From Nitrospirales bacterium (GTDB lineage: Bacteria; Nitrospirota; Nitrospiria; Nitrospirales; UBA8639), in contig OY729426.1 in the NCBI GenBank assembly GCA_963422365.1, forward strand, positions 1,664,001 to 1,728,000: a DNA stretch of 64,000 nt, given 5' to 3'. Positions 1-64,000 of this stretch are shown here, piece by piece. The notes below the pieces were generated by a model that worked only from the letters and a program-made list of their open reading frames with translations, had not been told where the DNA came from and searched no databases. Positions within the stretch are counted from its first letter, which is position 1. Every line of letters starts with the position of its first letter. Both the position numbers and the translations under genes were made by a program.

Positions 1-449
1 TTCGAGAGAATGCCCACCGAGAGATCAAGATATTCCACACGCATCGTTTCATTGATGAGCAGGTGATAGCAGCTGGGATCTCCGCATGGGGTCGCTTGGC
101 CCAGCGCGTGGGGCCGACTCGGGGCGGTTTCGTCTGTCAGCACGGTCCAGTCCCCAGGGTACCCGTGCCCCAACGTATGCGCGGCAAACCCGAGAGGGCG
201 CACGGCCTCTCCGTTGGTTTCAAAGTCCCATTCGGCAACCAGGGGAGGGGTATGCCGTAAGACGGCTCGAGGCAGTTCCTTCAAGGGCTCGCCCTCTTCT
301 GCAAACAGATTAGGCATCCCCGGGCACAGCACACACACAAGGGCTGCAAGGCCGAGGCAGAACGCACGAGCCAGCCTGCCGATCCGCCAAACGCATGCAA
401 AGAAAGGGCGATGGGAAGCCCCAGGCTGCCAGCAATCTGTGTTCTCCAT
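1..449 (-). CDS. Exported protein, possibly concanavalin/DUF1080-like; runs off the left edge of the window
   Basis: Manually translated open frame from ATG 449 to the window edge. Signal-like segment LARAFCLGLAALVCVLCPG is followed by WDFETNGEAVRPLGF...GDWTVLTDETAPSRPHALGQ. Absent from the ORF track because it is truncated. Confidence 0.55.
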   Translation of the reverse strand, partial: MENTDCWQPGASHRPFFACVWRIGRLARAFCLGLAALVCVLCPGMPNLFAEEGEPLKELPRAVLRHTPPLVAEWDFETNGEAVRPLGFAAHTLGHGYPGDWTVLTDETAPSRPHALGQATPCGDPSCYHLLINETMRVEYLDLSVGILS

Positions 450-612
450 AAACGTCACTACCTGAGTCAAAACGTGCCCATGGGGTGCTGCCTGCAGCAT
501 ACAAAAAACTGTCTCCTGCTGCAAGGGTCTTGTGCTCGCTCATTCCATATGAGACAGTGGGGCCGAGACCAATCAGACGGGAATGACGTGAGGCTTGCCT
601 TGCTGCTCTTTT

Positions 613-718
613 GTCATCCACGCAGTTTTTAGCGGGGATCCAGTCATGTGCCGGTCCATGAATTTGTCACAATCAAGGGCTTTCTTGCAACGAGACCCTT
701 CGCGTTGCTCAGGGTGAC
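613..718. repeat. Two GTCA-type REP-like palindromic elements
   Basis: GTCATCCACGCAGTTTTTAGCGGGGATCCAGT at 613-644, and reverse-strand GTCACCCTGAGCAACGCGAAGGGTCTC at 692-718. Related copies at 28907-28939, 29032-29058 and 46316-46470. Confidence 0.6.
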
Positions 719-733
719 CACACGAGGGGTTTC

Positions 734-1474
734 GTGCAGGATGACAGACGGTTGCCGTGGTGGGAGGAAAGGCGGTGTCAAAGATCCGTTCAGGTCGATG
801 AACGCGCGACGTGGTTGGCGTTCATTCCAATCTGTCTGACAGGATTTTTTTATCTTCTCCCTTCCTGGACTCAGCAAAATCTGATCCTTCAATTGTTCCC
901 ACAACTTGCCGGATACGTTGCGCTCGTCATATGGTGGCAATCCAATACCGATACGCTGACCGCTCTGGGACTTTCTCGTGGCTCCCTGAATCAAGGCATC
1001 ATTTGGGGGATAAGCATGGGGTGCGTCTTAGGGGTGGTGAATTCGACAGTGATCCTGTGGATGGTGCCGGTTCTTGGTGGCGACGTTCTGTTTTTGACCG
1101 ACACGCCTCATGCCAAGGTTCCCACGTTCGTCATGATCCCCTGGTTCATTGTCTTGATCGCGGTCGGAGTCGAATTGAATTTTCGAGGATTTCTCCTAGG
1201 CAGACTGGAGCATGTTTGTGGTCAATGGACGTCGACGTCGTCTGCAAACGGTCTCCGGCTTTGTTCTATTGGTGCGATGCTGATTTCCGCATTGGTTTTT
1301 GCGTTCGACCCTTTTCTGGTGATGACGTTTCGGCATCTCCACTGGATCGCTCTATGGGATGGACTCCTTTGGGCAGCGCTCTTTTTGCGATGGCGAAACT
1401 TGGTGACGGTTATTATGGCTCATGCCATTGAGGTGATGATCCTGTATCTCAGCGTTCAAACGGCACTGATGTGA
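734..1474 (+). CDS. CPBP (CAAX/Abi) family intramembrane metalloprotease-like protein
   Basis: Multi-TM protein with VELNFRGFL (a variant of EExxFRG) and a C-terminal MAHAIE motif. Confidence 0.75.
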   Translation: MQDDRRLPWWEERRCQRSVQVDERATWLAFIPICLTGFFYLLPSWTQQNLILQLFPQLAGYVALVIWWQSNTDTLTALGLSRGSLNQGIIWGISMGCVLGVVNSTVILWMVPVLGGDVLFLTDTPHAKVPTFVMIPWFIVLIAVGVELNFRGFLLGRLEHVCGQWTSTSSANGLRLCSIGAMLISALVFAFDPFLVMTFRHLHWIALWDGLLWAALFLRWRNLVTVIMAHAIEVMILYLSVQTALM

Positions 1475-1532
1475 TTTCCGTCAACCGGCTGCGCATTCGG
1501 CGATCGGGTGGAGTGCTGAAAGGAGCCATGCC

Positions 1533-1958
1533 ATGAACGAGATTGTGAAGCCTAGCGTGCAGGCGTTTTTGGTGTGCGACTCGGTGATCCACGACCGGTG
1601 GACCGGAAAGAAGAGTCTCATCGGCACGTTTACGCATTTGTGGGCGCCGCGATTTCCCTGCCAACATCACCAACTGGGGGTCTATTTTTGTTTGACGGAC
1701 GCAGAAGGGCCTTATGAGTTTGAACTTCGGCTCGTGTATTTGGATCAGGATCAACTGATTGGGACAGCCTCATTGTCGTCGGTTGTACTCAAGGATCGTC
1801 TCCAGATCCAGGATTTTGGAGTAAATCTTCCTTCTTTGGTTTTTCCGGGACCAGGCCGGTATGAATTCCGATTGTTGGCGAATGGACACTTCGTGACGCA
1901 AAAAGATTTCAACGTGATTCACCAACCGCCGCCGCTGCACAATCCGGAATCCTTGTAG
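1533..1958 (+). CDS. Conserved hypothetical protein (DUF6941-like)
   Basis: FLVCDSVIHD-TGKKSLIGTF and FPGPGRYEFRL motifs; AAGGAG RBS upstream. Confidence 0.7.
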   Translation: MNEIVKPSVQAFLVCDSVIHDRWTGKKSLIGTFTHLWAPRFPCQHHQLGVYFCLTDAEGPYEFELRLVYLDQDQLIGTASLSSVVLKDRLQIQDFGVNLPSLVFPGPGRYEFRLLANGHFVTQKDFNVIHQPPPLHNPESL

Positions 1959-2345
1959 CCGTGCCCCCCCCCGGGGTTGGCCGTGACGCTCCGGGCTCTT
2001 GCGAGCCTGCCCCCGTCTTCTCTCATGCGGAACGCAGCGAACGAATCTGTAGCGGCGGCATGCCTGCTCGGAGACAAGGCCGGGCGGCATGCGGCTCCCG
2101 GCTGTCATGCCGCCTTGGCAGAGCGGCATTTTCTGTTGCCTGGAAGAGGCGCCTGAGCCTGCCATCGAAGAGCGACGCCCTCTTGGAGAGCTGACGCCTT
2201 CAGCTGACGACGACGAGGCGTCAGCGGCCTTGGCGGGGCAAGCCCGTGCGGTGTGTGGTGGTGAGAGGGCCGCCCCATCCGTTTGCGCCTAGCGGCTTGT
2301 GAGTGAAAGGGAGGCGTTACGTTCAGGGAGAACGAAGAGGGACGG

Positions 2346-2375
2346 TTGACGACCGGGACGGTGATGGGATATAGT
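2346..2375 (+). promoter_or_regulatory. Candidate sigma70 promoter for the autotransporter
   Basis: TTGACG-18 bp-TATAGT, about 130 bp upstream of ATG 2504. Confidence 0.5.
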
Positions 2376-2503
2376 GGTCCGACCTGAAGCAAGTCACCGG
2401 AGGAAAGACCTCATCAGACCAAAGCTAGTCGCCATCAGAACGAGCCAGCCCATCATAGGGTGTGACGGAGAGGGTGGTGACTGAACGTGGACGGAGGGCC
2501 GTG

Positions 2504-5500
2504 ATGAACCGACACCGACACTTTCACCCTGTGAAGAGATTGAACCACGTCCCTGGTCTGCGGGCTCTCACCGCCTCCTTCATCACCCTCCCCCCCCCCC
2601 CCCCCCCCTCCCCCCCCCCCCTGAAATTTCTGTTCGGCACCCTAACTTCTGAACCCCGGCGGTACCTCGCCGCGACCCTCGGCCTGATCCTCTCTCTCAT
2701 CTGTGTCCTGCCGGTCGCCGCACAGACCTCCCCAGGCGTCACGACTTCCCCCCCGGCGGCCCCTGCCGGGCTCACAGTGATTGCGCGCAGTGGCAAAGTC
2801 AAGTTTCGGTGGACCGATCCCAACAATGCTGCCATCACCGGGTATCAGTATAAACGATGGACGGGCAAGACCGAGCCTGCCGGTGGCTGGGTATACTTTG
2901 CCGGTACGTCGAGTGCGACGACGCAGGCCCGCTCGGTACGGGGGCTGACCGACGGCACCGAGTACCATTTTCGCCTTCGGGTGGTGGCCGGCAATGTGAC
3001 GGGGGCGCCGTCCGACGTGATGACCGTGACCCCGGGGCGCACGCCGACCGCGCCTAGCAACAGGCCTGTCGTCACCGCGGTACGTGGCGACGGACAAGTC
3101 ACGTTAAGCTGGGGTCATCCCAATAATGGTGCCATTATCAAATATCAGATCCGGCGGCGGGGCGTGCCGATTGCACACGTCGGGAGTAAACCCGACTGGA
3201 ATGCCTGGAGCGACATTCCGGGCAGCGACAAAGACACCATCCGGCACGTGGTGACCGGGTTACCCGCCGGCGTGAAATACTACTTTCGCCTTCGGGCGGT
3301 GGCCGGTGACTATGTTCATGGGCCGGCGGCCTATGGGCCGGCATCCAGTGTCATCGGGGTCAAGCTGGTCGCGGCGCCAGCGGCACCGCCGCCCAAACCC
3401 ACCGGCCTTGCGAAGGTCATTGGCAACGGCCAAGTGACATTAACCTGGGACAATCCCAACAATCTTGCCATCACCGGGTATCAATATAAATACTGGAGTG
3501 GCACCCCCGAGAGCGGCCGCTGGAGCGAGGTGTCGGGCAGTGACAAAGACACCATCAGCCACGTGGTGACGGGGTTGACCAACGGCACCAAATACCACTT
3601 CCGCCTTCGGGCGCTGGTCGGGCGGGTTGCCGGAGTGAAGTCCCGTTCCACTAGTGCCACACCGGCGGTCCCGCCGGCACAGTTAGCGCCGACTGCAATC
3701 AGTGCGCATGTCGGGTACAGACAAGTCGAGTTGATCTGGCGTGATCCGAGTCTGAGGGATCAGAAGGACACCACCATCACCAAATACCAGATCAAATACT
3801 GGAGCGGCCCGAGCGAGACGGGGGCCTGGCGGGACATTTCCGCCACGATCAACACCAGACACGCCTACTACATCGTGACGGGGCTGACCAACAGCGTGCC
3901 GTACAATTTCCGGCTTCGTGGGTTGACGAACGGGTTTGTGGTGACCGAGTCCAACCGCGTGCAAGCGAGCCCGGTGGCGCCGCCGCCGAACACCCCCGCC
4001 CGCCCTCAGGCGGTGGCCGGCGACGGTGAAATAACGTTAACCTGGGCCAATCCCAACAACCGCGACATCACCGGCTATCAGATTCGGCAATGGACGGGCG
4101 GTGGGGAGCGAGGCAGTTGGAGTGCTTGGAGCGACATCCCGGGCAGCGACAAAGCCACCACCGGCTATACCGTGAGTGGGCTGACCAACGGGGTGAAATA
4201 CAGCTTTCGCATTCGGGCGGTCGCGGGCAGGGTGACGGGGTCGCAGTCCCCCTACACCGCCGTCGTAATCCCCGGGGCCACGCCGAGGGCCGGCAGAGTG
4301 ACGAGAGCGGCGGCGGCCGGGGGGCTCACCGTCATCGGGGCGGACCCGGGCACGCTCGACATCACGGGCGACCGCATCACCGCCACGGTGGGCGGCACGG
4401 GGGTGGGGCTGACGCTGCCGTCTGCACACGGCGTCACCCGGGTCACCTTCTCGAGGCCGCCGCGGGCAGCCGTCCCGGCACCGCAGGCTGGGGTGACCTT
4501 TGGAGCGGCAGCGGCCTACGTGAACGTGGAGCTAGACCCGCCGCTGCCCTCAGCCTCACCGGCCACGGTCTGTCTGCACCGGCCGGCCGGGCTGTCGGGC
4601 CATGCCGCGGTCTATCACCTGGCCGAGCAGGGCCGTGAGTGGGAAGCACTGGCCGGGGCCGGCCCCGAGCATCAGGCCCGGCGACCGGGGGACATCTGCA
4701 GCAGCCTGCGAAGTGGGTCGCCGGTTGTCGTCGGGACCCGAACCGTGGAGGGGGCCACCCACACCCGTGACGCCGACCCCCTGGGCGTCACGTTATCCGA
4801 CACCCGTGTCACGGTCACCGAAGCCAGTGGTGCCGGGCGCACCGCCACCTACACCGTGGGGCTCACGGCCCAGCCGAGTAGCGCTGTCACCATCACCCCG
4901 ACCAGCGGCGAGCCTGGCGTGGCCACCATCACCCCCTCATCCATCACCTTCACCCCCGCCAACTGGGACACGGCCCAGGCCGTCACCGTCACCGGGGTGG
5001 ATGACCGCGTTGATGCGGATCGCCGGACGACCATTACCCATACCGTCACCGGGGGGGGCTATGACGCGGTACGTATCCCCGACGTGGCCGTCACGCTGAC
5101 GGATGACGACACGGTAGCGGCCCGGCTCTTCGGCTTTGCCGGGGACACCCTGACCGTCACCGAGGCCGACGGCGCCATGCACCGCACCTACTACCAAATC
5201 GTCCTGCAAAGCCAGCCGACCGGCGCCGTCACCATCATTCCCACCAGCGGGAAGACCGGCGTAGCCACCGTCACCCCTTCATCCATCACCTTCACCGCTG
5301 ATACCTGGGCCGAGCCACAGAGCCTCGCGGTCACCGGCGTGGACGACCACGTTGATGGGGGAGACCGACGCACCACCATTACCCATACCGTCTCTGGGGG
5401 CGGCTACGACGCGGTGCGCATTCCCGACGTGGCCGTCACGCTGACGGATGACGACGTGGCCGGCATCACCGTTACCGAGACGGATGGCCACACCGTGACC

Positions 5501-7936
5501 ACCGAAGGGGGGAGTCGCGACAGCGTCAGCGTGGTGTTAGACAGCCAGCCCACGGCCGAGGTCACCCTCACCGTCTCGAGTTCCGACGTGAGTGAAGGCA
5601 CTGTTGACACGAGCCGCCTGGTCTTCACCCCCCACAACTGGGCCACCGCGCAGGTGATCACGGTCACCGGGGTGGATGACCGGTTGGATGATGGCGAGCA
5701 GTCGTACAAGATCGAACTGGGTATCGCAGCCAGTCGCGACAGCCACTACAATGGGCTCAAGCCTGATGATGTGGTGGTCACCTCGACGGGCGCGTTCTTC
5801 GTTGAACTCACCGGGGTTGTCCTGGGCACGACCAAGATAGAGGGCTACACCATCACCACACAGGTAGACGGGGCGGGGGTGCAGTTGACGCTGCCGGCCG
5901 GGCACGGGGTGACCAAGGTGGCGTTTGCGGTGCCCCGCGCCCGGCCGGCGGCGCCGGCCGGGGTGACCTTTGGGGCCGAGCCGGCCTCCCTGGAGATCCG
6001 GCTGGACGCGCCGCTCGCCTCAGCGGCCACGGTCTGTCTGCACCGGCCCGCCGGGCTGTCGGGGACGCTGTTTGTGTATCATCTTGCCGATAAGGCCCAG
6101 ACGTGGGAGAAACTGTTGCCCGCAGCGGCGCCCCGCGGGTATGTCTGCGGCGAAACAGGCAGCTTTTCGGTGTTTGTCGTGGGGTCGCCCCTGCCGGTTT
6201 TTGGGGCAGCCTCGATTGAGGACTACAGCTGGACGGTTGGGGAGGCCCTCGGCCGGGTGCGGCTGCCGGCAGCCACGGGGGGCGACGGGCCGATCACCTA
6301 CCGGCTGAGTCCGGCTCTCCCGGCGGGGCTCAGTTTTGAGGCATCGGCACGCACCATCACCGGCACGCCCACGGAGGCGGTGGCGAAGACGCGGTTCACC
6401 TACACGGCCACAGACACCGACGGCCAGACGGGGCAGTTGCACTTCAGGGTGACGGTGCAGGCTGCTGAGGTGACGCACCGTTCCCGGGCGCTCACGGTAG
6501 CCCTCGCGGCGTTCGGGCGGACGGCCGCCACCGAGGCGGTAGACGTAATCGGGCGCCGGTTTGAGGCGGCGCCGGTCACGACGCCGGCGGTCACGGTGGG
6601 GGGCACGGCAGTCCCCGCCCTGGACGTCCGGTCCGTAGCGGGGGTGTTGGGCGGGGTGCTGGGCCTGACGGGAGCGAGCCGGGACTCGGCCGGCCGAGGC
6701 CGAGCGGCCGAGGGCCGGGTGGCCCCGAGCCGGTCCCCGCGACTTGCGGCCACGGACGTGTTTGCGCGCAGCGAGTTTGCCGTGCCGTTGACCAGGACGA
6801 ACGAGGGTGAATTGACAACGGGCTGGACCTTCTGGGGCACGGGGGCAGCCAGCGGCTTTTCCAGTCGGCTCCTGGAGACCGACGGGGCGTTCTACACGGG
6901 CTACGTAGGCCTGGACTACCGGTTTGGGCAGAAGGGGCTGGCGGGCGTCGCGGTGTCGCACAGCGTGGGGGGCCTGGACTACGAGGTCGCGGGGGACTTT
7001 CTCCTGGTCAGCGGCGAGCGAGGGGGCATCCGGGGCGAGGTAGACCTGGCCATGACCAGCGTGCTGCCCTATGTCCACTACACGCCGTCTCCGGGGCTTG
7101 GGCTGTGGGGCCTCGCGGGCGCGGGCGCCGGGGAGCTGGAGGTGCAAGACGCCGCCGGGCGCGTGGAGACGGACGTTCAGTTGCTGCTGGCCGCGGTAGG
7201 CGGGCGGCAGGCGCTGACCACGTGGCACGGGATCGAGGTGGCGGTAAAATCCGATGCGTTTGCCGTGCGGGTGAAAGCGGACGAAGCCGCGGGGCTGGCG
7301 GCGGTGACCGGGGTGGCGCACCGGGCGCGGGTGGCGCTGGCGATGAAGACGGACGTGGCCCTGTCACCAGAGTCGGCCCTGCAGCCCAGTGTGGAGCTGG
7401 GGGGGCGCTGGGACAACGGCGACGCCGAGACGGGGATGGGAGCAGAGCTCAGCGGCGGGGTCGAGTATCAGCAGAGGCGGTGGGGGGTGAGTCTCGCGGC
7501 TCGCGGCCGGTATCTGCTGGCGCATCAGGCAACGGACTTTGAGGCTTGGGGCGGCAGTCTCGCCGTGAAAGTAGGAGAGGGGCTGGGGGGGCAGGGGCTG
7601 TGGGTGGCGTTCGAGCCGACGTGGGGCACCCCAGCCAGCGGCGTGGAGCAGCTGTGGGGCCGTGAGGCCGGGCCGGCCGGCAACGGGGCGCCCGCGGGCG
7701 GGGCCGTGGGCCGGCTGACGGCGGACGTTGGCTATGGGCTGGCCCTGCGCCGGCCCGGGTGGCTGGTCACGCCCTACGGGGGCGTCGCCACCGGGCCGGC
7801 TACCAGCCGGTACCGGCTGGGCGGCCACCTCCAGGTCCACGAGACCATGGCCCTCAGCCTCGAGGGGATACAGCAAACCACCCTTGACAGCGCCACTGAG
7901 CACGGCATCGTGTTCTCCTGGACGGTGGGCTTGTAG
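2504..7936 (+). CDS. Large autotransporter adhesin: 5 FN3 repeats, 2 copies of an uncharacterised ~135-aa domain, 3 Calx-beta-like repeats, putative Ig (He_PIG) domain and C-terminal beta-barrel
   Basis: FN3 motifs (GQVTLTW..ITGYQY..VTGLTNGTKYHFRLRA), Calx-beta-like VTVTGVDD/VTLTDDD repeats, LPAGLSF..RTITGTPT and amphipathic C-terminal strands. ATG 2504 follows GGAGG; the ORF track starts at GTG 2462. Confidence 0.85.
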   Translation: MNRHRHFHPVKRLNHVPGLRALTASFITLPPPPPPSPPPLKFLFGTLTSEPRRYLAATLGLILSLICVLPVAAQTSPGVTTSPPAAPAGLTVIARSGKVKFRWTDPNNAAITGYQYKRWTGKTEPAGGWVYFAGTSSATTQARSVRGLTDGTEYHFRLRVVAGNVTGAPSDVMTVTPGRTPTAPSNRPVVTAVRGDGQVTLSWGHPNNGAIIKYQIRRRGVPIAHVGSKPDWNAWSDIPGSDKDTIRHVVTGLPAGVKYYFRLRAVAGDYVHGPAAYGPASSVIGVKLVAAPAAPPPKPTGLAKVIGNGQVTLTWDNPNNLAITGYQYKYWSGTPESGRWSEVSGSDKDTISHVVTGLTNGTKYHFRLRALVGRVAGVKSRSTSATPAVPPAQLAPTAISAHVGYRQVELIWRDPSLRDQKDTTITKYQIKYWSGPSETGAWRDISATINTRHAYYIVTGLTNSVPYNFRLRGLTNGFVVTESNRVQASPVAPPPNTPARPQAVAGDGEITLTWANPNNRDITGYQIRQWTGGGERGSWSAWSDIPGSDKATTGYTVSGLTNGVKYSFRIRAVAGRVTGSQSPYTAVVIPGATPRAGRVTRAAAAGGLTVIGADPGTLDITGDRITATVGGTGVGLTLPSAHGVTRVTFSRPPRAAVPAPQAGVTFGAAAAYVNVELDPPLPSASPATVCLHRPAGLSGHAAVYHLAEQGREWEALAGAGPEHQARRPGDICSSLRSGSPVVVGTRTVEGATHTRDADPLGVTLSDTRVTVTEASGAGRTATYTVGLTAQPSSAVTITPTSGEPGVATITPSSITFTPANWDTAQAVTVTGVDDRVDADRRTTITHTVTGGGYDAVRIPDVAVTLTDDDTVAARLFGFAGDTLTVTEADGAMHRTYYQIVLQSQPTGAVTIIPTSGKTGVATVTPSSITFTADTWAEPQSLAVTGVDDHVDGGDRRTTITHTVSGGGYDAVRIPDVAVTLTDDDVAGITVTETDGHTVTTEGGSRDSVSVVLDSQPTAEVTLTVSSSDVSEGTVDTSRLVFTPHNWATAQVITVTGVDDRLDDGEQSYKIELGIAASRDSHYNGLKPDDVVVTSTGAFFVELTGVVLGTTKIEGYTITTQVDGAGVQLTLPAGHGVTKVAFAVPRARPAAPAGVTFGAEPASLEIRLDAPLASAATVCLHRPAGLSGTLFVYHLADKAQTWEKLLPAAAPRGYVCGETGSFSVFVVGSPLPVFGAASIEDYSWTVGEALGRVRLPAATGGDGPITYRLSPALPAGLSFEASARTITGTPTEAVAKTRFTYTATDTDGQTGQLHFRVTVQAAEVTHRSRALTVALAAFGRTAATEAVDVIGRRFEAAPVTTPAVTVGGTAVPALDVRSVAGVLGGVLGLTGASRDSAGRGRAAEGRVAPSRSPRLAATDVFARSEFAVPLTRTNEGELTTGWTFWGTGAASGFSSRLLETDGAFYTGYVGLDYRFGQKGLAGVAVSHSVGGLDYEVAGDFLLVSGERGGIRGEVDLAMTSVLPYVHYTPSPGLGLWGLAGAGAGELEVQDAAGRVETDVQLLLAAVGGRQALTTWHGIEVAVKSDAFAVRVKADEAAGLAAVTGVAHRARVALAMKTDVALSPESALQPSVELGGRWDNGDAETGMGAELSGGVEYQQRRWGVSLAARGRYLLAHQATDFEAWGGSLAVKVGEGLGGQGLWVAFEPTWGTPASGVEQLWGREAGPAGNGAPAGGAVGRLTADVGYGLALRRPGWLVTPYGGVATGPATSRYRLGGHLQVHETMALSLEGIQQTTLDSATEHGIVFSWTVGL
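2590..2621 (+). repeat. Homopolymer tract C19-T-C12 in the 5' coding region of the autotransporter
   Basis: Read directly from the sequence; encodes poly-Pro ahead of the signal h-region. Confidence 0.9.
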
Positions 7937-8181
7937 GGAGGGAGGGGCCTCGGCCATCCCCCCCACGGCAAAAGGTCGGCAGACAGCGAGCAGGGCGCCC
8001 CGGCTTTTCAGGCAGGGCTGGACGGGACACAGGGGGGGAATGCTCGAAACGTGCCGGTCTCTAGGGGGTTGCCTTCTTGGGCTTTACACACTACACCAGT
8101 TTATCGTCGCCAAAGAAGACCTCTACTGTCCCTTCCCCCTGCTGCCTTCATCCTTCCACACCCCCCTACCCCGCTGCCGGC

Positions 8182-8210
8182 TTGACGGCCTCGGGGCGAG
8201 AGGGGAGCGT
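8182..8210 (+). promoter_or_regulatory. Candidate promoter for the 8215-8289 structured RNA (degenerate -10)
   Basis: TTGACG (8182-8187), a 17-bp spacer, then GAGCGT (8205-8210). The predicted +1 (~8216) coincides with the first stem. Confidence 0.3.
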
Positions 8211-8214
8211 GTTC

Positions 8215-8289
8215 GTGGCGCCGGAGTCATGTTCGTCATGACCTGATCCTTCGGGGCAGCGCGGGTGGCTGCGGCCCGCCCGGCGCCAC
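8215..8289 (+). ncRNA. Putative tRNA-like four-way-junction RNA adjacent to the PBECR2 nuclease gene
   Basis: 10-bp closing stem GTGGCGCCGG/CCGGCGCCAC encloses three arms: GTCATG-TTCGT-CATGAC, CTGATCC-TTCG-GGGCAG (cUUCGg tetraloop) and GCGGG-N9-CCCGC stacked directly on the closing stem. Confidence 0.5.
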
Positions 8290-8968
8290 CTATACCCCGC
8301 CCACCCGCTTCAACATCCGCCGTCCCTGCTCCACCTGGTGCCGCCGAGCCCGCGTGTAGCTCACCGGATACGTTTCCCGCCCGTCTGTTGTGCGTTTAAT
8401 CACGGCGCACCACCAGCGGCTATCCTCTGCCACGAAGCCCCCGAGCACTCCCGGGCGCTCGGCCGACTGGAACACGGCCCCCACGTCGAGTACGTGCTGC
8501 AGGCGCTGATAATCCCGGGGTGTCACGTCGGAATGCCGTTCGGCTTTGTTTGGCCGCGGTCCAGGCCGAGAGGCGCACGGTGGGCGAGGTCGCGCCGAGG
8601 GCGGTGGCCACTGACTCGGGCAGCCGGGCGACAGGCTGCGCTCCGGGGATCGGCTGCCGGAGGAACGCGGCAAACGCCGGGCTCGCCAGCCCCGGGGCCG
8701 TCACCGCGTGCGCGGTTGCGGGCGGCTGCGCCTCCAGCTGTTCGACGAGGCGCGAGGCGGCGTCTTGCGCACGTCAGGCCCCGGCCGCAGCCCGGCCCAC
8801 GTGGGACGCCCAGCCGGGATCAATCCCCACGGGCACCAGGCAGACTTGCCCGGTGCCCGTGTTGCGCAGGGCGTGGTCACGACACGGCGCACGCGCGAGA
8901 CCGACCAGCCACGCCGCGCCAGCTCGGCAGCGGAGAGTGGCACCACACGGCACCGCCACCTTGGGCAC
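8290..8968 (-). pseudogene. Frameshifted 3' remnant of a phage Mu gpF-like minor head protein with a C-terminal PBECR2-type nuclease domain
   Basis: Collinear pieces across several frame switches: WRCRVVPLSAAELARRG / RNTGTGQVCLVPVGIDPGWASHVG / PVARLPESVATALGATSPTVRLSAWTAAKQ / RHSDVTPRDYQRLQHVLDVG...WWCAVIKRTTDGRETYPVSY. Confidence 0.7.
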
Positions 8969-9169
8969 CTTCCGAAATCTCCGACAATCGCATCTCCGTC
9001 TACGACGCAGCCTGGTGCGCGTCCGCGCGACCTCACCTCACCCCCTCCTGCCCCGCCCCTGCACCCCCATGGCAGCCCCCATGCCCCGCCCATTCCCCAC
9101 CACCGATTGCCCCTCCAAACCCAAGAGAAATTTCTAGACCCCTCGCAATTCTTTTCGTCCGGATCCACC

Positions 9170-9346
9170 CGCTGTCGCCTGACCAAGCAACAGCTAGAGC
9201 GAATGCGTTGGGAGTTGGAAAAGGAACTCGAGCCTGAAGACAGCCTGATGATTGTGGGACTGTGTGGCTCGTATACGTCGAAGCTAATTGCGCGTAACAC
9301 CAAGATCGAGTGGGTCGAGGAAGAGCCTCGCTTTTGTGTGGTGTGA
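9170..9346 (+). pseudogene. cas2: 3' fragment of CRISPR-associated cas2 (type I-B/Myxan-like)
   Basis: RCRLTKQQLERMRWELEKELEPEDSLMIVGLC...RN..IEWVEEEPRFCVV* matches the Cas2 C-terminal half. The N-terminal YDI catalytic strand is absent. Confidence 0.75.
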
Positions 9347-9615
9347 ATTTTTTGGGAAAGATATAGAATTCATGCATCTCTGGGTGTTTCGAGCCATGCG
9401 CCATAAAAACGGCTAAGCACTCGTATTTTTTAAAGAAAAGAGAAATGAAGGAATAAAGGGATGCGTGAAATGAGAGAAAGTGTTGGAATATTCGTTGGTT
9501 GGATGGGAAGAGAGAGGAACATTTTGGCATTTTGTGAAGAAGCCCAATTGTGGGCAATGATTCCTTGCATAGAGTGTAAAAAAATCCAACAAAACCAGTC
9601 TCTTATTTATGGGCT
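9347..9615 (+). promoter_or_regulatory. AT-rich CRISPR leader
   Basis: Non-coding, markedly AT-rich ~270 bp between the cas2 stop and the repeat. Confidence 0.65.
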
Positions 9616-9651
9616 GTGATTACATATCAGATGCCGAAAGGCGTTGAGCAC
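9616..9651 (+). CRISPR. Single 36-bp CRISPR repeat, no array
   Basis: GTGATTACATATCAGATGCCGAAAGGCGTTGAGCAC has a GCC-GAAA-GGC hairpin and a GTTGAGCAC end typical of Myxan-type repeats. I found no second copy. Confidence 0.75.
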
Positions 9652-9798
9652 TTGAGATGGGTGCGGATTGAAAGGAGGAGGTGGATGACGGTACGGTAAA
9701 ACGTCGTGTTCAATGTGCAACTCTTCCAACACTCAAGAGATGGAGCCCGACTCCGCAACGTCTGCCATTCCTTCCTTTCAACGAAGAGACGGCAACGC

Positions 9799-10203
9799 TT
9801 AGTCCTCGGATGGACCTTTGAAGTGGAGTGACAGAGAATTGATGCAGAAACGTTGGCCTGTCGGTGTAGGGCCATCGTCAAAGACGTGACCCAGGTGTGC
9901 ATCGCAGCGACTGCAGGTGACTTCCACACGCGTCATCCCATAGCTATGGTCGGTTTTGGTATTCAGAGATTCTTCATTCGAGGGTTGAGTGAAACTCGGC
10001 CACCCCGTGCCGGATTCAAACTTGTTTTCTGAGAGGAACAGAGGGTTCTCACAACAAATGCAATGATACGTCCCTTTGGCTTTATGGTAGTCGTAGGTGC
10101 CACTGAAGGCCGGCTCGGTTCCGCGTTGGCGAGTCACGTAATATTGTTCTGGGGTGAGTTGTTGTTTCCATTCGTCATCGGATTTGTCAATTTTCTCAGT
10201 CAT
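9799..10203 (-). CDS. msrB: Peptide-methionine (R)-S-oxide reductase
   Basis: [33 protein letters not shown] and RFCINS motifs. Confidence 0.97.
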
Positions 10204-10795
10204 GTCGAACTCTCTTGTCACCAGAAACAAGAAGGGCTTTTTTCTGCACGGCGTTCAGGATCACTCGATCATCCATGCCGGCGTTCCATACGGTGTTCAA
10301 GAATTCAGCCGGCTCCATATTCACACTCCGCAAAAACGGGCGGTCGGCTCCGCAGCCAAACATGACATCCGGTGAGAGTTCCCCGCGAAGCTTGGCGTGG
10401 GCCTTGGCGATAATGCGGGGGAGCCATCGATACCCACCCAACTCGGCATAACCTGATGGAAGGGTCGCCGAAGGGATCACCCTATGCGAGGGGGTTCCCT
10501 GTTGCACGGTCAGAAAGTAGGTGCGGCGGACTTCGGTCATGGCGGCAACAACATCGAAAGTCGGCTCGCCGTCTTCAACCCAGTCTTCAACGAAATCATA
10601 CAGTTCTTGGGCCGAGGTGCCGATCGAATCGAGCAAGGCCAAGGCTTCATGCCCAATGACCTTTTCAGGGCCTCGATCCCCCTGCTCAAACCGATGCACT
10701 GCCTGGTCATACATATCGCGAAGTTGGGAACGCCAGTCTTGCAAACCTTGGTCTTTTGTTATCGTCTTTTCCCTCATGTCTTCATTGTGTGGCAA
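10196..10795 (-). CDS. DUF5069 domain-containing protein
   Basis: [34 protein letters not shown] motif. Confidence 0.75.
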
Positions 10796-10849
10796 AGGAG
10801 AGGTATCGTCAAGCCTGTGGGATTGCGTCGGGCTTTTGCGAAAGAACGG

Positions 10850-12235
10850 TTAGTTGGTCTCGGAAGAAAGCGATGCGGCTAGCGGGTCGGCCGAGTTTGC
10901 AAGCCGATGAAGGGTAAGGTAAGCCATGGCTTCTTCGTGCACGGTGACTCCTTTCGCGAGGAGTTCGTGGTAGGCACGCGGTGTGAGCTTGCCTGCAATC
11001 CACAACTCAATGTTCTCGACTTGCTGGGCAGCGGATTCCCAGTGTGTGACGGTTTCTACCGCACTGGCGAGTTCATCTCTCCAAGGAAGATAGTCGAGAG
11101 GAAGTATGACGACTAACGTGTGATCCTGCGTCAATCCCATCAGCAACTTGTTTTCAATCGCCACAATTTCATGAAGCGGTCTCACGTTCTGGTGGTACGA
11201 GAGCAGCATCTCAGCCATTCGTTGGAAAAACAGGGCGTCCTCTTCAAACTCTGCCGACATGGCAACCTCAAAAAAAGCTTCTCGATTGTTGACGGTCTCC
11301 ATCTCGAGCAGTGCTTGGATCAGAATGGTCTCATGGCGAGGAGAGTACCACGGGTGAGTGAGAAATGCTTCGATGAGCGATGCATCGATGTTCATGGTCT
11401 TGAGTTTTCCCCGATTCAGTTGTCGAAGTTCTTCAGGCGCATAACCTTGTAGGAGTTCCCCAATGGAGGTACTGAACGATGTCCCGACCAGCACGGCGCC
11501 GGCCGGCCCGCTAATGGGAATAGTTGCGAGTCGAACGGCCATGTCCCCGGCATATCCCGCTAAACTTACGCTATCGAGCTTTTCCTGCAAGACCGGATTG
11601 GAGGAATACACATCCACGCCAAATTGATCCGCTATTTGTCGTTTGACGGTTGAAAGACCGATCAGTTCTTCGTTCTCGGTGTCTTCGAGTTGTCCTCGTT
11701 CCCCGGCCGTCATTTCTCCAATTCGTGTCACCATGCGCCACATGCCTTGGGGCAAGGCCAGAATGGTTTCGGTGGGTTTCGTGAGCAGGCCCAGCACGAA
11801 GTTAAAAGGGCTCAGAATCGCATGCTTCGCCCCTGCTGCCAGATTTTGGAGGTGATTCAGGTCTTTTCCCATTGCGACAATAGCTTGAATTTCCTGAATA
11901 CGGATCCTCAGCATGTCCGCGCCGTAGGCCTCAAACTGTCCATACGGTGAGGTGATCAGAAAACGATATGTGTATCGAAAGGGAAGCACCTCATCCAAGA
12001 CGGTATGGTGCTCTCCTTTCAGGTCTTCCGGAGAGAGTATGTCTCTTGCGTCAAGGATGGACGGGGTTTCATATTCGGTGGCCGTGATCGTCGGAGAATG
12101 GGTGAAAGGTGAGATGGCTGCGGTAAAATTCACACACAACAGTATCCAAAAAACTATGGCCACAAAAGTAAGGGACCATAGTCGCCCAGAATGTGTGTGC
12201 AGCGTAGAGGAAGTGGTATTCTCGTGTTTTCGCAT
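10850..12235 (-). CDS. Conserved hypothetical exported or membrane-anchored protein
   Basis: Long ORF with an N-terminal hydrophobic segment and KRQIADQFGVDVYSSNPVLQ. Start chosen at the ATG after AAAGGTG. Confidence 0.7.
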   Translation of the reverse strand: MRKHENTTSSTLHTHSGRLWSLTFVAIVFWILLCVNFTAAISPFTHSPTITATEYETPSILDARDILSPEDLKGEHHTVLDEVLPFRYTYRFLITSPYGQFEAYGADMLRIRIQEIQAIVAMGKDLNHLQNLAAGAKHAILSPFNFVLGLLTKPTETILALPQGMWRMVTRIGEMTAGERGQLEDTENEELIGLSTVKRQIADQFGVDVYSSNPVLQEKLDSVSLAGYAGDMAVRLATIPISGPAGAVLVGTSFSTSIGELLQGYAPEELRQLNRGKLKTMNIDASLIEAFLTHPWYSPRHETILIQALLEMETVNNREAFFEVAMSAEFEEDALFFQRMAEMLLSYHQNVRPLHEIVAIENKLLMGLTQDHTLVVILPLDYLPWRDELASAVETVTHWESAAQQVENIELWIAGKLTPRAYHELLAKGVTVHEEAMAYLTLHRLANSADPLAASLSSETN

Positions 12236-12392
12236 GGATGCACCTTTGAGTTGGACAAGTCGTTTCGCTTGCAAAGGCAATTAGTGCAACCTCCGTTCCA
12301 AATACTTGTCTCATGAGGGCGACACGCGATGATCGTGCTTTGACCGAGACGTGGATCCATATTTTTCTCTTGGGTCTGTGGACAAGGTAACT

Positions 12393-12415
12393 GGCCGCAT
12401 GAGATGCGGCCCTAC
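12393..12415 (-). repeat. GTAG-type REP element
   Basis: GTAG-GGCCGCAT-CTC-ATGCGGCC; near-identical copy at 46398-46420. Confidence 0.7.
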
Positions 12416-12497
12416 AGATCATGTGGGTCCGGAGTCTGGACAACAAAGAGGAGCAAGGCTCAGAACTCTGCTCCTCTGAACCAATGATCAACCGGAA

Positions 12498-12968
12498 TTA
12501 CGGCTTGATATAGATATACCCTTGTTGTTGGAGATCGGCAATGCGTTTCACGGCCACAGGATGTTCGGTAGGCTGAAATCCCGCTACGAGTTTTTCGAGC
12601 GGAGTCCCGAACAGTTTCATCGACACTTGGCAAATTTCAGCGTCGATTCCTTTGTCCAGGGCGGCTTTGAGTTTGGCTTTGAGTTGTGGATCGACGCTTT
12701 CCTCTTTGAAGAGTTTGAGGGCCGGGCCATGGACCACGAGCTTTACATCGATATTCTCCGGTCCACCTTCGGCTTCAATGTGTTTATTGATGAGTGCCAT
12801 CGCGTATTTGGCGGTCGCCAAGTCCTTCCCGTCGACATGATACAGCACCTTTATTTTCTCTTTGGCTATGGCGGGGGCGGCGTCCATGACAAGTCCGAAT
12901 CCCCCGGCGGCTAAAGCCAGGCTAACAACGAGAGCGCATAGGAGAGATGGTTGATGAGAGGCGAACAT
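12498..12968 (-). CDS. Exported DsrE family protein
   Basis: Signal peptide, KVLYHVD, VVHGPAL, EICQVSM and LQQQGYIYIKP; AAGGAGG RBS. Confidence 0.85.
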   Translation of the reverse strand: MFASHQPSLLCALVVSLALAAGGFGLVMDAAPAIAKEKIKVLYHVDGKDLATAKYAMALINKHIEAEGGPENIDVKLVVHGPALKLFKEESVDPQLKAKLKAALDKGIDAEICQVSMKLFGTPLEKLVAGFQPTEHPVAVKRIADLQQQGYIYIKP

Positions 12969-13119
12969 GAAGCCCTCCTTGGAGGAAATGGTGAACAAGC
13001 TCGAACTTTTCCTTGCATGTCCACAGTATCCCAGCTTTCAACAAGAAGAGGCAAGACAACAAACTCTTGCCCCCTGTGATGCTACCCGCTAAGCTTGCCG
13101 GACGATCCTGGAACGATTT

Positions 13120-14406
13120 ATGCCCTTCATTGCCGATCTTCATATTCATTCCCGCTATTCCCGTGCCGTCAGCAAAGACATGGTCCCGGAGAGTCTTTAT
13201 CGTTGGGCTCAACTCAAAGGGATTACCGTCGTCGGAACTGGAGACTTCACGCATCCTGGCTGGTTTACCGAACTCCAGGAGAAACTCGAACCGGCCGAAC
13301 AGGGCCTCTATCGTCTGAAGCCGGCATTCGCAGCTCAGGTGGATACCAAGGTGCCCGAGTCTTGCCGGGCTGAAGTCCGGTTCATGCTGACTTCCGAGAT
13401 CAGCAGTATTTATAAGCGCTATGAGCGTACACGCAAAGTGCACAATCTGATCTTCGCGCCAAGTTTCAGCGTCGTTGCGAACATGACGGACAAGCTGGCA
13501 CGCATTGGAAACCTCCATTCGGATGGCCGGCCCATCTTGGGATTGGACAGTGAGCAGTTGCTGCGCATTATGCTGGAGCGTGCTCCGGAGGCCTTGTTCG
13601 TTCCCGCTCATGCCTGGACGCCGCACTTTTCGGTGTTCGGGGCTAACTCGGGTTTTGACTCTTTGGAAGAATGTTTTGGAGAACTGAGTCCACATATCCA
13701 AGTGATTGAAACCGGACTTTCTTCGGACCCACCCATGAACTGGCGGCTGAGTCAGCTCGACGGCATGACCTTGATCTCGAACTCCGATGCCCATTCACCC
13801 AGCAAACTTGGCCGCGAAGCCAACGTGTTGAATAGCGCCTTGTCGTTCACCGGCATCAAAACGGCCTTTACGAGCTGCGATCCTGCCCTGTTCACGGGGA
13901 CGATCGAGTTTTTTCCTGAAGAAGGCAAGTACCATTATGACGGGCACCGAAACTGTCAAGTCCGTCTGTCCCCGGAGGAAGCCAGAACCCACAACAATGT
14001 CTGTCCGGAATGCGGAAAGCCCGTGACGCGCGGGGTCATGCATCGTGTCGAAGTGCTGGCCGATCAGCCGACCGGGCACCGTTCCCGTCATGCGTTGCCC
14101 TACTGGAGCCTGGTTCCACTTGTCGAATTGATTGCCGAGGTGTACGGGGCTGGAGTGAATACCAAAAAGGTGACCGAGTGCTACCAGCGAATGCTTGCGC
14201 GTTTAGGCAATGAATTGAAGATTCTGAGGGACGTGCCCATCTCGGATATCGAAGAGAATGGGGGAAGTCTCCTTGCCGTCTCAATCCAACGCATGCGCGC
14301 GGGCAACGTGGCCATTGCTCCGGGCTACGACGGGGAATACGGCACCGTTTCTTTGCTGTCTCAAGAAGATCGGCAATCTCATTCCTCTCAAATGCCGTTG
14401 TTCTAA
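13120..14406 (+). CDS. Endonuclease Q family protein (PHP domain plus Zn finger)
   Basis: ADLHIHSRYS, GTGDFTHP, PAHAWTP, ETGLSSD, SNSDAHS, GKYHYDGHRNC..CPECG and PGYDGEYG motifs. Confidence 0.9.
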   Translation: MPFIADLHIHSRYSRAVSKDMVPESLYRWAQLKGITVVGTGDFTHPGWFTELQEKLEPAEQGLYRLKPAFAAQVDTKVPESCRAEVRFMLTSEISSIYKRYERTRKVHNLIFAPSFSVVANMTDKLARIGNLHSDGRPILGLDSEQLLRIMLERAPEALFVPAHAWTPHFSVFGANSGFDSLEECFGELSPHIQVIETGLSSDPPMNWRLSQLDGMTLISNSDAHSPSKLGREANVLNSALSFTGIKTAFTSCDPALFTGTIEFFPEEGKYHYDGHRNCQVRLSPEEARTHNNVCPECGKPVTRGVMHRVEVLADQPTGHRSRHALPYWSLVPLVELIAEVYGAGVNTKKVTECYQRMLARLGNELKILRDVPISDIEENGGSLLAVSIQRMRAGNVAIAPGYDGEYGTVSLLSQEDRQSHSSQMPLF

Positions 14407-14450
14407 CGGGCTCTCTTGTGGCTGTTTTCCTTCTGAAGCTTGATGCCTCC

Positions 14451-16445
14451 ATGAACGTCGAGAACAACCCCTTGTTCGAGAATCTCAATGCCCAGCAGCG
14501 AGAAGCCGTGTTGGCAGGCGATGGGCCGGTGCTCGTTGTTGCGGGACCTGGTACCGGCAAGACCAAAACGCTGACGGTACGTCTCGCCTATTTGCTGACC
14601 GAGCAGCACGTTGCACCCGAGGCATTACTGGCCGTCACCTTTACCACTCGGGCTGCAAGAGCCATGCGTGAGCGGTTGGAACAGCTCGTCGGGGCTCTGG
14701 CGGACAGGGTGTTTCTGGGAACCTTCCATAGCTTTTGTTTCCAATTGTTGCGAGTGGAAGGACATCGGGTTGCCCTTCCGCAGGACTTCGGCGTGGCTGA
14801 TCGGCACGATCAGGTAACGATCATGCAGCGGGCCTTGCGGCAACTGAGACAGCCGGACAATCGAACCGCGACCCAACGGAGACTCCATGATGTGTCTGCG
14901 TTTCGAAATCAACAGGCTAACCCCAATGCGTCGGTGGACAACACAGGCTTGTCTGAAATTTCCGAAGCCTATCAACAACAATTGCGAAAATGTGACTTGC
15001 TGGATTTCGATGAACTGTTGCTCTTTGGCGTGCAGGTCTTCGAATGCTTTTCGGATGTTCGGAGCCGCATTCAACGGCAATTTTCCTATGTTTTGGTTGA
15101 TGAGTATCAAGACGTCAATCCGGTGCAGCAGCGACTGTTACGATTCCTGGTCGGTGATCAAAGCCACCTCTGGGCAGTGGGAGATGGCGACCAGGCGATC
15201 TACGCATTTCGAGGCGCAGAGTTGGAACACGTGGTACAGTTTGAGAAAAGTTATGCGAATGGGAGAGTCATAACGCTGGAACAGAGCTATCGGTTCACCC
15301 CGCAGATTGGGGCTGTTGCTTCACAAGTCATCCGGCAGAACGTTTCCAGACGTGCCTTCACCCTGAAAACGGCGAATGCCTCCGGGTTGCCGGTTCAGGT
15401 TGTGAGCTTTCCTGACGAGCAAGCCGAAGCTGCTTGGATCGTCAGACAGATCGAGGAATGCGTCGGTGGAACCAGCCATTATCAACATGACAAAGGGAAG
15501 GTGACCGATACCGTGAGTCGGCGAGAGCAAAGTTTTCGAGACTTTGCGGTGTTGTGCCGTCTTCATGCCCTGACGAAGCCTCTTCAGGAGGCTCTGAGAA
15601 ACTCGGGAATCCCGCATCGAGTGGTGGGGGAAACACGATTTTTCGATAAGAAAGTGGTCAAAGACGTGCTGGCGTACCTGCGGGTCATCCAGAATCCACA
15701 TGATGACAGCCCCTTCGCGCATATTCTCAATTGTCCGCCACGAGGAATCGGTAGGCAGATGCAAACGGTCCTTGAAGCCGAGGCCGAACGACACCGTCTC
15801 TCGCTGTATGCCACTCTGGGAAGATCCGGGATCCTCTCATCATCTCAAATGAGAGCGGCCAAGTCGTTGATCACGCTTATTGAAGACATGCAGCGCAACA
15901 GGGAAGAGAACCCCCTTTCACCATTCCTTGCGTATGTGGCGGAGGTCACAGGCCTTCGGCCCTGGCGGATAGAACAGGATCCACGTCATGAAAACGATTT
16001 GTTGCTGCTTCGCTCGATTGCTGCGAAATACGATGAGGTGAACACCACGTTGGCCCTTCAGCAATTTTTAGAAGAGGCGACCTTGGCCGTCGACGTCGAT
16101 GACTATGATGCCTCTGTCGACGCGGTGAGCCTGATGACCATCCATGCTGCCAAGGGATTGGAGTTTCCCGAAGTGATGATGTGCGGGGTCGAAGAGGGGA
16201 GCCTGCCATGCGAACATGGAGACCTTGAAGAAGAACGCCGGCTGTTTTATGTCGGCCTGACTCGCGCCAAAGAAAGAGCACATCTTCTCCATTGTCGCAC
16301 CCGTTGTGTGTTCGGGGATCGCCGTGACCGTGACGCCTCACGATTTCTCCTGGAATTTGATGAGAGCTTGAAAGAAACCATTGTGATCTCCAGCCGACCC
16401 CGACGGTCGAAACACGCACCGGAGCAACTTTCTTTATTAGAATGA
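14451..16445 (+). CDS. UvrD/PcrA/Rep family ATP-dependent DNA helicase
   Basis: LNAQQ, AGPGTGKT, DEYQD, VGDGDQAIYAFRGA, TIHAAKGLEF and EERRLFYVGLTRAK motifs. Confidence 0.93.
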   Translation: MNVENNPLFENLNAQQREAVLAGDGPVLVVAGPGTGKTKTLTVRLAYLLTEQHVAPEALLAVTFTTRAARAMRERLEQLVGALADRVFLGTFHSFCFQLLRVEGHRVALPQDFGVADRHDQVTIMQRALRQLRQPDNRTATQRRLHDVSAFRNQQANPNASVDNTGLSEISEAYQQQLRKCDLLDFDELLLFGVQVFECFSDVRSRIQRQFSYVLVDEYQDVNPVQQRLLRFLVGDQSHLWAVGDGDQAIYAFRGAELEHVVQFEKSYANGRVITLEQSYRFTPQIGAVASQVIRQNVSRRAFTLKTANASGLPVQVVSFPDEQAEAAWIVRQIEECVGGTSHYQHDKGKVTDTVSRREQSFRDFAVLCRLHALTKPLQEALRNSGIPHRVVGETRFFDKKVVKDVLAYLRVIQNPHDDSPFAHILNCPPRGIGRQMQTVLEAEAERHRLSLYATLGRSGILSSSQMRAAKSLITLIEDMQRNREENPLSPFLAYVAEVTGLRPWRIEQDPRHENDLLLLRSIAAKYDEVNTTLALQQFLEEATLAVDVDDYDASVDAVSLMTIHAAKGLEFPEVMMCGVEEGSLPCEHGDLEEERRLFYVGLTRAKERAHLLHCRTRCVFGDRRDRDASRFLLEFDESLKETIVISSRPRRSKHAPEQLSLLE

Positions 16446-16451
16446 GAGCTT

Positions 16452-19400
16452 GTGCATGGTGGACGAATTACAATGATCTTTTTTGGTGATACAATGATGT
16501 CGACGATGTTCCTCTCCTTGGCGAATCATTCAGTGAGCAACAACGAAAGTCATCGAAGCCGTTCTCCCCTCCGTGGACTTCTTCTTACCCAGTTCTTTGG
16601 GGCGTTCAATGACAATGCCTGGAAGTTGATGGTCGCGTTGTTGGCCATCAAGCAGTTGTCCTCGCACATGGGCGCAAGCCCAGAATTTCAAGCTGCTGCC
16701 CAAGCCCAAACAACTCTCACCTTTGTCGTCTTCACGTTGCCGCTTGCGCTTGTGTCCGTCGTAGCCGGCGTCTTTGCGGATCGGTTCAGCAAGCGTTCCG
16801 TTATTGTGGTCATGAAGGCCGTCGAAGTGGTGTTGATGGCCTTGGGAACTTGGGCGCTTTACAGCAATCCATCTGGGGGGATCCTCCCGCTTCTGGTGTT
16901 GGGTGGCATGGCGGTGCAAAGTGCGCTCTTTAGTCCGGCGAAGTATGGAATTTTGCCGGAGTTGCTTCCTCACGAACGGTTAGCGATTGGAAACGGGCAA
17001 CTCGAACTCTGGACCTTTTTGGCCATTATTGGCGGAACAGGGACGGGAGGAGTCCTGCTCCAACTATCGGGAACATCTCCTTGGTTGGCGGGCTTGGTGC
17101 TGTTTCTGTTTTCTCTTGCGGGGTTTGCCGCATCGTTCCTGATTCCGGCTGTTCCTCGAGCACGGACGGAAGGAGGAGTGGGTTCCACGCTTCGCGGAGC
17201 CTGGACAGCCGTGCAAGCGGACAGGGTATTACGATTTGGGATTGCAGGAAACGTCGCGTATTGGACCATTGCCAGTTTAGTGGGGCAGGATATATTGGTC
17301 TATGCCACGACGGTTCTGGGATTGTCCGACTCGTTATCCAGTTTGCCGTTGGCAACCTTTGGTATTGGAGTCGGCATCGGCTCGGTGTTGGCGGGAAAGC
17401 TTTCTCACGCCAAAGTTGAGGTGGGTCATATCCCGCTTGGCGCCATTGGATTAACCTTGGGTCTTTGCCTTCTTGGCATCGTGCGTCCTGGATTGATCGG
17501 GACGGTGTGCGGAATGGGATGGTTGGGAATATCCAGTGGGTTCATCGTGGTGCCGATTCATGCGCTCATTCAATGGCGTGCCCCTGAAGATCGACGTGGT
17601 GCGGTCATTGCGTTTAGTAACACCTTTGTATTTGGGGGTGTCCTGGTTGGGTCATTGGCTGCGTGGGGCCTGTCCTCTTTCGGTTTAAGCGCCAGCGGTA
17701 TTCTGGTTGTGTCGGGATTCGGCACGGCGGTCGGGACGGCCTGGTCCATGTGGATTCTGCCGGAAACGTTTATTCGCATGACGCTCTTTCTCTTCACGCA
17801 GACGATCTATCGTCTGCACGTCGTGGGACGGAGTCATGTGCCGGACCGTGGAGGCGCGGTATTGCTGCCGAATCATGTGTCGTTCGTGGATGGGTTGTTG
17901 CTGTTGGCGAGTGTCGATCGTCCCATTCGTTTTGTCGTTGATCGCCACTATTACGAGCATCCACTTTTTCATCGAGCGGCGCGCGTGATGGGTGCAATTC
18001 CTATTGCTTCCCAAGGATCTCCTCGGGAAATTCTTCATTCGCTTCGTGAAGCCGGCCGGCGAATAGACAACGGGGAATTGGTCTGTCTCTTTCCCGAAGG
18101 GCAGATTACCCGTACGGGAGGTCTCCTGTCGTTTCGCCAAGGATTCGAGCGAATCGTCAAGGGTCGGGGAATCCCCGTGATTCCCGTTCATCTCGATCGG
18201 ATCTGGGGCAGCATCTTCAGTTTTATTGGCGGAAAATTTCTGACGAAGTGTCCGGAACGCATTCCCTATCCCGTCACGATTTCTTATGGTGCGCCTATGC
18301 CGTCCACCGCCACGGCCACTGAAGTACGGCAGCGAGTTCAGGAATTGGGCGAAGAAGCTTGGCGCCATCGAAAATCCGATCGGCGGCCACTCCATCATTC
18401 CTTTATTCGTGCGGCTCGTCGCCATCCGCTGCGTGTTGCCTTTGCCGACGTGACTCGGCCCAAGGTCTCGTGTCTGGAATCGCTTGCCGGCGCCATTGCG
18501 TTGGCTCGAGCGCTTCGCCTGGACTGGACGAATCAGGACACCGTGGGCATCTTGTTGCCGCCCAGTGTTGGTGGGGCGTTGGTCAATCTTGCAGCCACGC
18601 TGTCGGGACGGACCGTCGTCAATCTCAATTACACAACCGGGCGAAGTGGAATCGAGTCGGTGGCGAAGCAAGCCGGCCTTGAAACGATCGTGACGAGTCG
18701 AGCGTTTCTTGAAAAGGCCAATCTTGCAATGCCTGAAAACATCAAGATCATTTGGATCGAAGAAGTTCGCAAGACGGTGAGGAGAGCCGAACGGGTGACG
18801 GCATTGGCTCTGGCACTCTTTGGGCCCATCGGAATGGTGGAACGGGGTGTGGGTGCGATCCGTCGTCCGCAGATGGATGATCTCGCGGCGATTATTTTCA
18901 GCAGCGGCAGTACGGGAGAGCCGAAGGGGGTGATGCTCAGTCACTTCAACATTGATTCCAATGTCGAGGGGGTGGCGCAGGTCTTCCACGTCGAACCAAG
19001 CGACCGTGTGCTGGGAATCCTGCCGTTCTTTCATTCTTTTGGATATCTGGCGACGCTTTGGCTGGCCGTCAACCATGGTGTGGGTGTGGTGTATCATCCC
19101 ACGCCGTTGGATGCGGGAGTTCTCGGCGAGCTCATTGAAAAAAAGCGGGTGACGATTCTTATCGTGACGCCGACTTTTCTCCAAGTGTATTGGCGGCGGT
19201 GCATGCCGGACCAATTCGGGTCGGTTCGCGTCATCCTGACCGGGGCTGAGAAATTGTCGGAACGCCTTGCCGATGCATTTGAGGAAAAGTTTGGTATTCG
19301 TCCCATCGAAGGGTACGGGGTGACGGAATGTTCTCCCGTGATTTCCGTGAATTGTCCGGACTTTCGTGCGGCAGGATTTTACCAGTCTGCCTCGCGTCGT

Positions 19401-19964
19401 GAAACAGTCGGTCAGCCTTTGCCGGGCGTATCGGTACGCATCGTCGATCCCGACTCCTTTGACCCCGTACCCGTCGGAGCCCCGGGCATGGCGATCGTCA
19501 AGGGGCCGAATGTCATGCAGGGCTATTTGAACCGTCCCGATCTGACGGCTAAGGCCATGCACGATGGGTGGTACGTGACGGGGGATATTGCCGTCCTCGA
19601 TCAAGACGGATTCCTTGCCATTACGGACCGGCTTTCCCGTTTTGCCAAAATCGGCGGGGAGATGGTGCCGCATGGGAAGGTCGAAGACGCGTTACATCAA
19701 GCCGCCGAGGCAGACATGCAGGTGTTTGCCGTGACCGCTATTCCTGATGAAAAAAAAGGTGAACAATTGGCCGTGCTGCATACGCTCGACGAAGCCGTCA
19801 TTCCCGGTCTGCTGGAAAAAGTCGCAGGGAGCGGTTTGCCGAATTTATTCATCCCGCGAAAAGACGCCTTCATCAAGGTTGATCGGCTTCCAGTGCTCGG
19901 GACGGGAAAGTTGGACCTCCGTGCCCTGAAACGAGTGGCGTTAGACCAGTTATCAGCCGGTTAG
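16452..19964 (+). CDS. MFS + acyltransferase + acyl-ACP synthetase fusion (Aas-type lysophospholipid recycling protein)
   Basis: N-terminal MFS (TQFFGAFNDN), PlsC motifs NHVSFVD and FPEG, AMP-binding FSSGSTGEPKG and EGYGVTE. Start codon uncertain. Confidence 0.9.
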   Translation: MHGGRITMIFFGDTMMSTMFLSLANHSVSNNESHRSRSPLRGLLLTQFFGAFNDNAWKLMVALLAIKQLSSHMGASPEFQAAAQAQTTLTFVVFTLPLALVSVVAGVFADRFSKRSVIVVMKAVEVVLMALGTWALYSNPSGGILPLLVLGGMAVQSALFSPAKYGILPELLPHERLAIGNGQLELWTFLAIIGGTGTGGVLLQLSGTSPWLAGLVLFLFSLAGFAASFLIPAVPRARTEGGVGSTLRGAWTAVQADRVLRFGIAGNVAYWTIASLVGQDILVYATTVLGLSDSLSSLPLATFGIGVGIGSVLAGKLSHAKVEVGHIPLGAIGLTLGLCLLGIVRPGLIGTVCGMGWLGISSGFIVVPIHALIQWRAPEDRRGAVIAFSNTFVFGGVLVGSLAAWGLSSFGLSASGILVVSGFGTAVGTAWSMWILPETFIRMTLFLFTQTIYRLHVVGRSHVPDRGGAVLLPNHVSFVDGLLLLASVDRPIRFVVDRHYYEHPLFHRAARVMGAIPIASQGSPREILHSLREAGRRIDNGELVCLFPEGQITRTGGLLSFRQGFERIVKGRGIPVIPVHLDRIWGSIFSFIGGKFLTKCPERIPYPVTISYGAPMPSTATATEVRQRVQELGEEAWRHRKSDRRPLHHSFIRAARRHPLRVAFADVTRPKVSCLESLAGAIALARALRLDWTNQDTVGILLPPSVGGALVNLAATLSGRTVVNLNYTTGRSGIESVAKQAGLETIVTSRAFLEKANLAMPENIKIIWIEEVRKTVRRAERVTALALALFGPIGMVERGVGAIRRPQMDDLAAIIFSSGSTGEPKGVMLSHFNIDSNVEGVAQVFHVEPSDRVLGILPFFHSFGYLATLWLAVNHGVGVVYHPTPLDAGVLGELIEKKRVTILIVTPTFLQVYWRRCMPDQFGSVRVILTGAEKLSERLADAFEEKFGIRPIEGYGVTECSPVISVNCPDFRAAGFYQSASRRETVGQPLPGVSVRIVDPDSFDPVPVGAPGMAIVKGPNVMQGYLNRPDLTAKAMHDGWYVTGDIAVLDQDGFLAITDRLSRFAKIGGEMVPHGKVEDALHQAAEADMQVFAVTAIPDEKKGEQLAVLHTLDEAVIPGLLEKVAGSGLPNLFIPRKDAFIKVDRLPVLGTGKLDLRALKRVALDQLSAG

Positions 19965-19992
19965 CTTGGCGTCATCGGTGTCCCCAAACGGC

Positions 19993-20975
19993 ATGATCGA
20001 CCCATCTGACACAACGCCGTCTTCGAAGAACATCGGTCGATTGTCATGTGCATCTGGCGGCGCTCCCCGAAGGGAAAAACGGCCGTTACCTTTCCTCAAA
20101 ACTGTTGCGGAGCCCACTGCTCAAGTTTTGGGTGTGGAAATGGGCTGGATGTGAAGAATCCGCGCGACGCCAACCAAAAGTATGTGGAGGATTTGCGCAA
20201 TGAGCTGCAGCAGTCTCTGTACGTAGGGAAAGTGGTCCTGTTAGGAATGGATGGGGTCTATGACAGCAGTGGGAAATTGGATCAGTCGGCAACCGAATGG
20301 TTGGTGGGGAACGAGTCTGTCCTGCAACGGGCTGAACAGTCCCCCATACGTTTTTGGCTGGTGTGTCCATCAATCCGCAACGACGTGATGCGATCAAGGA
20401 ATGGTACCGATGTGTCAACAGAGGGGCGGCGTTGGGCAAAGTTCTTCCGAATGTTCAGCAATTTGATCCGGCCAACACACCCGACACCGCCTTTTATCGG
20501 GCGATGGCCAAACGGCGGATGCCTTTGCTGAGTCACGTGGGTTATGAATTGAGTTTGATCGGCAAAGATCAATCCGTCGGTGATCCGAACCGGCTCCGGA
20601 TGGTCTTGGATGCAGGCGTCACGGTGATCGCCGCCCATGCCTGTAGCGACGGGTTGATGTTCTATGAAAAAGTTTATCCCACATTGTTGGATTCGGTGGA
20701 GACGTCCCCAAACTTCTCTGCGTATATTTCCGCGCTGACGCTGCCCAATCGCTTCAAGATGCTTCTGGCTTGCGGGAGCACCCGAAGTGCGTCATCGCCT
20801 TCTGTTTGGAACGGATTATCCGCTGTCGGTCTTTCACCTGCCGGCTTGGGGCCGTATCGGGATGGGACAGGTATTGGACATCAGGAACACGACGAATCGG
20901 TTTGATCGGCAGGTCAAGGTGTGTGAGTCGTTAGGCATTCGATTCCATTCCTTCCGAGCCGATCGTCGGGTTCTG
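19993..20975 (+). pseudogene. Amidohydrolase family pseudogene
   Basis: DCHVH, GVSINPQRRDA, KVLPNVQ, IAAHAC and LLFGTDYP occur in order but in different frames. Confidence 0.8.
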
Positions 20976-21007
20976 AATGCCAGGGTGTTTTGCTTGCCTG
21001 CAACGAA

Positions 21008-21328
21008 TCAGGCCAATTGTGGGCGTTCACTTCCGCAGTTCCAGCACGAGGTGAAATCTTTCTCGTGTGACTCTCCGCAACGGACGCAGGCCCAGTCTGT
21101 CGATTCATAGGGTCTGGCGGTGCGCCAATTTTCTAGAAATTGTTGAGCCGCGGTATAGTCGGCGTTGTCCAGCACCCAGAGTTCGGGAAAGACTTCGGCG
21201 AAAGGGACTTCTCCGGCTAAGGAGGAGCCGTGTTGGTTGTTGATCCAAGATTGGATGCCCGTTTGATCGAGCATACCTTTGAGCGATTCAACTTCGACGA
21301 GGTTCGGTGAAACAAATAATTTCTGCAT
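21008..21328 (-). CDS. DUF2007 domain protein with C-terminal Zn ribbon
   Basis: AGEVPFAEVFPELWV and WACVRCGE..FTSCWNCG motifs. Confidence 0.8.
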   Translation of the reverse strand: MQKLFVSPNLVEVESLKGMLDQTGIQSWINNQHGSSLAGEVPFAEVFPELWVLDNADYTAAQQFLENWRTARPYESTDWACVRCGESHEKDFTSCWNCGSERPQLA

Positions 21329-21366
21329 GGTGACTAGATCGGCGGGAGCCTGTATGCAGGAGAATC

Positions 21367-21672
21367 TTAGGGGTACAAGATGAGCGTAAGACCTATCAGT
21401 GAGAGGACAAAGGCGACCATGCTGATGATCAGGGTTCGCCGAAGGATCGTTTGCAGGGAATCGACTTGTCTCGTCAGTTTCTCGATGAGTTCAGGCTGTT
21501 GCGTGAATTGATGCTCAAGTTTCAGAATGCGTGCCTCGAAAGGCTCTTCTCGTGATTGAGGCTCTGCCTGTTGCTTGTTGAGGGTCGCAACAGTGGAGAC
21601 AATGTCGGGAATGCTGGGGGCGACCAGTTTAAGCAAAAACTTGGCGATGGGCCACGCAACAGGCATGCTCAA
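21367..21672 (-). CDS. Hypothetical coiled-coil protein with C-terminal TM helix
   Basis: Heptad-like segment and hydrophobic C-terminus; co-oriented with its neighbours. Confidence 0.6.
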   Translation of the reverse strand: MSMPVAWPIAKFLLKLVAPSIPDIVSTVATLNKQQAEPQSREEPFEARILKLEHQFTQQPELIEKLTRQVDSLQTILRRTLIISMVAFVLSLIGLTLILYP

Positions 21673-21710
21673 TCTTATCGTTCTTCCAGAAAAAAGAGAA
21701 GGGGTTTTTC

Positions 21711-23033
21711 TTATAACCGTGTCGCCAGTCGGCGGACCAATTGGCGTTCGTCAGCTTCGGTTTCCACTTCTTTATTTAATCGTGCATCCACAAGGCGGTC
21801 CAACATTTTTTGGTAGACAGGACCAGGTTGCAATCCCATCGCTTTGAAGTCTTTTCCGTTTAAGATCGGGGTTACCTGTCGATAGACGGTGAACAGGGTA
21901 GAAATTTTTTGTTTTCCCTGCTCTGATTGGGTTTTGGCCATAAGAAACACAAGCGTCTCGTCCGGGAGATTGCAGAGCATCCGGAACGTCTCGGATGGTT
22001 TGATCGTTGTTCCTTGGTTGAGGGTCCGTAACAGGCGAGCCCCTTCTTGGGCGACCCATAACATGGATTGGATCTGACGCCGAGGAAACGTCAACCGGGT
22101 TAGTGCTTCTTCTACGGCTGATTGGGGAAGCGCATCCATCAAGGCCATGCTATAGACGACCCATGGATACATGGGTCGATCAAGAGAGAGTCGGGTATAC
22201 CATTTGACGGCTTTTTCGGCTGCGTTCAGGAGTCGAGCAAGTCCGGGAGACCATTGCAGTTGCGGGTGAATGAATTGAAGCAGGTTGAAGTCTGCCAGTC
22301 TGGCAAGCACTTTGCCGGGCTCACGTTCTGATAACACGTGAAGAAGTTCATCCGAGAGTCGAGACGGGGAGAGGTGGTGCACGATGTCCATTTTCACCGC
22401 TTCTTTCATCAGGACGGCCGTGTCTTGGCCAAGTTGAAACCCCAGGCGTTGCTCGAACCGAATGGCGCGAAACACGCGAGTCGGATCTTCTATGAAGCTG
22501 AGATGATGCAGCACGCGAATGGTTTTATCGTGCAAATCTCGTTGGCCGCCGTGAAGATCTACCAATTCACCGAAACGAGAGGCATTGAGCCGGATCGCCA
22601 GGGTGTTGATCGTGAAGTCCCGTCGGTAGACGTCTTTCTTGATCGAACTCTGTTTCACCGTTGGGAGTGCGGCCGGATGGTCATAAGATTCCGTTCGAGC
22701 CGTGGCAATGTCGAGTGTGTGCCCATCCGCGAACGTCACGGTGGCGGTGCCGAATCGTTCATGGATTTTGACGCGGGCCTTGTATGGTTGGGCGAAGGCT
22801 TTCGCAAAACGAATCCCATTGCCTTCGACGACCAGATCGACATCGAAACTCGGTGTGGCGAGCAAGAGGTCGCGGACAAACCCTCCGACCGCGTACACGG
22901 AACTCCGATGCCGGTCAGCCATCTCTCCCGCGTGTTGGAAGAGAGAGAAAAGGTGTCCGGGCAATCGGGCCTTCATGAGGGAATGAAGGCGGCGGCGGTG
23001 TTTCCGGGATCTGGGTTGCGGTGGCCGGGTCAC
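21711..23033 (-). CDS. Class II tRNA nucleotidyltransferase (CCA- or A-adding)
   Basis: VGGFVRD, DVDLVV, RRDFTIN and SFIEDPTR motifs. Confidence 0.9.
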   Translation of the reverse strand: MTRPPQPRSRKHRRRLHSLMKARLPGHLFSLFQHAGEMADRHRSSVYAVGGFVRDLLLATPSFDVDLVVEGNGIRFAKAFAQPYKARVKIHERFGTATVTFADGHTLDIATARTESYDHPAALPTVKQSSIKKDVYRRDFTINTLAIRLNASRFGELVDLHGGQRDLHDKTIRVLHHLSFIEDPTRVFRAIRFEQRLGFQLGQDTAVLMKEAVKMDIVHHLSPSRLSDELLHVLSEREPGKVLARLADFNLLQFIHPQLQWSPGLARLLNAAEKAVKWYTRLSLDRPMYPWVVYSMALMDALPQSAVEEALTRLTFPRRQIQSMLWVAQEGARLLRTLNQGTTIKPSETFRMLCNLPDETLVFLMAKTQSEQGKQKISTLFTVYRQVTPILNGKDFKAMGLQPGPVYQKMLDRLVDARLNKEVETEADERQLVRRLATRL

Positions 23034-23084
23034 ATGCGTTGTGATAGGTCAAGGTCGGGCTTCACCCGAGTGGTCAGAGCGTGA

Positions 23085-24905
23085 TTAGCTCCCAGAACCT
23101 AAAACCCGGTTGAGGTTAAACGCCGAGCTGATCAACGCCAAGTGCGTAAATGCTTGCGGGAAGTTCCCTAGGCCCTCGCCATGATGTCCCGTCTCTTCGG
23201 CATAGAGTCCAAGGTGATTGGCATAGCCCAGCATTTGCTCAAACGTCAGTCGTGCCTCATCGATCTGCCCCGCGCGGGTGAGCGCTTCGACTAACCAAAA
23301 CGTACAAATGTTGAAGGTGCCTTCTTCGCCGTTGAGCCCATCCTCTGTTTCGTTGATGTTGTACCGATACACCAAGGCATTGGCGACTAATCCCCCTTTC
23401 TCCGGAGACTTGTTGATCGCTTCCAGGGTCCTGAGCATCCGGGGATCAGTCGGGGAGACAAAAAAGACCAAAGGCATCATGAGGTTCGCCGCGTCAAGGC
23501 TTTCGCCGCCATACCGTTGGACGAAGGCTTTTCGGGTCTCACTCCATCCTTTTGCCATGATTTCTTCATAAATGGTATCGCGGACTTTCAGCCACCGATC
23601 ACGATCCGCGGGAAATGAGCGTCTGTCGGCGAGGCGCAGGCCTCGGTCGATGGCGACCCAGCACATGAGTTTCGAATACAGGAAATGTTGCTGGCCGCCC
23701 CGAATTTCCCAAAGCCCTTCATCCGGACGCATCCAGTTGTCGCATACCCAGTTCACCAAACGGCGTAAATGTCTCCAGAGGTCGTAGGAAATCGGAGTGC
23801 CGTATTTGTTGTAGAGATACACCGAATCCAACAATTCGCCGTAAATATCCAATTGGAGTTGATTGTAGGCGCCGTTTCCGATGCGAACGGGGCGAGATCC
23901 CTTATACCCGTCGAGATGAGACAAGGTTGCTTCCTGCAATGCATGTCGACCATCGATGCCATACATGATTTGCAACGACCCATCAGGCTTGAGTTCATGG
24001 CAGCGGGCTTCGAGCCAGTGCATGAATTGTTCCGCTTCTTTCGTGAACCCAATGCGCAAGAAGGCATAGATGGTAAAAGCCGCGTCACGAATCCACGTGT
24101 AACGATAATCCCAATTGCGTTCTCCTCCGATGCCTTCCGGCAAGCTACACGTCGGAGCGGCGACAATCGCTCCTGTCGGCTCAAAGGTGAGCAGTTTGAG
24201 GGTCAAAGCCGAGCGTTGCACCATTTCGCGCCAGCGACCTCGATAGGTACACTGAGAAAGCCATTGTCGCCAGTAGGCTACGGTCTGGCGAAAGAGTTCG
24301 TCGGCCTGGTCTTCAGAGAGGGCCACGCAACAGGCATCGGTCTGCTCGACTTGTTGCAGGGAAAAACTCAATTCGTGACCCTCTTGGATCGCAAATTCAG
24401 CGACAACGCCGTCGCCTTCTTGTGTTAAGGGAATCGTCGATCCCAACCACAGGCTCAGATCCGTGGCTTCGAAACAGGCGCCGTCGGGGGTAAGGGTTGT
24501 TGTGTGTGGGGCTTGAGCGTAAGTGAATGCAGGGAAACACTCCAAGTGAAACGTCAAAGTGCCGCGAATCGCTTGTACGCGGCGAATGATTCCATGATAA
24601 CCCGGTGCAGTTGCCTTAAGACCAACCGGCATAAAGTCGATGACTTGTCCCACTCCTTGTTTAGAAAGAAATCGAGTGACCAGCACATTCGTATCCGGCC
24701 AGTAATACTGCCTGTGCGTGGCTCCATTCCCTTGGGCCGCAATCTTAAACCGCCCACCTTTGCGATCATCCAAGACGGCGCCGAATACGCTTGGTGAATC
24801 GAAGTAAGGAAAACAGAACCAATCGATCGATCCATTCACGCCCACCAACGCACTGGTTCGCATATTGCCGATCAAGCCGTAATTTTCAATCGGGAGGTAG
24901 GGCAT
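23085..24905 (-). CDS. Glycoside hydrolase family 15 (trehalase/glucoamylase-like)
   Basis: [32 protein letters not shown] and GNFPQAFTH motifs. Confidence 0.93.
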
Positions 24906-25231
24906 AGGTTACTCTTGATAAGAATTCCCAGGATGATTCATCGTGTCCATTGATTCGGTTATTGGTTTTTCTGTCGGGATCCGGAGAGCGGCAGTCGAGC
25001 CCTTACTATTGGGAGTCGGTTTACCCAAGACGGGTAACAGGTATTCAAGCAGAAAATCAAATCTTTTCTGCCTGGCGGGTTCCGGGCGGGTGAATAGGCT
25101 GAACGTCACGCCATCCTGACGCCACAGATTAGCCTGCTTCTTTGCATACGGTACCCGTCTGGTTTAAGCTTTTTCTTGACGGACTTAAGGAAAAATTTTG
25201 ATAAATTATCCATCAGCTAAGGGCGAAACCC

Positions 25232-26515
25232 ATGTCGAGTGAGCAGAAGCCGAAACCCTCGGCCACAGACTGGCCAAAAGCTGCGATTGTCACCACACGG
25301 CCTAAAGATCCACCGACGCGTCGAGCCTTTTTAGTCGGAGCCACGTCGGTTTTGGGGACGGCTGCAGCGCATGTCGTGCTCTCGCCTTTCCTGGGACATG
25401 CTGCAGATGTTCCCGGCGATCCCAGCCGAGTGCCAGGAACTCAAGCTACGGAATATGGGCAACGCTCGCAATTCGAACATGCTAAGCGGTTAACCAAGCC
25501 ACAGCGATCAAAAACCCCCTTACAAGACTTGCATGGCATCATGACCCCTTCGGCCTTACATTTTGAACGCCATCATAATGGCGTGCCCCTCATCGATCCC
25601 ACGAGGCATCGCCTCTTGATCCATGGCCTGGTGGAACGGCCACTGCTCTTTACCATCGATGAGTTGAAACGGTTTCCCGTGACCTCACGGATTGTTTTTG
25701 TCGAGTGTTCGGGAAATAGCGGGAACGAATGGAAAGGGCCAACGGGCAAGACCGCTCAAGAGATCCATGGCCTGACCAGTACCAGTGAGTGGACGGGCGT
25801 TCGACTGTCGACGGTATTAGCGGAAGCCGGTCTACCCCCCGGAGCAACCTGGATGTTAGCCGAGGGCAGCGATGCTGCTGTGATGACGCGGAGTATCCCG
25901 TTGGAACGGGTTCTGGATGAAGCCCTGTTGTGCTATGCGCAGAACGGGGAACCACTTCGTCCGGAGCAAGGATATCCCCTGCGGCTGTTGTTGCCGGGGC
26001 TGGAAGGCAATATGTGCATTAAATGGTTGCGACGCCTGAAGCTTGTTTCCGCACCAGTGATGACTCGCGAAGAAACTTCGAAATACACCGACTTGATGCC
26101 GGATGGGACCGCGCGTCAGTTCACCTTTGACATGGAAGCGAAGTCGGTAATCATGGCGCCGTCCGGAGGGCATCGCTTACAAGAGTCGGGCTATGTGGAA
26201 ATCCGGGGTTTAGCGTGGAGTGGACGAGGACGAGTCGAAAAAGTGGAGGTGAGTGCGGATGGGGGAAAAAGTTGGCGAACTGCAGCGTTACAAGCCCCGG
26301 TTCTGCCGAAATGCCACACCAGATTTTGTCTCGATTGGTGGTGGGATCGCCAAGAAGTCATTCTCCAAAGCCGCTGTACCGATGAAACAGGGTATCGGCA
26401 ACCGACGCGTCAAGATCTGGTTGCTGTCCGTGGCACCAATTCGTACTACCATTATAATGCCATCCAGAGCTGGAAGATCGACGAAGAGGGGAGTGTGCAG
26501 AATGTGCAGGTATGA
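25232..26515 (+). CDS. soxC: Periplasmic sulfite dehydrogenase molybdopterin subunit (SoxC-like)
   Basis: Tat signal TRRAFL, HFERHH, Moco-ligand ECSGN, EQGYPLRL and GLAWSG motifs. Confidence 0.9.
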   Translation: MSSEQKPKPSATDWPKAAIVTTRPKDPPTRRAFLVGATSVLGTAAAHVVLSPFLGHAADVPGDPSRVPGTQATEYGQRSQFEHAKRLTKPQRSKTPLQDLHGIMTPSALHFERHHNGVPLIDPTRHRLLIHGLVERPLLFTIDELKRFPVTSRIVFVECSGNSGNEWKGPTGKTAQEIHGLTSTSEWTGVRLSTVLAEAGLPPGATWMLAEGSDAAVMTRSIPLERVLDEALLCYAQNGEPLRPEQGYPLRLLLPGLEGNMCIKWLRRLKLVSAPVMTREETSKYTDLMPDGTARQFTFDMEAKSVIMAPSGGHRLQESGYVEIRGLAWSGRGRVEKVEVSADGGKSWRTAALQAPVLPKCHTRFCLDWWWDRQEVILQSRCTDETGYRQPTRQDLVAVRGTNSYYHYNAIQSWKIDEEGSVQNVQV

Positions 26516-26620
26516 TGGATGCGCAATCCTCTTTCTGTTTTTGCAGGGGCTCACATCGTATGCTGCCCCGAATGCCACATATGGAGTGGCCGTGAAAGGT
26601 ACGACAAGGAGGAACAACTG

Positions 26621-28597
26621 ATGTTTCAACGGCAACGAACTTTTCTTCTTTTGCTTCTGGTCATGATAGCTGGTAGTCCGACTGATTTGTGGGGGATATC
26701 GAGGAACGAAGCCTTTCATCTTGGTCGTCCCCCTACGGCCGAGGAAATCCGAGCCTGGAATATTGACGTGGCGCCGGATGGCGAAGGATTGCCGGTTGGC
26801 AAGGGTACGGTGCAGGAAGGAGCGGACGTGTATGCCGAGTACTGTGCACGTTGTCATGGTGCAACCGGTGCGGAAGGTCCCATGCCCAAGCTGGTTGGCG
26901 GGCAGGGCACGCTTGCGAGCGCTCACCCTCTGAAAACGGTCGGCAGTTATTGGCCGTATGCAACGACCGTGTTTGATTATATTTATCGTGCGATGCCGTT
27001 TGTTGCGCCGCAGTCTCTGACGCCCGATCAGGTGTATGCCGTGACAGCCTGGATTTTGTGTCAAAATGGACTGTTGGGAACAGACGCCGTGCTTACTCAA
27101 GAGACGCTTCCCGAGGTTCGGATGTTGCATCGCGACGGCTTTGTCCCCGATCCTCGTCCGGATGTAACCCGATCGCGTTCTCACCAAACAACCGCTTCCT
27201 CACTCGGTGAGATTGCTTTTCCCACTTCGGGTTCTCGAGAAGCCCAACTCCCGTTTCTTCAGGGGGTGTTGTTATTACACAACTTTGAATATGACGACGC
27301 CCAAGCGGCATTCCAGCAGGCGCAGCATCTTGACCCTGATTTTGCGATGGCCTACTGGGGAGAGGCCATGACGATGACCCACCCCCTGTGGGGGGAGCAA
27401 GACTTGCAACAGGCTTTGGATATTTTACAGCGATTGGCTCCCACCCCGAAGCAGCGATTGGCCGCGGCTCAGACCACACGAGAACAAGGTTATCTGCGAG
27501 CGGTCGAGGCATTATATGGCGAGGGCGATAAGAAACAACGCGACCAGGCGTACATGGCTGCCATGCAAGCTCTTGCTCAACAATTTCCTGAAGATGATAA
27601 CGCCAGGGCATTGTATGCGCTGTCAATGTTGGGTTCCGCACAAGGCAAACGAGTGGAAACACTTTATCTTAAGGCCGCTTCCATTGCCCAAGCCGTTTTT
27701 GAGAGAAATCCACGCCATCCCGGTGGCGTTCATTATCTTATTCATGCGCTGGATGATCCGGCTCATGCTTCCATGGCCGTGGGTGCGGCACGTGCCTATG
27801 CCGACATTGCCTCGGCGGCCCCTCATGCCCAGCACATGCCCTCGCATATTTTTATGGCATTAGGCCTGTGGGATGATGTCATCCGAACTAATAAGAGGAG
27901 TTGGGCGGCGAGTGAGCAGCGGCGAGTCCGTAAAGGGTTAGGCGTGGAGAAGCGTTCTTATCACGTGGCCCATTGGCTGATGTACGCGTTGCTTCAGCAG
28001 GGTCGCGTGGAAGAAGCCAAGCCCTTTCTCAGCATGGTTGAGGAGGATGCCGGACAGGTGAGGTCTCGGGTTGTTCAGCGCTACCGAGCGGCCATGCGCG
28101 CGACATCTCTCATTGAGACCCGGGAGTGGGACGTGACCTGGCTCGATCGTGATTGGTCAGCCTTGCAGGTGTCCACGGCGATGAGTGAGTTATTTGCCAT
28201 TGGCATGAGTGCGGTCAAAACCGGACACGGGAAGGTGGCCAAACAGGTGCTGGATCAGTTCCGTCGGCAAATGGATCGTGCGATCAGTGAGGGATCGATG
28301 ACGCATGGACGATCAGGGAAAGTGATGAAGAACCAACTGTTCGCAATCATGTTGCTTGCGGAGGGAAAAGTTGACGAAGGGCTTGCGCTTTTGAAGGAAA
28401 CGGCCTCTTTGGAAGATACGATTCCTTTTGTTGCCGGTCCGGTGTTTCCAGTCAAACCGGCGCATGAGTTATTCGGTGAGGCGCTCTTGAGTCTGGGAAA
28501 ACGAGACGAGGCGCGACGCCAGTTTGCGTTGGCCTTAGAACGTGCGCCTAACCGAGCGTTGTCAGTTAAAGGGTTGGCGCGGACGACGACTCACTAA
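26621..28597 (+). CDS. SoxD-like monoheme cytochrome c fused to a His-rich TPR domain
   Basis: AAGGAGG RBS; DV.PDGEGLP.G.G, CARCH and TVGSYWPYATT.FDYI.RAMP, then a TPR region with HPGGVHYLIHA and HAQHMPSHIF. Confidence 0.85.
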   Translation: MFQRQRTFLLLLLVMIAGSPTDLWGISRNEAFHLGRPPTAEEIRAWNIDVAPDGEGLPVGKGTVQEGADVYAEYCARCHGATGAEGPMPKLVGGQGTLASAHPLKTVGSYWPYATTVFDYIYRAMPFVAPQSLTPDQVYAVTAWILCQNGLLGTDAVLTQETLPEVRMLHRDGFVPDPRPDVTRSRSHQTTASSLGEIAFPTSGSREAQLPFLQGVLLLHNFEYDDAQAAFQQAQHLDPDFAMAYWGEAMTMTHPLWGEQDLQQALDILQRLAPTPKQRLAAAQTTREQGYLRAVEALYGEGDKKQRDQAYMAAMQALAQQFPEDDNARALYALSMLGSAQGKRVETLYLKAASIAQAVFERNPRHPGGVHYLIHALDDPAHASMAVGAARAYADIASAAPHAQHMPSHIFMALGLWDDVIRTNKRSWAASEQRRVRKGLGVEKRSYHVAHWLMYALLQQGRVEEAKPFLSMVEEDAGQVRSRVVQRYRAAMRATSLIETREWDVTWLDRDWSALQVSTAMSELFAIGMSAVKTGHGKVAKQVLDQFRRQMDRAISEGSMTHGRSGKVMKNQLFAIMLLAEGKVDEGLALLKETASLEDTIPFVAGPVFPVKPAHELFGEALLSLGKRDEARRQFALALERAPNRALSVKGLARTTTH

Positions 28598-28890
28598 ATG
28601 GTTTCGGGACACGGGGAGGCGCTTTTGGAAGAAACCGTAGGATTATTCGTTTGCGGGTGGAGTTCTTTGATGCTGTCCCACGAGGGGGGATTTGTGTGAA
28701 GGGATTGCAGCTCTTTGCGCCTCGTGAACCACTCGATTGCGCAATACACGCCTAGACTCGCCAAGAGACCGACTAAGATCACGGTGCTCTTTTGAGTCGT
28801 CATGGTGTCATCTAAATAGCCCATGACGCTAAAAAACCCAAAACACACACACCACAAAAAAATGATCACGAACCGAAGAGCATGTTCCAT
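28594..28890 (-). CDS. Small hypothetical membrane protein (2 TM)
   Basis: Two hydrophobic helices. Start placed downstream of the REP element. Confidence 0.5.
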   Translation of the reverse strand: MEHALRFVIIFLWCVCFGFFSVMGYLDDTMTTQKSTVILVGLLASLGVYCAIEWFTRRKELQSLHTNPPSWDSIKELHPQTNNPTVSSKSASPCPETI

Positions 28891-28906
28891 TGAGATCTCA
28901 ACTTGT

Positions 28907-29058
28907 GTCATTCCTGACATTTGTCATCGGGAATCCAGTCCATGTGTAGGAACGCATCCCTGTTCGGGGACAGGGACATGCCTTATGCCGCCTCGCCGCC
29001 CTGAAGAAAGCGCCATGAGCCTGTCCTCCATGTCATTCTGAGCGAAGCGAAGAATCTG
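28907..29058 (+). repeat. Cluster of REP-like elements
   Basis: GTCATTCCTGACATTTGTCATCGGGAATCCAGT, a degenerate GTAG unit at 28946 and GTCATTCTGAGCGAAGCGAAGAATCTG. Confidence 0.65.
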
Positions 29059-29193
29059 CTTTTAATGGCCCTTTATCAACGGCTTCCTTGTTTCCCATTG
29101 TCCGGCTTTTGCGATTTTCACGCAAGTGAGATGAGAATGTGGTATCTGACGTCGTTCCTGAGCGCACGCGCGCGACTGTGAGGTGATCCTTTT

Positions 29194-30006
29194 TTAGTCC
29201 GCAAGCGGCTCATCAGATCTCCTGGCCCGATAGCCCGCGAGGTCCTCTTGGTCGATTTCTTCAGAGGGAAGAAGCCGATAGTGCTTCTCCAAAGAGATGA
29301 CGATTCCGTTATCGCCTTCCTCGAACTCGAAAAGCACAATGCGGTTGTTACGCATGAACTGGGCGGCGATCGGTCGGCAGATCAGGTTGGGAAACTTGTG
29401 TCCGCACAGCGCAATATCCTGTTCAATCTGTACCACGTTGAGTTGATCGGTCTTGCCCTTTGCCTGTACGGGAAAAACATAGTGTGCACCACGCCGGTCC
29501 ACTCCGATGTAGATTTCGTCTGTCTCGACTTGTCCAAGTTGTGGAGTCGTGGTGCGTAGATGGCTTTGCAACGGGTAACACGTCACTCGTGTAAAGATGT
29601 CCACGAGTCGGTTGTATCGTAACCTTGCCAGCAAGGCTTGTTCGTCATTCAGGGCATACATCGAGATCAGGCCAGGCGTTGCATCCGGTACTTTTGTCTC
29701 AGCCATGTGCTGCGTCGGTGTGATCTGAGCGAGATTGGTCGCCACAAACCGGTATTGTCCGCGGCCGGCCGGCCGGATAATCCACTCTTTGCCCTTGGGG
29801 GCGAGTTTTCGAATCGAAGACGGCAGCGAGACGCGGTAACGAAAGCTGTCAATGACGTCTCAGAGGTTTTTTGGCAGCCTGATGCCCAATTTTTCAGCAG
29901 CCTTCTCTATGTCGGACCAATTGAAAAGCACTTCTTGCTGATCCTTCTTGTGAATCGACAGGAAAATGTGCTCGATGATCTGCGTATATCGGTTAGGTTC
30001 TGCCAT
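29194..30006 (-). pseudogene. Putative type II restriction endonuclease with one in-frame TGA
   Basis: Continuous frame MAEPNRY...LPKNL*DVIDSFRYR...QVETDEIY..PVQAK with a PD-(D/E)xK-like QAK. Stop at 29860-29862; lies directly downstream of the MTase. Confidence 0.75.
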
Positions 30007-30028
30007 GGCTGTACGGACTTCCCGCGTA

Positions 30029-31408
30029 TTATCTTTTCCCCGGCCACCGCAGGACAAGAACTTCTTCCCGAAGTTGTTCTCTCGTTGCCGTTGCTCGTCT
30101 CGTCCGAAACAAGTCAACCCTGATCAGCTCATAGCCCTGTGATTGCGCGATGCCGGCCAGAACCTGTCCCGTGCGGATCATGACGCGCAGATAGGAAGCT
30201 TGATCTCCCAAGACGTAGGCTAACTTGGCTCCCGGCTTCAGAACGCGCTTCAGCGTCTCAAGATGTCTGGCCATGCCGCCGAAGTATAACTTCGTGACCC
30301 TGTGATACAGCCGTTCAAAGCCTGAGGTTTTGCCAAGCACTGTGCGCCGTTCTTCGATCTCGCGCGCAATGGATTCAATCTCTCCACGTCCTTGCATCCA
30401 GGCGTCATCGTCATCCGTTTTATAGACACTGCGCGTGTTGGATCGTACGAGGGTTTTCTTCAACGTCCGCAGGTCCGCCATGTTCTGTACGAAACCCAAG
30501 AGTACCGTTTCAAGCCGCGTTGTTCGCGAATAGTCCTTCTCATTGGGATAGGGAGGAGAGGTAATCACGGCATCGACCGACTCCGGTTCAAGTACCCCGG
30601 AAACGTGCCGCGCGTCAGCCAGAAATGCCTGCGCCGTTGCGCCATTTCTTCGGGGAAGCTGTTGGAGGTCTTCCGCAATGGCGTTGACGCGAGACAGCCA
30701 GGCACGTACGACTGGGGCGTCGTCTTTCCGCTTTCCCACACCGACCTCCGGGCCGAAGTGGAGGTTGCTGACGTCATCGACCAACGCTTTGGCCAGTGCC
30801 AATCGCTCATGTGCCAGGAATCGTTTGTCCCGTTCTTCTTCCAGGACGTTCATGAGAACCAACACCTTGTGGAGTGGCAATGGGCTAATGGAATTCTTGA
30901 GCAGGATTTTCTCCAATGCCGGCGGTAGGGTATGCAGCCTATTCGTAGAGCCCGGGGTTTCGGAAAAAAACAGAGCATCCTGAATGTCGTCGGTCTTGAA
31001 GCGGCGTAATGTTTTGTCGGCGACGCGTTGAGCATGCTCGGCCAGCCCATTGGGCGAAGGACTCCAATCCGTCTTTACGCAACTCGCAAAGTGAGCCATA
31101 GGCAAGGCCTCGATGCCGACACCCGAGATCCCCAACTTTTTGCTTTCGACAATCGTTGTTCCGGTTCCACAAAATGGATCGAGCACCAGCCCGCCGTGAG
31201 GGATGCCGAAGTCATCCAGATAGTCACGGACCAGATGGGGAGGGAAGGAAAGGACGAACCGATACCATCGGTGCGCGGCGCGGTCCTTGTTTTGAACTTT
31301 GTTGGCGTCCCAATTGTTGTATTCGCCAGGAGGCTCTTTGACTACCGTTTTTATTGCACGTGGCATCGCGTACCTTCTCATACCATTTCCCGTTCTAGAG
31401 TCTACCAT
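30029..31408 (-). CDS. DNA amino-methyltransferase, probably N4-cytosine, alpha motif order
   Basis: LDPFCGTGT (motif I) precedes ITSPPY (motif IV). Confidence 0.88.
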   Translation of the reverse strand: MVDSRTGNGMRRYAMPRAIKTVVKEPPGEYNNWDANKVQNKDRAAHRWYRFVLSFPPHLVRDYLDDFGIPHGGLVLDPFCGTGTTIVESKKLGISGVGIEALPMAHFASCVKTDWSPSPNGLAEHAQRVADKTLRRFKTDDIQDALFFSETPGSTNRLHTLPPALEKILLKNSISPLPLHKVLVLMNVLEEERDKRFLAHERLALAKALVDDVSNLHFGPEVGVGKRKDDAPVVRAWLSRVNAIAEDLQQLPRRNGATAQAFLADARHVSGVLEPESVDAVITSPPYPNEKDYSRTTRLETVLLGFVQNMADLRTLKKTLVRSNTRSVYKTDDDDAWMQGRGEIESIAREIEERRTVLGKTSGFERLYHRVTKLYFGGMARHLETLKRVLKPGAKLAYVLGDQASYLRVMIRTGQVLAGIAQSQGYELIRVDLFRTRRATATREQLREEVLVLRWPGKR

Positions 31409-31568
31409 GGCCTCGGGCCTCTGATGCCTTTCTGTCCGAATTCAGTCGCCATCAGACATCAGGCAGCCGACTGAAGGGCGGTAAGGCATTCGCATGGAGT
31501 CTTCAAGTCTAGGACCCAATCCTCGTCTGAGGATGCAAGAATTATGCCTGAACCATACCCGAGTTTTT

Positions 31569-32762
31569 TCATTTTTTCTTCAGGGCGTTGATTCGGGTTT
31601 CGTATTCCGCTGCTTCTTTTTCTCGATGGGTTTTTCTCAACAGCGCCACATAGTTCTTGAGTGTGCGGGCCACGGTTGGGTGTTCCTTGCCTAAAATTTT
31701 TTCATTGATCGCAAGGGCCCGAGCAAAGAGGGGTTCGGCTTTCGCGTAATTTTCTTGTGATAAATAGAGCAATGCCAAATTGTTGGCTAAATTCGCGATA
31801 TTTCTATGCTCCGAACCGAATTTTTTTTCGTTAATTTCCAAAGCCTGGACCAGGAAGGGTTCAGCCTTCTCGAATTGCCCTTGCAGGCGATAGAATTCGG
31901 CGAGCTTGGTCAGGCCTGGCACCAATCGTGGATTGTCCGGACCAAACGATTTTTCATGAATGTGTAACGCTTGTTTTAGCAGATCTTCGGCTTTGCCGTG
32001 CGCTCCTTGGGCCATGTGCATGAAAGCGAGGTTGTTGAGGCTGCCGAGAAGACCCGGACTCTTGGCGCCATAGTTTTTTGTATTGATGGTCAGTGCCCGT
32101 TCCAACAACGGGATGGCTTTCTCATAGTGTTCTTGTGCCCGGTAAAGGAGCGCGAGGTTATTGAGATGTTCGACCATCGCGGGGTCGTCCGGGCCTGCGG
32201 CTTTTTCAGTAATCGTAAGGGCTCGGGTTAAATGCGTCTCCGCTTCCTCATAGTGTTCTTGAGCGGCCAGCACACCTGCAAGATTTTTCAGATCTAAGGT
32301 CAAATCAATAGGGGCCGCTCCAAGTGCCTGTTCACGAACGTGCAAGGCCCGTTCAAAGAGGGGGAAGGCTTTCGCATAGTGTTTTTGAGCATGATACAGT
32401 GCCGCGAGGTTACTCAGACTGACGGCGAATTGGGGATCCCGATCTCCAAGAATCTTTTCAGTCAGACTGACGGCCCGACTCAACAGCGGTTCGGCCTGCT
32501 CATATTCGCCCTGCGCGTCATGGAGTCCCGCCAGTTTCGTCAGCGTTTGCGGAAGCCGAAGATCTTGTTCACCGAATTGTTCGGCTTCTGTCAGCGCGGC
32601 GTTGTACTGTTCTTGGGCCTCCTTGAAACGTCCCTGTTGAAAGAGAAGGTCACCCCGGTCCATGTGCCTGTCCCAAGGGATTGTTGCATCCTCGCATCCC
32701 ATGAGGCTGAGCATGCCAACCAGGCATGCTGCAATCAGCCCTTTCCAACGACTATTTAGCAT
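31569..32762 (-). CDS. TPR-repeat lipoprotein with kinesin-light-chain-like 42-aa repeats
   Basis: Lipobox LMGC and repeated LNNLA.LY..Q..Y.KA.PL..RAL.I.EK units. Confidence 0.88.
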   Translation of the reverse strand: MLNSRWKGLIAACLVGMLSLMGCEDATIPWDRHMDRGDLLFQQGRFKEAQEQYNAALTEAEQFGEQDLRLPQTLTKLAGLHDAQGEYEQAEPLLSRAVSLTEKILGDRDPQFAVSLSNLAALYHAQKHYAKAFPLFERALHVREQALGAAPIDLTLDLKNLAGVLAAQEHYEEAETHLTRALTITEKAAGPDDPAMVEHLNNLALLYRAQEHYEKAIPLLERALTINTKNYGAKSPGLLGSLNNLAFMHMAQGAHGKAEDLLKQALHIHEKSFGPDNPRLVPGLTKLAEFYRLQGQFEKAEPFLVQALEINEKKFGSEHRNIANLANNLALLYLSQENYAKAEPLFARALAINEKILGKEHPTVARTLKNYVALLRKTHREKEAAEYETRINALKKK

Positions 32763-32998
32763 TGCATCACCTTTTCTGCCTTTGTAAGAAGAGAGAGAGA
32801 ATCAAACTTTCATGATGATGGGGCCCGGTCAGAACCCAGGAAACCCTTTCTCTGATTGTAGAGAGGGAAATGGCCTATGCCAACTGAAAAATGTGAACGG
32901 ATCGAGATTCATCGGCTGCGCGGGCCAATGGACCATCGGAGACAGATGGCAAGGCAGGTGAAAGCCTCCGGCATTCGCTCTTGTGCGGGAATGTGGTT

Positions 32999-34030
32999 TC
33001 ACGAAAACAGCGTGAGTTGAGCAGAGGGTGGCCGGGTGAACGTTGCAGGGATGGGTTCGTCTCGTTCGAATCGATGAAAGCCTTCTTTGCGAAAGGCCAA
33101 ATCGAATAATTGTTCAATGGCTTGCCATGTCGAGCCTTGTCCCTGATGGCGCGCAAAAACCCGCTTTTCTTCCAAGGTGCCGCCCCTGACCTCTTGCAGA
33201 CGATGGGTGATTTTCTTGATTCGGTCGGGAAAGGCTTCCGTCATGCGTTCCAAAAACACCGGTCGAACATTGTCGTTGAGCCGTAAGAGCATATAGGCCG
33301 CGTGCGTGGCGCCGGCTTGTCTCGCACGGTGAAGAATCTGTGGAATATCCTGTTCATTGAGACCTGGAATGACAGGACCAATCATGACTGCAGTTGGAAT
33401 GCCGGCGGAAGAGAGGGCGGCCATGGCCTCCAAACGTTTGGTGATGGAGGGCGTTTGAGGTTCAACCTTTCGAGCGACTTCGTTGTCGGCAAAGGGAATA
33501 CTGAAATGCACCCGAATCCACGCCTGTTCATGGAGGGTTTGCAGAAGATCGAGATCTCGTTGAATGAGTGCGGCTTTGGTAATCACGGTGACGGGGTTTC
33601 GAAATTCAGCACATACCGCTAAACAGGCGCGCGTGAGTTCATACGTCGCTTCCAACGGTTGATAGCAGTCGGTGTTGCCGGCAAAGACCACGAGTTCGCC
33701 TGTCCACGAGGGTTTCAAAAACGCCGTGCGAAGTGCTTCCGCCGCATTGGGTTTCACGATGAGTTTGGATTCGAAATCCGTGCCCGCGCCGAATCCCCAA
33801 TATTGGTGACTCGGTCGTGCATAGCAATAGGCACAGGCATGAAAGCAGCCACGATACGGATTCACGCTCCACCGAAAGGGCAGATCGGGGCTGTCGTTGC
33901 GACTCAAGATGGCTCCTGTCTTCTCCTCAAAAATTTGAGTTATGACGTGGGGTGCCGGTTCAAGCAGTTCTCGATGGTGAGAGTCAAAGGGGTTTGGTGG
34001 ATTGGCGAGTTGCTTCACGGTGCAGGACAA
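32999..34030 (-). CDS. Radical SAM protein (Rv2578c/SplB-like)
   Basis: NPYRGCFHACAYCYAR (CxxxCxxC) and TDCYQP.E motifs. Start may be GTG 34018. Confidence 0.9.
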   Translation of the reverse strand: MSCTVKQLANPPNPFDSHHRELLEPAPHVITQIFEEKTGAILSRNDSPDLPFRWSVNPYRGCFHACAYCYARPSHQYWGFGAGTDFESKLIVKPNAAEALRTAFLKPSWTGELVVFAGNTDCYQPLEATYELTRACLAVCAEFRNPVTVITKAALIQRDLDLLQTLHEQAWIRVHFSIPFADNEVARKVEPQTPSITKRLEAMAALSSAGIPTAVMIGPVIPGLNEQDIPQILHRARQAGATHAAYMLLRLNDNVRPVFLERMTEAFPDRIKKITHRLQEVRGGTLEEKRVFARHQGQGSTWQAIEQLFDLAFRKEGFHRFERDEPIPATFTRPPSAQLTLFS

Positions 34031-34112
34031 GCTATCTCATGGTGTGGCGTCGATTCCTCGCTATGTGTCGCTGCGCCACGGGAGAGTCTTCCGAAGGAGA
34101 GTGGCTCGAGTC

Positions 34113-34399
34113 TCACGTCCAATCATACCGCTCAAAGTCACCTTTCACCAACGTGGTGTTGAGCCGAAGGGGAGAGGTCTCGACTGTGTCGGTGACGAGT
34201 TCCAGGGTGATCGGCAGATAGTCGGCGGAAACAAGTCCGGCCAACACCGCATAGGTCGTCGTTGGAGGAGCAGGAAGGGTCAGTTGCGTTGACGGTTGCC
34301 GGACCGTCGTCATCAATGACAATCGTATGAGTCAACCACGTGTCGTTAGCCGAGAAGGGGTAGGGTGTCGTGATTGTGACGAAGAAAGAAAGCGAAAGG
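34113..34399 (-). pseudogene. Possible degraded exported-protein gene fragment
   Basis: Signal-like MFIPSLILSLSFF followed by an apparent frame switch; no recognisable family. Confidence 0.2.
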
Positions 34400-34575
34400 A
34401 TGAGAGATGGAATAAACATGTCGTTAATGTGCCGTCACCACCTGCATGGTACTCTAGACGTTCTTTATTTGGGAAACAACCCGTTGCACCCGTTTCCCTT
34501 GCTTGTCTTGTCCTGATCATTGCAGTAGACTTTACGCTTACGACACGCCTTTCTCGACAATCCCTATCCTCAGTT

Positions 34576-34652
34576 GCCCCCGTAGCTCAGGTGGATAGAG
34601 CAACGGTTTCCTAAACCGCAGGCCGGACGTTCGAATCGTCTCGGGGGCACCA
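34576..34652 (+). tRNA. tRNA-Arg (anticodon CCT)
   Basis: GCCCCCG/CGGGGGC acceptor stem, D-arm GCTC..GAGC, anticodon loop TTCCTAA, GTTCGAATC T-loop and encoded CCA. Confidence 0.96.
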
Positions 34653-34717
34653 TTCTTTACCCCCTATTTTTCAACACCTTAAGATTTTCAGGAGGCACTT
34701 TTTGAAAACGGCGAAGA

Positions 34718-35674
34718 TTAGGGGGTCTGGATTTGATGGGTGGGTTGAACGTTGATTCGTTCTCCGAAGGTGTCGAGGGTCCCGATTCCAAAGTGGGGGT
34801 TTTCAACCATGGTGGTGTGGGCCATGCGACGATCCTTGGCGTTTTCAAATTCGAACCTGACTTGGAGGGTATCATCGGTAAGCACTACGGCTTTCATCTC
34901 AAGAATGCCTCCCATGCCTGGGTGCCAGGCAATGAGGGTGTAGACCCCTTCGGGAATGTCAGAGATGGCGAACCGGCCCTGGGCATCCGTCACGGCATAA
35001 TAGGGATTCGTCACGGCCACTCCCCACGTCTGCATGAATTCATGGAATCCACATTCCAGGTAGAAGATGCGTCGCCCCTTCGTCAATGAAATGGTATCGA
35101 AGAGTGGATCACCAGGACGGTGATCGTGGGTCCCGGCATTGGTTTGGGGATGGTAGGGATTCATGCGAAGTGGGCGATGAACCATCACTGCAGACCCAAA
35201 CGGAGCAACTTCATAAATCTGGATATCGTGGAGAATGGGATCCATATTTACGACGCGAACTTCCTGGTGGTTCCGTACGGCTATCACCGGAGGAGCCAGC
35301 GTACAGTCTTTGGCTTCTATGGTGGGTGAAGAAGAAGGAAACGGTTTCCCCTGGTGAACGCCCTCCAGCATGACGACGGCATTTTGCAGTCCTCCGTCAG
35401 ATTCGACGTGAAACTGATCGAGGAGACGCCAGGCGGTACCAGTGGAAATTATTCCGCAAAATACGGGTTCAGGATAAGTAATGAGATTAAATGCTTTTGG
35501 AGGCGGCGGGGGACCTTTCAGGATGACCGTGCCGGCAAGGTGGCCGCCATTGGCCACGGGATGCTCCGTATAGGACCAGCCCGGAGAAGTCAGGAGACAG
35601 CTTATCACCCCGGTGAGGATGCTGAGCGATTTCATCGGGACAGTGCGAATCGGAGACCGTGGCATGTATGTCAC
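34718..35674 (-). CDS. Exported carboxypeptidase-regulatory-like/cupredoxin-like protein
   Basis: Signal peptide, N.DPILH, ECGFHEFM and NPYYAVTD..GRF.I.DIP.G.YTL.AWHP motifs. Confidence 0.8.
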   Translation of the reverse strand: MTYMPRSPIRTVPMKSLSILTGVISCLLTSPGWSYTEHPVANGGHLAGTVILKGPPPPPKAFNLITYPEPVFCGIISTGTAWRLLDQFHVESDGGLQNAVVMLEGVHQGKPFPSSSPTIEAKDCTLAPPVIAVRNHQEVRVVNMDPILHDIQIYEVAPFGSAVMVHRPLRMNPYHPQTNAGTHDHRPGDPLFDTISLTKGRRIFYLECGFHEFMQTWGVAVTNPYYAVTDAQGRFAISDIPEGVYTLIAWHPGMGGILEMKAVVLTDDTLQVRFEFENAKDRRMAHTTMVENPHFGIGTLDTFGERINVQPTHQIQTP

Positions 35675-35753
35675 GAATTAAGAAGACACGACTTGTCTGG
35701 TCGATGATCGCGTGTCATGCTTCACTCACGTTCTCGCAACAGCGGAAAATTTT

Positions 35754-36257
35754 TTATTTCACGCTTGCCCTGATGGCATCCTTTTTTGGGCGTCCCTGTT
35801 TGGCGCGGGTCCGTGCGCGAGTGTTTAATGTCGTGTCATCCGTCAGATAAAAGAATTGATCATCCACCGACAGCTTGTCGGACCAAGCCCTGCAGGCATC
35901 GCACATTCTGATTTTGCGTCGGTCTGGACTCCAAAATCGTTTTTCGCAATGACAGGCTTTGCCGCAGAGACAGTTGACCCAGCCGGCATAGGGAGATGGC
36001 TCCGGTTCGGGAATTTCCTGTTGATCCACTAGTTCCCGCGCTTTTTCAACAGCACGAGCCCATGAACCCCAATGCCGAACAAAAAATTGAACAGAATACG
36101 CCTTTTCTTCGGTGAGATCGTATTCCAACTGGGTGAGATGAGTCTGTCCTTCTTGTCCCATAAAACATGCGAGTTCTTGCAAGGCTTGGTGTCGTTTCCA
36201 CGCACTCAGTGGTTCCAGAGACCCTCTGCCTCCACCCCCGTTTTTACTTTTTGCCAT
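35754..36257 (-). CDS. Hypothetical protein with a homing-endonuclease-associated-repeat-like motif and Cys-rich Zn finger
   Basis: YSVQFFVRHWGSWARAVEKA and CLCGKACHC...CDAC motifs; basic tail. Confidence 0.55.
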   Translation of the reverse strand: MAKSKNGGGGRGSLEPLSAWKRHQALQELACFMGQEGQTHLTQLEYDLTEEKAYSVQFFVRHWGSWARAVEKARELVDQQEIPEPEPSPYAGWVNCLCGKACHCEKRFWSPDRRKIRMCDACRAWSDKLSVDDQFFYLTDDTTLNTRARTRAKQGRPKKDAIRASVK

Positions 36258-36984
36258 TGCCGAATCCCTTACGCATCTATCCAACTTGTTTTCTACAGTA
36301 CAAGACTATTACCTTTTCCAGCTTCGAGTCTCACGCACAAAGAATGCGTCTTCTCATCTCTTGCGTACTCCTATTATAAACACATCCTGGCACAAAAGGT
36401 AAGATCAAGCCATAAAAGAAGACCCCCCCACCACAGCAAGTCCATTTATCTCGCACCGATTGAACTCGAAAAATTCTTATATCCTTATATGATACCATGG
36501 ACTTCTTAATAAAGCTAGGAAAAACAAGAAAAAATCACGAGTTCCCAGGTTGGAAGCCAAGGGGTTGGTTGCCCGTGACATTGGTCTGTTGGAAATGGTT
36601 TGGGATCTGAGCAGGTAGATTGTGAAACTCGAATTCTCGTTGCTGCAAGGTTAAGCACTTAGATGGTAAACGTTGCCCCATCTTTGGGGGTGTGGCGGAT
36701 ACAAGTGCGTGCTTGGCAAGGTCTTAAACGGCTCACATGGGTTTATCCATCAATAGAGAAAAATTTTCCCAAGCGGATCCTATGCTCTTTGTCGAGCGGT
36801 CGATATGTCCATCAAACATGATGGCCGACAGGGTTGTGGCAAGAGTCGAGTCATGGGAAAGAGGATACACTAAGGCGTATGGCTGAATCGGATGCCAAGC
36901 CCCTGCGTGCCATTGGGTGTACGATCCTGACGGTGTTGATTATCCCTCCCGCGTATTGTGTGCACATTCGCGCAAGGAGTCAAA

Positions 36985-37385
36985 GTGAAAGAGATAGACC
37001 GTTGGGTGCCGTGGTTCCGGGAGTTGACAGGAAATTCCACCGAAAACGGGTTTGAACGTGATCTGGACAACCACCAACCTTAAGCAGGTAGCATGAAACA
37101 TCCTTTGAATCAAATTCTTTATGGCCCACCGTGTACGGGTAAACAGGGGATACGGTTATTTACGCTATGGCGATCATTGAGAATAAATCGGTGAACGAGT
37201 TGGGAGGAGAGGACCATGAAAACCTAAAACAACATTCTCATCAGCGAGATTTGATTGATGCACAAAGAAAAACTTAAGAATTGATTTCTGAAGATGATAG
37301 CAAGTGGAAAAAGCCGAAAAATTATATCGATCTCTACGAGGACAGGCAAACAGAGGACGGTCAAAACAAATAAACCTGTCAGGCT
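36985..37385 (+). pseudogene. mcrB: McrB-like GTPase remnant with large internal deletions
   Basis: AAGGAG RBS plus GTG, in-frame TAA, then PLNQILYGPPCTGK (degenerate Walker A). Most of the AAA domain is missing; lies upstream of the mcrC remnant. Confidence 0.65.
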
Positions 37386-37390
37386 GAACT

Positions 37391-38260
37391 GTGACAATCA
37401 GTAAAGAAGACGAAGAACTGACACCCCACACGCGGGGCTTCACCCAACAGGGATGGAACACACGTACGGAGTTTGTCCTTGAGAATCAGTATAACAGACA
37501 GGGAAACCATCGGCCGTTCCAGCAATACAGGAGCGGTAAACTGATGGCTCAACACCATGTCGGTATTCTTCCAACCCGACAGGGAACGGTGTTGGAAATA
37601 CTGCCCAAGGTTGATTGGGGCGGCAGTGATGATACTGAGGCAACCAAAAAGATTTTTCTCAACATGCTGCGGGTTTGGCACGAGTTGAAATCTGCGCAGT
37701 TCAACGAGATCAGCATGAAGGCCGTGCGGCGTTTCAATATGTTGGAGGTGTTTGTCCACCTGTTTCTGCCCAACCTCGTTCTGCTGACGCAACGTGGCAT
37801 CGTCCGTCACTATAAACCGATGGAGGACAGCCTGCCTTGCCTGCGCGGATGAATCCTGTTTCCGCAGACTATTCGTGAAAACTTGGTCAACCGCCCGCGT
37901 TTTTGCGTCGGCTATGACGAGGGTACGGCCAACCGGCTGATTCACGGTGGGATTCAAAGGCTCATTGGCTTCGCGCGGCAGCCGAGGAATCAACAATGAC
38001 TGCACCAGTTGCATATCTGTTTTGCCGATATTCCGGTGCCGACCCGGCTTGAAAGCAACTGGCAACGACACCAAGCGGATCGTTCGATGCCGCACTACGA
38101 CGCGGTGATGCAGTGGGTCGGGCTGTTCCTGTTTAATGACGGTCTGACCACCTTTGTCGGTAAAGACGTCGATCAGGCACTGTGATTTCCAATAGAGGAA
38201 GTGTTTGAGGACTTTGTTATGGCGTGGTTTCGGCAGTATGGACCAATCGAAGAATATGAC
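37391..38260 (+). pseudogene. mcrC: McrC-like restriction subunit pseudogene
   Basis: HVGIL..GTVLEILPKV, MLEVFVHLF and LPCLRG*ILF..IRENL motifs, with several stops and frameshifts. Confidence 0.8.
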
Positions 38261-38558
38261 GATTTGGGTTGCCGAACAATTGGATAGTCTGAAGATACCG
38301 GATCTTCCACATGACAATCCTGTGCAGCGACACCCATTCGTGATGCCAGCAAATCGTCGCACGGTTGTCAGTTGACGGGCTTTGTTCGAATTATGAATGC
38401 GGTGAAGTTTCAGGAGCATTGCGCTTGTCCGACGTGCTCCAACTATCGTCAGGGATCGAACTCGCAGCTGCTGCCAAGAACGAGTCCTTGGCCCAAACGT
38501 TTGACAAAACGTTTCGCGAACGCATCGAAGTCATTCCGGAAGAAGCTGTCAAACGCGG

Positions 38559-39113
38559 TTAACTCTTTAGGTTTGCGGCGAATCGTTGACGGAATTTTGC
38601 GAGCTTGGGAGCAATGAGGTAGGCGCAATAGGGTTGGGTGGGATTACGCACGAAGTAGGCTTGATGATAGGCCTCTGCTCGATAAAACGTTTGTGCGGGT
38701 GAGACTTCCGTCACGATCGGGAAATCGAACAATTTGTCCGAGGTAAGGGTAGCAATGACGTTCTGTGCCGTGGCTGCCTGTTCGGGGGAATGATAAAAAA
38801 TCACGGATCGATATTGAGTGCCGACATCGTTGCCTTGGCGGTTGAGGGTCGTAGGATCATGAATGGCAAACAAGACTTCCAGTATGGCACGGTAAGGCAT
38901 GACGGTGGGATCGAACGTCACCTGGACGACTTCGGCATGGCCGGTCACGCCGGTACAAATGGCTTCATACGATGGATTGGGTTGCTTCCCACCCATGTAG
39001 CCTGATTCCACCACCGTCACACCCTGCAGTTGCTCAAATGCGGCTTCAATGCACCAAAAACATCCCCCCCCGAGGGTGGCAACGTCTTTTCCAGTGTCGG
39101 CTGTATCGGTCAT
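38559..39113 (-). CDS. msrA: Peptide-methionine (S)-S-oxide reductase
   Basis: GGGCFWC, GHAEVV, HDPTTLNRQGNDVGTQYRS and AEAYHQ motifs; GGAGG RBS. Confidence 0.97.
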   Translation of the reverse strand: MTDTADTGKDVATLGGGCFWCIEAAFEQLQGVTVVESGYMGGKQPNPSYEAICTGVTGHAEVVQVTFDPTVMPYRAILEVLFAIHDPTTLNRQGNDVGTQYRSVIFYHSPEQAATAQNVIATLTSDKLFDFPIVTEVSPAQTFYRAEAYHQAYFVRNPTQPYCAYLIAPKLAKFRQRFAANLKS

Positions 39114-39352
39114 GAGTCCTCCTGTATCCGTGTCCCATGTGTGTCGCCGAGGAGTAAACCAGTATACGGTCTCCCGATCAGTCAATGCGACTGCCACGAA
39201 TCGTCCCTCCGAATAGCCTCATGAAGTCTGTTCTCCTGCCGGTTCCTGCTTTTGTCTTGCGTCGGCTTGGAAGTTTCTTTACGGTATCGTTCCACAGGAA
39301 GGGACCCCTCCGGCTTCCGGTGTTGTCATGAGACGACTGAGAGAGACGCGTT

Positions 39353-41869
39353 ATGAATTCACTCTTTCTCCAATTGTATAAAACGCTCGTTATTGATCGG
39401 CCAGTCGTGGCATTGGGGCTTGTGCTTGTCCTGGTAACGTTCTTCACGGCTCAATCTCCGAATTTTAAACTCGATGCGTCCTCTGAATCGATTATCCTAG
39501 AGAACGACCAGGCGTTGAAATATTATCGAACCAGTCGGGCAACCTACGGCTCGGATGATTTTCTCATTGTCGCCTATACGCCTCAGGAAGATTTGTTCTC
39601 TTCCTCTTCGCTCGAATGCTTACAAAAACTCCGTGATGAATTGGCTCGGATCGATTCGGTCAAAACGGTACGCTCTATTTTGGACGTGCCACTCGTGAAT
39701 AGTCCTAAAGTGTCCATTGCAGAATTGAGTGATGAAGGTGGGACACGGACGCTAGAGACTCCAGGGATTAATAAGGAACTCGCCAGAAAAGAATTTTTAG
39801 AAAGTCCTCTCTATCAAAATAATCTCGTCAGTGTGGACGGTCGCACGACCGCGCTGCAAGTCGTTTTTAAGGAAGACACGACCTACGCCACGTTCCTGAA
39901 AAAGCGAAATCGGTTGAGAGAGAAGAAAGCCGAGTCAGGGCTCACGCCGGAAGAAACGGCGGCCTTACAATCTGCGGAGCAGACGTTTCAGGACTATCAT
40001 GCTGCCTTTGTCGAAGCTGGACGGAAGGATATCGAAGTCGTCCGCGGTATTCTCGATACGTATCGTGAGAACGCCCAACTCTATTTGGGTGGGGTGCGCA
40101 TGGTCATCGCCGATATGATCAGTTTCATTGAACATGACATTGCGGTGTTTGGCGTCGTTGTGCTCGGCTTGTTGCTCACGGCGTTAGTGTATTTTTTCCG
40201 TGCGCTGCGATGGGTGTTGTTGCCCATGTCCTGCTGTGTAATTTCAGTCAGTGTGATGGTGGGCTACTTGGGCTTTATGGATTGGCGTGTGACGGTCATT
40301 TCCTCAAACTTTGTTTCTCTGTTGCTCATCATCACCATGTCCTTAACCATCCACCTCATCGTGCGCTACCGAATTCTGAATGAGCAGACCCCGCAGATGG
40401 ACCAGAAAACGTTAGTCTTTCACACGATGCGGGAAATGGCGGAACCCTGTTTTTATACGGCCATTACGACGATTGTGGCGTTCTGTTCTCTGATTGTCAG
40501 TGATATTCGGCCTGTTATTGATTTTGGCTGGATCATGACGATAGGAATCTCCTTCGCGTTCGTGCTGAATTTCATCTATTTTCCAGCGGTGTTGGTGTTG
40601 CTCAAACCGGAGAAAGCCGTGGTGCGTGTGGATACCACGCGATCGTTCACCATGGCGGTGGCCGGCTTTACCCTCAAGTACGCCAAGCCGATCGTGATAG
40701 CCTGTGTGATGTTGGCCGTGCTGGGTGGAATGGGTATTGCGCAACTGGAGGTGGAAAACCGATTCATCGATCATTTCAAAAGCACGACGGAAATTTACCA
40801 AGGCATGGAATTGATTGATACGAAGTTGGGGGGAACCATTCCGTTAGATTTTGTGATTGATGCCGATGAAGGATTTTTGGCCTCCTCTGAAGAGACCGAA
40901 GATCCCTTTGATGATCCGTTCGGCCAGGAAGGAGATGCATCCGAAGAGATTTCTTATTGGTTCAATGGAGATCGGTTAACGCAGATTGAAGCGATTCATG
41001 ATTATCTCGAGTCGTTACCGGAAGTGGGCAAGGTCTTGTCCCTTGCCACGGGCATGAAAGTCTTCAGGCAGTTGAATGATGGCCGGATGCCGGAGGATTA
41101 TGAGCTGGCTCTTCTGAGAAAGTACGTCCCCGATGCCGTGAAGAAAGCGCTTCTTGATCCGTATCTGTCTCCTGATGCCAACCAAACGCGTTTGACCATG
41201 CGGCTGATTGAATCTGCACCGACGCTCAAACGAAAAGAATTAATCGAGTATATCCGAACGTACCTGGTCGAGGAAATGGGGTTTGCCGATACGACCGTGC
41301 ATCCAACGGGCATGGCGGTGCTCTACAGCAATTTGCTCCAAAGTTTATACACATCCCAGATTCTGACGCTGGGTATGGTCTTTATGAGCATTCTCTTGAT
41401 GTTCATCGTGCTCTTTCGCAAGGTGTCGTTGGCGATTTTGGCGATTTTCCCTAACTTCTTGGCTGCCTGTGCGGTACTTGGATTAATGGGTTGGTGGGGG
41501 ATTCCCTTGGACATCATGACCATTACGATTGCGGCGATCACGGTGGGCATCGCTGTTGATCACGCCATTCACTACATTCACCGGTTTCAAGTAGAATTCG
41601 TGAAACATCGAACCTATCGAGAAACCATCCTGGCCTGTCATGGGAGTATCGGCCGCGCCATCTATTACACGGCGCTCACGATTACCATGGGTTTTAGTAT
41701 TCTGGCCTTTTCCAGTTTTATCCCAACCATCTACTTTGGCTTGCTCACAGGGTTTGCCATGATGGTGGCCCTTATGAGCAATCTCACCCTGTTAGCCGCG
41801 TTACTGATGATCGTGAAGCCATTAGGCTCAGAAACAACGTCAAACAATCCCGCAAGACAAGCTTCTTGA
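39353..41869 (+). CDS. RND/MMPL family transporter
   Basis: Two TM blocks separated by periplasmic loops; GIAVDHAIHYIHRF motif. Confidence 0.88.
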   Translation: MNSLFLQLYKTLVIDRPVVALGLVLVLVTFFTAQSPNFKLDASSESIILENDQALKYYRTSRATYGSDDFLIVAYTPQEDLFSSSSLECLQKLRDELARIDSVKTVRSILDVPLVNSPKVSIAELSDEGGTRTLETPGINKELARKEFLESPLYQNNLVSVDGRTTALQVVFKEDTTYATFLKKRNRLREKKAESGLTPEETAALQSAEQTFQDYHAAFVEAGRKDIEVVRGILDTYRENAQLYLGGVRMVIADMISFIEHDIAVFGVVVLGLLLTALVYFFRALRWVLLPMSCCVISVSVMVGYLGFMDWRVTVISSNFVSLLLIITMSLTIHLIVRYRILNEQTPQMDQKTLVFHTMREMAEPCFYTAITTIVAFCSLIVSDIRPVIDFGWIMTIGISFAFVLNFIYFPAVLVLLKPEKAVVRVDTTRSFTMAVAGFTLKYAKPIVIACVMLAVLGGMGIAQLEVENRFIDHFKSTTEIYQGMELIDTKLGGTIPLDFVIDADEGFLASSEETEDPFDDPFGQEGDASEEISYWFNGDRLTQIEAIHDYLESLPEVGKVLSLATGMKVFRQLNDGRMPEDYELALLRKYVPDAVKKALLDPYLSPDANQTRLTMRLIESAPTLKRKELIEYIRTYLVEEMGFADTTVHPTGMAVLYSNLLQSLYTSQILTLGMVFMSILLMFIVLFRKVSLAILAIFPNFLAACAVLGLMGWWGIPLDIMTITIAAITVGIAVDHAIHYIHRFQVEFVKHRTYRETILACHGSIGRAIYYTALTITMGFSILAFSSFIPTIYFGLLTGFAMMVALMSNLTLLAALLMIVKPLGSETTSNNPARQAS

Positions 41870-42009
41870 ACGGGCTTTCAGACCAATGTGGCCCCAATCC
41901 GGCGCCCACTCTTGTCAGGACTGCCGTCGTGACGTATTTTTTATCCCCCGGTGACTCGTCGCACTGAAGAAGATGGAGTGACGAGGCGCCTCTGTCGATT
42001 TATGGTGAT

Positions 42010-43004
42010 GATTACGTGCTTTTTAAAGGTGGGCACCGCATGAATTTCACTTTATCCGAATCCGGCCTTGTGAAACATGGCATCCCATTTCTTGAACGTG
42101 TACGCGTCACCTACCGGTGTGGTGGCAAGCATGATGAGTGTAAAGTCTGGCGAAGCAGGACTGATACGATCATTATGAAGGACAAACTCCAACGTGATCA
42201 CTCGTCCGTTTGATGCCAATGAGTCATGGGCCTTTTGGAGAAAGGCTTCACACTCCGGCGGAGCAAAGTGATGAAGAAAGTTGGTTCAAAGGATACGGTC
42301 ATACCCCTCACCAAAGTCGACTTCAAAGGCGCTGCCGGGAATGGTTTTGTATCGGTTTCCTAAAGATGCGGCGTTTGCGTTTTTCTGAGCCACGGTCAGG
42401 ACATTGGGCCAATGGATTGCGGTGATTTCGGCGGTTGGAAACCGTTTCGCGATTTCTACGCTGAAGACTCCATGGCCGGCTGCCATGTCCAGGATCTTGC
42501 GGATCGTCCCACCTGCTGAAAGAAGATGGTCGGCTATCCAGTTGGCCGGGCCGATCATCATGGGAACCATCGCACGGGCGAAGGTCACCCACTCGGGACG
42601 TTCCTCAGCCGTGGTCCCTTTGTCATCCAAAGCCGTCCCACCTTTTCGAACAGCCTCCGTGAGGCGGCGCAAGCCATCAAACAGAGGCGGAGCGAGAAGG
42701 AATTCCAGCGTCCCACCTACATAGATTGGAGAGGTTTTGACTAAAACACGTCTGAATCGTGAGTGAGGGAGGACGTATTCCCTGATTTTGTGAGAAAACC
42801 GAGCATCACCAAATAGTCAGCCAGCATGCGTATGCCTCGTTCCGAGGCTCTGCACCGATTCGCTAAGGAAGGAGGCGTATTATGCCCTTCTTTTATGGCC
42901 GTGAAGATTTTCAGATCAATGGCGGTTTTAATCGAATAGGTGCGTTGAATGGCAAAAGTCGTGTCAAAAAACAATTGAGGAGATGGAGGGGTCGCGTGTG
43001 CCAT
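42010..43004 (-). pseudogene. SAM-dependent O-methyltransferase (dimerisation domain) pseudogene
   Basis: KILDMAAGHG and NFLHHF motifs; in-frame stops at 42741-42743 and 42286-42288. Confidence 0.8.
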
Positions 43005-43137
43005 TGCCGTTGTAGGGCTGCAGCTTATGCAGCCAACGGAAGTCGCCATGAGATGTCGCCGCTACAAAAGAGGGAGAAGACAGAAGCTCCTGATTCTGTC
43101 AGCGAATGAATGCCCATTGACAAGGGCTGATTTCTTG

Positions 43138-44010
43138 TCATTGCCCGGTATCGGAGGATTCGAGGTCACTGAGAGCTTTGAACAGATCCAGGTATTTGAA
43201 TTGGTAGTTGAAATCAGACAGAATTTTTCTAGGTGAGAGTCGTTTCCCCACTTCGCGGGTGACGGTCGTCGGTGGGATAGGAATATGAAATTGCTCGGCG
43301 GCAAAGCGACAGATCTCCGACCAATATCGTGGTTGGCCGTCGCTCACAATATACGTTGACCCAGACGAGGCATATCGCAGTGCGAGTAGGCAAAGTTCCG
43401 CAACGTCTTCTACGTGGACCAGGTTGACGTATTTTTTTGAATTTTTGATTTTTCCCATCCGAATCCAATCGAACACGTGTCGCCCCGGTCCATAGAGCCC
43501 GGAAAGTCTCAGGGTCGTCGCACCAAGCGTCGTTCGTAAATATTCTTCGCTGGATACGCGGGGAATAGAGCGGTTAACCGGCACACGTTCGTCTACGATG
43601 TCGGGGAGGCCTGATGGAAAGGCTGACGTGCTGCCTAGGACGAACAAACGGCTTTTCTGGTCAATCAAGTGTTGCCCAAAGGCCCTGGCTGTGTCTTCGG
43701 GAAGAGCCGGAAAACACCAGATAATATCCGAACGCGCGGGAATATGAGACCACGTCTCGAGTTGCCGTAAATCAAAAAAGATGCGGTGGTCTGGTTGCGC
43801 AAACGAAAGATGGGCCGTGGGGCAACGACTCGTTGCAAAAACCAGCCGACCTTGCTGGAGAGCAGCGTGGTAGATGAATCGTCCGGTATACCCGGCACCG
43901 AGGATCACGAGAGGGGGGATGAGATGCGACCCATGAGGCACGCAAGCGGTTTCTTCACTAAAGGTGGTTGCCGCAATGGTCGGGGTGAGGCCTTGGCTGG
44001 CTTCAAGCAT
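43138..44010 (-). CDS. NAD-dependent epimerase/dehydratase-like (atypical SDR)
   Basis: ILGAGYTG, LRLSGLYGPGR and NLVHVEDVA motifs. Confidence 0.82.
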   Translation of the reverse strand: MLEASQGLTPTIAATTFSEETACVPHGSHLIPPLVILGAGYTGRFIYHAALQQGRLVFATSRCPTAHLSFAQPDHRIFFDLRQLETWSHIPARSDIIWCFPALPEDTARAFGQHLIDQKSRLFVLGSTSAFPSGLPDIVDERVPVNRSIPRVSSEEYLRTTLGATTLRLSGLYGPGRHVFDWIRMGKIKNSKKYVNLVHVEDVAELCLLALRYASSGSTYIVSDGQPRYWSEICRFAAEQFHIPIPPTTVTREVGKRLSPRKILSDFNYQFKYLDLFKALSDLESSDTGQ

Positions 44011-44049
44011 GGTCGCGGAGTGCTTGGGTTGCTCGAATCATGAAAACGG

Positions 44050-44520
44050 TCAGCCTTTGCTTGCAATCGAAGCAACGACAAGAATCGTCAATGCTGTGAT
44101 CACGGTAACGTAAACGGTCACGCTTCGGTCATTCAACCAAGCGGTTTGCCAATCTTCCGGGTACAGGGCTTTTCCCACCAAATAGAGGCCCTCTTCGTAC
44201 AGTCCGAGCACTTGTTCAATTTTGATCAGGGTTTGCTTGGCAATGCGGTGGCGATCGCGTTGCTGCAAAATAAGGTAGACGAACAAGGCCGAGAACAGAG
44301 CGGTTCCGGTCATGGTAAAGACTTTGATGGTGAGATGAACCGGATAAGGAGGCGAGAGCGCGAGAATCGTGATGAGGAGCAGGACCAAAAATGCGCTGCC
44401 AAAGGCCGTCAGGCGCATCATTTGTTCCCGACGGCGGAACACCTCTTCCTTATACCAAGGGTAGAGAACCCGAAAGACTTCAATCTGTTCCTCGCTTAAC
44501 TTGACAGTGATCTCGGTCAT
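44050..44520 (-). CDS. Hypothetical membrane protein (3 TM)
   Basis: Three hydrophobic helices, co-oriented with flanking genes. Confidence 0.65.
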   Translation of the reverse strand: MTEITVKLSEEQIEVFRVLYPWYKEEVFRRREQMMRLTAFGSAFLVLLLITILALSPPYPVHLTIKVFTMTGTALFSALFVYLILQQRDRHRIAKQTLIKIEQVLGLYEEGLYLVGKALYPEDWQTAWLNDRSVTVYVTVITALTILVVASIASKG

Positions 44521-45310
44521 GATCGGCTCTGAGTCAAGGGTGAAAGATGGGCCTGCATCCAGTTTGCCACATGAACGGTCCTATGACGAAAATCTTCGGG
44601 TCTTCCAAACTGGTGGTCAGCCTCGGGGAGAAGCACGAGTTTCTTGTTGCAGGGCAAGGCATTCTCCAATCGGTGGATTTGGCGGAGCGGGACCAATTCG
44701 TCTTGTTTGCATGGACGATCAGGACTGGTGTGCTGATTTTGCGAGCGGCTGCATAGGCATTCCATGCACGGCAACTCTCGTAAAATGAGAAATCCAAAAA
44801 CAGTGGTGCGGTCCCTCCCGTCACGTTGGGAATATAGTTGGTGCATTTCCATTCTTCAATTCCATTGAGCCCAAATTCCTGTTCCAGCATTTCCGGAAAA
44901 TCCGGAACGGGATATTTGAGGCCGATCGCATGCAGTTCAGGATGGGTTTTACTAACCAGGATGGTAATGAGACCGCCGAAACTCGATCCGATGAGCCAGA
45001 ATTTTTGATAGCCTTGTGCGTGCATCCGGGTTATGGCGTGTTCTCATTGGTCGCAACATTTCGAAACCGTGAGATAACTGAATCTCCCCTCGGATGTACC
45101 CATCCCAAACCAGCCGAATCGAAAGGTGCTGATACCCTTGGCGACCAAGAGTTGAGTCAGGCGGAGGTTGGTGCGACTCTCTTTATTTGAGAGAAATCCA
45201 TGGCAGAGGATGACGGCTTGCTCACTTTTATGAGTAGGCTCTGCGAGCATTGCCGAAACTGAGTTGTCTGCGTTGTCTTGAAAGGTGAGGGGGGGGTCTG
45301 AGCAAGCCAT
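44517..45310 (-). pseudogene. Alpha/beta hydrolase pseudogene
   Basis: CHGFLS, GSSFGG, PVLIVH and ADHQF motifs split across frames by stops and frameshifts. Confidence 0.8.
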
Positions 45311-45406
45311 GGCTGAATCCTGGAGAATGTCGGGAAATTCCGTCAATTGGTACGAACTTTCTCTTGATGCGGTGGACTGCTCAGGTGCACGGCCATGCAA
45401 TTGTGC

Positions 45407-46195
45407 TTAGGAAAGAAAATAGAAATGGTTGGTTGGGCCTCGACCGTGACCGATTGCCAGACCATGACGAATCGCAGACGTGACATAATCTTTCGCCGTT
45501 TTGACTGCGGCAGGAAGGAGTTTTTCTAAAGCCAGGTGAGCGGCAAGGGCCGAGGCAAAAGTACACCCCGTTCCATGGGTGTGAGGCGTGTCGATCCATT
45601 CTCCCTTATACATGCGAAAAAACCGTCCGTCATACAAAAGATCGCTGGCGGGAGACTCCAATGAATGTCCGCCCTTGATCAGCACGTGTTGGCATCCAAA
45701 CCGGTGGAGTGCTTTAGCCGCCTCCCGGGCTTCGGCCAGCGACCGAATCGTCAGGCCTGTCAACCGTTCAGCTTCATGGATGTTGGGCGTGATGATGTAG
45801 GCTAAGGGAATGAGCGCGTGTTTTAACGCATCAATTGCATCGGCTTGTAACAGGTCCTGTCCACTTTTTGAAATCATAACGGGATCGACGACAACACAAG
45901 GCACGTGGTATTGCTGCAACTTTCGGCTTACGAGGGACGTGAGTGAGGCAGAGGACAGCATCCCCGTTTTGACTGCGGCCACGTCAAAATCAGCAAAAAT
46001 CGCGTCGATCTGCGCTTCGACGATGGATTCGGGAAGATCGTGAATGGCTGAGATTCCTGTGGTGTTTTGTGCGGTAATTGAGGTGATCACCGACATGGCA
46101 TAGGTGCCATTGGCAGACATGGCTTTCAGGTCCGCTTGGATTCCGGCTCCGCCACCTGAATCAGAACCGGCAATGGTCAGGACTTGTTTGAGCAT
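45407..46195 (-). CDS. thiD: Hydroxymethylpyrimidine/phosphomethylpyrimidine kinase
   Basis: [27 protein letters not shown] and THGTGCT motifs. Confidence 0.96.
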
Positions 46196-46315
46196 GGTCT
46201 GGGGAAGAGAACAGAAGAGTGTAAGCCCCGTCGGCTTGTCCTTGCGTCACGTGTTTCGACTCTAGCATGGGTCTTGGGGGTGGTCAAATTCACAGAGAAG
46301 AAGGACCTTTAAAAG

Positions 46316-46470
46316 CAGATGGCTCAGAATGACGGAAGGGGGGTGTCATCCTGCACCACACATCCGTGTAGGGCGCGATCTTCTCGCGCCTTTTCTCGGC
46401 CGCATGAGATACGGCCCTACAGATTCTTCGACGCGCTCAGCATGATACATAAAAAACTCGGAATGACAAG
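46316..46470. repeat. Mosaic of REP elements: an inverted GTAG pair flanked by GTCA-type units
   Basis: GTAGGGCGCGATCTTCTCGCGCC (46368-46390) faces GGCCGCATGAGATACGGCCCTAC (46398-46420). Flanks include CTCAGAATGAC and AGATTCTTCGACGCGCTCAGCATGA. Confidence 0.7.
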
Positions 46471-46638
46471 CGGGCACACAGGATAGGTTTTTGTCAATGC
46501 CCCCTCTTAGCCGGACGAATAGACCAAGCGATGTCTTCATTGAATCATTCTTTCTTACGCTTCGTAATAGGTCAAAAATATAACAAAACCAGAGGAGAAA
46601 GGAGAAGGGGACGATGATCTCAACAACATCTTCCAGGC

Positions 46639-46667
46639 TTGACACTAACGGGGTTTGTTGTTACGTT
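46639..46667 (+). promoter_or_regulatory. Candidate sigma70 promoter of glyQS
   Basis: TTGACA-17 bp-TACGTT with an extended -10 TG. Confidence 0.55.
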
Positions 46668-46746
46668 CCGGTCTTAAGACTTGTATAAATTTTTTTGCTG
46701 ATCAGGTCGAATTCGATGGCTACCAGGTCTGGCGGCAACTACTTCC

Positions 46747-47682
46747 GTGACCGTTCAGAATCTTATTCTCTCGCTTCATCAGTTCTGGGCAAATCAACAC
46801 TGTCTCATTTGCCAGCCGTATGATTTGGAAAAGGGTGCCGGTACCTTTAATCCAGCTACCTTTCTGCGTGCCTTAGGGCCTGAGCCGTGGCGGGCGGCGT
46901 ATGTCGAGCCGTGCCGTCGTCCCACTGACGGTCGGTACGGAGAAAACCCTAATCGGTTGCAACATTATTATCAGTACCAAGTGGTCATCAAGCCGTGCGT
47001 GGATACTATCCAGTCGTTGTATCTGGAGAGTCTTGCGATGCTGGGGATCGATCCTCGAAAACATGACGTTCGGTTTGTTCAAGATGATTGGGAATCTCCG
47101 ACGTTGGGAGCGTGGGGGCTTGGGTGGGAAGTTCGGCTTGATGGCATGGAAATTACCCAATTTACCTATTTTCAAGAAGCTGGCGGGCAAACCCTCGATC
47201 CGGTGACGGTGGAGCTCACCTATGGAACGGAGCGGATTGCCATGTATTTACAAGGAGTCGATAACGTGTACGATCTCCAGTGGTCGGAAGATGTCAGCTA
47301 TGGAGATTTATTCCACGATTCGGAAGTCCAATTCTCTCATTATCATTTCGAGTCCGCAGATATTGCCATGATTTATACGATGTTTACGGCCTGTGAGGAA
47401 GAAGGGCACACGTTGTTAAAGCAAGGGCTTGTGTTACCGGCCTACGATTATTGTATGAAAACCTCTCACTTGTTCAATGTTCTGGATGCGCGGGGTGCGC
47501 TGAGCGTGGCTGAACGAACAGGATATATCGGGCGCGTGCGTGGACTCGCGAGGGGATGTGCGGATGCGTATGTCGCAAGAAGAAAAAGCTTGGGGTTTCC
47601 GTTCCTGACTGAAGCCAAATCAGGGTCGGTCTCAAAAAATGCCGCATCTCCGAAACAAAAGCTGAAGCGTCTTCCGTCATAA
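46747..47682 (+). CDS. glyQ: Glycine--tRNA ligase alpha subunit
   Basis: [39 protein letters not shown] and ELTYG motifs. Confidence 0.98.
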
Positions 47683-47700
47683 TTCTCCATAGCCTGCCAT

Positions 47701-49923
47701 ATGCAATCCCGACGGTCGACTCCAACCCAAGTCCCCACGAAAAACCCCAAACGAGATCGTCTTCCCACATCGTCCTTTCTGGTGGAAATCGGATCCGAAG
47801 AGTTGCCATGGCAGATGATTCAACCAGCCATGACGCAACTCGCTCAATTGCTGGAAGGCTTTCTGGCGAATCAACGCCTCTCCCATGACCATATCCGGAC
47901 TTTTGGAACCCCTCGTCGTCTCGCGGTACTCGTTCAGGGATTGGCCACAAAGCAAACGTCGGTCCTGCAAGAAACGCTGGGTCCCTCCAAAGCTGTAGCG
48001 TTTGATGCTCAGGGGCACCCAACCAAAGCCGCAGCGGGTTTTGCAAAATCTCAAGGTGTGGATGTCAAAAAATTGGAGACTCGGGAAACGTCCAAAGGGA
48101 TTTACCTCTGCGCAGTCAAACGGGAGAAAGGGTTGCCGGCGGCTAAGGTGTTCACCAATCATCTCTCCAGTCTTCTTCAACAACTCACCTTTTCGAAAAC
48201 CATGAGATGGAATGCTTCGGGAGTCCGATATCCACGGCCTATCCGGTGGTTGGTCGCGCTGGTAGGCACCAAGGCTGTGTCCATCGAATTCGCCGGGGTG
48301 CGGTCGGGGTCCCGTTCATGGGGGCATCGGTTCTTATCAGGTGGGAAGACCGTCGATGCGGCAAGCAAGGGGATCGAAATCCAACGGCCGGAAGTGTATG
48401 AAGCGGCATTGGAACGCGCGGGAGTGGTGGTTGATCCGGTCCGGCGTCGGGCAGTGCTTCGTCGACAACTCGAACACTTTGCCCGTTCGGTCAAAGGACA
48501 GGTGTATCAGGCCAATCAGGAAGAACTTCTCGACCAAGCGGTTTTTTCGTTGGAATGTCCCAATATTCTTAGTGGGACATTTGATCGAAACTACCTGGCA
48601 TTGCCCCCGGAAGTGCTGATTACCTCTATGAAAGAGCATCAAGGGTTTTTCTCGGTCGTCAATCGGAAACAGGAATTACTTCCTCGGTTTTTCGCTCCTA
48701 CCAACACAAACGTGAAAAATATGGAGTTGATTGCAATCGGCAATGAGCGAGTCTTGGCCGCTCGTCTGGCGGACGCCCGATATTTTTTTCATGAGGATCG
48801 CAAGGGGAAACTGGCCGAGCGCGTGCCTCAACTGAATGGCGTGGTGTTTCATAAACAACTGGGCTCCCTGTATCAAAAAACAGAACGGACGATTTCCCTG
48901 ATCGGAGCCCTTGCGGATGCCGTCGGGGTCCCGGAGGTGAAGGCGTCGTGTCAGCGAGCGGCTCTCTTAAGCAAGGTTGATTTGGTGACGGGGATGGTTG
49001 GGGAGTTTCCGACGCTCCAAGGTGTGATGGGAGAAAAGTATGCAGCACATGACGGTGAACCCATCGAAGTGTGCCAAGCCCTAGGGGAATACTATCAGCC
49101 GCGAACACCGGATGAGAACATCCCCGAGACAACGGTGGGCAGGTTGCTGGCGCTGACCGATCGGTTGGATACCCTGTCGGCGTTTTTCTATGCAGGGCTT
49201 GTTCCTTCCGGCTCGGAAGATCCCTATAGCCTTCGCCGAAGTGCGTTTGGCGTGATTCGAATTGTGATCGAAGCAGGGTTGAAGATAAACCTAGGAGTAA
49301 TCTTGCATCAGGCAGAACACCTGCTTGATGCGCAGGGTGTCAACGCTGCTCCGCCGACACAAAGTCGGGATACAGAAGGGACCCTCATCATCCTGTGGCC
49401 CTTGCTTAAGTTTTTGGAGGATCGGCTTCGATATTATGGCCGCACCGTGCCTGGATATCGTGAAGACGTGATGGAGAGTGTCTTAGGACGTCCCAATGGT
49501 GCCGACTGTGATATCCGCGATTTGTTTTTGCGCATGGAAGCGTTGCAAGCGATCATGAGTCAGCAAGACTTTGAATGGTTAACAATCGGATTTAAGCGAG
49601 TACACAGAATCGTCGAAAAAGAAGCATGGACGAACAGAACCATTAAGGTCGAGCTTTGGACCCACCCAACAGAGCGGACGTTATATCAGGCCGTGGAAAC
49701 AGCCAAACGTGCGGTTGGGCAATCGCTTGAAGCCCGTGATTATCACGGAGCCCTGAGACAACTCATCGAGTTGAAAGGCCCCATCGACCAATTTTTTGAG
49801 GGTGTCTTGGTGAATGCCCCGGACCCTGAGGTCAGAGCGAATCGGTTGTCGTTATTGTGTCAAGTCGATGATTTGTTCTCAGCCTTCGGAGATTTGTCCC
49901 AAATCCACGTTCAAGGCCAGTAA
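47701..49923 (+). CDS. glyS: Glycine--tRNA ligase beta subunit
   Basis: EIGSEELP, TPRRLA, GNERVL.ARL.DA, MVGEFPTLQG and GSEDPYSLRR motifs. Confidence 0.97.
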   Translation: MQSRRSTPTQVPTKNPKRDRLPTSSFLVEIGSEELPWQMIQPAMTQLAQLLEGFLANQRLSHDHIRTFGTPRRLAVLVQGLATKQTSVLQETLGPSKAVAFDAQGHPTKAAAGFAKSQGVDVKKLETRETSKGIYLCAVKREKGLPAAKVFTNHLSSLLQQLTFSKTMRWNASGVRYPRPIRWLVALVGTKAVSIEFAGVRSGSRSWGHRFLSGGKTVDAASKGIEIQRPEVYEAALERAGVVVDPVRRRAVLRRQLEHFARSVKGQVYQANQEELLDQAVFSLECPNILSGTFDRNYLALPPEVLITSMKEHQGFFSVVNRKQELLPRFFAPTNTNVKNMELIAIGNERVLAARLADARYFFHEDRKGKLAERVPQLNGVVFHKQLGSLYQKTERTISLIGALADAVGVPEVKASCQRAALLSKVDLVTGMVGEFPTLQGVMGEKYAAHDGEPIEVCQALGEYYQPRTPDENIPETTVGRLLALTDRLDTLSAFFYAGLVPSGSEDPYSLRRSAFGVIRIVIEAGLKINLGVILHQAEHLLDAQGVNAAPPTQSRDTEGTLIILWPLLKFLEDRLRYYGRTVPGYREDVMESVLGRPNGADCDIRDLFLRMEALQAIMSQQDFEWLTIGFKRVHRIVEKEAWTNRTIKVELWTHPTERTLYQAVETAKRAVGQSLEARDYHGALRQLIELKGPIDQFFEGVLVNAPDPEVRANRLSLLCQVDDLFSAFGDLSQIHVQGQ

Positions 49924-49963
49924 AGGAGTCGTCCCCATTATTGGGCCTGAGCTGTGAGAGCCC

Positions 49964-50416
49964 ATGATTGTTTCCGAGTCCGGATTCCGGTGGTTTCGTG
50001 GGGGGATTACGTTGAGCTTGATCGTCGTCTGTAACGTGGTTCTTTTGGGAGCCTTATGGGTCACCGATCTGGATTTGGATTTTATCTTGACCAACTCCGA
50101 TCTCTATGACCCGAAATTGAGCCATTGTCTCCGGGTGGCCTGGGCCGAGGTGTCTGGGGTCGAGAGGCCGCTTCAGGTATGTTCGGAATGGTTGGATACA
50201 ACTGACCCCACAGGGCAGGTCCATTCATTACGGGAAGGAGAGCCGTTGGCCATGAGCGTCGATGGGAATCTGTATTATGAGAACGCCAGAAATGCCGACC
50301 ATTGGGTGTTGGGGCTGTTGATCTTTACCGGTGTGGTCATCTATCTGGGTATGTGGACCAAACGCGTGCTTTTGACTTGGTATGAGATGCATCTTCGAAA
50401 AAATGAGTCGTCATAA
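49964..50416 (+). CDS. Hypothetical membrane protein (2 TM)
   Basis: Two TM helices around a Cys-containing loop; lies between glyS and ppdK. Confidence 0.65.
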   Translation: MIVSESGFRWFRGGITLSLIVVCNVVLLGALWVTDLDLDFILTNSDLYDPKLSHCLRVAWAEVSGVERPLQVCSEWLDTTDPTGQVHSLREGEPLAMSVDGNLYYENARNADHWVLGLLIFTGVVIYLGMWTKRVLLTWYEMHLRKNESS

Positions 50417-50636
50417 TACACCTGCGTTTGAACCCGTTCGGCAGAAGCCTGAAAAAGGGTCTACAACCAGTTCAGCAAGGACTCCTGATCGGTTTTTCAA
50501 ACACTCACGGCCTGCGTTGAATAAATTTTTGTGGGGCATCAAATAGTTGTGGTAAATTGCCACCTCGGGCGCCAACCTGCAGCAACGAAGGGTCTGGTTG
50601 GGTCGCCTTGCGTCGGTCAACGGGGGGAACCCATAC

Positions 50637-53486
50637 ATGCGTAACAAGAAGTACGTTTATTCTTTTGGAGACGGCAAAGCCGAAGGCAAAGGCGCTATGA
50701 AAGCACTGCTCGGCGGGAAAGGCGCTGGTCTGGTGGAAATGACCAATTTGAAAATTTCCGTTCCTCCGGGATTTACCATCACGACAGAGGCCTGCCTTGA
50801 ATATTTCAGATTTGGGAAGAAGTATCCTGACGGCATGTGGGAACAGACTCTGAAAGGGTTGAAGCGGGTAGAGGGATTGATGAAGACGGGGTTTGGGAAC
50901 CCCAAAAACCCGTTGTTGGTATCCGTGCGGTCCGGGGCACGAGCGTCCATGCCCGGCATGATGGATACGGTCTTGAACCTCGGCTTGAACTCGGAAACCG
51001 TCAAAGGGTTAGCTGAAAAAACGAAGAATGTACGCTTTGCCATGGATTCCTATCGTCGTTTTATCACGATGTTCGGCTCTGTGGTGATGAATATACCACG
51101 AGAAAAATTTGAAGGTGTATTAGAAAATACAAAAAAGCAAGTTGGGGTTGCAACCGATATGGCCCTCTCCGCGAAAACCCTCAGTGAGTTGGTCTCCACG
51201 TATCAAAACATTGTGAGGCAAGAAACCGGCCAAGCGTTTCCTGAGGATCCGTTCGAGCAACTCAAGATGGCGATTCAGGCGGTCTTTGCGTCCTGGTTTG
51301 GTGACAGGGCAGTGGCCTATCGAAAGATTTACGGCCTTTCGGATACGTGGGGAACCGCCGTCAATGTCGTGGCCATGGTGTTTGGAAACATGGGTGAGAC
51401 CAGTGGAACCGGCGTCGTGTTTTCTCGAGATCCGTCCACGGGAGAGCGAGCAATTTGGGGGGAATGTTTATTGAATGCCCAGGGCGAAGATGTCGTGGCG
51501 GGTCTTCGAACGCCCCTTTCAGTCTCTGCCCTGAAGGACACCTTGCCCATTGCCTATAAATCCCTCATGAACACTCAAAAAATTTTGGAGAAACATTATC
51601 GTGACATGCAGGATATGGAGTTTACGATTCAAGAAGGCAAGCTCTATATGTTACAAACGCGGATTGGCAAGAGAACGGGGATTGCCGCGGTTCGGATTGC
51701 CGTTGATATGGTCAAAGAAAGGCTGATTGATAAACAAGAAGCCGTGCGTCGGGTTGAACCGGAGCAGTTGGCTCAGTATCTGTATCCTATTTTTGAAGAA
51801 ACAGAAGAAAAGAAATTTCAACCGATTGGAAAAGGGCTGCCGGCTGGACCGGGCGCCGCCTGCGGGAAAATTGCCTTAACGCCGGATCGTGCCGTGGCAC
51901 TCAAGGCGCGGGGAGAAAAAGCCGTGCTTGTTCGGAAAGAAACCAGCCCTGACGATATTCATGGCATGCACGCCTCGGAAGGTTTCTTAACCGCCACGGG
52001 GGGCATGACCTCCCATGCTGCGGTGGTGGCACGACAAATGGGAAAAGTCTGTGTCGCCGGTTGCGAAGATATCGAAGTTTTTGATGATGAAGCCAAGGTA
52101 CGGATTGGCCCTTCGGTCTTTAAAGAAGGTGATGATATTTCCATTAATGGATTCTCCGGCTTGATCTATGGTGGGATGTTATCCGTGGTCGATTCGGAAG
52201 TGATTCAGGTGATCCAAGGCAAACATTCGGCTGCTCAATCCCAAAAATCGCGCTATTTTTTCACTATCTTGAAATGGGCGGATGAGATACGGCGTCTCAA
52301 CATTCGGGCTAATGCCGATGACCCGGATCAAGCCAAAATCGCTCGGGGGTTTGGCGCGGAAGGCATCGGTCTCTGTCGAACGGAGCATATGTTCTTTGCG
52401 GAAGACCGGGCGCCGATCATGCAAGCGATGATCCTGGCCGCGAACCGGCAAGAACGAGAGCGCTATCTCGATCAATTGCTTCCCCTCCAGAAACAGGATT
52501 TCATGGGCCTGTATCGGGAGATGAAAGGGTACCCGGTCACTATTCGGTTGCTCGATCCCCCCTTACATGAGTTCTTGCCGAAACGGGAACAGCTCATGGT
52601 GGATATTGCGCGTGCCGAGGCCACAGGGGATCGGTCGGCTCACGTTGAAGAAAAACGAAAAATGTTGGCAAGAGTCGAAGAACTCCATGAATTCAATCCG
52701 ATGCTCGGTCTTCGAGGGTGCCGGTTAGGGATTACCATGCCGGAAATTACTCGGATGCAAGTTCGGGCTATCATGGAAGCGGCGTGTGAGGTGGCCAAAG
52801 AAGGGAAAAAGATCGTGCCGGAAATCATGATCCCCCTGGTGGGCATGTCATCGGAAATGAAAGCGCAAAAAGCCATCATCAAAGAGGTTGCCGAGAAAAC
52901 CATGCAATGCTGCGGAAAAACCTTGACCTATTTCGTCGGAACCATGATTGAGTTGCCTCGAGCTGCGGTCACGGCAGGGCAGATTGCCGAAGATGCCGAG
53001 TTCTTTTCTTTTGGCACGAATGACCTGACCCAAACCACGTATGGATTTTCCAGGGACGATGCAGCCAAGTTTACAGGCTTTTACCGCGACAACGATCTGT
53101 TGGAATTTGATCCTTTTGCCGTGCTTGATCGAGAAGGGGTGGGCTCGGTCATGCGGTTGGCTGTGCGTGAAGGGCGAGCGACTCGTCCTGATATCAAACT
53201 CGGGATATGCGGGGAACATGGTGGGGAACCCAGTTCCGTTGAATTTTGCCATCAGCTTGGGCTCAACTACGTGAGTTGTTCGCCATATCGAGTGGCCATT
53301 GCCAGGTTGTCCGCGGCGCAAGCCGTGTTGAATGCCGCAGGGCAAAAGCGGGCAACGACGCCAAAGAAACCGGCGGTGAAGGCTTCGGCAAAAACCAAAA
53401 CGCCCGGCCGCCGCGCGCCTGCCACGCGCTCGCTGTCCAAGCCGAAAGCAAAAGCGCGGCCGGGAATCACGCAAACTCGCCGGTGA
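50637..53486 (+). CDS. ppdK: Pyruvate, phosphate dikinase
   Basis: LGGKGA, SVRSGAR.SMPGMMDT, GGMTSHAAVVAR, GIGLCRTEHM, SFGTNDLTQ and GICGEHGG motifs. Confidence 0.98.
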   Translation: MRNKKYVYSFGDGKAEGKGAMKALLGGKGAGLVEMTNLKISVPPGFTITTEACLEYFRFGKKYPDGMWEQTLKGLKRVEGLMKTGFGNPKNPLLVSVRSGARASMPGMMDTVLNLGLNSETVKGLAEKTKNVRFAMDSYRRFITMFGSVVMNIPREKFEGVLENTKKQVGVATDMALSAKTLSELVSTYQNIVRQETGQAFPEDPFEQLKMAIQAVFASWFGDRAVAYRKIYGLSDTWGTAVNVVAMVFGNMGETSGTGVVFSRDPSTGERAIWGECLLNAQGEDVVAGLRTPLSVSALKDTLPIAYKSLMNTQKILEKHYRDMQDMEFTIQEGKLYMLQTRIGKRTGIAAVRIAVDMVKERLIDKQEAVRRVEPEQLAQYLYPIFEETEEKKFQPIGKGLPAGPGAACGKIALTPDRAVALKARGEKAVLVRKETSPDDIHGMHASEGFLTATGGMTSHAAVVARQMGKVCVAGCEDIEVFDDEAKVRIGPSVFKEGDDISINGFSGLIYGGMLSVVDSEVIQVIQGKHSAAQSQKSRYFFTILKWADEIRRLNIRANADDPDQAKIARGFGAEGIGLCRTEHMFFAEDRAPIMQAMILAANRQERERYLDQLLPLQKQDFMGLYREMKGYPVTIRLLDPPLHEFLPKREQLMVDIARAEATGDRSAHVEEKRKMLARVEELHEFNPMLGLRGCRLGITMPEITRMQVRAIMEAACEVAKEGKKIVPEIMIPLVGMSSEMKAQKAIIKEVAEKTMQCCGKTLTYFVGTMIELPRAAVTAGQIAEDAEFFSFGTNDLTQTTYGFSRDDAAKFTGFYRDNDLLEFDPFAVLDREGVGSVMRLAVREGRATRPDIKLGICGEHGGEPSSVEFCHQLGLNYVSCSPYRVAIARLSAAQAVLNAAGQKRATTPKKPAVKASAKTKTPGRRAPATRSLSKPKAKARPGITQTRR

Positions 53487-54601
53487 GTGACGTCGATCGG
53501 GACGTCCGCTTCATGAAACAGGCCCTCAGGCTGGCGGCTCGAGGGAGAGGAACGACTCGCCCGAATCCCATGGTCGGCGCTGTGGTTGTAGCCAAAGGGA
53601 CCGTCGTGGGTTCCGGGTATCACCAACGAGCCGGCAATCCGCACGCCGAAATCATCGCGCTGCAACGGGCCCAATCCCGTTCTCGTCAGGCGACGCTCTA
53701 CAGCACGCTCGAACCGTGTTGCCATACGGACAAACGCACGCCGCCCTGCGTACCTGCTATCATCGCGTCAGGAGTGCGCCGTGTGGTTGTGGCGATGCCG
53801 GATCCGAATGCCCAAGTGGCTGGGCGGGGCATTCGGCAACTCAGACGAGCCGGGATTACGGTCCACGTCGGTTGCCTCAACCACGAGGCCGCCAAACTCA
53901 ATGAAGGGTATCTCCACTGGGTCACAACCAGCCGACCGTTCGTCATCCTCAAAGCCGCGATGACGTTGGACGGAAAAATCGCCACGGCTTCCGGAGAATC
54001 ACAGTGGATCACGGGTGCCCAAGCACGAGAACACGTCCATCAACTGAGGAGCCAAGTGGAGGCCCTTGCCGTGGGCGCCACGACCGTGTGCAAAGATGAC
54101 CCGCAATTAACCGTCCGGCTTTCTAAGAAACACGGGACGATTTCCTGTCATCCGATCCGGACGATCTTCGACAGCCGTCTTCGGAGTCCCCTGACGTCAC
54201 GTGTTTTTCAACGAGTGACGCAGTTCCCCACGATTGTGGCGACCACAACAATGGCCGATCAGAGAAAAATTGAACAATTGCGGACGATGGGTGTGCAGAT
54301 ATTGGTCCTTCCTCAAAAAAGAACCCGCGTTTCCCTGCGCCGCTGTCTTCGCAAACTCGGAAACATGGGGATCACCAGTTTGTTGGTGGAAGGCGGGAGC
54401 GAGCTGTATGCCGATTTTTTACGTGAGAGGTTGGTGAATCGACTGTATCTGTACGTGGCTCCGGTTCTCCTCGGAGGACAAAATGCACAGAGCTTGATCG
54501 GTGGCCTCTCACCCAAACGTCTGGCCGATAAAGTGGGAGTGTCCAATCTTCATCTTCGATCCCTTGGCGAGGACCTGTTGATGACGGGAGACTTGGGTTA
54601 A
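53483..54601 (+). CDS. ribD: Bifunctional riboflavin deaminase/reductase
   Basis: PNPMVGA, HAE, TLEPC..TPPC, TLDGKIA and VEGG motifs; GTGA overlap with the ppdK stop. Confidence 0.96.
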   Translation: MSDVDRDVRFMKQALRLAARGRGTTRPNPMVGAVVVAKGTVVGSGYHQRAGNPHAEIIALQRAQSRSRQATLYSTLEPCCHTDKRTPPCVPAIIASGVRRVVVAMPDPNAQVAGRGIRQLRRAGITVHVGCLNHEAAKLNEGYLHWVTTSRPFVILKAAMTLDGKIATASGESQWITGAQAREHVHQLRSQVEALAVGATTVCKDDPQLTVRLSKKHGTISCHPIRTIFDSRLRSPLTSRVFQRVTQFPTIVATTTMADQRKIEQLRTMGVQILVLPQKRTRVSLRRCLRKLGNMGITSLLVEGGSELYADFLRERLVNRLYLYVAPVLLGGQNAQSLIGGLSPKRLADKVGVSNLHLRSLGEDLLMTGDLG

Positions 54602-54607
54602 CAATGT

Positions 54608-54707
54608 TCCCTCTCCCTCTGGGAGAGGGCGGGGTGAGGGAGGAATCACTGGCGGCTGTGTGTGGGGCAATGCCGTGGGATATTGTAGCAGCGCATCTCA
54701 TGCGCTG
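54608..54707 (+). repeat. CCCTCTCCC-type palindromic repeat plus GTAG-type REP
   Basis: CCCTCTCCC-TCT-GGGAGAGGG-CGGGGTGAGGG, and GTAG-CAGCGCAT-CTC-ATGCGCTG at 54685-54707. Confidence 0.65.
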
Positions 54708-54871
54708 ACGGGCACTAAACAATTAGGAATGAACAATAATGGGATAGGAATCTCCCTCTTCCTTTGGGATGGAGAGGGGTTCGCAGTACAATTATTTTAC
54801 TCTGGATTCCCGTCTCTGCTGAAAACATGCAGGACAAGCTTTTCCGGGAACGACGGATAGGGGAGGGTGTC

Positions 54872-55525
54872 ATGAAAAAAGTGGCTGTCATTTTATCGGG
54901 CTGTGGATTCTTGGATGGAGCGGAGATCACCGAAGCCATCAGCACGTTGGTGGCGATCGGACAGCAGGGTGCCACGTATCAATGTTTTGCGCCGAATAAA
55001 GACGTGGCGGAGACCAATCATTTAACGCAACAGGCCACGGGCCAGAAAAGAAATGTCCTGCAGGAGGCCGCCCGTATTGCGCGAGGGGAGATCCGACCGC
55101 TGGAAGCGCTCAAGGCGCAAGACTTCGACGCTCTGGCGTTTCCCGGTGGATATGGGGCCGCGCTGCATTTATGTGATTTTGCGCAAAAGGGGAGTGGGGG
55201 AGTGATTGATCCCCAGGTCCTGCGAATCGTGAAAGAATTCCATGAAAGCCAAAAACCCATTGCCGCGATTTGTATTGCTCCGGCCATCATGGCGTTGGCC
55301 TTTGGCGAGCAAGGCGTGAACGTGACGATTGGCGAGGATCACGGAACGGCGTCGGAAGTCGAAAAAACCGGGGCCAAACATACCAACTGTGCGGTCGAAA
55401 CATTCGTCGTGGATACGGCTCATAAGGTGATCACTACGCCGGCTTATATGTACGGGACCGCGAAACCCCATCAAATCTTTGAAGGCGTAAGCGGCGCCAT
55501 CGCCGCATTGATGAAGATGGCGTAA
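54872..55525 (+). CDS. elbB: Glyoxalase ElbB (ES1/DJ-1 family)
   Basis: KKVAVILSGCGFLDGAEI.EA, ARIARG, PGGYGAA, CIAP and TTPAYM motifs. Confidence 0.93.
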   Translation: MKKVAVILSGCGFLDGAEITEAISTLVAIGQQGATYQCFAPNKDVAETNHLTQQATGQKRNVLQEAARIARGEIRPLEALKAQDFDALAFPGGYGAALHLCDFAQKGSGGVIDPQVLRIVKEFHESQKPIAAICIAPAIMALAFGEQGVNVTIGEDHGTASEVEKTGAKHTNCAVETFVVDTAHKVITTPAYMYGTAKPHQIFEGVSGAIAALMKMA

Positions 55526-55557
55526 TGCCATCAGTAGACTCTCAATAGGTTGTCCCT

Positions 55558-55581
55558 GTAGGAGCACGGCGTGCCGTGCCC
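55558..55581 (+). repeat. GTAG-type REP element between convergent genes
   Basis: GTAG-GAGCACGG-CGTG-CCGTGCCC. Confidence 0.6.
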
Positions 55582-55608
55582 TAAGATGGCGTGATGATCT
55601 GGTGCTTT

Positions 55609-55884
55609 CTACTTTGACAATGCCTTATGCGTCGGTGGCGGGGCTGGTACGCCGGTGAGCATGCCGAGAGCGCTGAGGTCCTCATCAATATCTGGCCAAT
55701 GCACCCCTTGCCCTGTCCCGATAATCTCAAAGTGCTGACGTTGCACTGGGGTCGCATTGGATAAACGCCATGACCACGCCAGAGGGACGCTGACCGTGCG
55801 GCCATCTTCGATCTGCGCGATAATAAGGTCGTCAGTCACCTCTACCTTCATAATCCGTGGTTCGTTACTCGCTACAATGCTCAT
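55609..55884 (-). CDS. DUF2442 family putative antitoxin
   Basis: DGRTVSVPLAWSWRL.NAT..QR and GVHWPDIDEDLS motifs. Confidence 0.9.
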   Translation of the reverse strand: MSIVASNEPRIMKVEVTDDLIIAQIEDGRTVSVPLAWSWRLSNATPVQRQHFEIIGTGQGVHWPDIDEDLSALGMLTGVPAPPPTHKALSK

Positions 55885-56104
55885 GCCACTCCTCCATGAT
55901 GTATTCTTGAAACTCCAGAATGATCGCCCTGATACGGTTCAATTCACGTGGTGAAAATCCATGATTCGTACTGAACGCGACTGGCTCCAGCCAAAACTTA
56001 TATGCCATTCGTTCTCGACGTATGTGGACATGCGGAGGTTCATGACAGTCAAAGCTATAAAAGAAAAAACGGTAGGGGCCTGGGATAGTGGGAACGGTTG
56101 GCAT
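55865..56104 (-). CDS. DUF4160 family putative toxin (HicA-like)
   Basis: GPYRFFFYS..HEPPHVHI..KFWLEP motif; overlaps the DUF2442 gene. Confidence 0.9.
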   Translation of the reverse strand: MPTVPTIPGPYRFFFYSFDCHEPPHVHIRRERMAYKFWLEPVAFSTNHGFSPRELNRIRAIILEFQEYIMEEWHEHCSE

Positions 56105-56272
56105 GTCATCTGCCTTGTAAAGATGCCATGAACGCAAAGCCTATGATTCACAGTATACTTGGTCTGTTCTCGGAGAGTGATTTGTTCCTAACATGTTACG
56201 CGAAAAAATGACATAAGGGTCTTATGCGTGGGTGAGGCCCGCCGGCAGGTCTTGAACCCTTGTGCATCGTCG

Positions 56273-59200
56273 TCAGTTATTCATATCCAGAAAATCAAAT
56301 CGGCCGGCACGGAGCAGGTTCTCACGGGCGCGTTCGGCGTTCGCGCGTACGTGTTCATCGCTGCTTTCAAGGCCAGCGTTCAAGATGGGTTTGGCCTCCT
56401 CTGTTTGGATGTCGATCGTGTCATTTTTGAGCCTATCTGTAATCTTGGCGAAGCATTCGACGACCTTTTCGGTATGGGTTGGAAGCATTGTATGTAATGC
56501 ATCGAGTTCGGCAAAAACGTCCGCATCGGGCGCAACGGGTACGTCCAGAATCCTGGAATAAGCAGCCAACCGCCATTCGGGCTCCAGACATTCGGCTTTG
56601 AGCCAATAGGTAAATTTTCGAAGCTCCGTCGGTTCTCCAGCCGTAAGCCGCCATTCGAAGAACGCAATAGCTCTATTTTTTAAGGCATCATCAAGATTCT
56701 TCACGCTGAGGCCCACGTGATGAAACAACCTTGCCCAACGCGCACAGTCGCCGTTCGTCTTTTGGTAATACCGTTCAAGCAGGCTTTCGTCTCCCGTGAG
56801 CGGATACACGTCTCACAAATAATAGCTGAACAGATGCCGTCCGAGTCTGTCGGTCAAATCTCTGTCAGCATGCGGTGGCTTGTTGAAATCGGTCAGATGT
56901 TCCAATGCAAAATCAAAGTCGCTGCGAAGAATTTCAAAGATCGGCTTGAACGGACGACTATAAGAGATAAAGGTATCAAATGCCGCCAGCCATGCGGGCA
57001 AGTCATTCTGGGGGAAAAAGTCCGACTTGTGCTCAGTCGCCCATGATTGGTCGAGGCTAAAAATGCGGCTATAGTCTACGCCTAAAATGGCATACTCCGG
57101 CAACATGAGCGGGTATTCCGCTTCCGCGTTAAAACGTTTTTCAAGAATGGAAACAACCTCGGCGACTTCTGCATCGGCATCGTGCCTTCGCACCCAGAAA
57201 CCGAAATTGATCAGTGCTTGCAGTGCACGACTTCTGGTCTTGTTGATCGCTTGGTCTAACAGGTCGTTGTGGATCAACAGCACTCGGCTATCCTGATCCA
57301 GTTCCCCATCAAATTGCGCACACAGCAGTTCCAGAAGTGTAGAGAGTTGTGCCCGATTGGAAACAGGTACATTTTCCTTGAGGCAGGTTTCGACAAAATC
57401 AATGACGGCGCGCCGTGCGCTATGCCAATCTGGGTTTTCCTTGAATTCATCGCTGGTTCGAACGCCTTTCTCGTGCTCTTGGTTGGGGCGTGAAAGTACC
57501 CATTCGCAAAACGTCAACCATTCGTCGAGCCTGTCAAGGTTTTTTGCCTTAACACACTCCTGCATACCGTTGATCATCATTGCCACATAGATGGGCCGCT
57601 CGATCCGTTCACGATTTTTGATCCAGAAATCGAGCCTGCCGGCTTCCGGGATGATCGATTCCTTGAAGACGGTCTGAAACGCTTTGGCAAGTGCCCGAAT
57701 GGTAATTTGTATAATTTCTACTGCCCTGTAGTCCCCCATGTTGTCGTGTTCTTCCTGCCATTCGTTGATGTAGGCAAATAATTCTTTATCTGAAAGGTTT
57801 GCGAGGTCCTCAGCAGATTGTGGGCTGCGATGAATGATGGATTGCTCTCTTATAGGAGATGGTGGATAGTCTTCATCAGAAATCGGTTTGTCGTCTTCAA
57901 CATCCAATTTTTGGACGTAGGTCAGATATTCGCCGAACAAGAGGGAGGCAAAAGGCCTGAGTTGCCTTCGATGAAAATGGCACTGGCATTGCTGGAAATC
58001 CTCTTCGGTGAATCGTTCACCCATGAACTCTTGGGAACGGGTCTTTGATGGACCGATAAGCACGGTATCGAAAATCCGTGTCCGATCTTCTTCCGTGAGC
58101 AACGTTGCGCCGAAGCGCTCACAGGCGCAGCGTATCATCTTTTGAAATTCGTAACGATGCTCCCATTGGGCGTAATCCCCATGTGCGAGAATCATCTCTC
58201 GAATCCATGGCTTGGTTTGCTCGTTCGGATGAAGTGCATAAAGGTGTTGCCGCAGGCGTTTGAAAATCTTCCATCGTTGATTGCGCAGGGCTGTGTCCAG
58301 TGCTGAGACCGATTCAGGAGATTGTTCATAAACCTGCTCGCAGGCGAAAGTCAGTGTACGAATAAACACTGCCTCAGAGCACTGGGGATTGCTCTCCTCC
58401 TCAACAAGTCGAGGAGGCCATACGTCAGAGAAGAGTTTGTCTATGCCCTTGTCAGTAGCGGCATCAATGAGGAGACGGGCAACATTGTATGGTTCCTTCT
58501 CTGCGAGGGGACGAACACCCTCGTCCAATATTTTCTGATATGCGCATTCGTCGAATCGGGGAGTTGGTTGAAGGATCATCTCCCCTCTTTCAGGGGTTTC
58601 TTGTCGTCGTGCCTGTTTTTCTTGTGATTGAGGGCCGGGTACAAACTGAACAAGTGCCTTTGAAAGTTCCAATGCGGCTGATGTTTGATTGTCTGCCGCC
58701 CAATGGGCTAACACCTCCGCGTATCTGTGTGCAGAGAATTGATATTCTATGCCCGCATATTCAAGCATTTTCGGCTTAAGTTTCGCGGATTGTTCGCCGC
58801 GGAGCCGCAGTGCAATATCCAGAATATCGTTGTAGACCCTTGGGTTATCGACTTTGGGAAGCTGTGATACGATTTTAATAACTTCATCTGGCGCATGATC
58901 GGAAATTGCTGCCAGATAACAAAGCGGCCACCACAAAGGTAAATGTGCCCTGCCGTCACCGGTTGGCTCCACGTTCGGCGGATGGGCGAAATAGCCTTTC
59001 TTTTTGAGGATAGGTAGCCATGTGGCATCGGCGTTCTCGGTGACTCGGCTGAAAAAGAAAGCAAAATTCGCTCCCCTGCTCTCAATCAGGGCAAGCATTC
59101 GTTTTATATCACTTTCAGACCTATCGGAACGTTTTAAGATTGATTGAATCTCATTTTGATTTTGCGCGGTTATGGGGGCCAGAAGGTCGATTATTATTTT

Positions 59201-59791
59201 TTCCAGTGTTTCCAGGTACCGTTCAAAGTCCTCGATATCCGGTGCAATGTTGTGGTGCGCAAAGCCTTCTAATTTTTGCCACAGGCTGTGTAAGCGATCC
59301 CGCTTTTCTTCTCGAATCCTGCTGTCCAATTGGTCACCCATTGGGTCAATATCGGCTACCACCCGCTGCATCTGTTCTCTCCGAGTTGGTTGATGATTCC
59401 GCTCAACATAGCGTTCGACTTTCCGAAGTGTCTCGTCGAGGTGATTGTCAATGACTTGACCTTCCCAGCCTTCAGGGTAATGCTCTTTATCTTTCAACAG
59501 GCGTGTGTCTATCTGGCGTCGCATTCCCGCAAAGTCAAACGCTGTACTCTGTGCATCCATTGTCCGCACGATTCGCGGGAGTTTTTCAACAAGCTCTCGT
59601 AGCGACTGCGCTGCCTGGGAGACGCGATCAGGGTTGTGATAGTTATCCAGCGCATAGAGCGCGCTAAGATACCAATCGCTTAGTGGGTATTCTGCCGTTT
59701 CCTTACCCCTTAGCGTTTCTAATACCGCTCGCTGTAGGGGGGTTAGAACCAACGGCATTGGCTGATTTTGACTTTGGATTCCGTGTCTCAT
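56273..59791 (-). pseudogene. Large (~1170-codon) putative defence gene with an N-terminal HEPN-like helical domain, interrupted by one in-frame TGA
   Basis: ATGA overlap with the hsdS stop; NPDRVSQAAQSLREL...LEGFAHH motif. The frame continues FSYYL*DVYPLTGDESLL through TGA 56813-56815. Confidence 0.6.
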
Positions 59792-61125
59792 GCTGGAGCA
59801 AACGCTTTTTTCAGGACGGCTTGTAAGAGGTGATCTGCGTGGCTGCGGGAACGGCCGATTTCGGCTTCCATCTCGTGGCAAAGCGTCATCAGTGCTTCTA
59901 CTCGTTTCACAATAGCGGCTTGCTCGGCGAGGGGTGGGAGGGGAATTGGCAGTTTTCCTACCTTTCCTGTGCTCAGATTGTACAGACCAGTCGAAGTTTT
60001 AGCCTGGCTCTCAATCAATTGACGCCCGTCTGGCGACAAAAACCAGTAAAGGGTCCACCGAGCGATCTTCGGCTCTCTAAAACGTACCTTTATCACGTGA
60101 TTCTGATGCACGCATGGAGCAACCGACCCATCCCACAGAGCAACCCGTCCGACTTGGTTGCGGCTACCATTTCCTTCGACAAGCAGCAAGTCGTTCTCTT
60201 TCAACAAAACCCTTTCTATTTCTGAATCAGTAACGCCAATTTCTTGCAGGTTGGTAAGCTGTAGGCGATTCGCATAGACGTTTGCTACTCGGAGATACGG
60301 CATAATGAGTTTATGTGTACCTCGTTTTGCGGCGTTCTTTGTCAGGCCGCCCATCACAAGCCCGAGGTCAGCCACACAGTACCACTCCCACTTATCAGGA
60401 ATCTCGAAAGGAATTTCATCAGGGGCAATTTCAGGAAGCGGCTTTTCCTTTCGGAGTTTCTTTTCGGCGATGAGGCGGGCTTTCTCGGTCCGGATGCGGT
60501 GAAGAAGTTGACCGGCGGGTTCCACGTCCGGGTTAGCGGCCCGCCAGTCAGCGGTCAGTTTGCCCTGTATCGCTTCCTGCAGGATGGCTTGCTTAAGTTT
60601 GGTGACGAGGGTTTCTTGGCGGGCGATTTCGGGGTTGGCTACGGCAATGCCTGACCGTGCCTTGTTAATCTTTGTGATGAGATGACGTTGTTGCGGCAGT
60701 GGCGGGAGATTTAACTTGAATGCTAGAAAGAAGTCTTCCTCAATCCGCTTGCGATTGGTATTGCCACGGCTCGCTTTAATACACGCATCGAGAAACACTG
60801 GCGACTGTAGAAAGACGTTAAAAAATTCATGTTCGACTTCATCTTCATTGACGTCGAAGGCGAGAAAGTCATTGGTCACAATCGCGCCGTCCAGCTCTTT
60901 CGAGATGATGCCGAAAGCCCCGTTTCGAGCATCAATTCGGCTGAGAATGAACTGGCCAGTCGCGACACGCCACTGATTCTTAGTCCCAATCTCTGCTCCC
61001 GTTTTGGTGCCACGAAGAACGACTCCCTTGTAATTTGTACGGATCGTGACCTGCTTGTAGATCACGTCGTCTTGGACCGTCACCGGCGTTTTGTGTCGTG
61101 TGAGGATGTCACCGATTCGTTTCAT
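59788..61125 (-). CDS. hsdS: Type I R-M specificity subunit
   Basis: Two TRDs with LPPLPQQ and PLPPLAEQ..IV conserved regions, and PFEIP..WEW. Confidence 0.93.
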   Translation of the reverse strand: MKRIGDILTRHKTPVTVQDDVIYKQVTIRTNYKGVVLRGTKTGAEIGTKNQWRVATGQFILSRIDARNGAFGIISKELDGAIVTNDFLAFDVNEDEVEHEFFNVFLQSPVFLDACIKASRGNTNRKRIEEDFFLAFKLNLPPLPQQRHLITKINKARSGIAVANPEIARQETLVTKLKQAILQEAIQGKLTADWRAANPDVEPAGQLLHRIRTEKARLIAEKKLRKEKPLPEIAPDEIPFEIPDKWEWYCVADLGLVMGGLTKNAAKRGTHKLIMPYLRVANVYANRLQLTNLQEIGVTDSEIERVLLKENDLLLVEGNGSRNQVGRVALWDGSVAPCVHQNHVIKVRFREPKIARWTLYWFLSPDGRQLIESQAKTSTGLYNLSTGKVGKLPIPLPPLAEQAAIVKRVEALMTLCHEMEAEIGRSRSHADHLLQAVLKKAFAPA

Positions 61126-61126
61126 T

Positions 61127-62527
61127 TCAGGAGATGTATTCCTCCTCCACTGCGGTGAGTGCGTCGTTGATTCGCTCCATTGATTTGCGGAATTCTATCA
61201 GGCATTCGACGACACTGAGGCCTCTTTCCTCCACAATGGAGTTCGGATTCTTCACGTCCAGATCAAGCCCGGTCTTTAAGTCTTTCACCTTCACCCGCCA
61301 CGCCACGTCGTTTTCCTGCCGCTTATTCCACCACGCAATCAAGGGCGCGAACTCATCGAACCGGATGGGTTTGGTTTTGGAGTAGCTTTTCTGGCCCTCC
61401 GGCAGCCGGTGCTCGTAATACCAGATTTCTTTGGTCGACACCGTGGCTGGATGGAAGGTGGACTGTGGCAGGCGAACGATGGTGTGGAGATTGCAGTCGA
61501 TCAGGAGCTTTTCGCGGAGGCGCTCTTTGTACCCGTCTCCCGTAATGGAGCCGTCGGGGAGCACGATGGCACAGCGGCCACCGGGCTTGAGAAGCCGGAT
61601 CATCAGGATGATGAACAGGTCGGCGGATTCCCGGCAACGGAAGGCTTGCGGAAAGTTCGTCTCCACTCCTTCGGCGATGCTGGCGCCGAATGGTGGATTG
61701 GCCAGGATGACGTCCACTTGCTGCTTCGGACCAATGGCGTTGTATTCGGTCTTGAGACTGTCGCGATAGTGCCAGTCCGGTACGTTGAGGTCGTGGAGGA
61801 TGAGATTGGTGAGGCCAAGGACATAGGCGACGGGTTTCAACTCCCAGCCGGAGATGGATTGCTGCAGGACGGCCTCGTCGTCGAGAGTACGGACGTCGTT
61901 CTCGCGCACGTCGTCAATGACCGCGGTCAGGAACCCGCCGGTGCCGGCGGCAGGATCGAGGACTTTTTCCCCAAGCGTGGGTGCGGTCATCCGCGTCATG
62001 AGTCGGGTGATGGCGCGTGGCGTATAGTATTCTCCCTTGTTCCCTGTGTCGCGCAATTCGGTGAGGATGGACTCATAGACGGTGCCGAAGATGTGGCGAT
62101 CAGTGGATTTGTTGAAGTCGAACCCGTTGAGTTGGTTGATGACTTTGCGCATCTCGAAGCCGGACTTCATGTAGTTGTTTGAGCCGTCGAAGACCTCGCG
62201 CACGAGGGCGGCACGCTGTGGCTCGTGAACAGCCTTGAGTTCCTTCAAGGCGGCGAAGAGTCCGTCCGCTGGGTGGTCAATGAAGAGGATCAGTTCCTCG
62301 CCGGTCATGCCCTCGGGGTTCGCGGCCCAGTTACGCCAGCGGAATTTTTCAGGGATGACGGAACGGTAGCTGTCGCGGATGAGTTCGAGTTCCTGGTCTT
62401 TTTCGTCCAGGATTTTCAGAAACAACATCCAGCCGAGCTGTTCGAGGCGCTGGGCGTCGCCGGAGACGCCGCGATCCTGGCGCATGATGTTACGGACGTT
62501 TTTGATGATGGACGAGATCGTTGACAC
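61127..62527 (-). CDS. hsdM: Type I R-M methyltransferase subunit with an apparent short in-frame deletion
   Basis: GEYYTPR, LDPAAGTGGFL and ANPPFG motifs; the usual NxLFF strand after motif VIII is missing. Confidence 0.92.
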   Translation of the reverse strand: MSTISSIIKNVRNIMRQDRGVSGDAQRLEQLGWMLFLKILDEKDQELELIRDSYRSVIPEKFRWRNWAANPEGMTGEELILFIDHPADGLFAALKELKAVHEPQRAALVREVFDGSNNYMKSGFEMRKVINQLNGFDFNKSTDRHIFGTVYESILTELRDTGNKGEYYTPRAITRLMTRMTAPTLGEKVLDPAAGTGGFLTAVIDDVRENDVRTLDDEAVLQQSISGWELKPVAYVLGLTNLILHDLNVPDWHYRDSLKTEYNAIGPKQQVDVILANPPFGASIAEGVETNFPQAFRCRESADLFIILMIRLLKPGGRCAIVLPDGSITGDGYKERLREKLLIDCNLHTIVRLPQSTFHPATVSTKEIWYYEHRLPEGQKSYSKTKPIRFDEFAPLIAWWNKRQENDVAWRVKVKDLKTGLDLDVKNPNSIVEERGLSVVECLIEFRKSMERINDALTAVEEEYIS

Positions 62528-62539
62528 GATGCGCTTTCG

Positions 62540-64000
62540 TTAGGCGGCTTTGTAGAGGTGCGTGGTGAGTTCGTGAATGGCTTGATCGTAGGCCGGTTTG
62601 CCGCCGAAGGCACGGATGATCTCCGGCGCGGTGCCGAGGTGCTTGATAGGGTCCAGCGTGATGATGGCTGGGTTCTCCAGGTCGAGCGGGCCGGCATCGG
62701 CATACTTGTCGAGAAGGCTATCCATGACCTGCCGCGCAAGATCGCCGTATTTCGTGAAGTAGTTGCGCTTGCGCACGTTTTCGGCGCGCTCTCGGCGGGT
62801 GAGCGGTTTCTGATCGTAGGCGATATGGCAGATCAGATCGAACGGGTCGAAGGCCGCGCCAACGTCATCTTGCAATGCGGCGAAGATGACGCCGTGATTC
62901 TCGAGCTCTTCGACGACGACGTGCTTCTTGTCGGCCTGTTTCCATGAGTTGAGGAAGGAATCGAGTGAGGCGTAGGTGGCGCGGACGTTCCTGCGGGTGT
63001 AGTCGCGCAGGTTCTCGGTGATGATTTTTCCGTCAGCGCCCAGGTATTGAACACGTTCCTTGATGATCGTAACCTCGACGCCGTTCACGATCACTTTGCG
63101 CCCGGTCTGATAGCCGCCAGGGTCTTCACGTATATGCAAACCACCTGCCGTTGCAGGGTCTGGAAAATCAATCGTTTCTCCGCTCAGAGCGCCCAATATC
63201 GATGTCTCATCAGCTTCATTGTCTGCATCTGAAATATCATCATATTGGGCGACTTCCTTGACGCGAACAGGGGTACCGTCAAAGTCTTTGTCGGCGAACA
63301 GCGCGGTGACGTTACGGAAATCCATGACGGTGAAGTAGTGCTTGCCGAAGTCTTTGTTAATTCTGGTGCCGCGACCAATAATTTGCTTGAACTCGGTCAT
63401 GGAGCCGATATTTGAGTCGAGGACGATGAGCTTACAGGTCTGGGTATCCACGCCGGTGGTCATCAGTTTCGAGGTGGTGGCGATAACCGGACAGCGTTCA
63501 GTAGGGTTCATGAAGGAATCAAGGTGACGCTTGCCCTCCTCGTTGTCTCCGGTGATCTGCATCACGTATTTGCTGTTTTCTGAGACAAGATCGGCGTTCG
63601 CATTAGCCAGTTCCTTGCGCATTCCTGCGGCGTGTTCGATGTCGACGCAGAAGACGATCGTCTTGGCAAAGCGATCGCTGCCTTTGAGAAACTCCGTCAT
63701 TTTTTGTGCCACGAGACGGCGACGCTCTTCAACGACAAGATGTTTGTCGAAGTCGATGCGATTGTAGATGCGGTCTTCTACGATATTGCCGTCTTTGTCC
63801 TGGAATCCTTTTGGTGGCCGCCAACCTTCGGCGTCGATGTCTAAAGTAACTTTGATAACCTTGTAGGGGGCAAGAAAGCCATCGTTAATGCCCTGCTTGA
63901 GAGAGTAGGTATAGAGCGGGTCGCCGAAATATTCGGAACTGGAAACCTCTTTGGTTTCCTTGGGGGTGGCGGTGAGACCAATGTGCGTGGCGCTGTTGAA
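62540..64000 (-). CDS. hsdR: Type I R-M restriction subunit (EcoAI/EcoEI-like); 5' part lies outside the window
   Basis: Frame open to the window edge; GLTATP, KTIVFC, TTGVD, FKQIIGRGTR and an EcoEI-type C-terminus (DPFDLICHIAYDQKPLTRRERA). Confidence 0.95.
   Translation of the reverse strand, partial: FNSATHIGLTATPKETKEVSSSEYFGDPLYTYSLKQGINDGFLAPYKVIKVTLDIDAEGWRPPKGFQDKDGNIVEDRIYNRIDFDKHLVVEERRRLVAQKMTEFLKGSDRFAKTIVFCVDIEHAAGMRKELANANADLVSENSKYVMQITGDNEEGKRHLDSFMNPTERCPVIATTSKLMTTGVDTQTCKLIVLDSNIGSMTEFKQIIGRGTRINKDFGKHYFTVMDFRNVTALFADKDFDGTPVRVKEVAQYDDISDADNEADETSILGALSGETIDFPDPATAGGLHIREDPGGYQTGRKVIVNGVEVTIIKERVQYLGADGKIITENLRDYTRRNVRATYASLDSFLNSWKQADKKHVVVEELENHGVIFAALQDDVGAAFDPFDLICHIAYDQKPLTRRERAENVRKRNYFTKYGDLARQVMDSLLDKYADAGPLDLENPAIITLDPIKHLGTAPEIIRAFGGKPAYDQAIHELTTHLYKAA

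What the first reader, a model, noticed from the sequence alone, without database searches (positions are those of the whole stretch)
8182..8292. tRNA-like RNA abutting a PBECR2 nuclease gene: candidate tRNA-mimic antitoxin system
Seen: with zero gap after the stop (8290-8292) of the minus-strand MuF-PBECR2 remnant lies a 75-nt four-way junction. It has a 10-bp closing stem (8215-8224/8280-8289), arm 1 GUCAUG-UUCGU-CAUGAC, arm 2 with a cUUCGg tetraloop, and arm 3 GCGGG-N9-CCCGC running straight into the closing stem, as a tRNA T-arm joins the acceptor. The 3' end reads CCCGCCCGGCGCCACCU, close to a tRNA end but without the canonical T-loop, anticodon loop or intact CCA. The UUCG loop and two U-G wobbles favour the plus strand, convergent with the gene. 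A TTGACG-17bp-GAGCGT promoter would start transcription at the first stem. The stems are nearly perfect although the adjacent gene is frameshifted. Established: PBECR domains belong to the Barnase/EndoU/colicin E5-D/RelE RNase fold, which includes tRNases, and MuF toxins are normally followed by a protein immunity gene; none is visible here. Inference: the RNA occupies the immunity slot and may act as a decoy, antitoxin or cofactor for the nuclease, i.e. an RNA-neutralised virion-delivered toxin module. I cannot verify novelty without a search.
Basis: partly seen in the sequence, partly recalled or inferred. Interest (0 to 1): 0.8.

Follow-up and report, generated by a model that had tools for sequence, protein, structure and literature searches.

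The report
tRNA-shaped RNA guarding phage nuclease
A small tRNA-shaped RNA gene faces the tail of a phage head-protein gene carrying a predicted RNA-cutting domain; it accompanies almost every intact copy of that domain in related phages and is mostly missing where the domain has decayed, so it likely neutralises the nuclease in place of an immunity protein (untested), though this window's copy is a decaying relic.

Summary
The structure is real. 8215-8289 (+) is a 75-nt cloverleaf facing the stop of a broken Mu-type MuF gene. A model built from seven foreign RNAs scores it E 2e-12 and finds four copies in the genome, one at each MuF-tail locus. The tail is a BECR-fold, PBECR-clan domain, not a Pfam PBECR2 member. 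Stems and a loop-loop pseudoknot, where tRNA has its D/T elbow, covary. In held-out loci an RNA accompanies 32 of 33 intact domains, 2 of 5 decayed ones, 0 of 21 other tails and 1 of 20 tail-less MuFs. Phage Mu lacks both the His helix and the RNA; its E. coli relatives keep the helix and carry an annotated 'tRNA-OTHER' there. Best reading (0.55): a tRNA-mimic RNA antitoxin. Toxicity, expression and binding are untested. The window copy has a decayed -10 box and a frameshifted gene; an intact pair lies elsewhere in the genome. No Rfam family or paper was found. This scan noted the same pairing earlier on other DNA (e1-6788319).

The parts
8182..8187 (+). -35 box (TTGACG) of the convergent sigma70-type promoter
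   Evidence: Sequence; same position in paralogs and a relative
8205..8210 (+). Decayed -10 box (GAGCGT; homologs have TAGTCT, TATGCT or TATGGT)
   Evidence: not called by the consensus scan
8215..8289 (+). tRNA-shaped RNA gene: acceptor-like stem 8215-8224/8280-8289, D-like arm 8226-8242, variable arm 8243-8259, T-like arm 8261-8279
   Evidence: Fold; model R2 built without this genome's copies gives 58.3 bits, E 2e-12; covariation
8233..8274 (+). Predicted loop-loop pseudoknot, 8233-8236 pairing with 8271-8274; here two G-U wobbles and the fifth family pair broken
   Evidence: Family covariation; this copy alone scores below non-cognate pairs
8290..8545 (-). 3' part of the PBECR-clan (BECR-fold) tail domain of MuF, stop at 8290-8292; keeps the helix His and the terminal-strand Ser; frameshifted against the upstream part near 8545
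   Evidence: family profile E 1e-24; fold of the intact paralog
8546..8964 (-). Broken MuF remnant (linker and end of the MuF domain); in-frame TGA at 8774-8776; 5' part missing

Best explanation
The element is a conserved tRNA-shaped small RNA gene that lies tail-to-tail with phage MuF genes carrying a BECR-fold tail, and it likely acts as an RNA antitoxin, a tRNA-mimicking decoy that would bind and block that predicted tRNA-cutting domain. Shown: the cloverleaf with a coaxial acceptor-like stem and T-like arm, the covarying loop-loop pairing, the convergent promoter motif, the BECR fold of the tail, and the link between an intact tail and the RNA. Inferred: the RNA is made from its own host-type promoter in the lysogen and during head assembly; it folds into an L shape closed by Watson-Crick loop-loop pairs in place of the tRNA elbow; it occupies the tRNA-binding site of the tail; and in a cell lacking the RNA the tail would cut host tRNA. 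The invariant part is the acceptor/T half while the anticodon-position arm varies freely, which suggests recognition of the top half of tRNA. In this window the gene is broken and the promoter decayed, so this copy is probably an inactive relic; the intact pair is at G000:C1 about 2,212,230-2,213,610.
For: Membership: R2 hits the window at E 2e-12 and only the four MuF-tail loci in 2.5 Mb. L193, an alphaproteobacterial MAG, has an intact gene and a near-identical RNA. Covariation: window subfamily 94% of cells paired, 8 of 17 pairs with double changes; second subfamily 95%, 18 of 28, including 3 of 5 pseudoknot pairs; cognate loops pair better than swapped ones, 12.6 vs 10.7, 0 of 20,000 permutations. 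Association, first set: fixed test passed by 28 of 38 family loci vs 0 of 29 short MuFs, 1 of 12 non-PBECR tails and 8 of 733 other stops. Held-out set: 21 of 33 intact by the unchanged test, 32 of 33 with the models, vs 0 of 21 other tails and 1 of 20 short. Intact 36 of 39 vs decayed 2 of 11; 8 independent pairs, mean 5.8 same way, 0 opposite, p 0.03-0.06. Mu gp30 and L152 lack the His helix and overlap the next gene, while relatives keep the helix and the RNA. Six of 12 non-PBECR tails are followed directly by a small ORF (92). The RNA also follows a portal-fused version of the domain (138-140, E 0.19 with a clear promoter). Fold neighbours include tRNases: CdiA NC101 Z 6.7, rmsd 3.0, 87 aligned; colicin D Z 5.0, rmsd 2.8, 78 aligned. 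Homologs occur behind PT-TG pre-toxin domains.
Against: No experiment, and no RNA data either way. With purely automatic RNA calls the independent-pair test is not significant (median p 0.125). Many decayed tails are cut at the C-terminus, so a single deletion could remove both tail end and RNA; only L082, Mu and L152 escape this confound. Four intact domains have no RNA call (L036, L125, L142, L229); MuF-C locus L024 keeps the His but shows no promoter. The RNA persists beside decayed tails (L093, L195, the window). The His is replaced by Arg or Lys in some RNA-bearing members. Fold Z scores are modest and Foldseek found nothing at E<=0.001. The broad model R1 scores the window only 18.3 bits, E 0.43. 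Minimum-energy folds of three homologs are weak or differ from the cloverleaf. Test criteria were designed after viewing the first set.
Confidence: 0.55

Rival explanations
1. The RNA silences the toxic gene in cis: convergent transcription or pairing with the late mRNA between MuF and the next gene lowers MuF expression in the lysogen, as in antisense (type I-like) control.
For: The RNA is always convergent and its 3' end lies at or inside the stop (L118, L349 overlap the gene end, 75, 141). It explains the link to intact tails equally well.
Against: Antisense control needs no tRNA shape, covarying pseudoknot or GGUUCGA T-loop (53, 74, 123). The RNA is kept when displaced 180-1400 nt by inserted DNA (L098, L025, L219) and overlaps little coding sequence.
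Confidence: 0.15
2. The RNA is a positive partner of the domain (cofactor, activator, substrate or cargo) that is bound and perhaps packaged into the virion and delivered with MuF, rather than an inhibitor.
For: Co-loss and subfamily-specific co-variation of RNA and tail fit any obligate partnership. Iyer et al. (PMC5512222, section 19) suggested PBECR domains may spare host tRNA and that Mu's inactive domain binds RNA.
Against: The asymmetry (intact tail almost never without RNA, RNA sometimes without intact tail) fits an antitoxin. Other MuF toxin tails often have a small ORF in the same slot.
Confidence: 0.17
3. The RNA is a structural prohead RNA, like phi29 pRNA (recalled), whose complementary loops pair between molecules to form a ring at the portal.
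For: Two covarying complementary loops; location in the portal-MuF head module.
Against: Absent from tail-less MuF phages (0 of 29 and 1 of 20) and from phage Mu, so not needed for packaging.
Confidence: 0.05
4. It is a decayed tRNA gene, att-site scar or bidirectional terminator with no dedicated function.
For: The MuF-C-type version is annotated tRNA-OTHER. Some copies end in U-runs.
Against: No ARAGORN or Rfam tRNA call at these sites; no match to host tRNAs; covariation, own promoter and dependence on tail type.
Confidence: 0.03

Closest known systems
Type III toxin-antitoxin systems (ToxIN, CptIN, TenpIN) and other RNA-antitoxin pairs (AbiF, AvcID); seen as search listings and abstract starts
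   Same: A predicted RNase toxin paired with a dedicated structured non-coding RNA that has a pseudoknot, and no protein antitoxin.
   Different: A single convergent RNA gene downstream with its own promoter, not upstream tandem repeats in one operon (that layout is recalled). The toxin is a BECR domain fused to a phage head or portal protein, and the RNA is tRNA-shaped. Binding untested.
MuF polymorphic toxins of temperate phages (Jamet et al. 2017, PMC5576092; passages read)
   Same: MuF1 N-terminal domain with a variable C-terminal toxin-like domain in the head module.
   Different: They report a small ORF after 89.4% of 191 known-toxin MuF genes and leave the proteobacterial Ct_MAD extensions unexplained. 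Here an RNA gene occupies the slot.
PBECR domains, including MuF-C of phage Mu gp30 (Iyer et al. 2017, PMC5512222; section 19 and passages read)
   Same: [quoted passage not shown]
   Different: This tail is below all Pfam PBECR cut-offs in most members; no adjacent RNA is mentioned in what I read.
CDI and colicin tRNases (CdiA-CT NC101, colicin D; bioRxiv 10.64898/2026.08.28.747851, passages read)
   Same: [quoted passage not shown]
   Different: Those are neutralised by protein immunity factors.
RefSeq 'tRNA-OTHER' between minor head protein and virion morphogenesis genes in E. coli Mu-like prophages
   Same: Same slot, strand and promoter arrangement; similar DNA in 230 of 5,426 genomes, annotated so in all 15 rows shown.
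   Different: An automatic label with no function; it has a canonical T-loop and goes with the MuF-C tail. Homology to the window's RNA is not shown.

Membership tests
Type III toxin-antitoxin | RNA antitoxin binds and inhibits a protein toxin | not testable with these tools
   Only genomic association
Type III toxin-antitoxin | Antitoxin as tandem repeats upstream of the toxin in one operon (recalled definition) | tested here: not met
   Single convergent RNA downstream of the gene (48, 67, 116)
Type III toxin-antitoxin | Match to Rfam ToxI-type or other curated RNA families | tested here: not met
   No hit at the element
tRNA gene | ARAGORN or Rfam RF00005 call, with anticodon loop, T-loop consensus and CCA | tested here: not met
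   no GUUC T-loop in the window RNA; 3' end is the antisense of the stop codon
tRNA gene | Acceptor stem stacked directly on a 5-bp T-like arm, with D-loop/T-loop contact | tested here: met
   Covarying stems and loop-loop pairs, by Watson-Crick pairing rather than the tRNA contacts
Pfam PBECR2 (PF18810) | Score above the curated cut-off | tested here: not met
   0 of 40 aligned members hit PBECR2; 3 of 40 hit PBECR3 weakly. Language-model neighbours are PBECR2/3 and MuF_C clusters at 0.90-0.93 (107)
BECR-fold RNases | Helix followed by a 4-5-stranded sheet | tested here: met
   Model pLDDT 85.9 (44); top matches CdiA NC101 Z 6.7, a TA complex 5.8, BrnT 5.8, colicin D 5.0 (50); scores modest
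BECR-fold RNases | [quoted passage not shown] | tested here: met
   Present in most members and in the window remnant; Arg or Lys in some
BECR-fold RNases | RNase or tRNase activity | not testable with these tools
   None
MuF polymorphic toxins | N-terminal MuF domain in a phage head module | tested here: met
   PF04233 E 5e-25 next to Portal_Mu in the intact paralog
MuF polymorphic toxins | Small immunity ORF directly downstream | tested here: not met
   The RNA fills the gap, and in many loci the next gene is the virion morphogenesis gene (69, 86, 92); output was partly cut

The most novel reading that the evidence does not exclude
Phage PBECR nucleases as a class are controlled by dedicated tRNA-mimic RNA antitoxins encoded tail-to-tail with the toxin gene. 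These range from near-real tRNAs (the E. coli 'tRNA-OTHER') to cloverleaves that rebuild the elbow with a covarying kissing loop, making a widespread RNA-immunity branch of virion-borne polymorphic toxins and a natural series from tRNA to antitoxin.
Probability: 0.5. Interest if true: 0.9.

Novelty: new variant of a known kind. Interest (0 to 1): 0.78.

Why it matters
It would explain why many MuF tail domains have no recognisable immunity gene, give a function to a common 'tRNA-OTHER' annotation in E. coli prophages, and add substrate-mimicking RNA decoys as a way to neutralise tRNases. It makes the open question of what PBECR domains do directly testable with a two-plasmid assay, and predicts cognate specificity between RNA and domain subfamilies.

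Tried and rejected
Rfam: no hit at the element, in 20 homologous loci or at the RNAs of 11 more; only a tRNA-Sec hit at E 2 for L081. ARAGORN: none at these sites. Direct searches with the window's broken fragment found nothing. GenBank phages gave no hit for the intact tail. No MuF hit in 60 relatives; 7 of 400 phylum genomes had the domain. No RNA holder was listed; DNA contigs from four runs cover the stretch, one with an extra G in the T-like arm that may be the paralog. The unanchored cloverleaf descriptor matched almost anything and was replaced. The broad model R1 missed all copies in the genome search. My first alignment for R2 included L281 at wrong coordinates and was redone without it. 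L122 was dropped from the pseudoknot permutation because the parse misplaced the arm, and L109 from the tree as a duplicate. The careful tree did not finish; the quick tree was used. No context was found for the PT-TG fusions. Literature searches listed no paper describing this pairing; the library lacks most subscription papers, and I did not open supplements of the MuF and PBECR papers, which could bear on novelty. PMC5331693 and PMC13714241 (passages) had nothing relevant. DUF3800, C4 and skipping-rope RNAs were recalled leads that Rfam did not support.

Full report
Observation. The 78-nt fold is better than shuffles on both strands (z -3.3 and -3.4). It is not a tRNA or an Rfam family. The gene is a Mu-type MuF remnant: frameshift near 8545, in-frame TGA at 8774-8776, 5' part missing.

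Own genome. The 2.5-Mb single-contig genome has two more broken copies with the RNA and one intact, diverged gene next to a portal gene. The intact locus has a different-sequence cloverleaf and a TTGACA-17-TATGCT promoter pointing back at the gene. Arm 1 shows a compensatory change between the window and one paralog (G-C vs U-A at its sixth pair). The window's -10 box has decayed.

Protein. The intact tail found 132 representatives. Of 34 long ones scanned, 23 hit MuF, three PT-TG and one portal. Pfam gives only weak PBECR3 hits, 3 of 40 members, and no PBECR2; language-model neighbours are PBECR2/3 and MuF_C clusters. The predicted fold (pLDDT 85.9) best matches CdiA-CT NC101 (Z 6.7, rmsd 3.0, 87 aligned), a TA complex and BrnT (5.8) and colicin D (5.0); these scores are modest and Foldseek gave nothing at E<=0.001. 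The helix His and last-strand Ser/Thr that Iyer et al. give for PBECR domains (PMC5512222, section 19) are present in most members.

RNA family. From 160 MuF loci, those with this tail show a convergent sigma70-type promoter about 60-135 nt past the stop and a closing stem ending near it. The common plan is an acceptor-like stem, a D-like arm, a variable arm and a 5-7-bp T-like arm stacked on the closing stem. One subfamily (14 sequences) has 95.3% of cells paired and 18 of 28 pairs with double changes, including 3 of 5 pairs between the D-like and T-like loops; slid controls give 42-51%. The window's subfamily (9 sequences) has 94% and 8 of 17, pseudoknot 93% paired. Across 33 distinct RNAs cognate loops pair better than swapped ones (12.6 vs 10.7, 0 of 20,000); related sequences are not independent, and the window copy itself scored low. 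A broad model without this genome's copies ranked the element first in the window but not significantly (E 0.43). A model from seven closer foreign RNAs gave E 2e-12 and exactly four genome hits, the four MuF-tail loci.

Association. A fixed structure-plus-promoter test, designed after viewing the first set, passed 28 of 38 family loci, 6 of 19 MuF-C-like, 2 of 19 PBECR2, 1 of 12 non-PBECR, 0 of 29 short MuFs and 8 of 733 other stops. A promoter-only count gave 23 of 37, 14 of 18, 16 of 19, 1 of 12 and 0 of 29, and 0 of 10 for low-scoring tails. On new loci (111 of 163 scored after dropping open, short-flanked and duplicate ones) the unchanged test passed 21 of 33 intact tails, 1 of 5 decayed, 0 of 21 other tails and 1 of 20 short. 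The models added 11 intact and one decayed locus, giving 32 of 33 and 2 of 5. In the first set, with six hand calls and two displaced RNAs, the counts are 36 of 39 intact and 2 of 11 decayed; eight independent pairs on a quick tree go on average 5.8 the same way and none opposite, p 0.03-0.06. With automatic calls alone p was 0.125. One deletion could remove both tail end and RNA in many decayed cases; L082, L152 and Mu keep the C-terminus but lack the His helix and the RNA.

Natural contrast. E. coli Mu-like prophages with a MuF-C tail that keeps the His helix have a convergent RNA annotated tRNA-OTHER; similar DNA is in 230 of 5,426 genomes. Phage Mu gp30, 52% identical in the tail, lacks that helix and overlaps gp31, leaving no room; Iyer et al. 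call Mu's domain inactive. Six of 12 non-PBECR tails are followed directly by a small ORF, as Jamet et al. report for 89.4% of known-toxin MuF genes (PMC5576092, passages).

Mechanism. The pattern is asymmetric: intact tails nearly always have the RNA, while the RNA sometimes outlives the tail, as in this window. That is what an antitoxin predicts. The conserved half is the acceptor/T stack and elbow, while the anticodon-position arm varies, and the fold neighbours include tRNases. I therefore favour a tRNA-mimic decoy (0.55). A positive partner or cargo RNA (0.17) and cis-antisense silencing (0.15) are not excluded; a packaging RNA or a scar is unlikely. Expression, toxicity, binding and virion delivery are all inferred, not shown.

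Novelty. It would work like a type III toxin-antitoxin pair but fails that family's layout and Rfam tests. Ten literature searches listed no description; subscription papers and supplements were not seen. The scan recorded the same pairing once before on another genome (e1-6788319), which is not independent support. Added here are the tRNA-like elbow covariation, the dependence on an intact domain with controls and a held-out set, and the Mu versus tRNA-OTHER contrast.

Noticed in passing
window 2462-7936 (+): 1,824-aa fibronectin-III-rich, autotransporter-like ORF with several 94-97% identical partial copies in the genome; it forms a repeated high-GC cassette with the MuF remnant.
   Followed up: partly
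window 9173-9346 and 9615-9651 (+): cas2 3' remnant (Pfam E 0.0013, below cut-off), an AT-rich stretch and a single CRISPR-DR33-like repeat found only once in the genome; the cassette seems to sit in a destroyed CRISPR-Cas locus. L002 shows a cas1-like remnant beside another copy.
   Followed up: partly
L001 12260-15076 (G000:C1 about 2,212,260-2,215,080): A prophage remnant of about 4 kb keeps an intact portal, intact MuF-tail gene and RNA with a near-consensus promoter inside a polysaccharide gene cluster; possibly addiction-like retention.
   Followed up: partly
L255 3263-3331 and 3463-3531; L265 1548-1616 and 1761-1829: Bartonella prophages carry two tandem copies of the RNA, each behind a similar promoter-like stretch.
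   Followed up: no
PBECR2-tailed loci, e.g. L023, L105, L112, L121: PBECR2 tails also have a convergent promoter (16 of 19, then 10 of 20) but differently folded RNAs that mostly fail the cloverleaf test (2 of 19, 3 of 20); probably further RNA families.
   Followed up: partly
L348 2339-2412 (-), Azospirillum brasilense Sp7 plasmid p3: The domain is fused to a portal-like protein and followed by a convergent promoter and cloverleaf; a second stem-rich unit lies just beyond.
   Followed up: partly
L072 1934-2036 (+): Rfam sRNA-Xcc1 match downstream in a Mu-like phage.
   Followed up: no
L189-L194: One alphaproteobacterial MAG holds five loci of this gene with two RNA subtypes.
   Followed up: partly
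window 34576-34652 (+): Ordinary tRNA-Arg(CCT).
   Followed up: no
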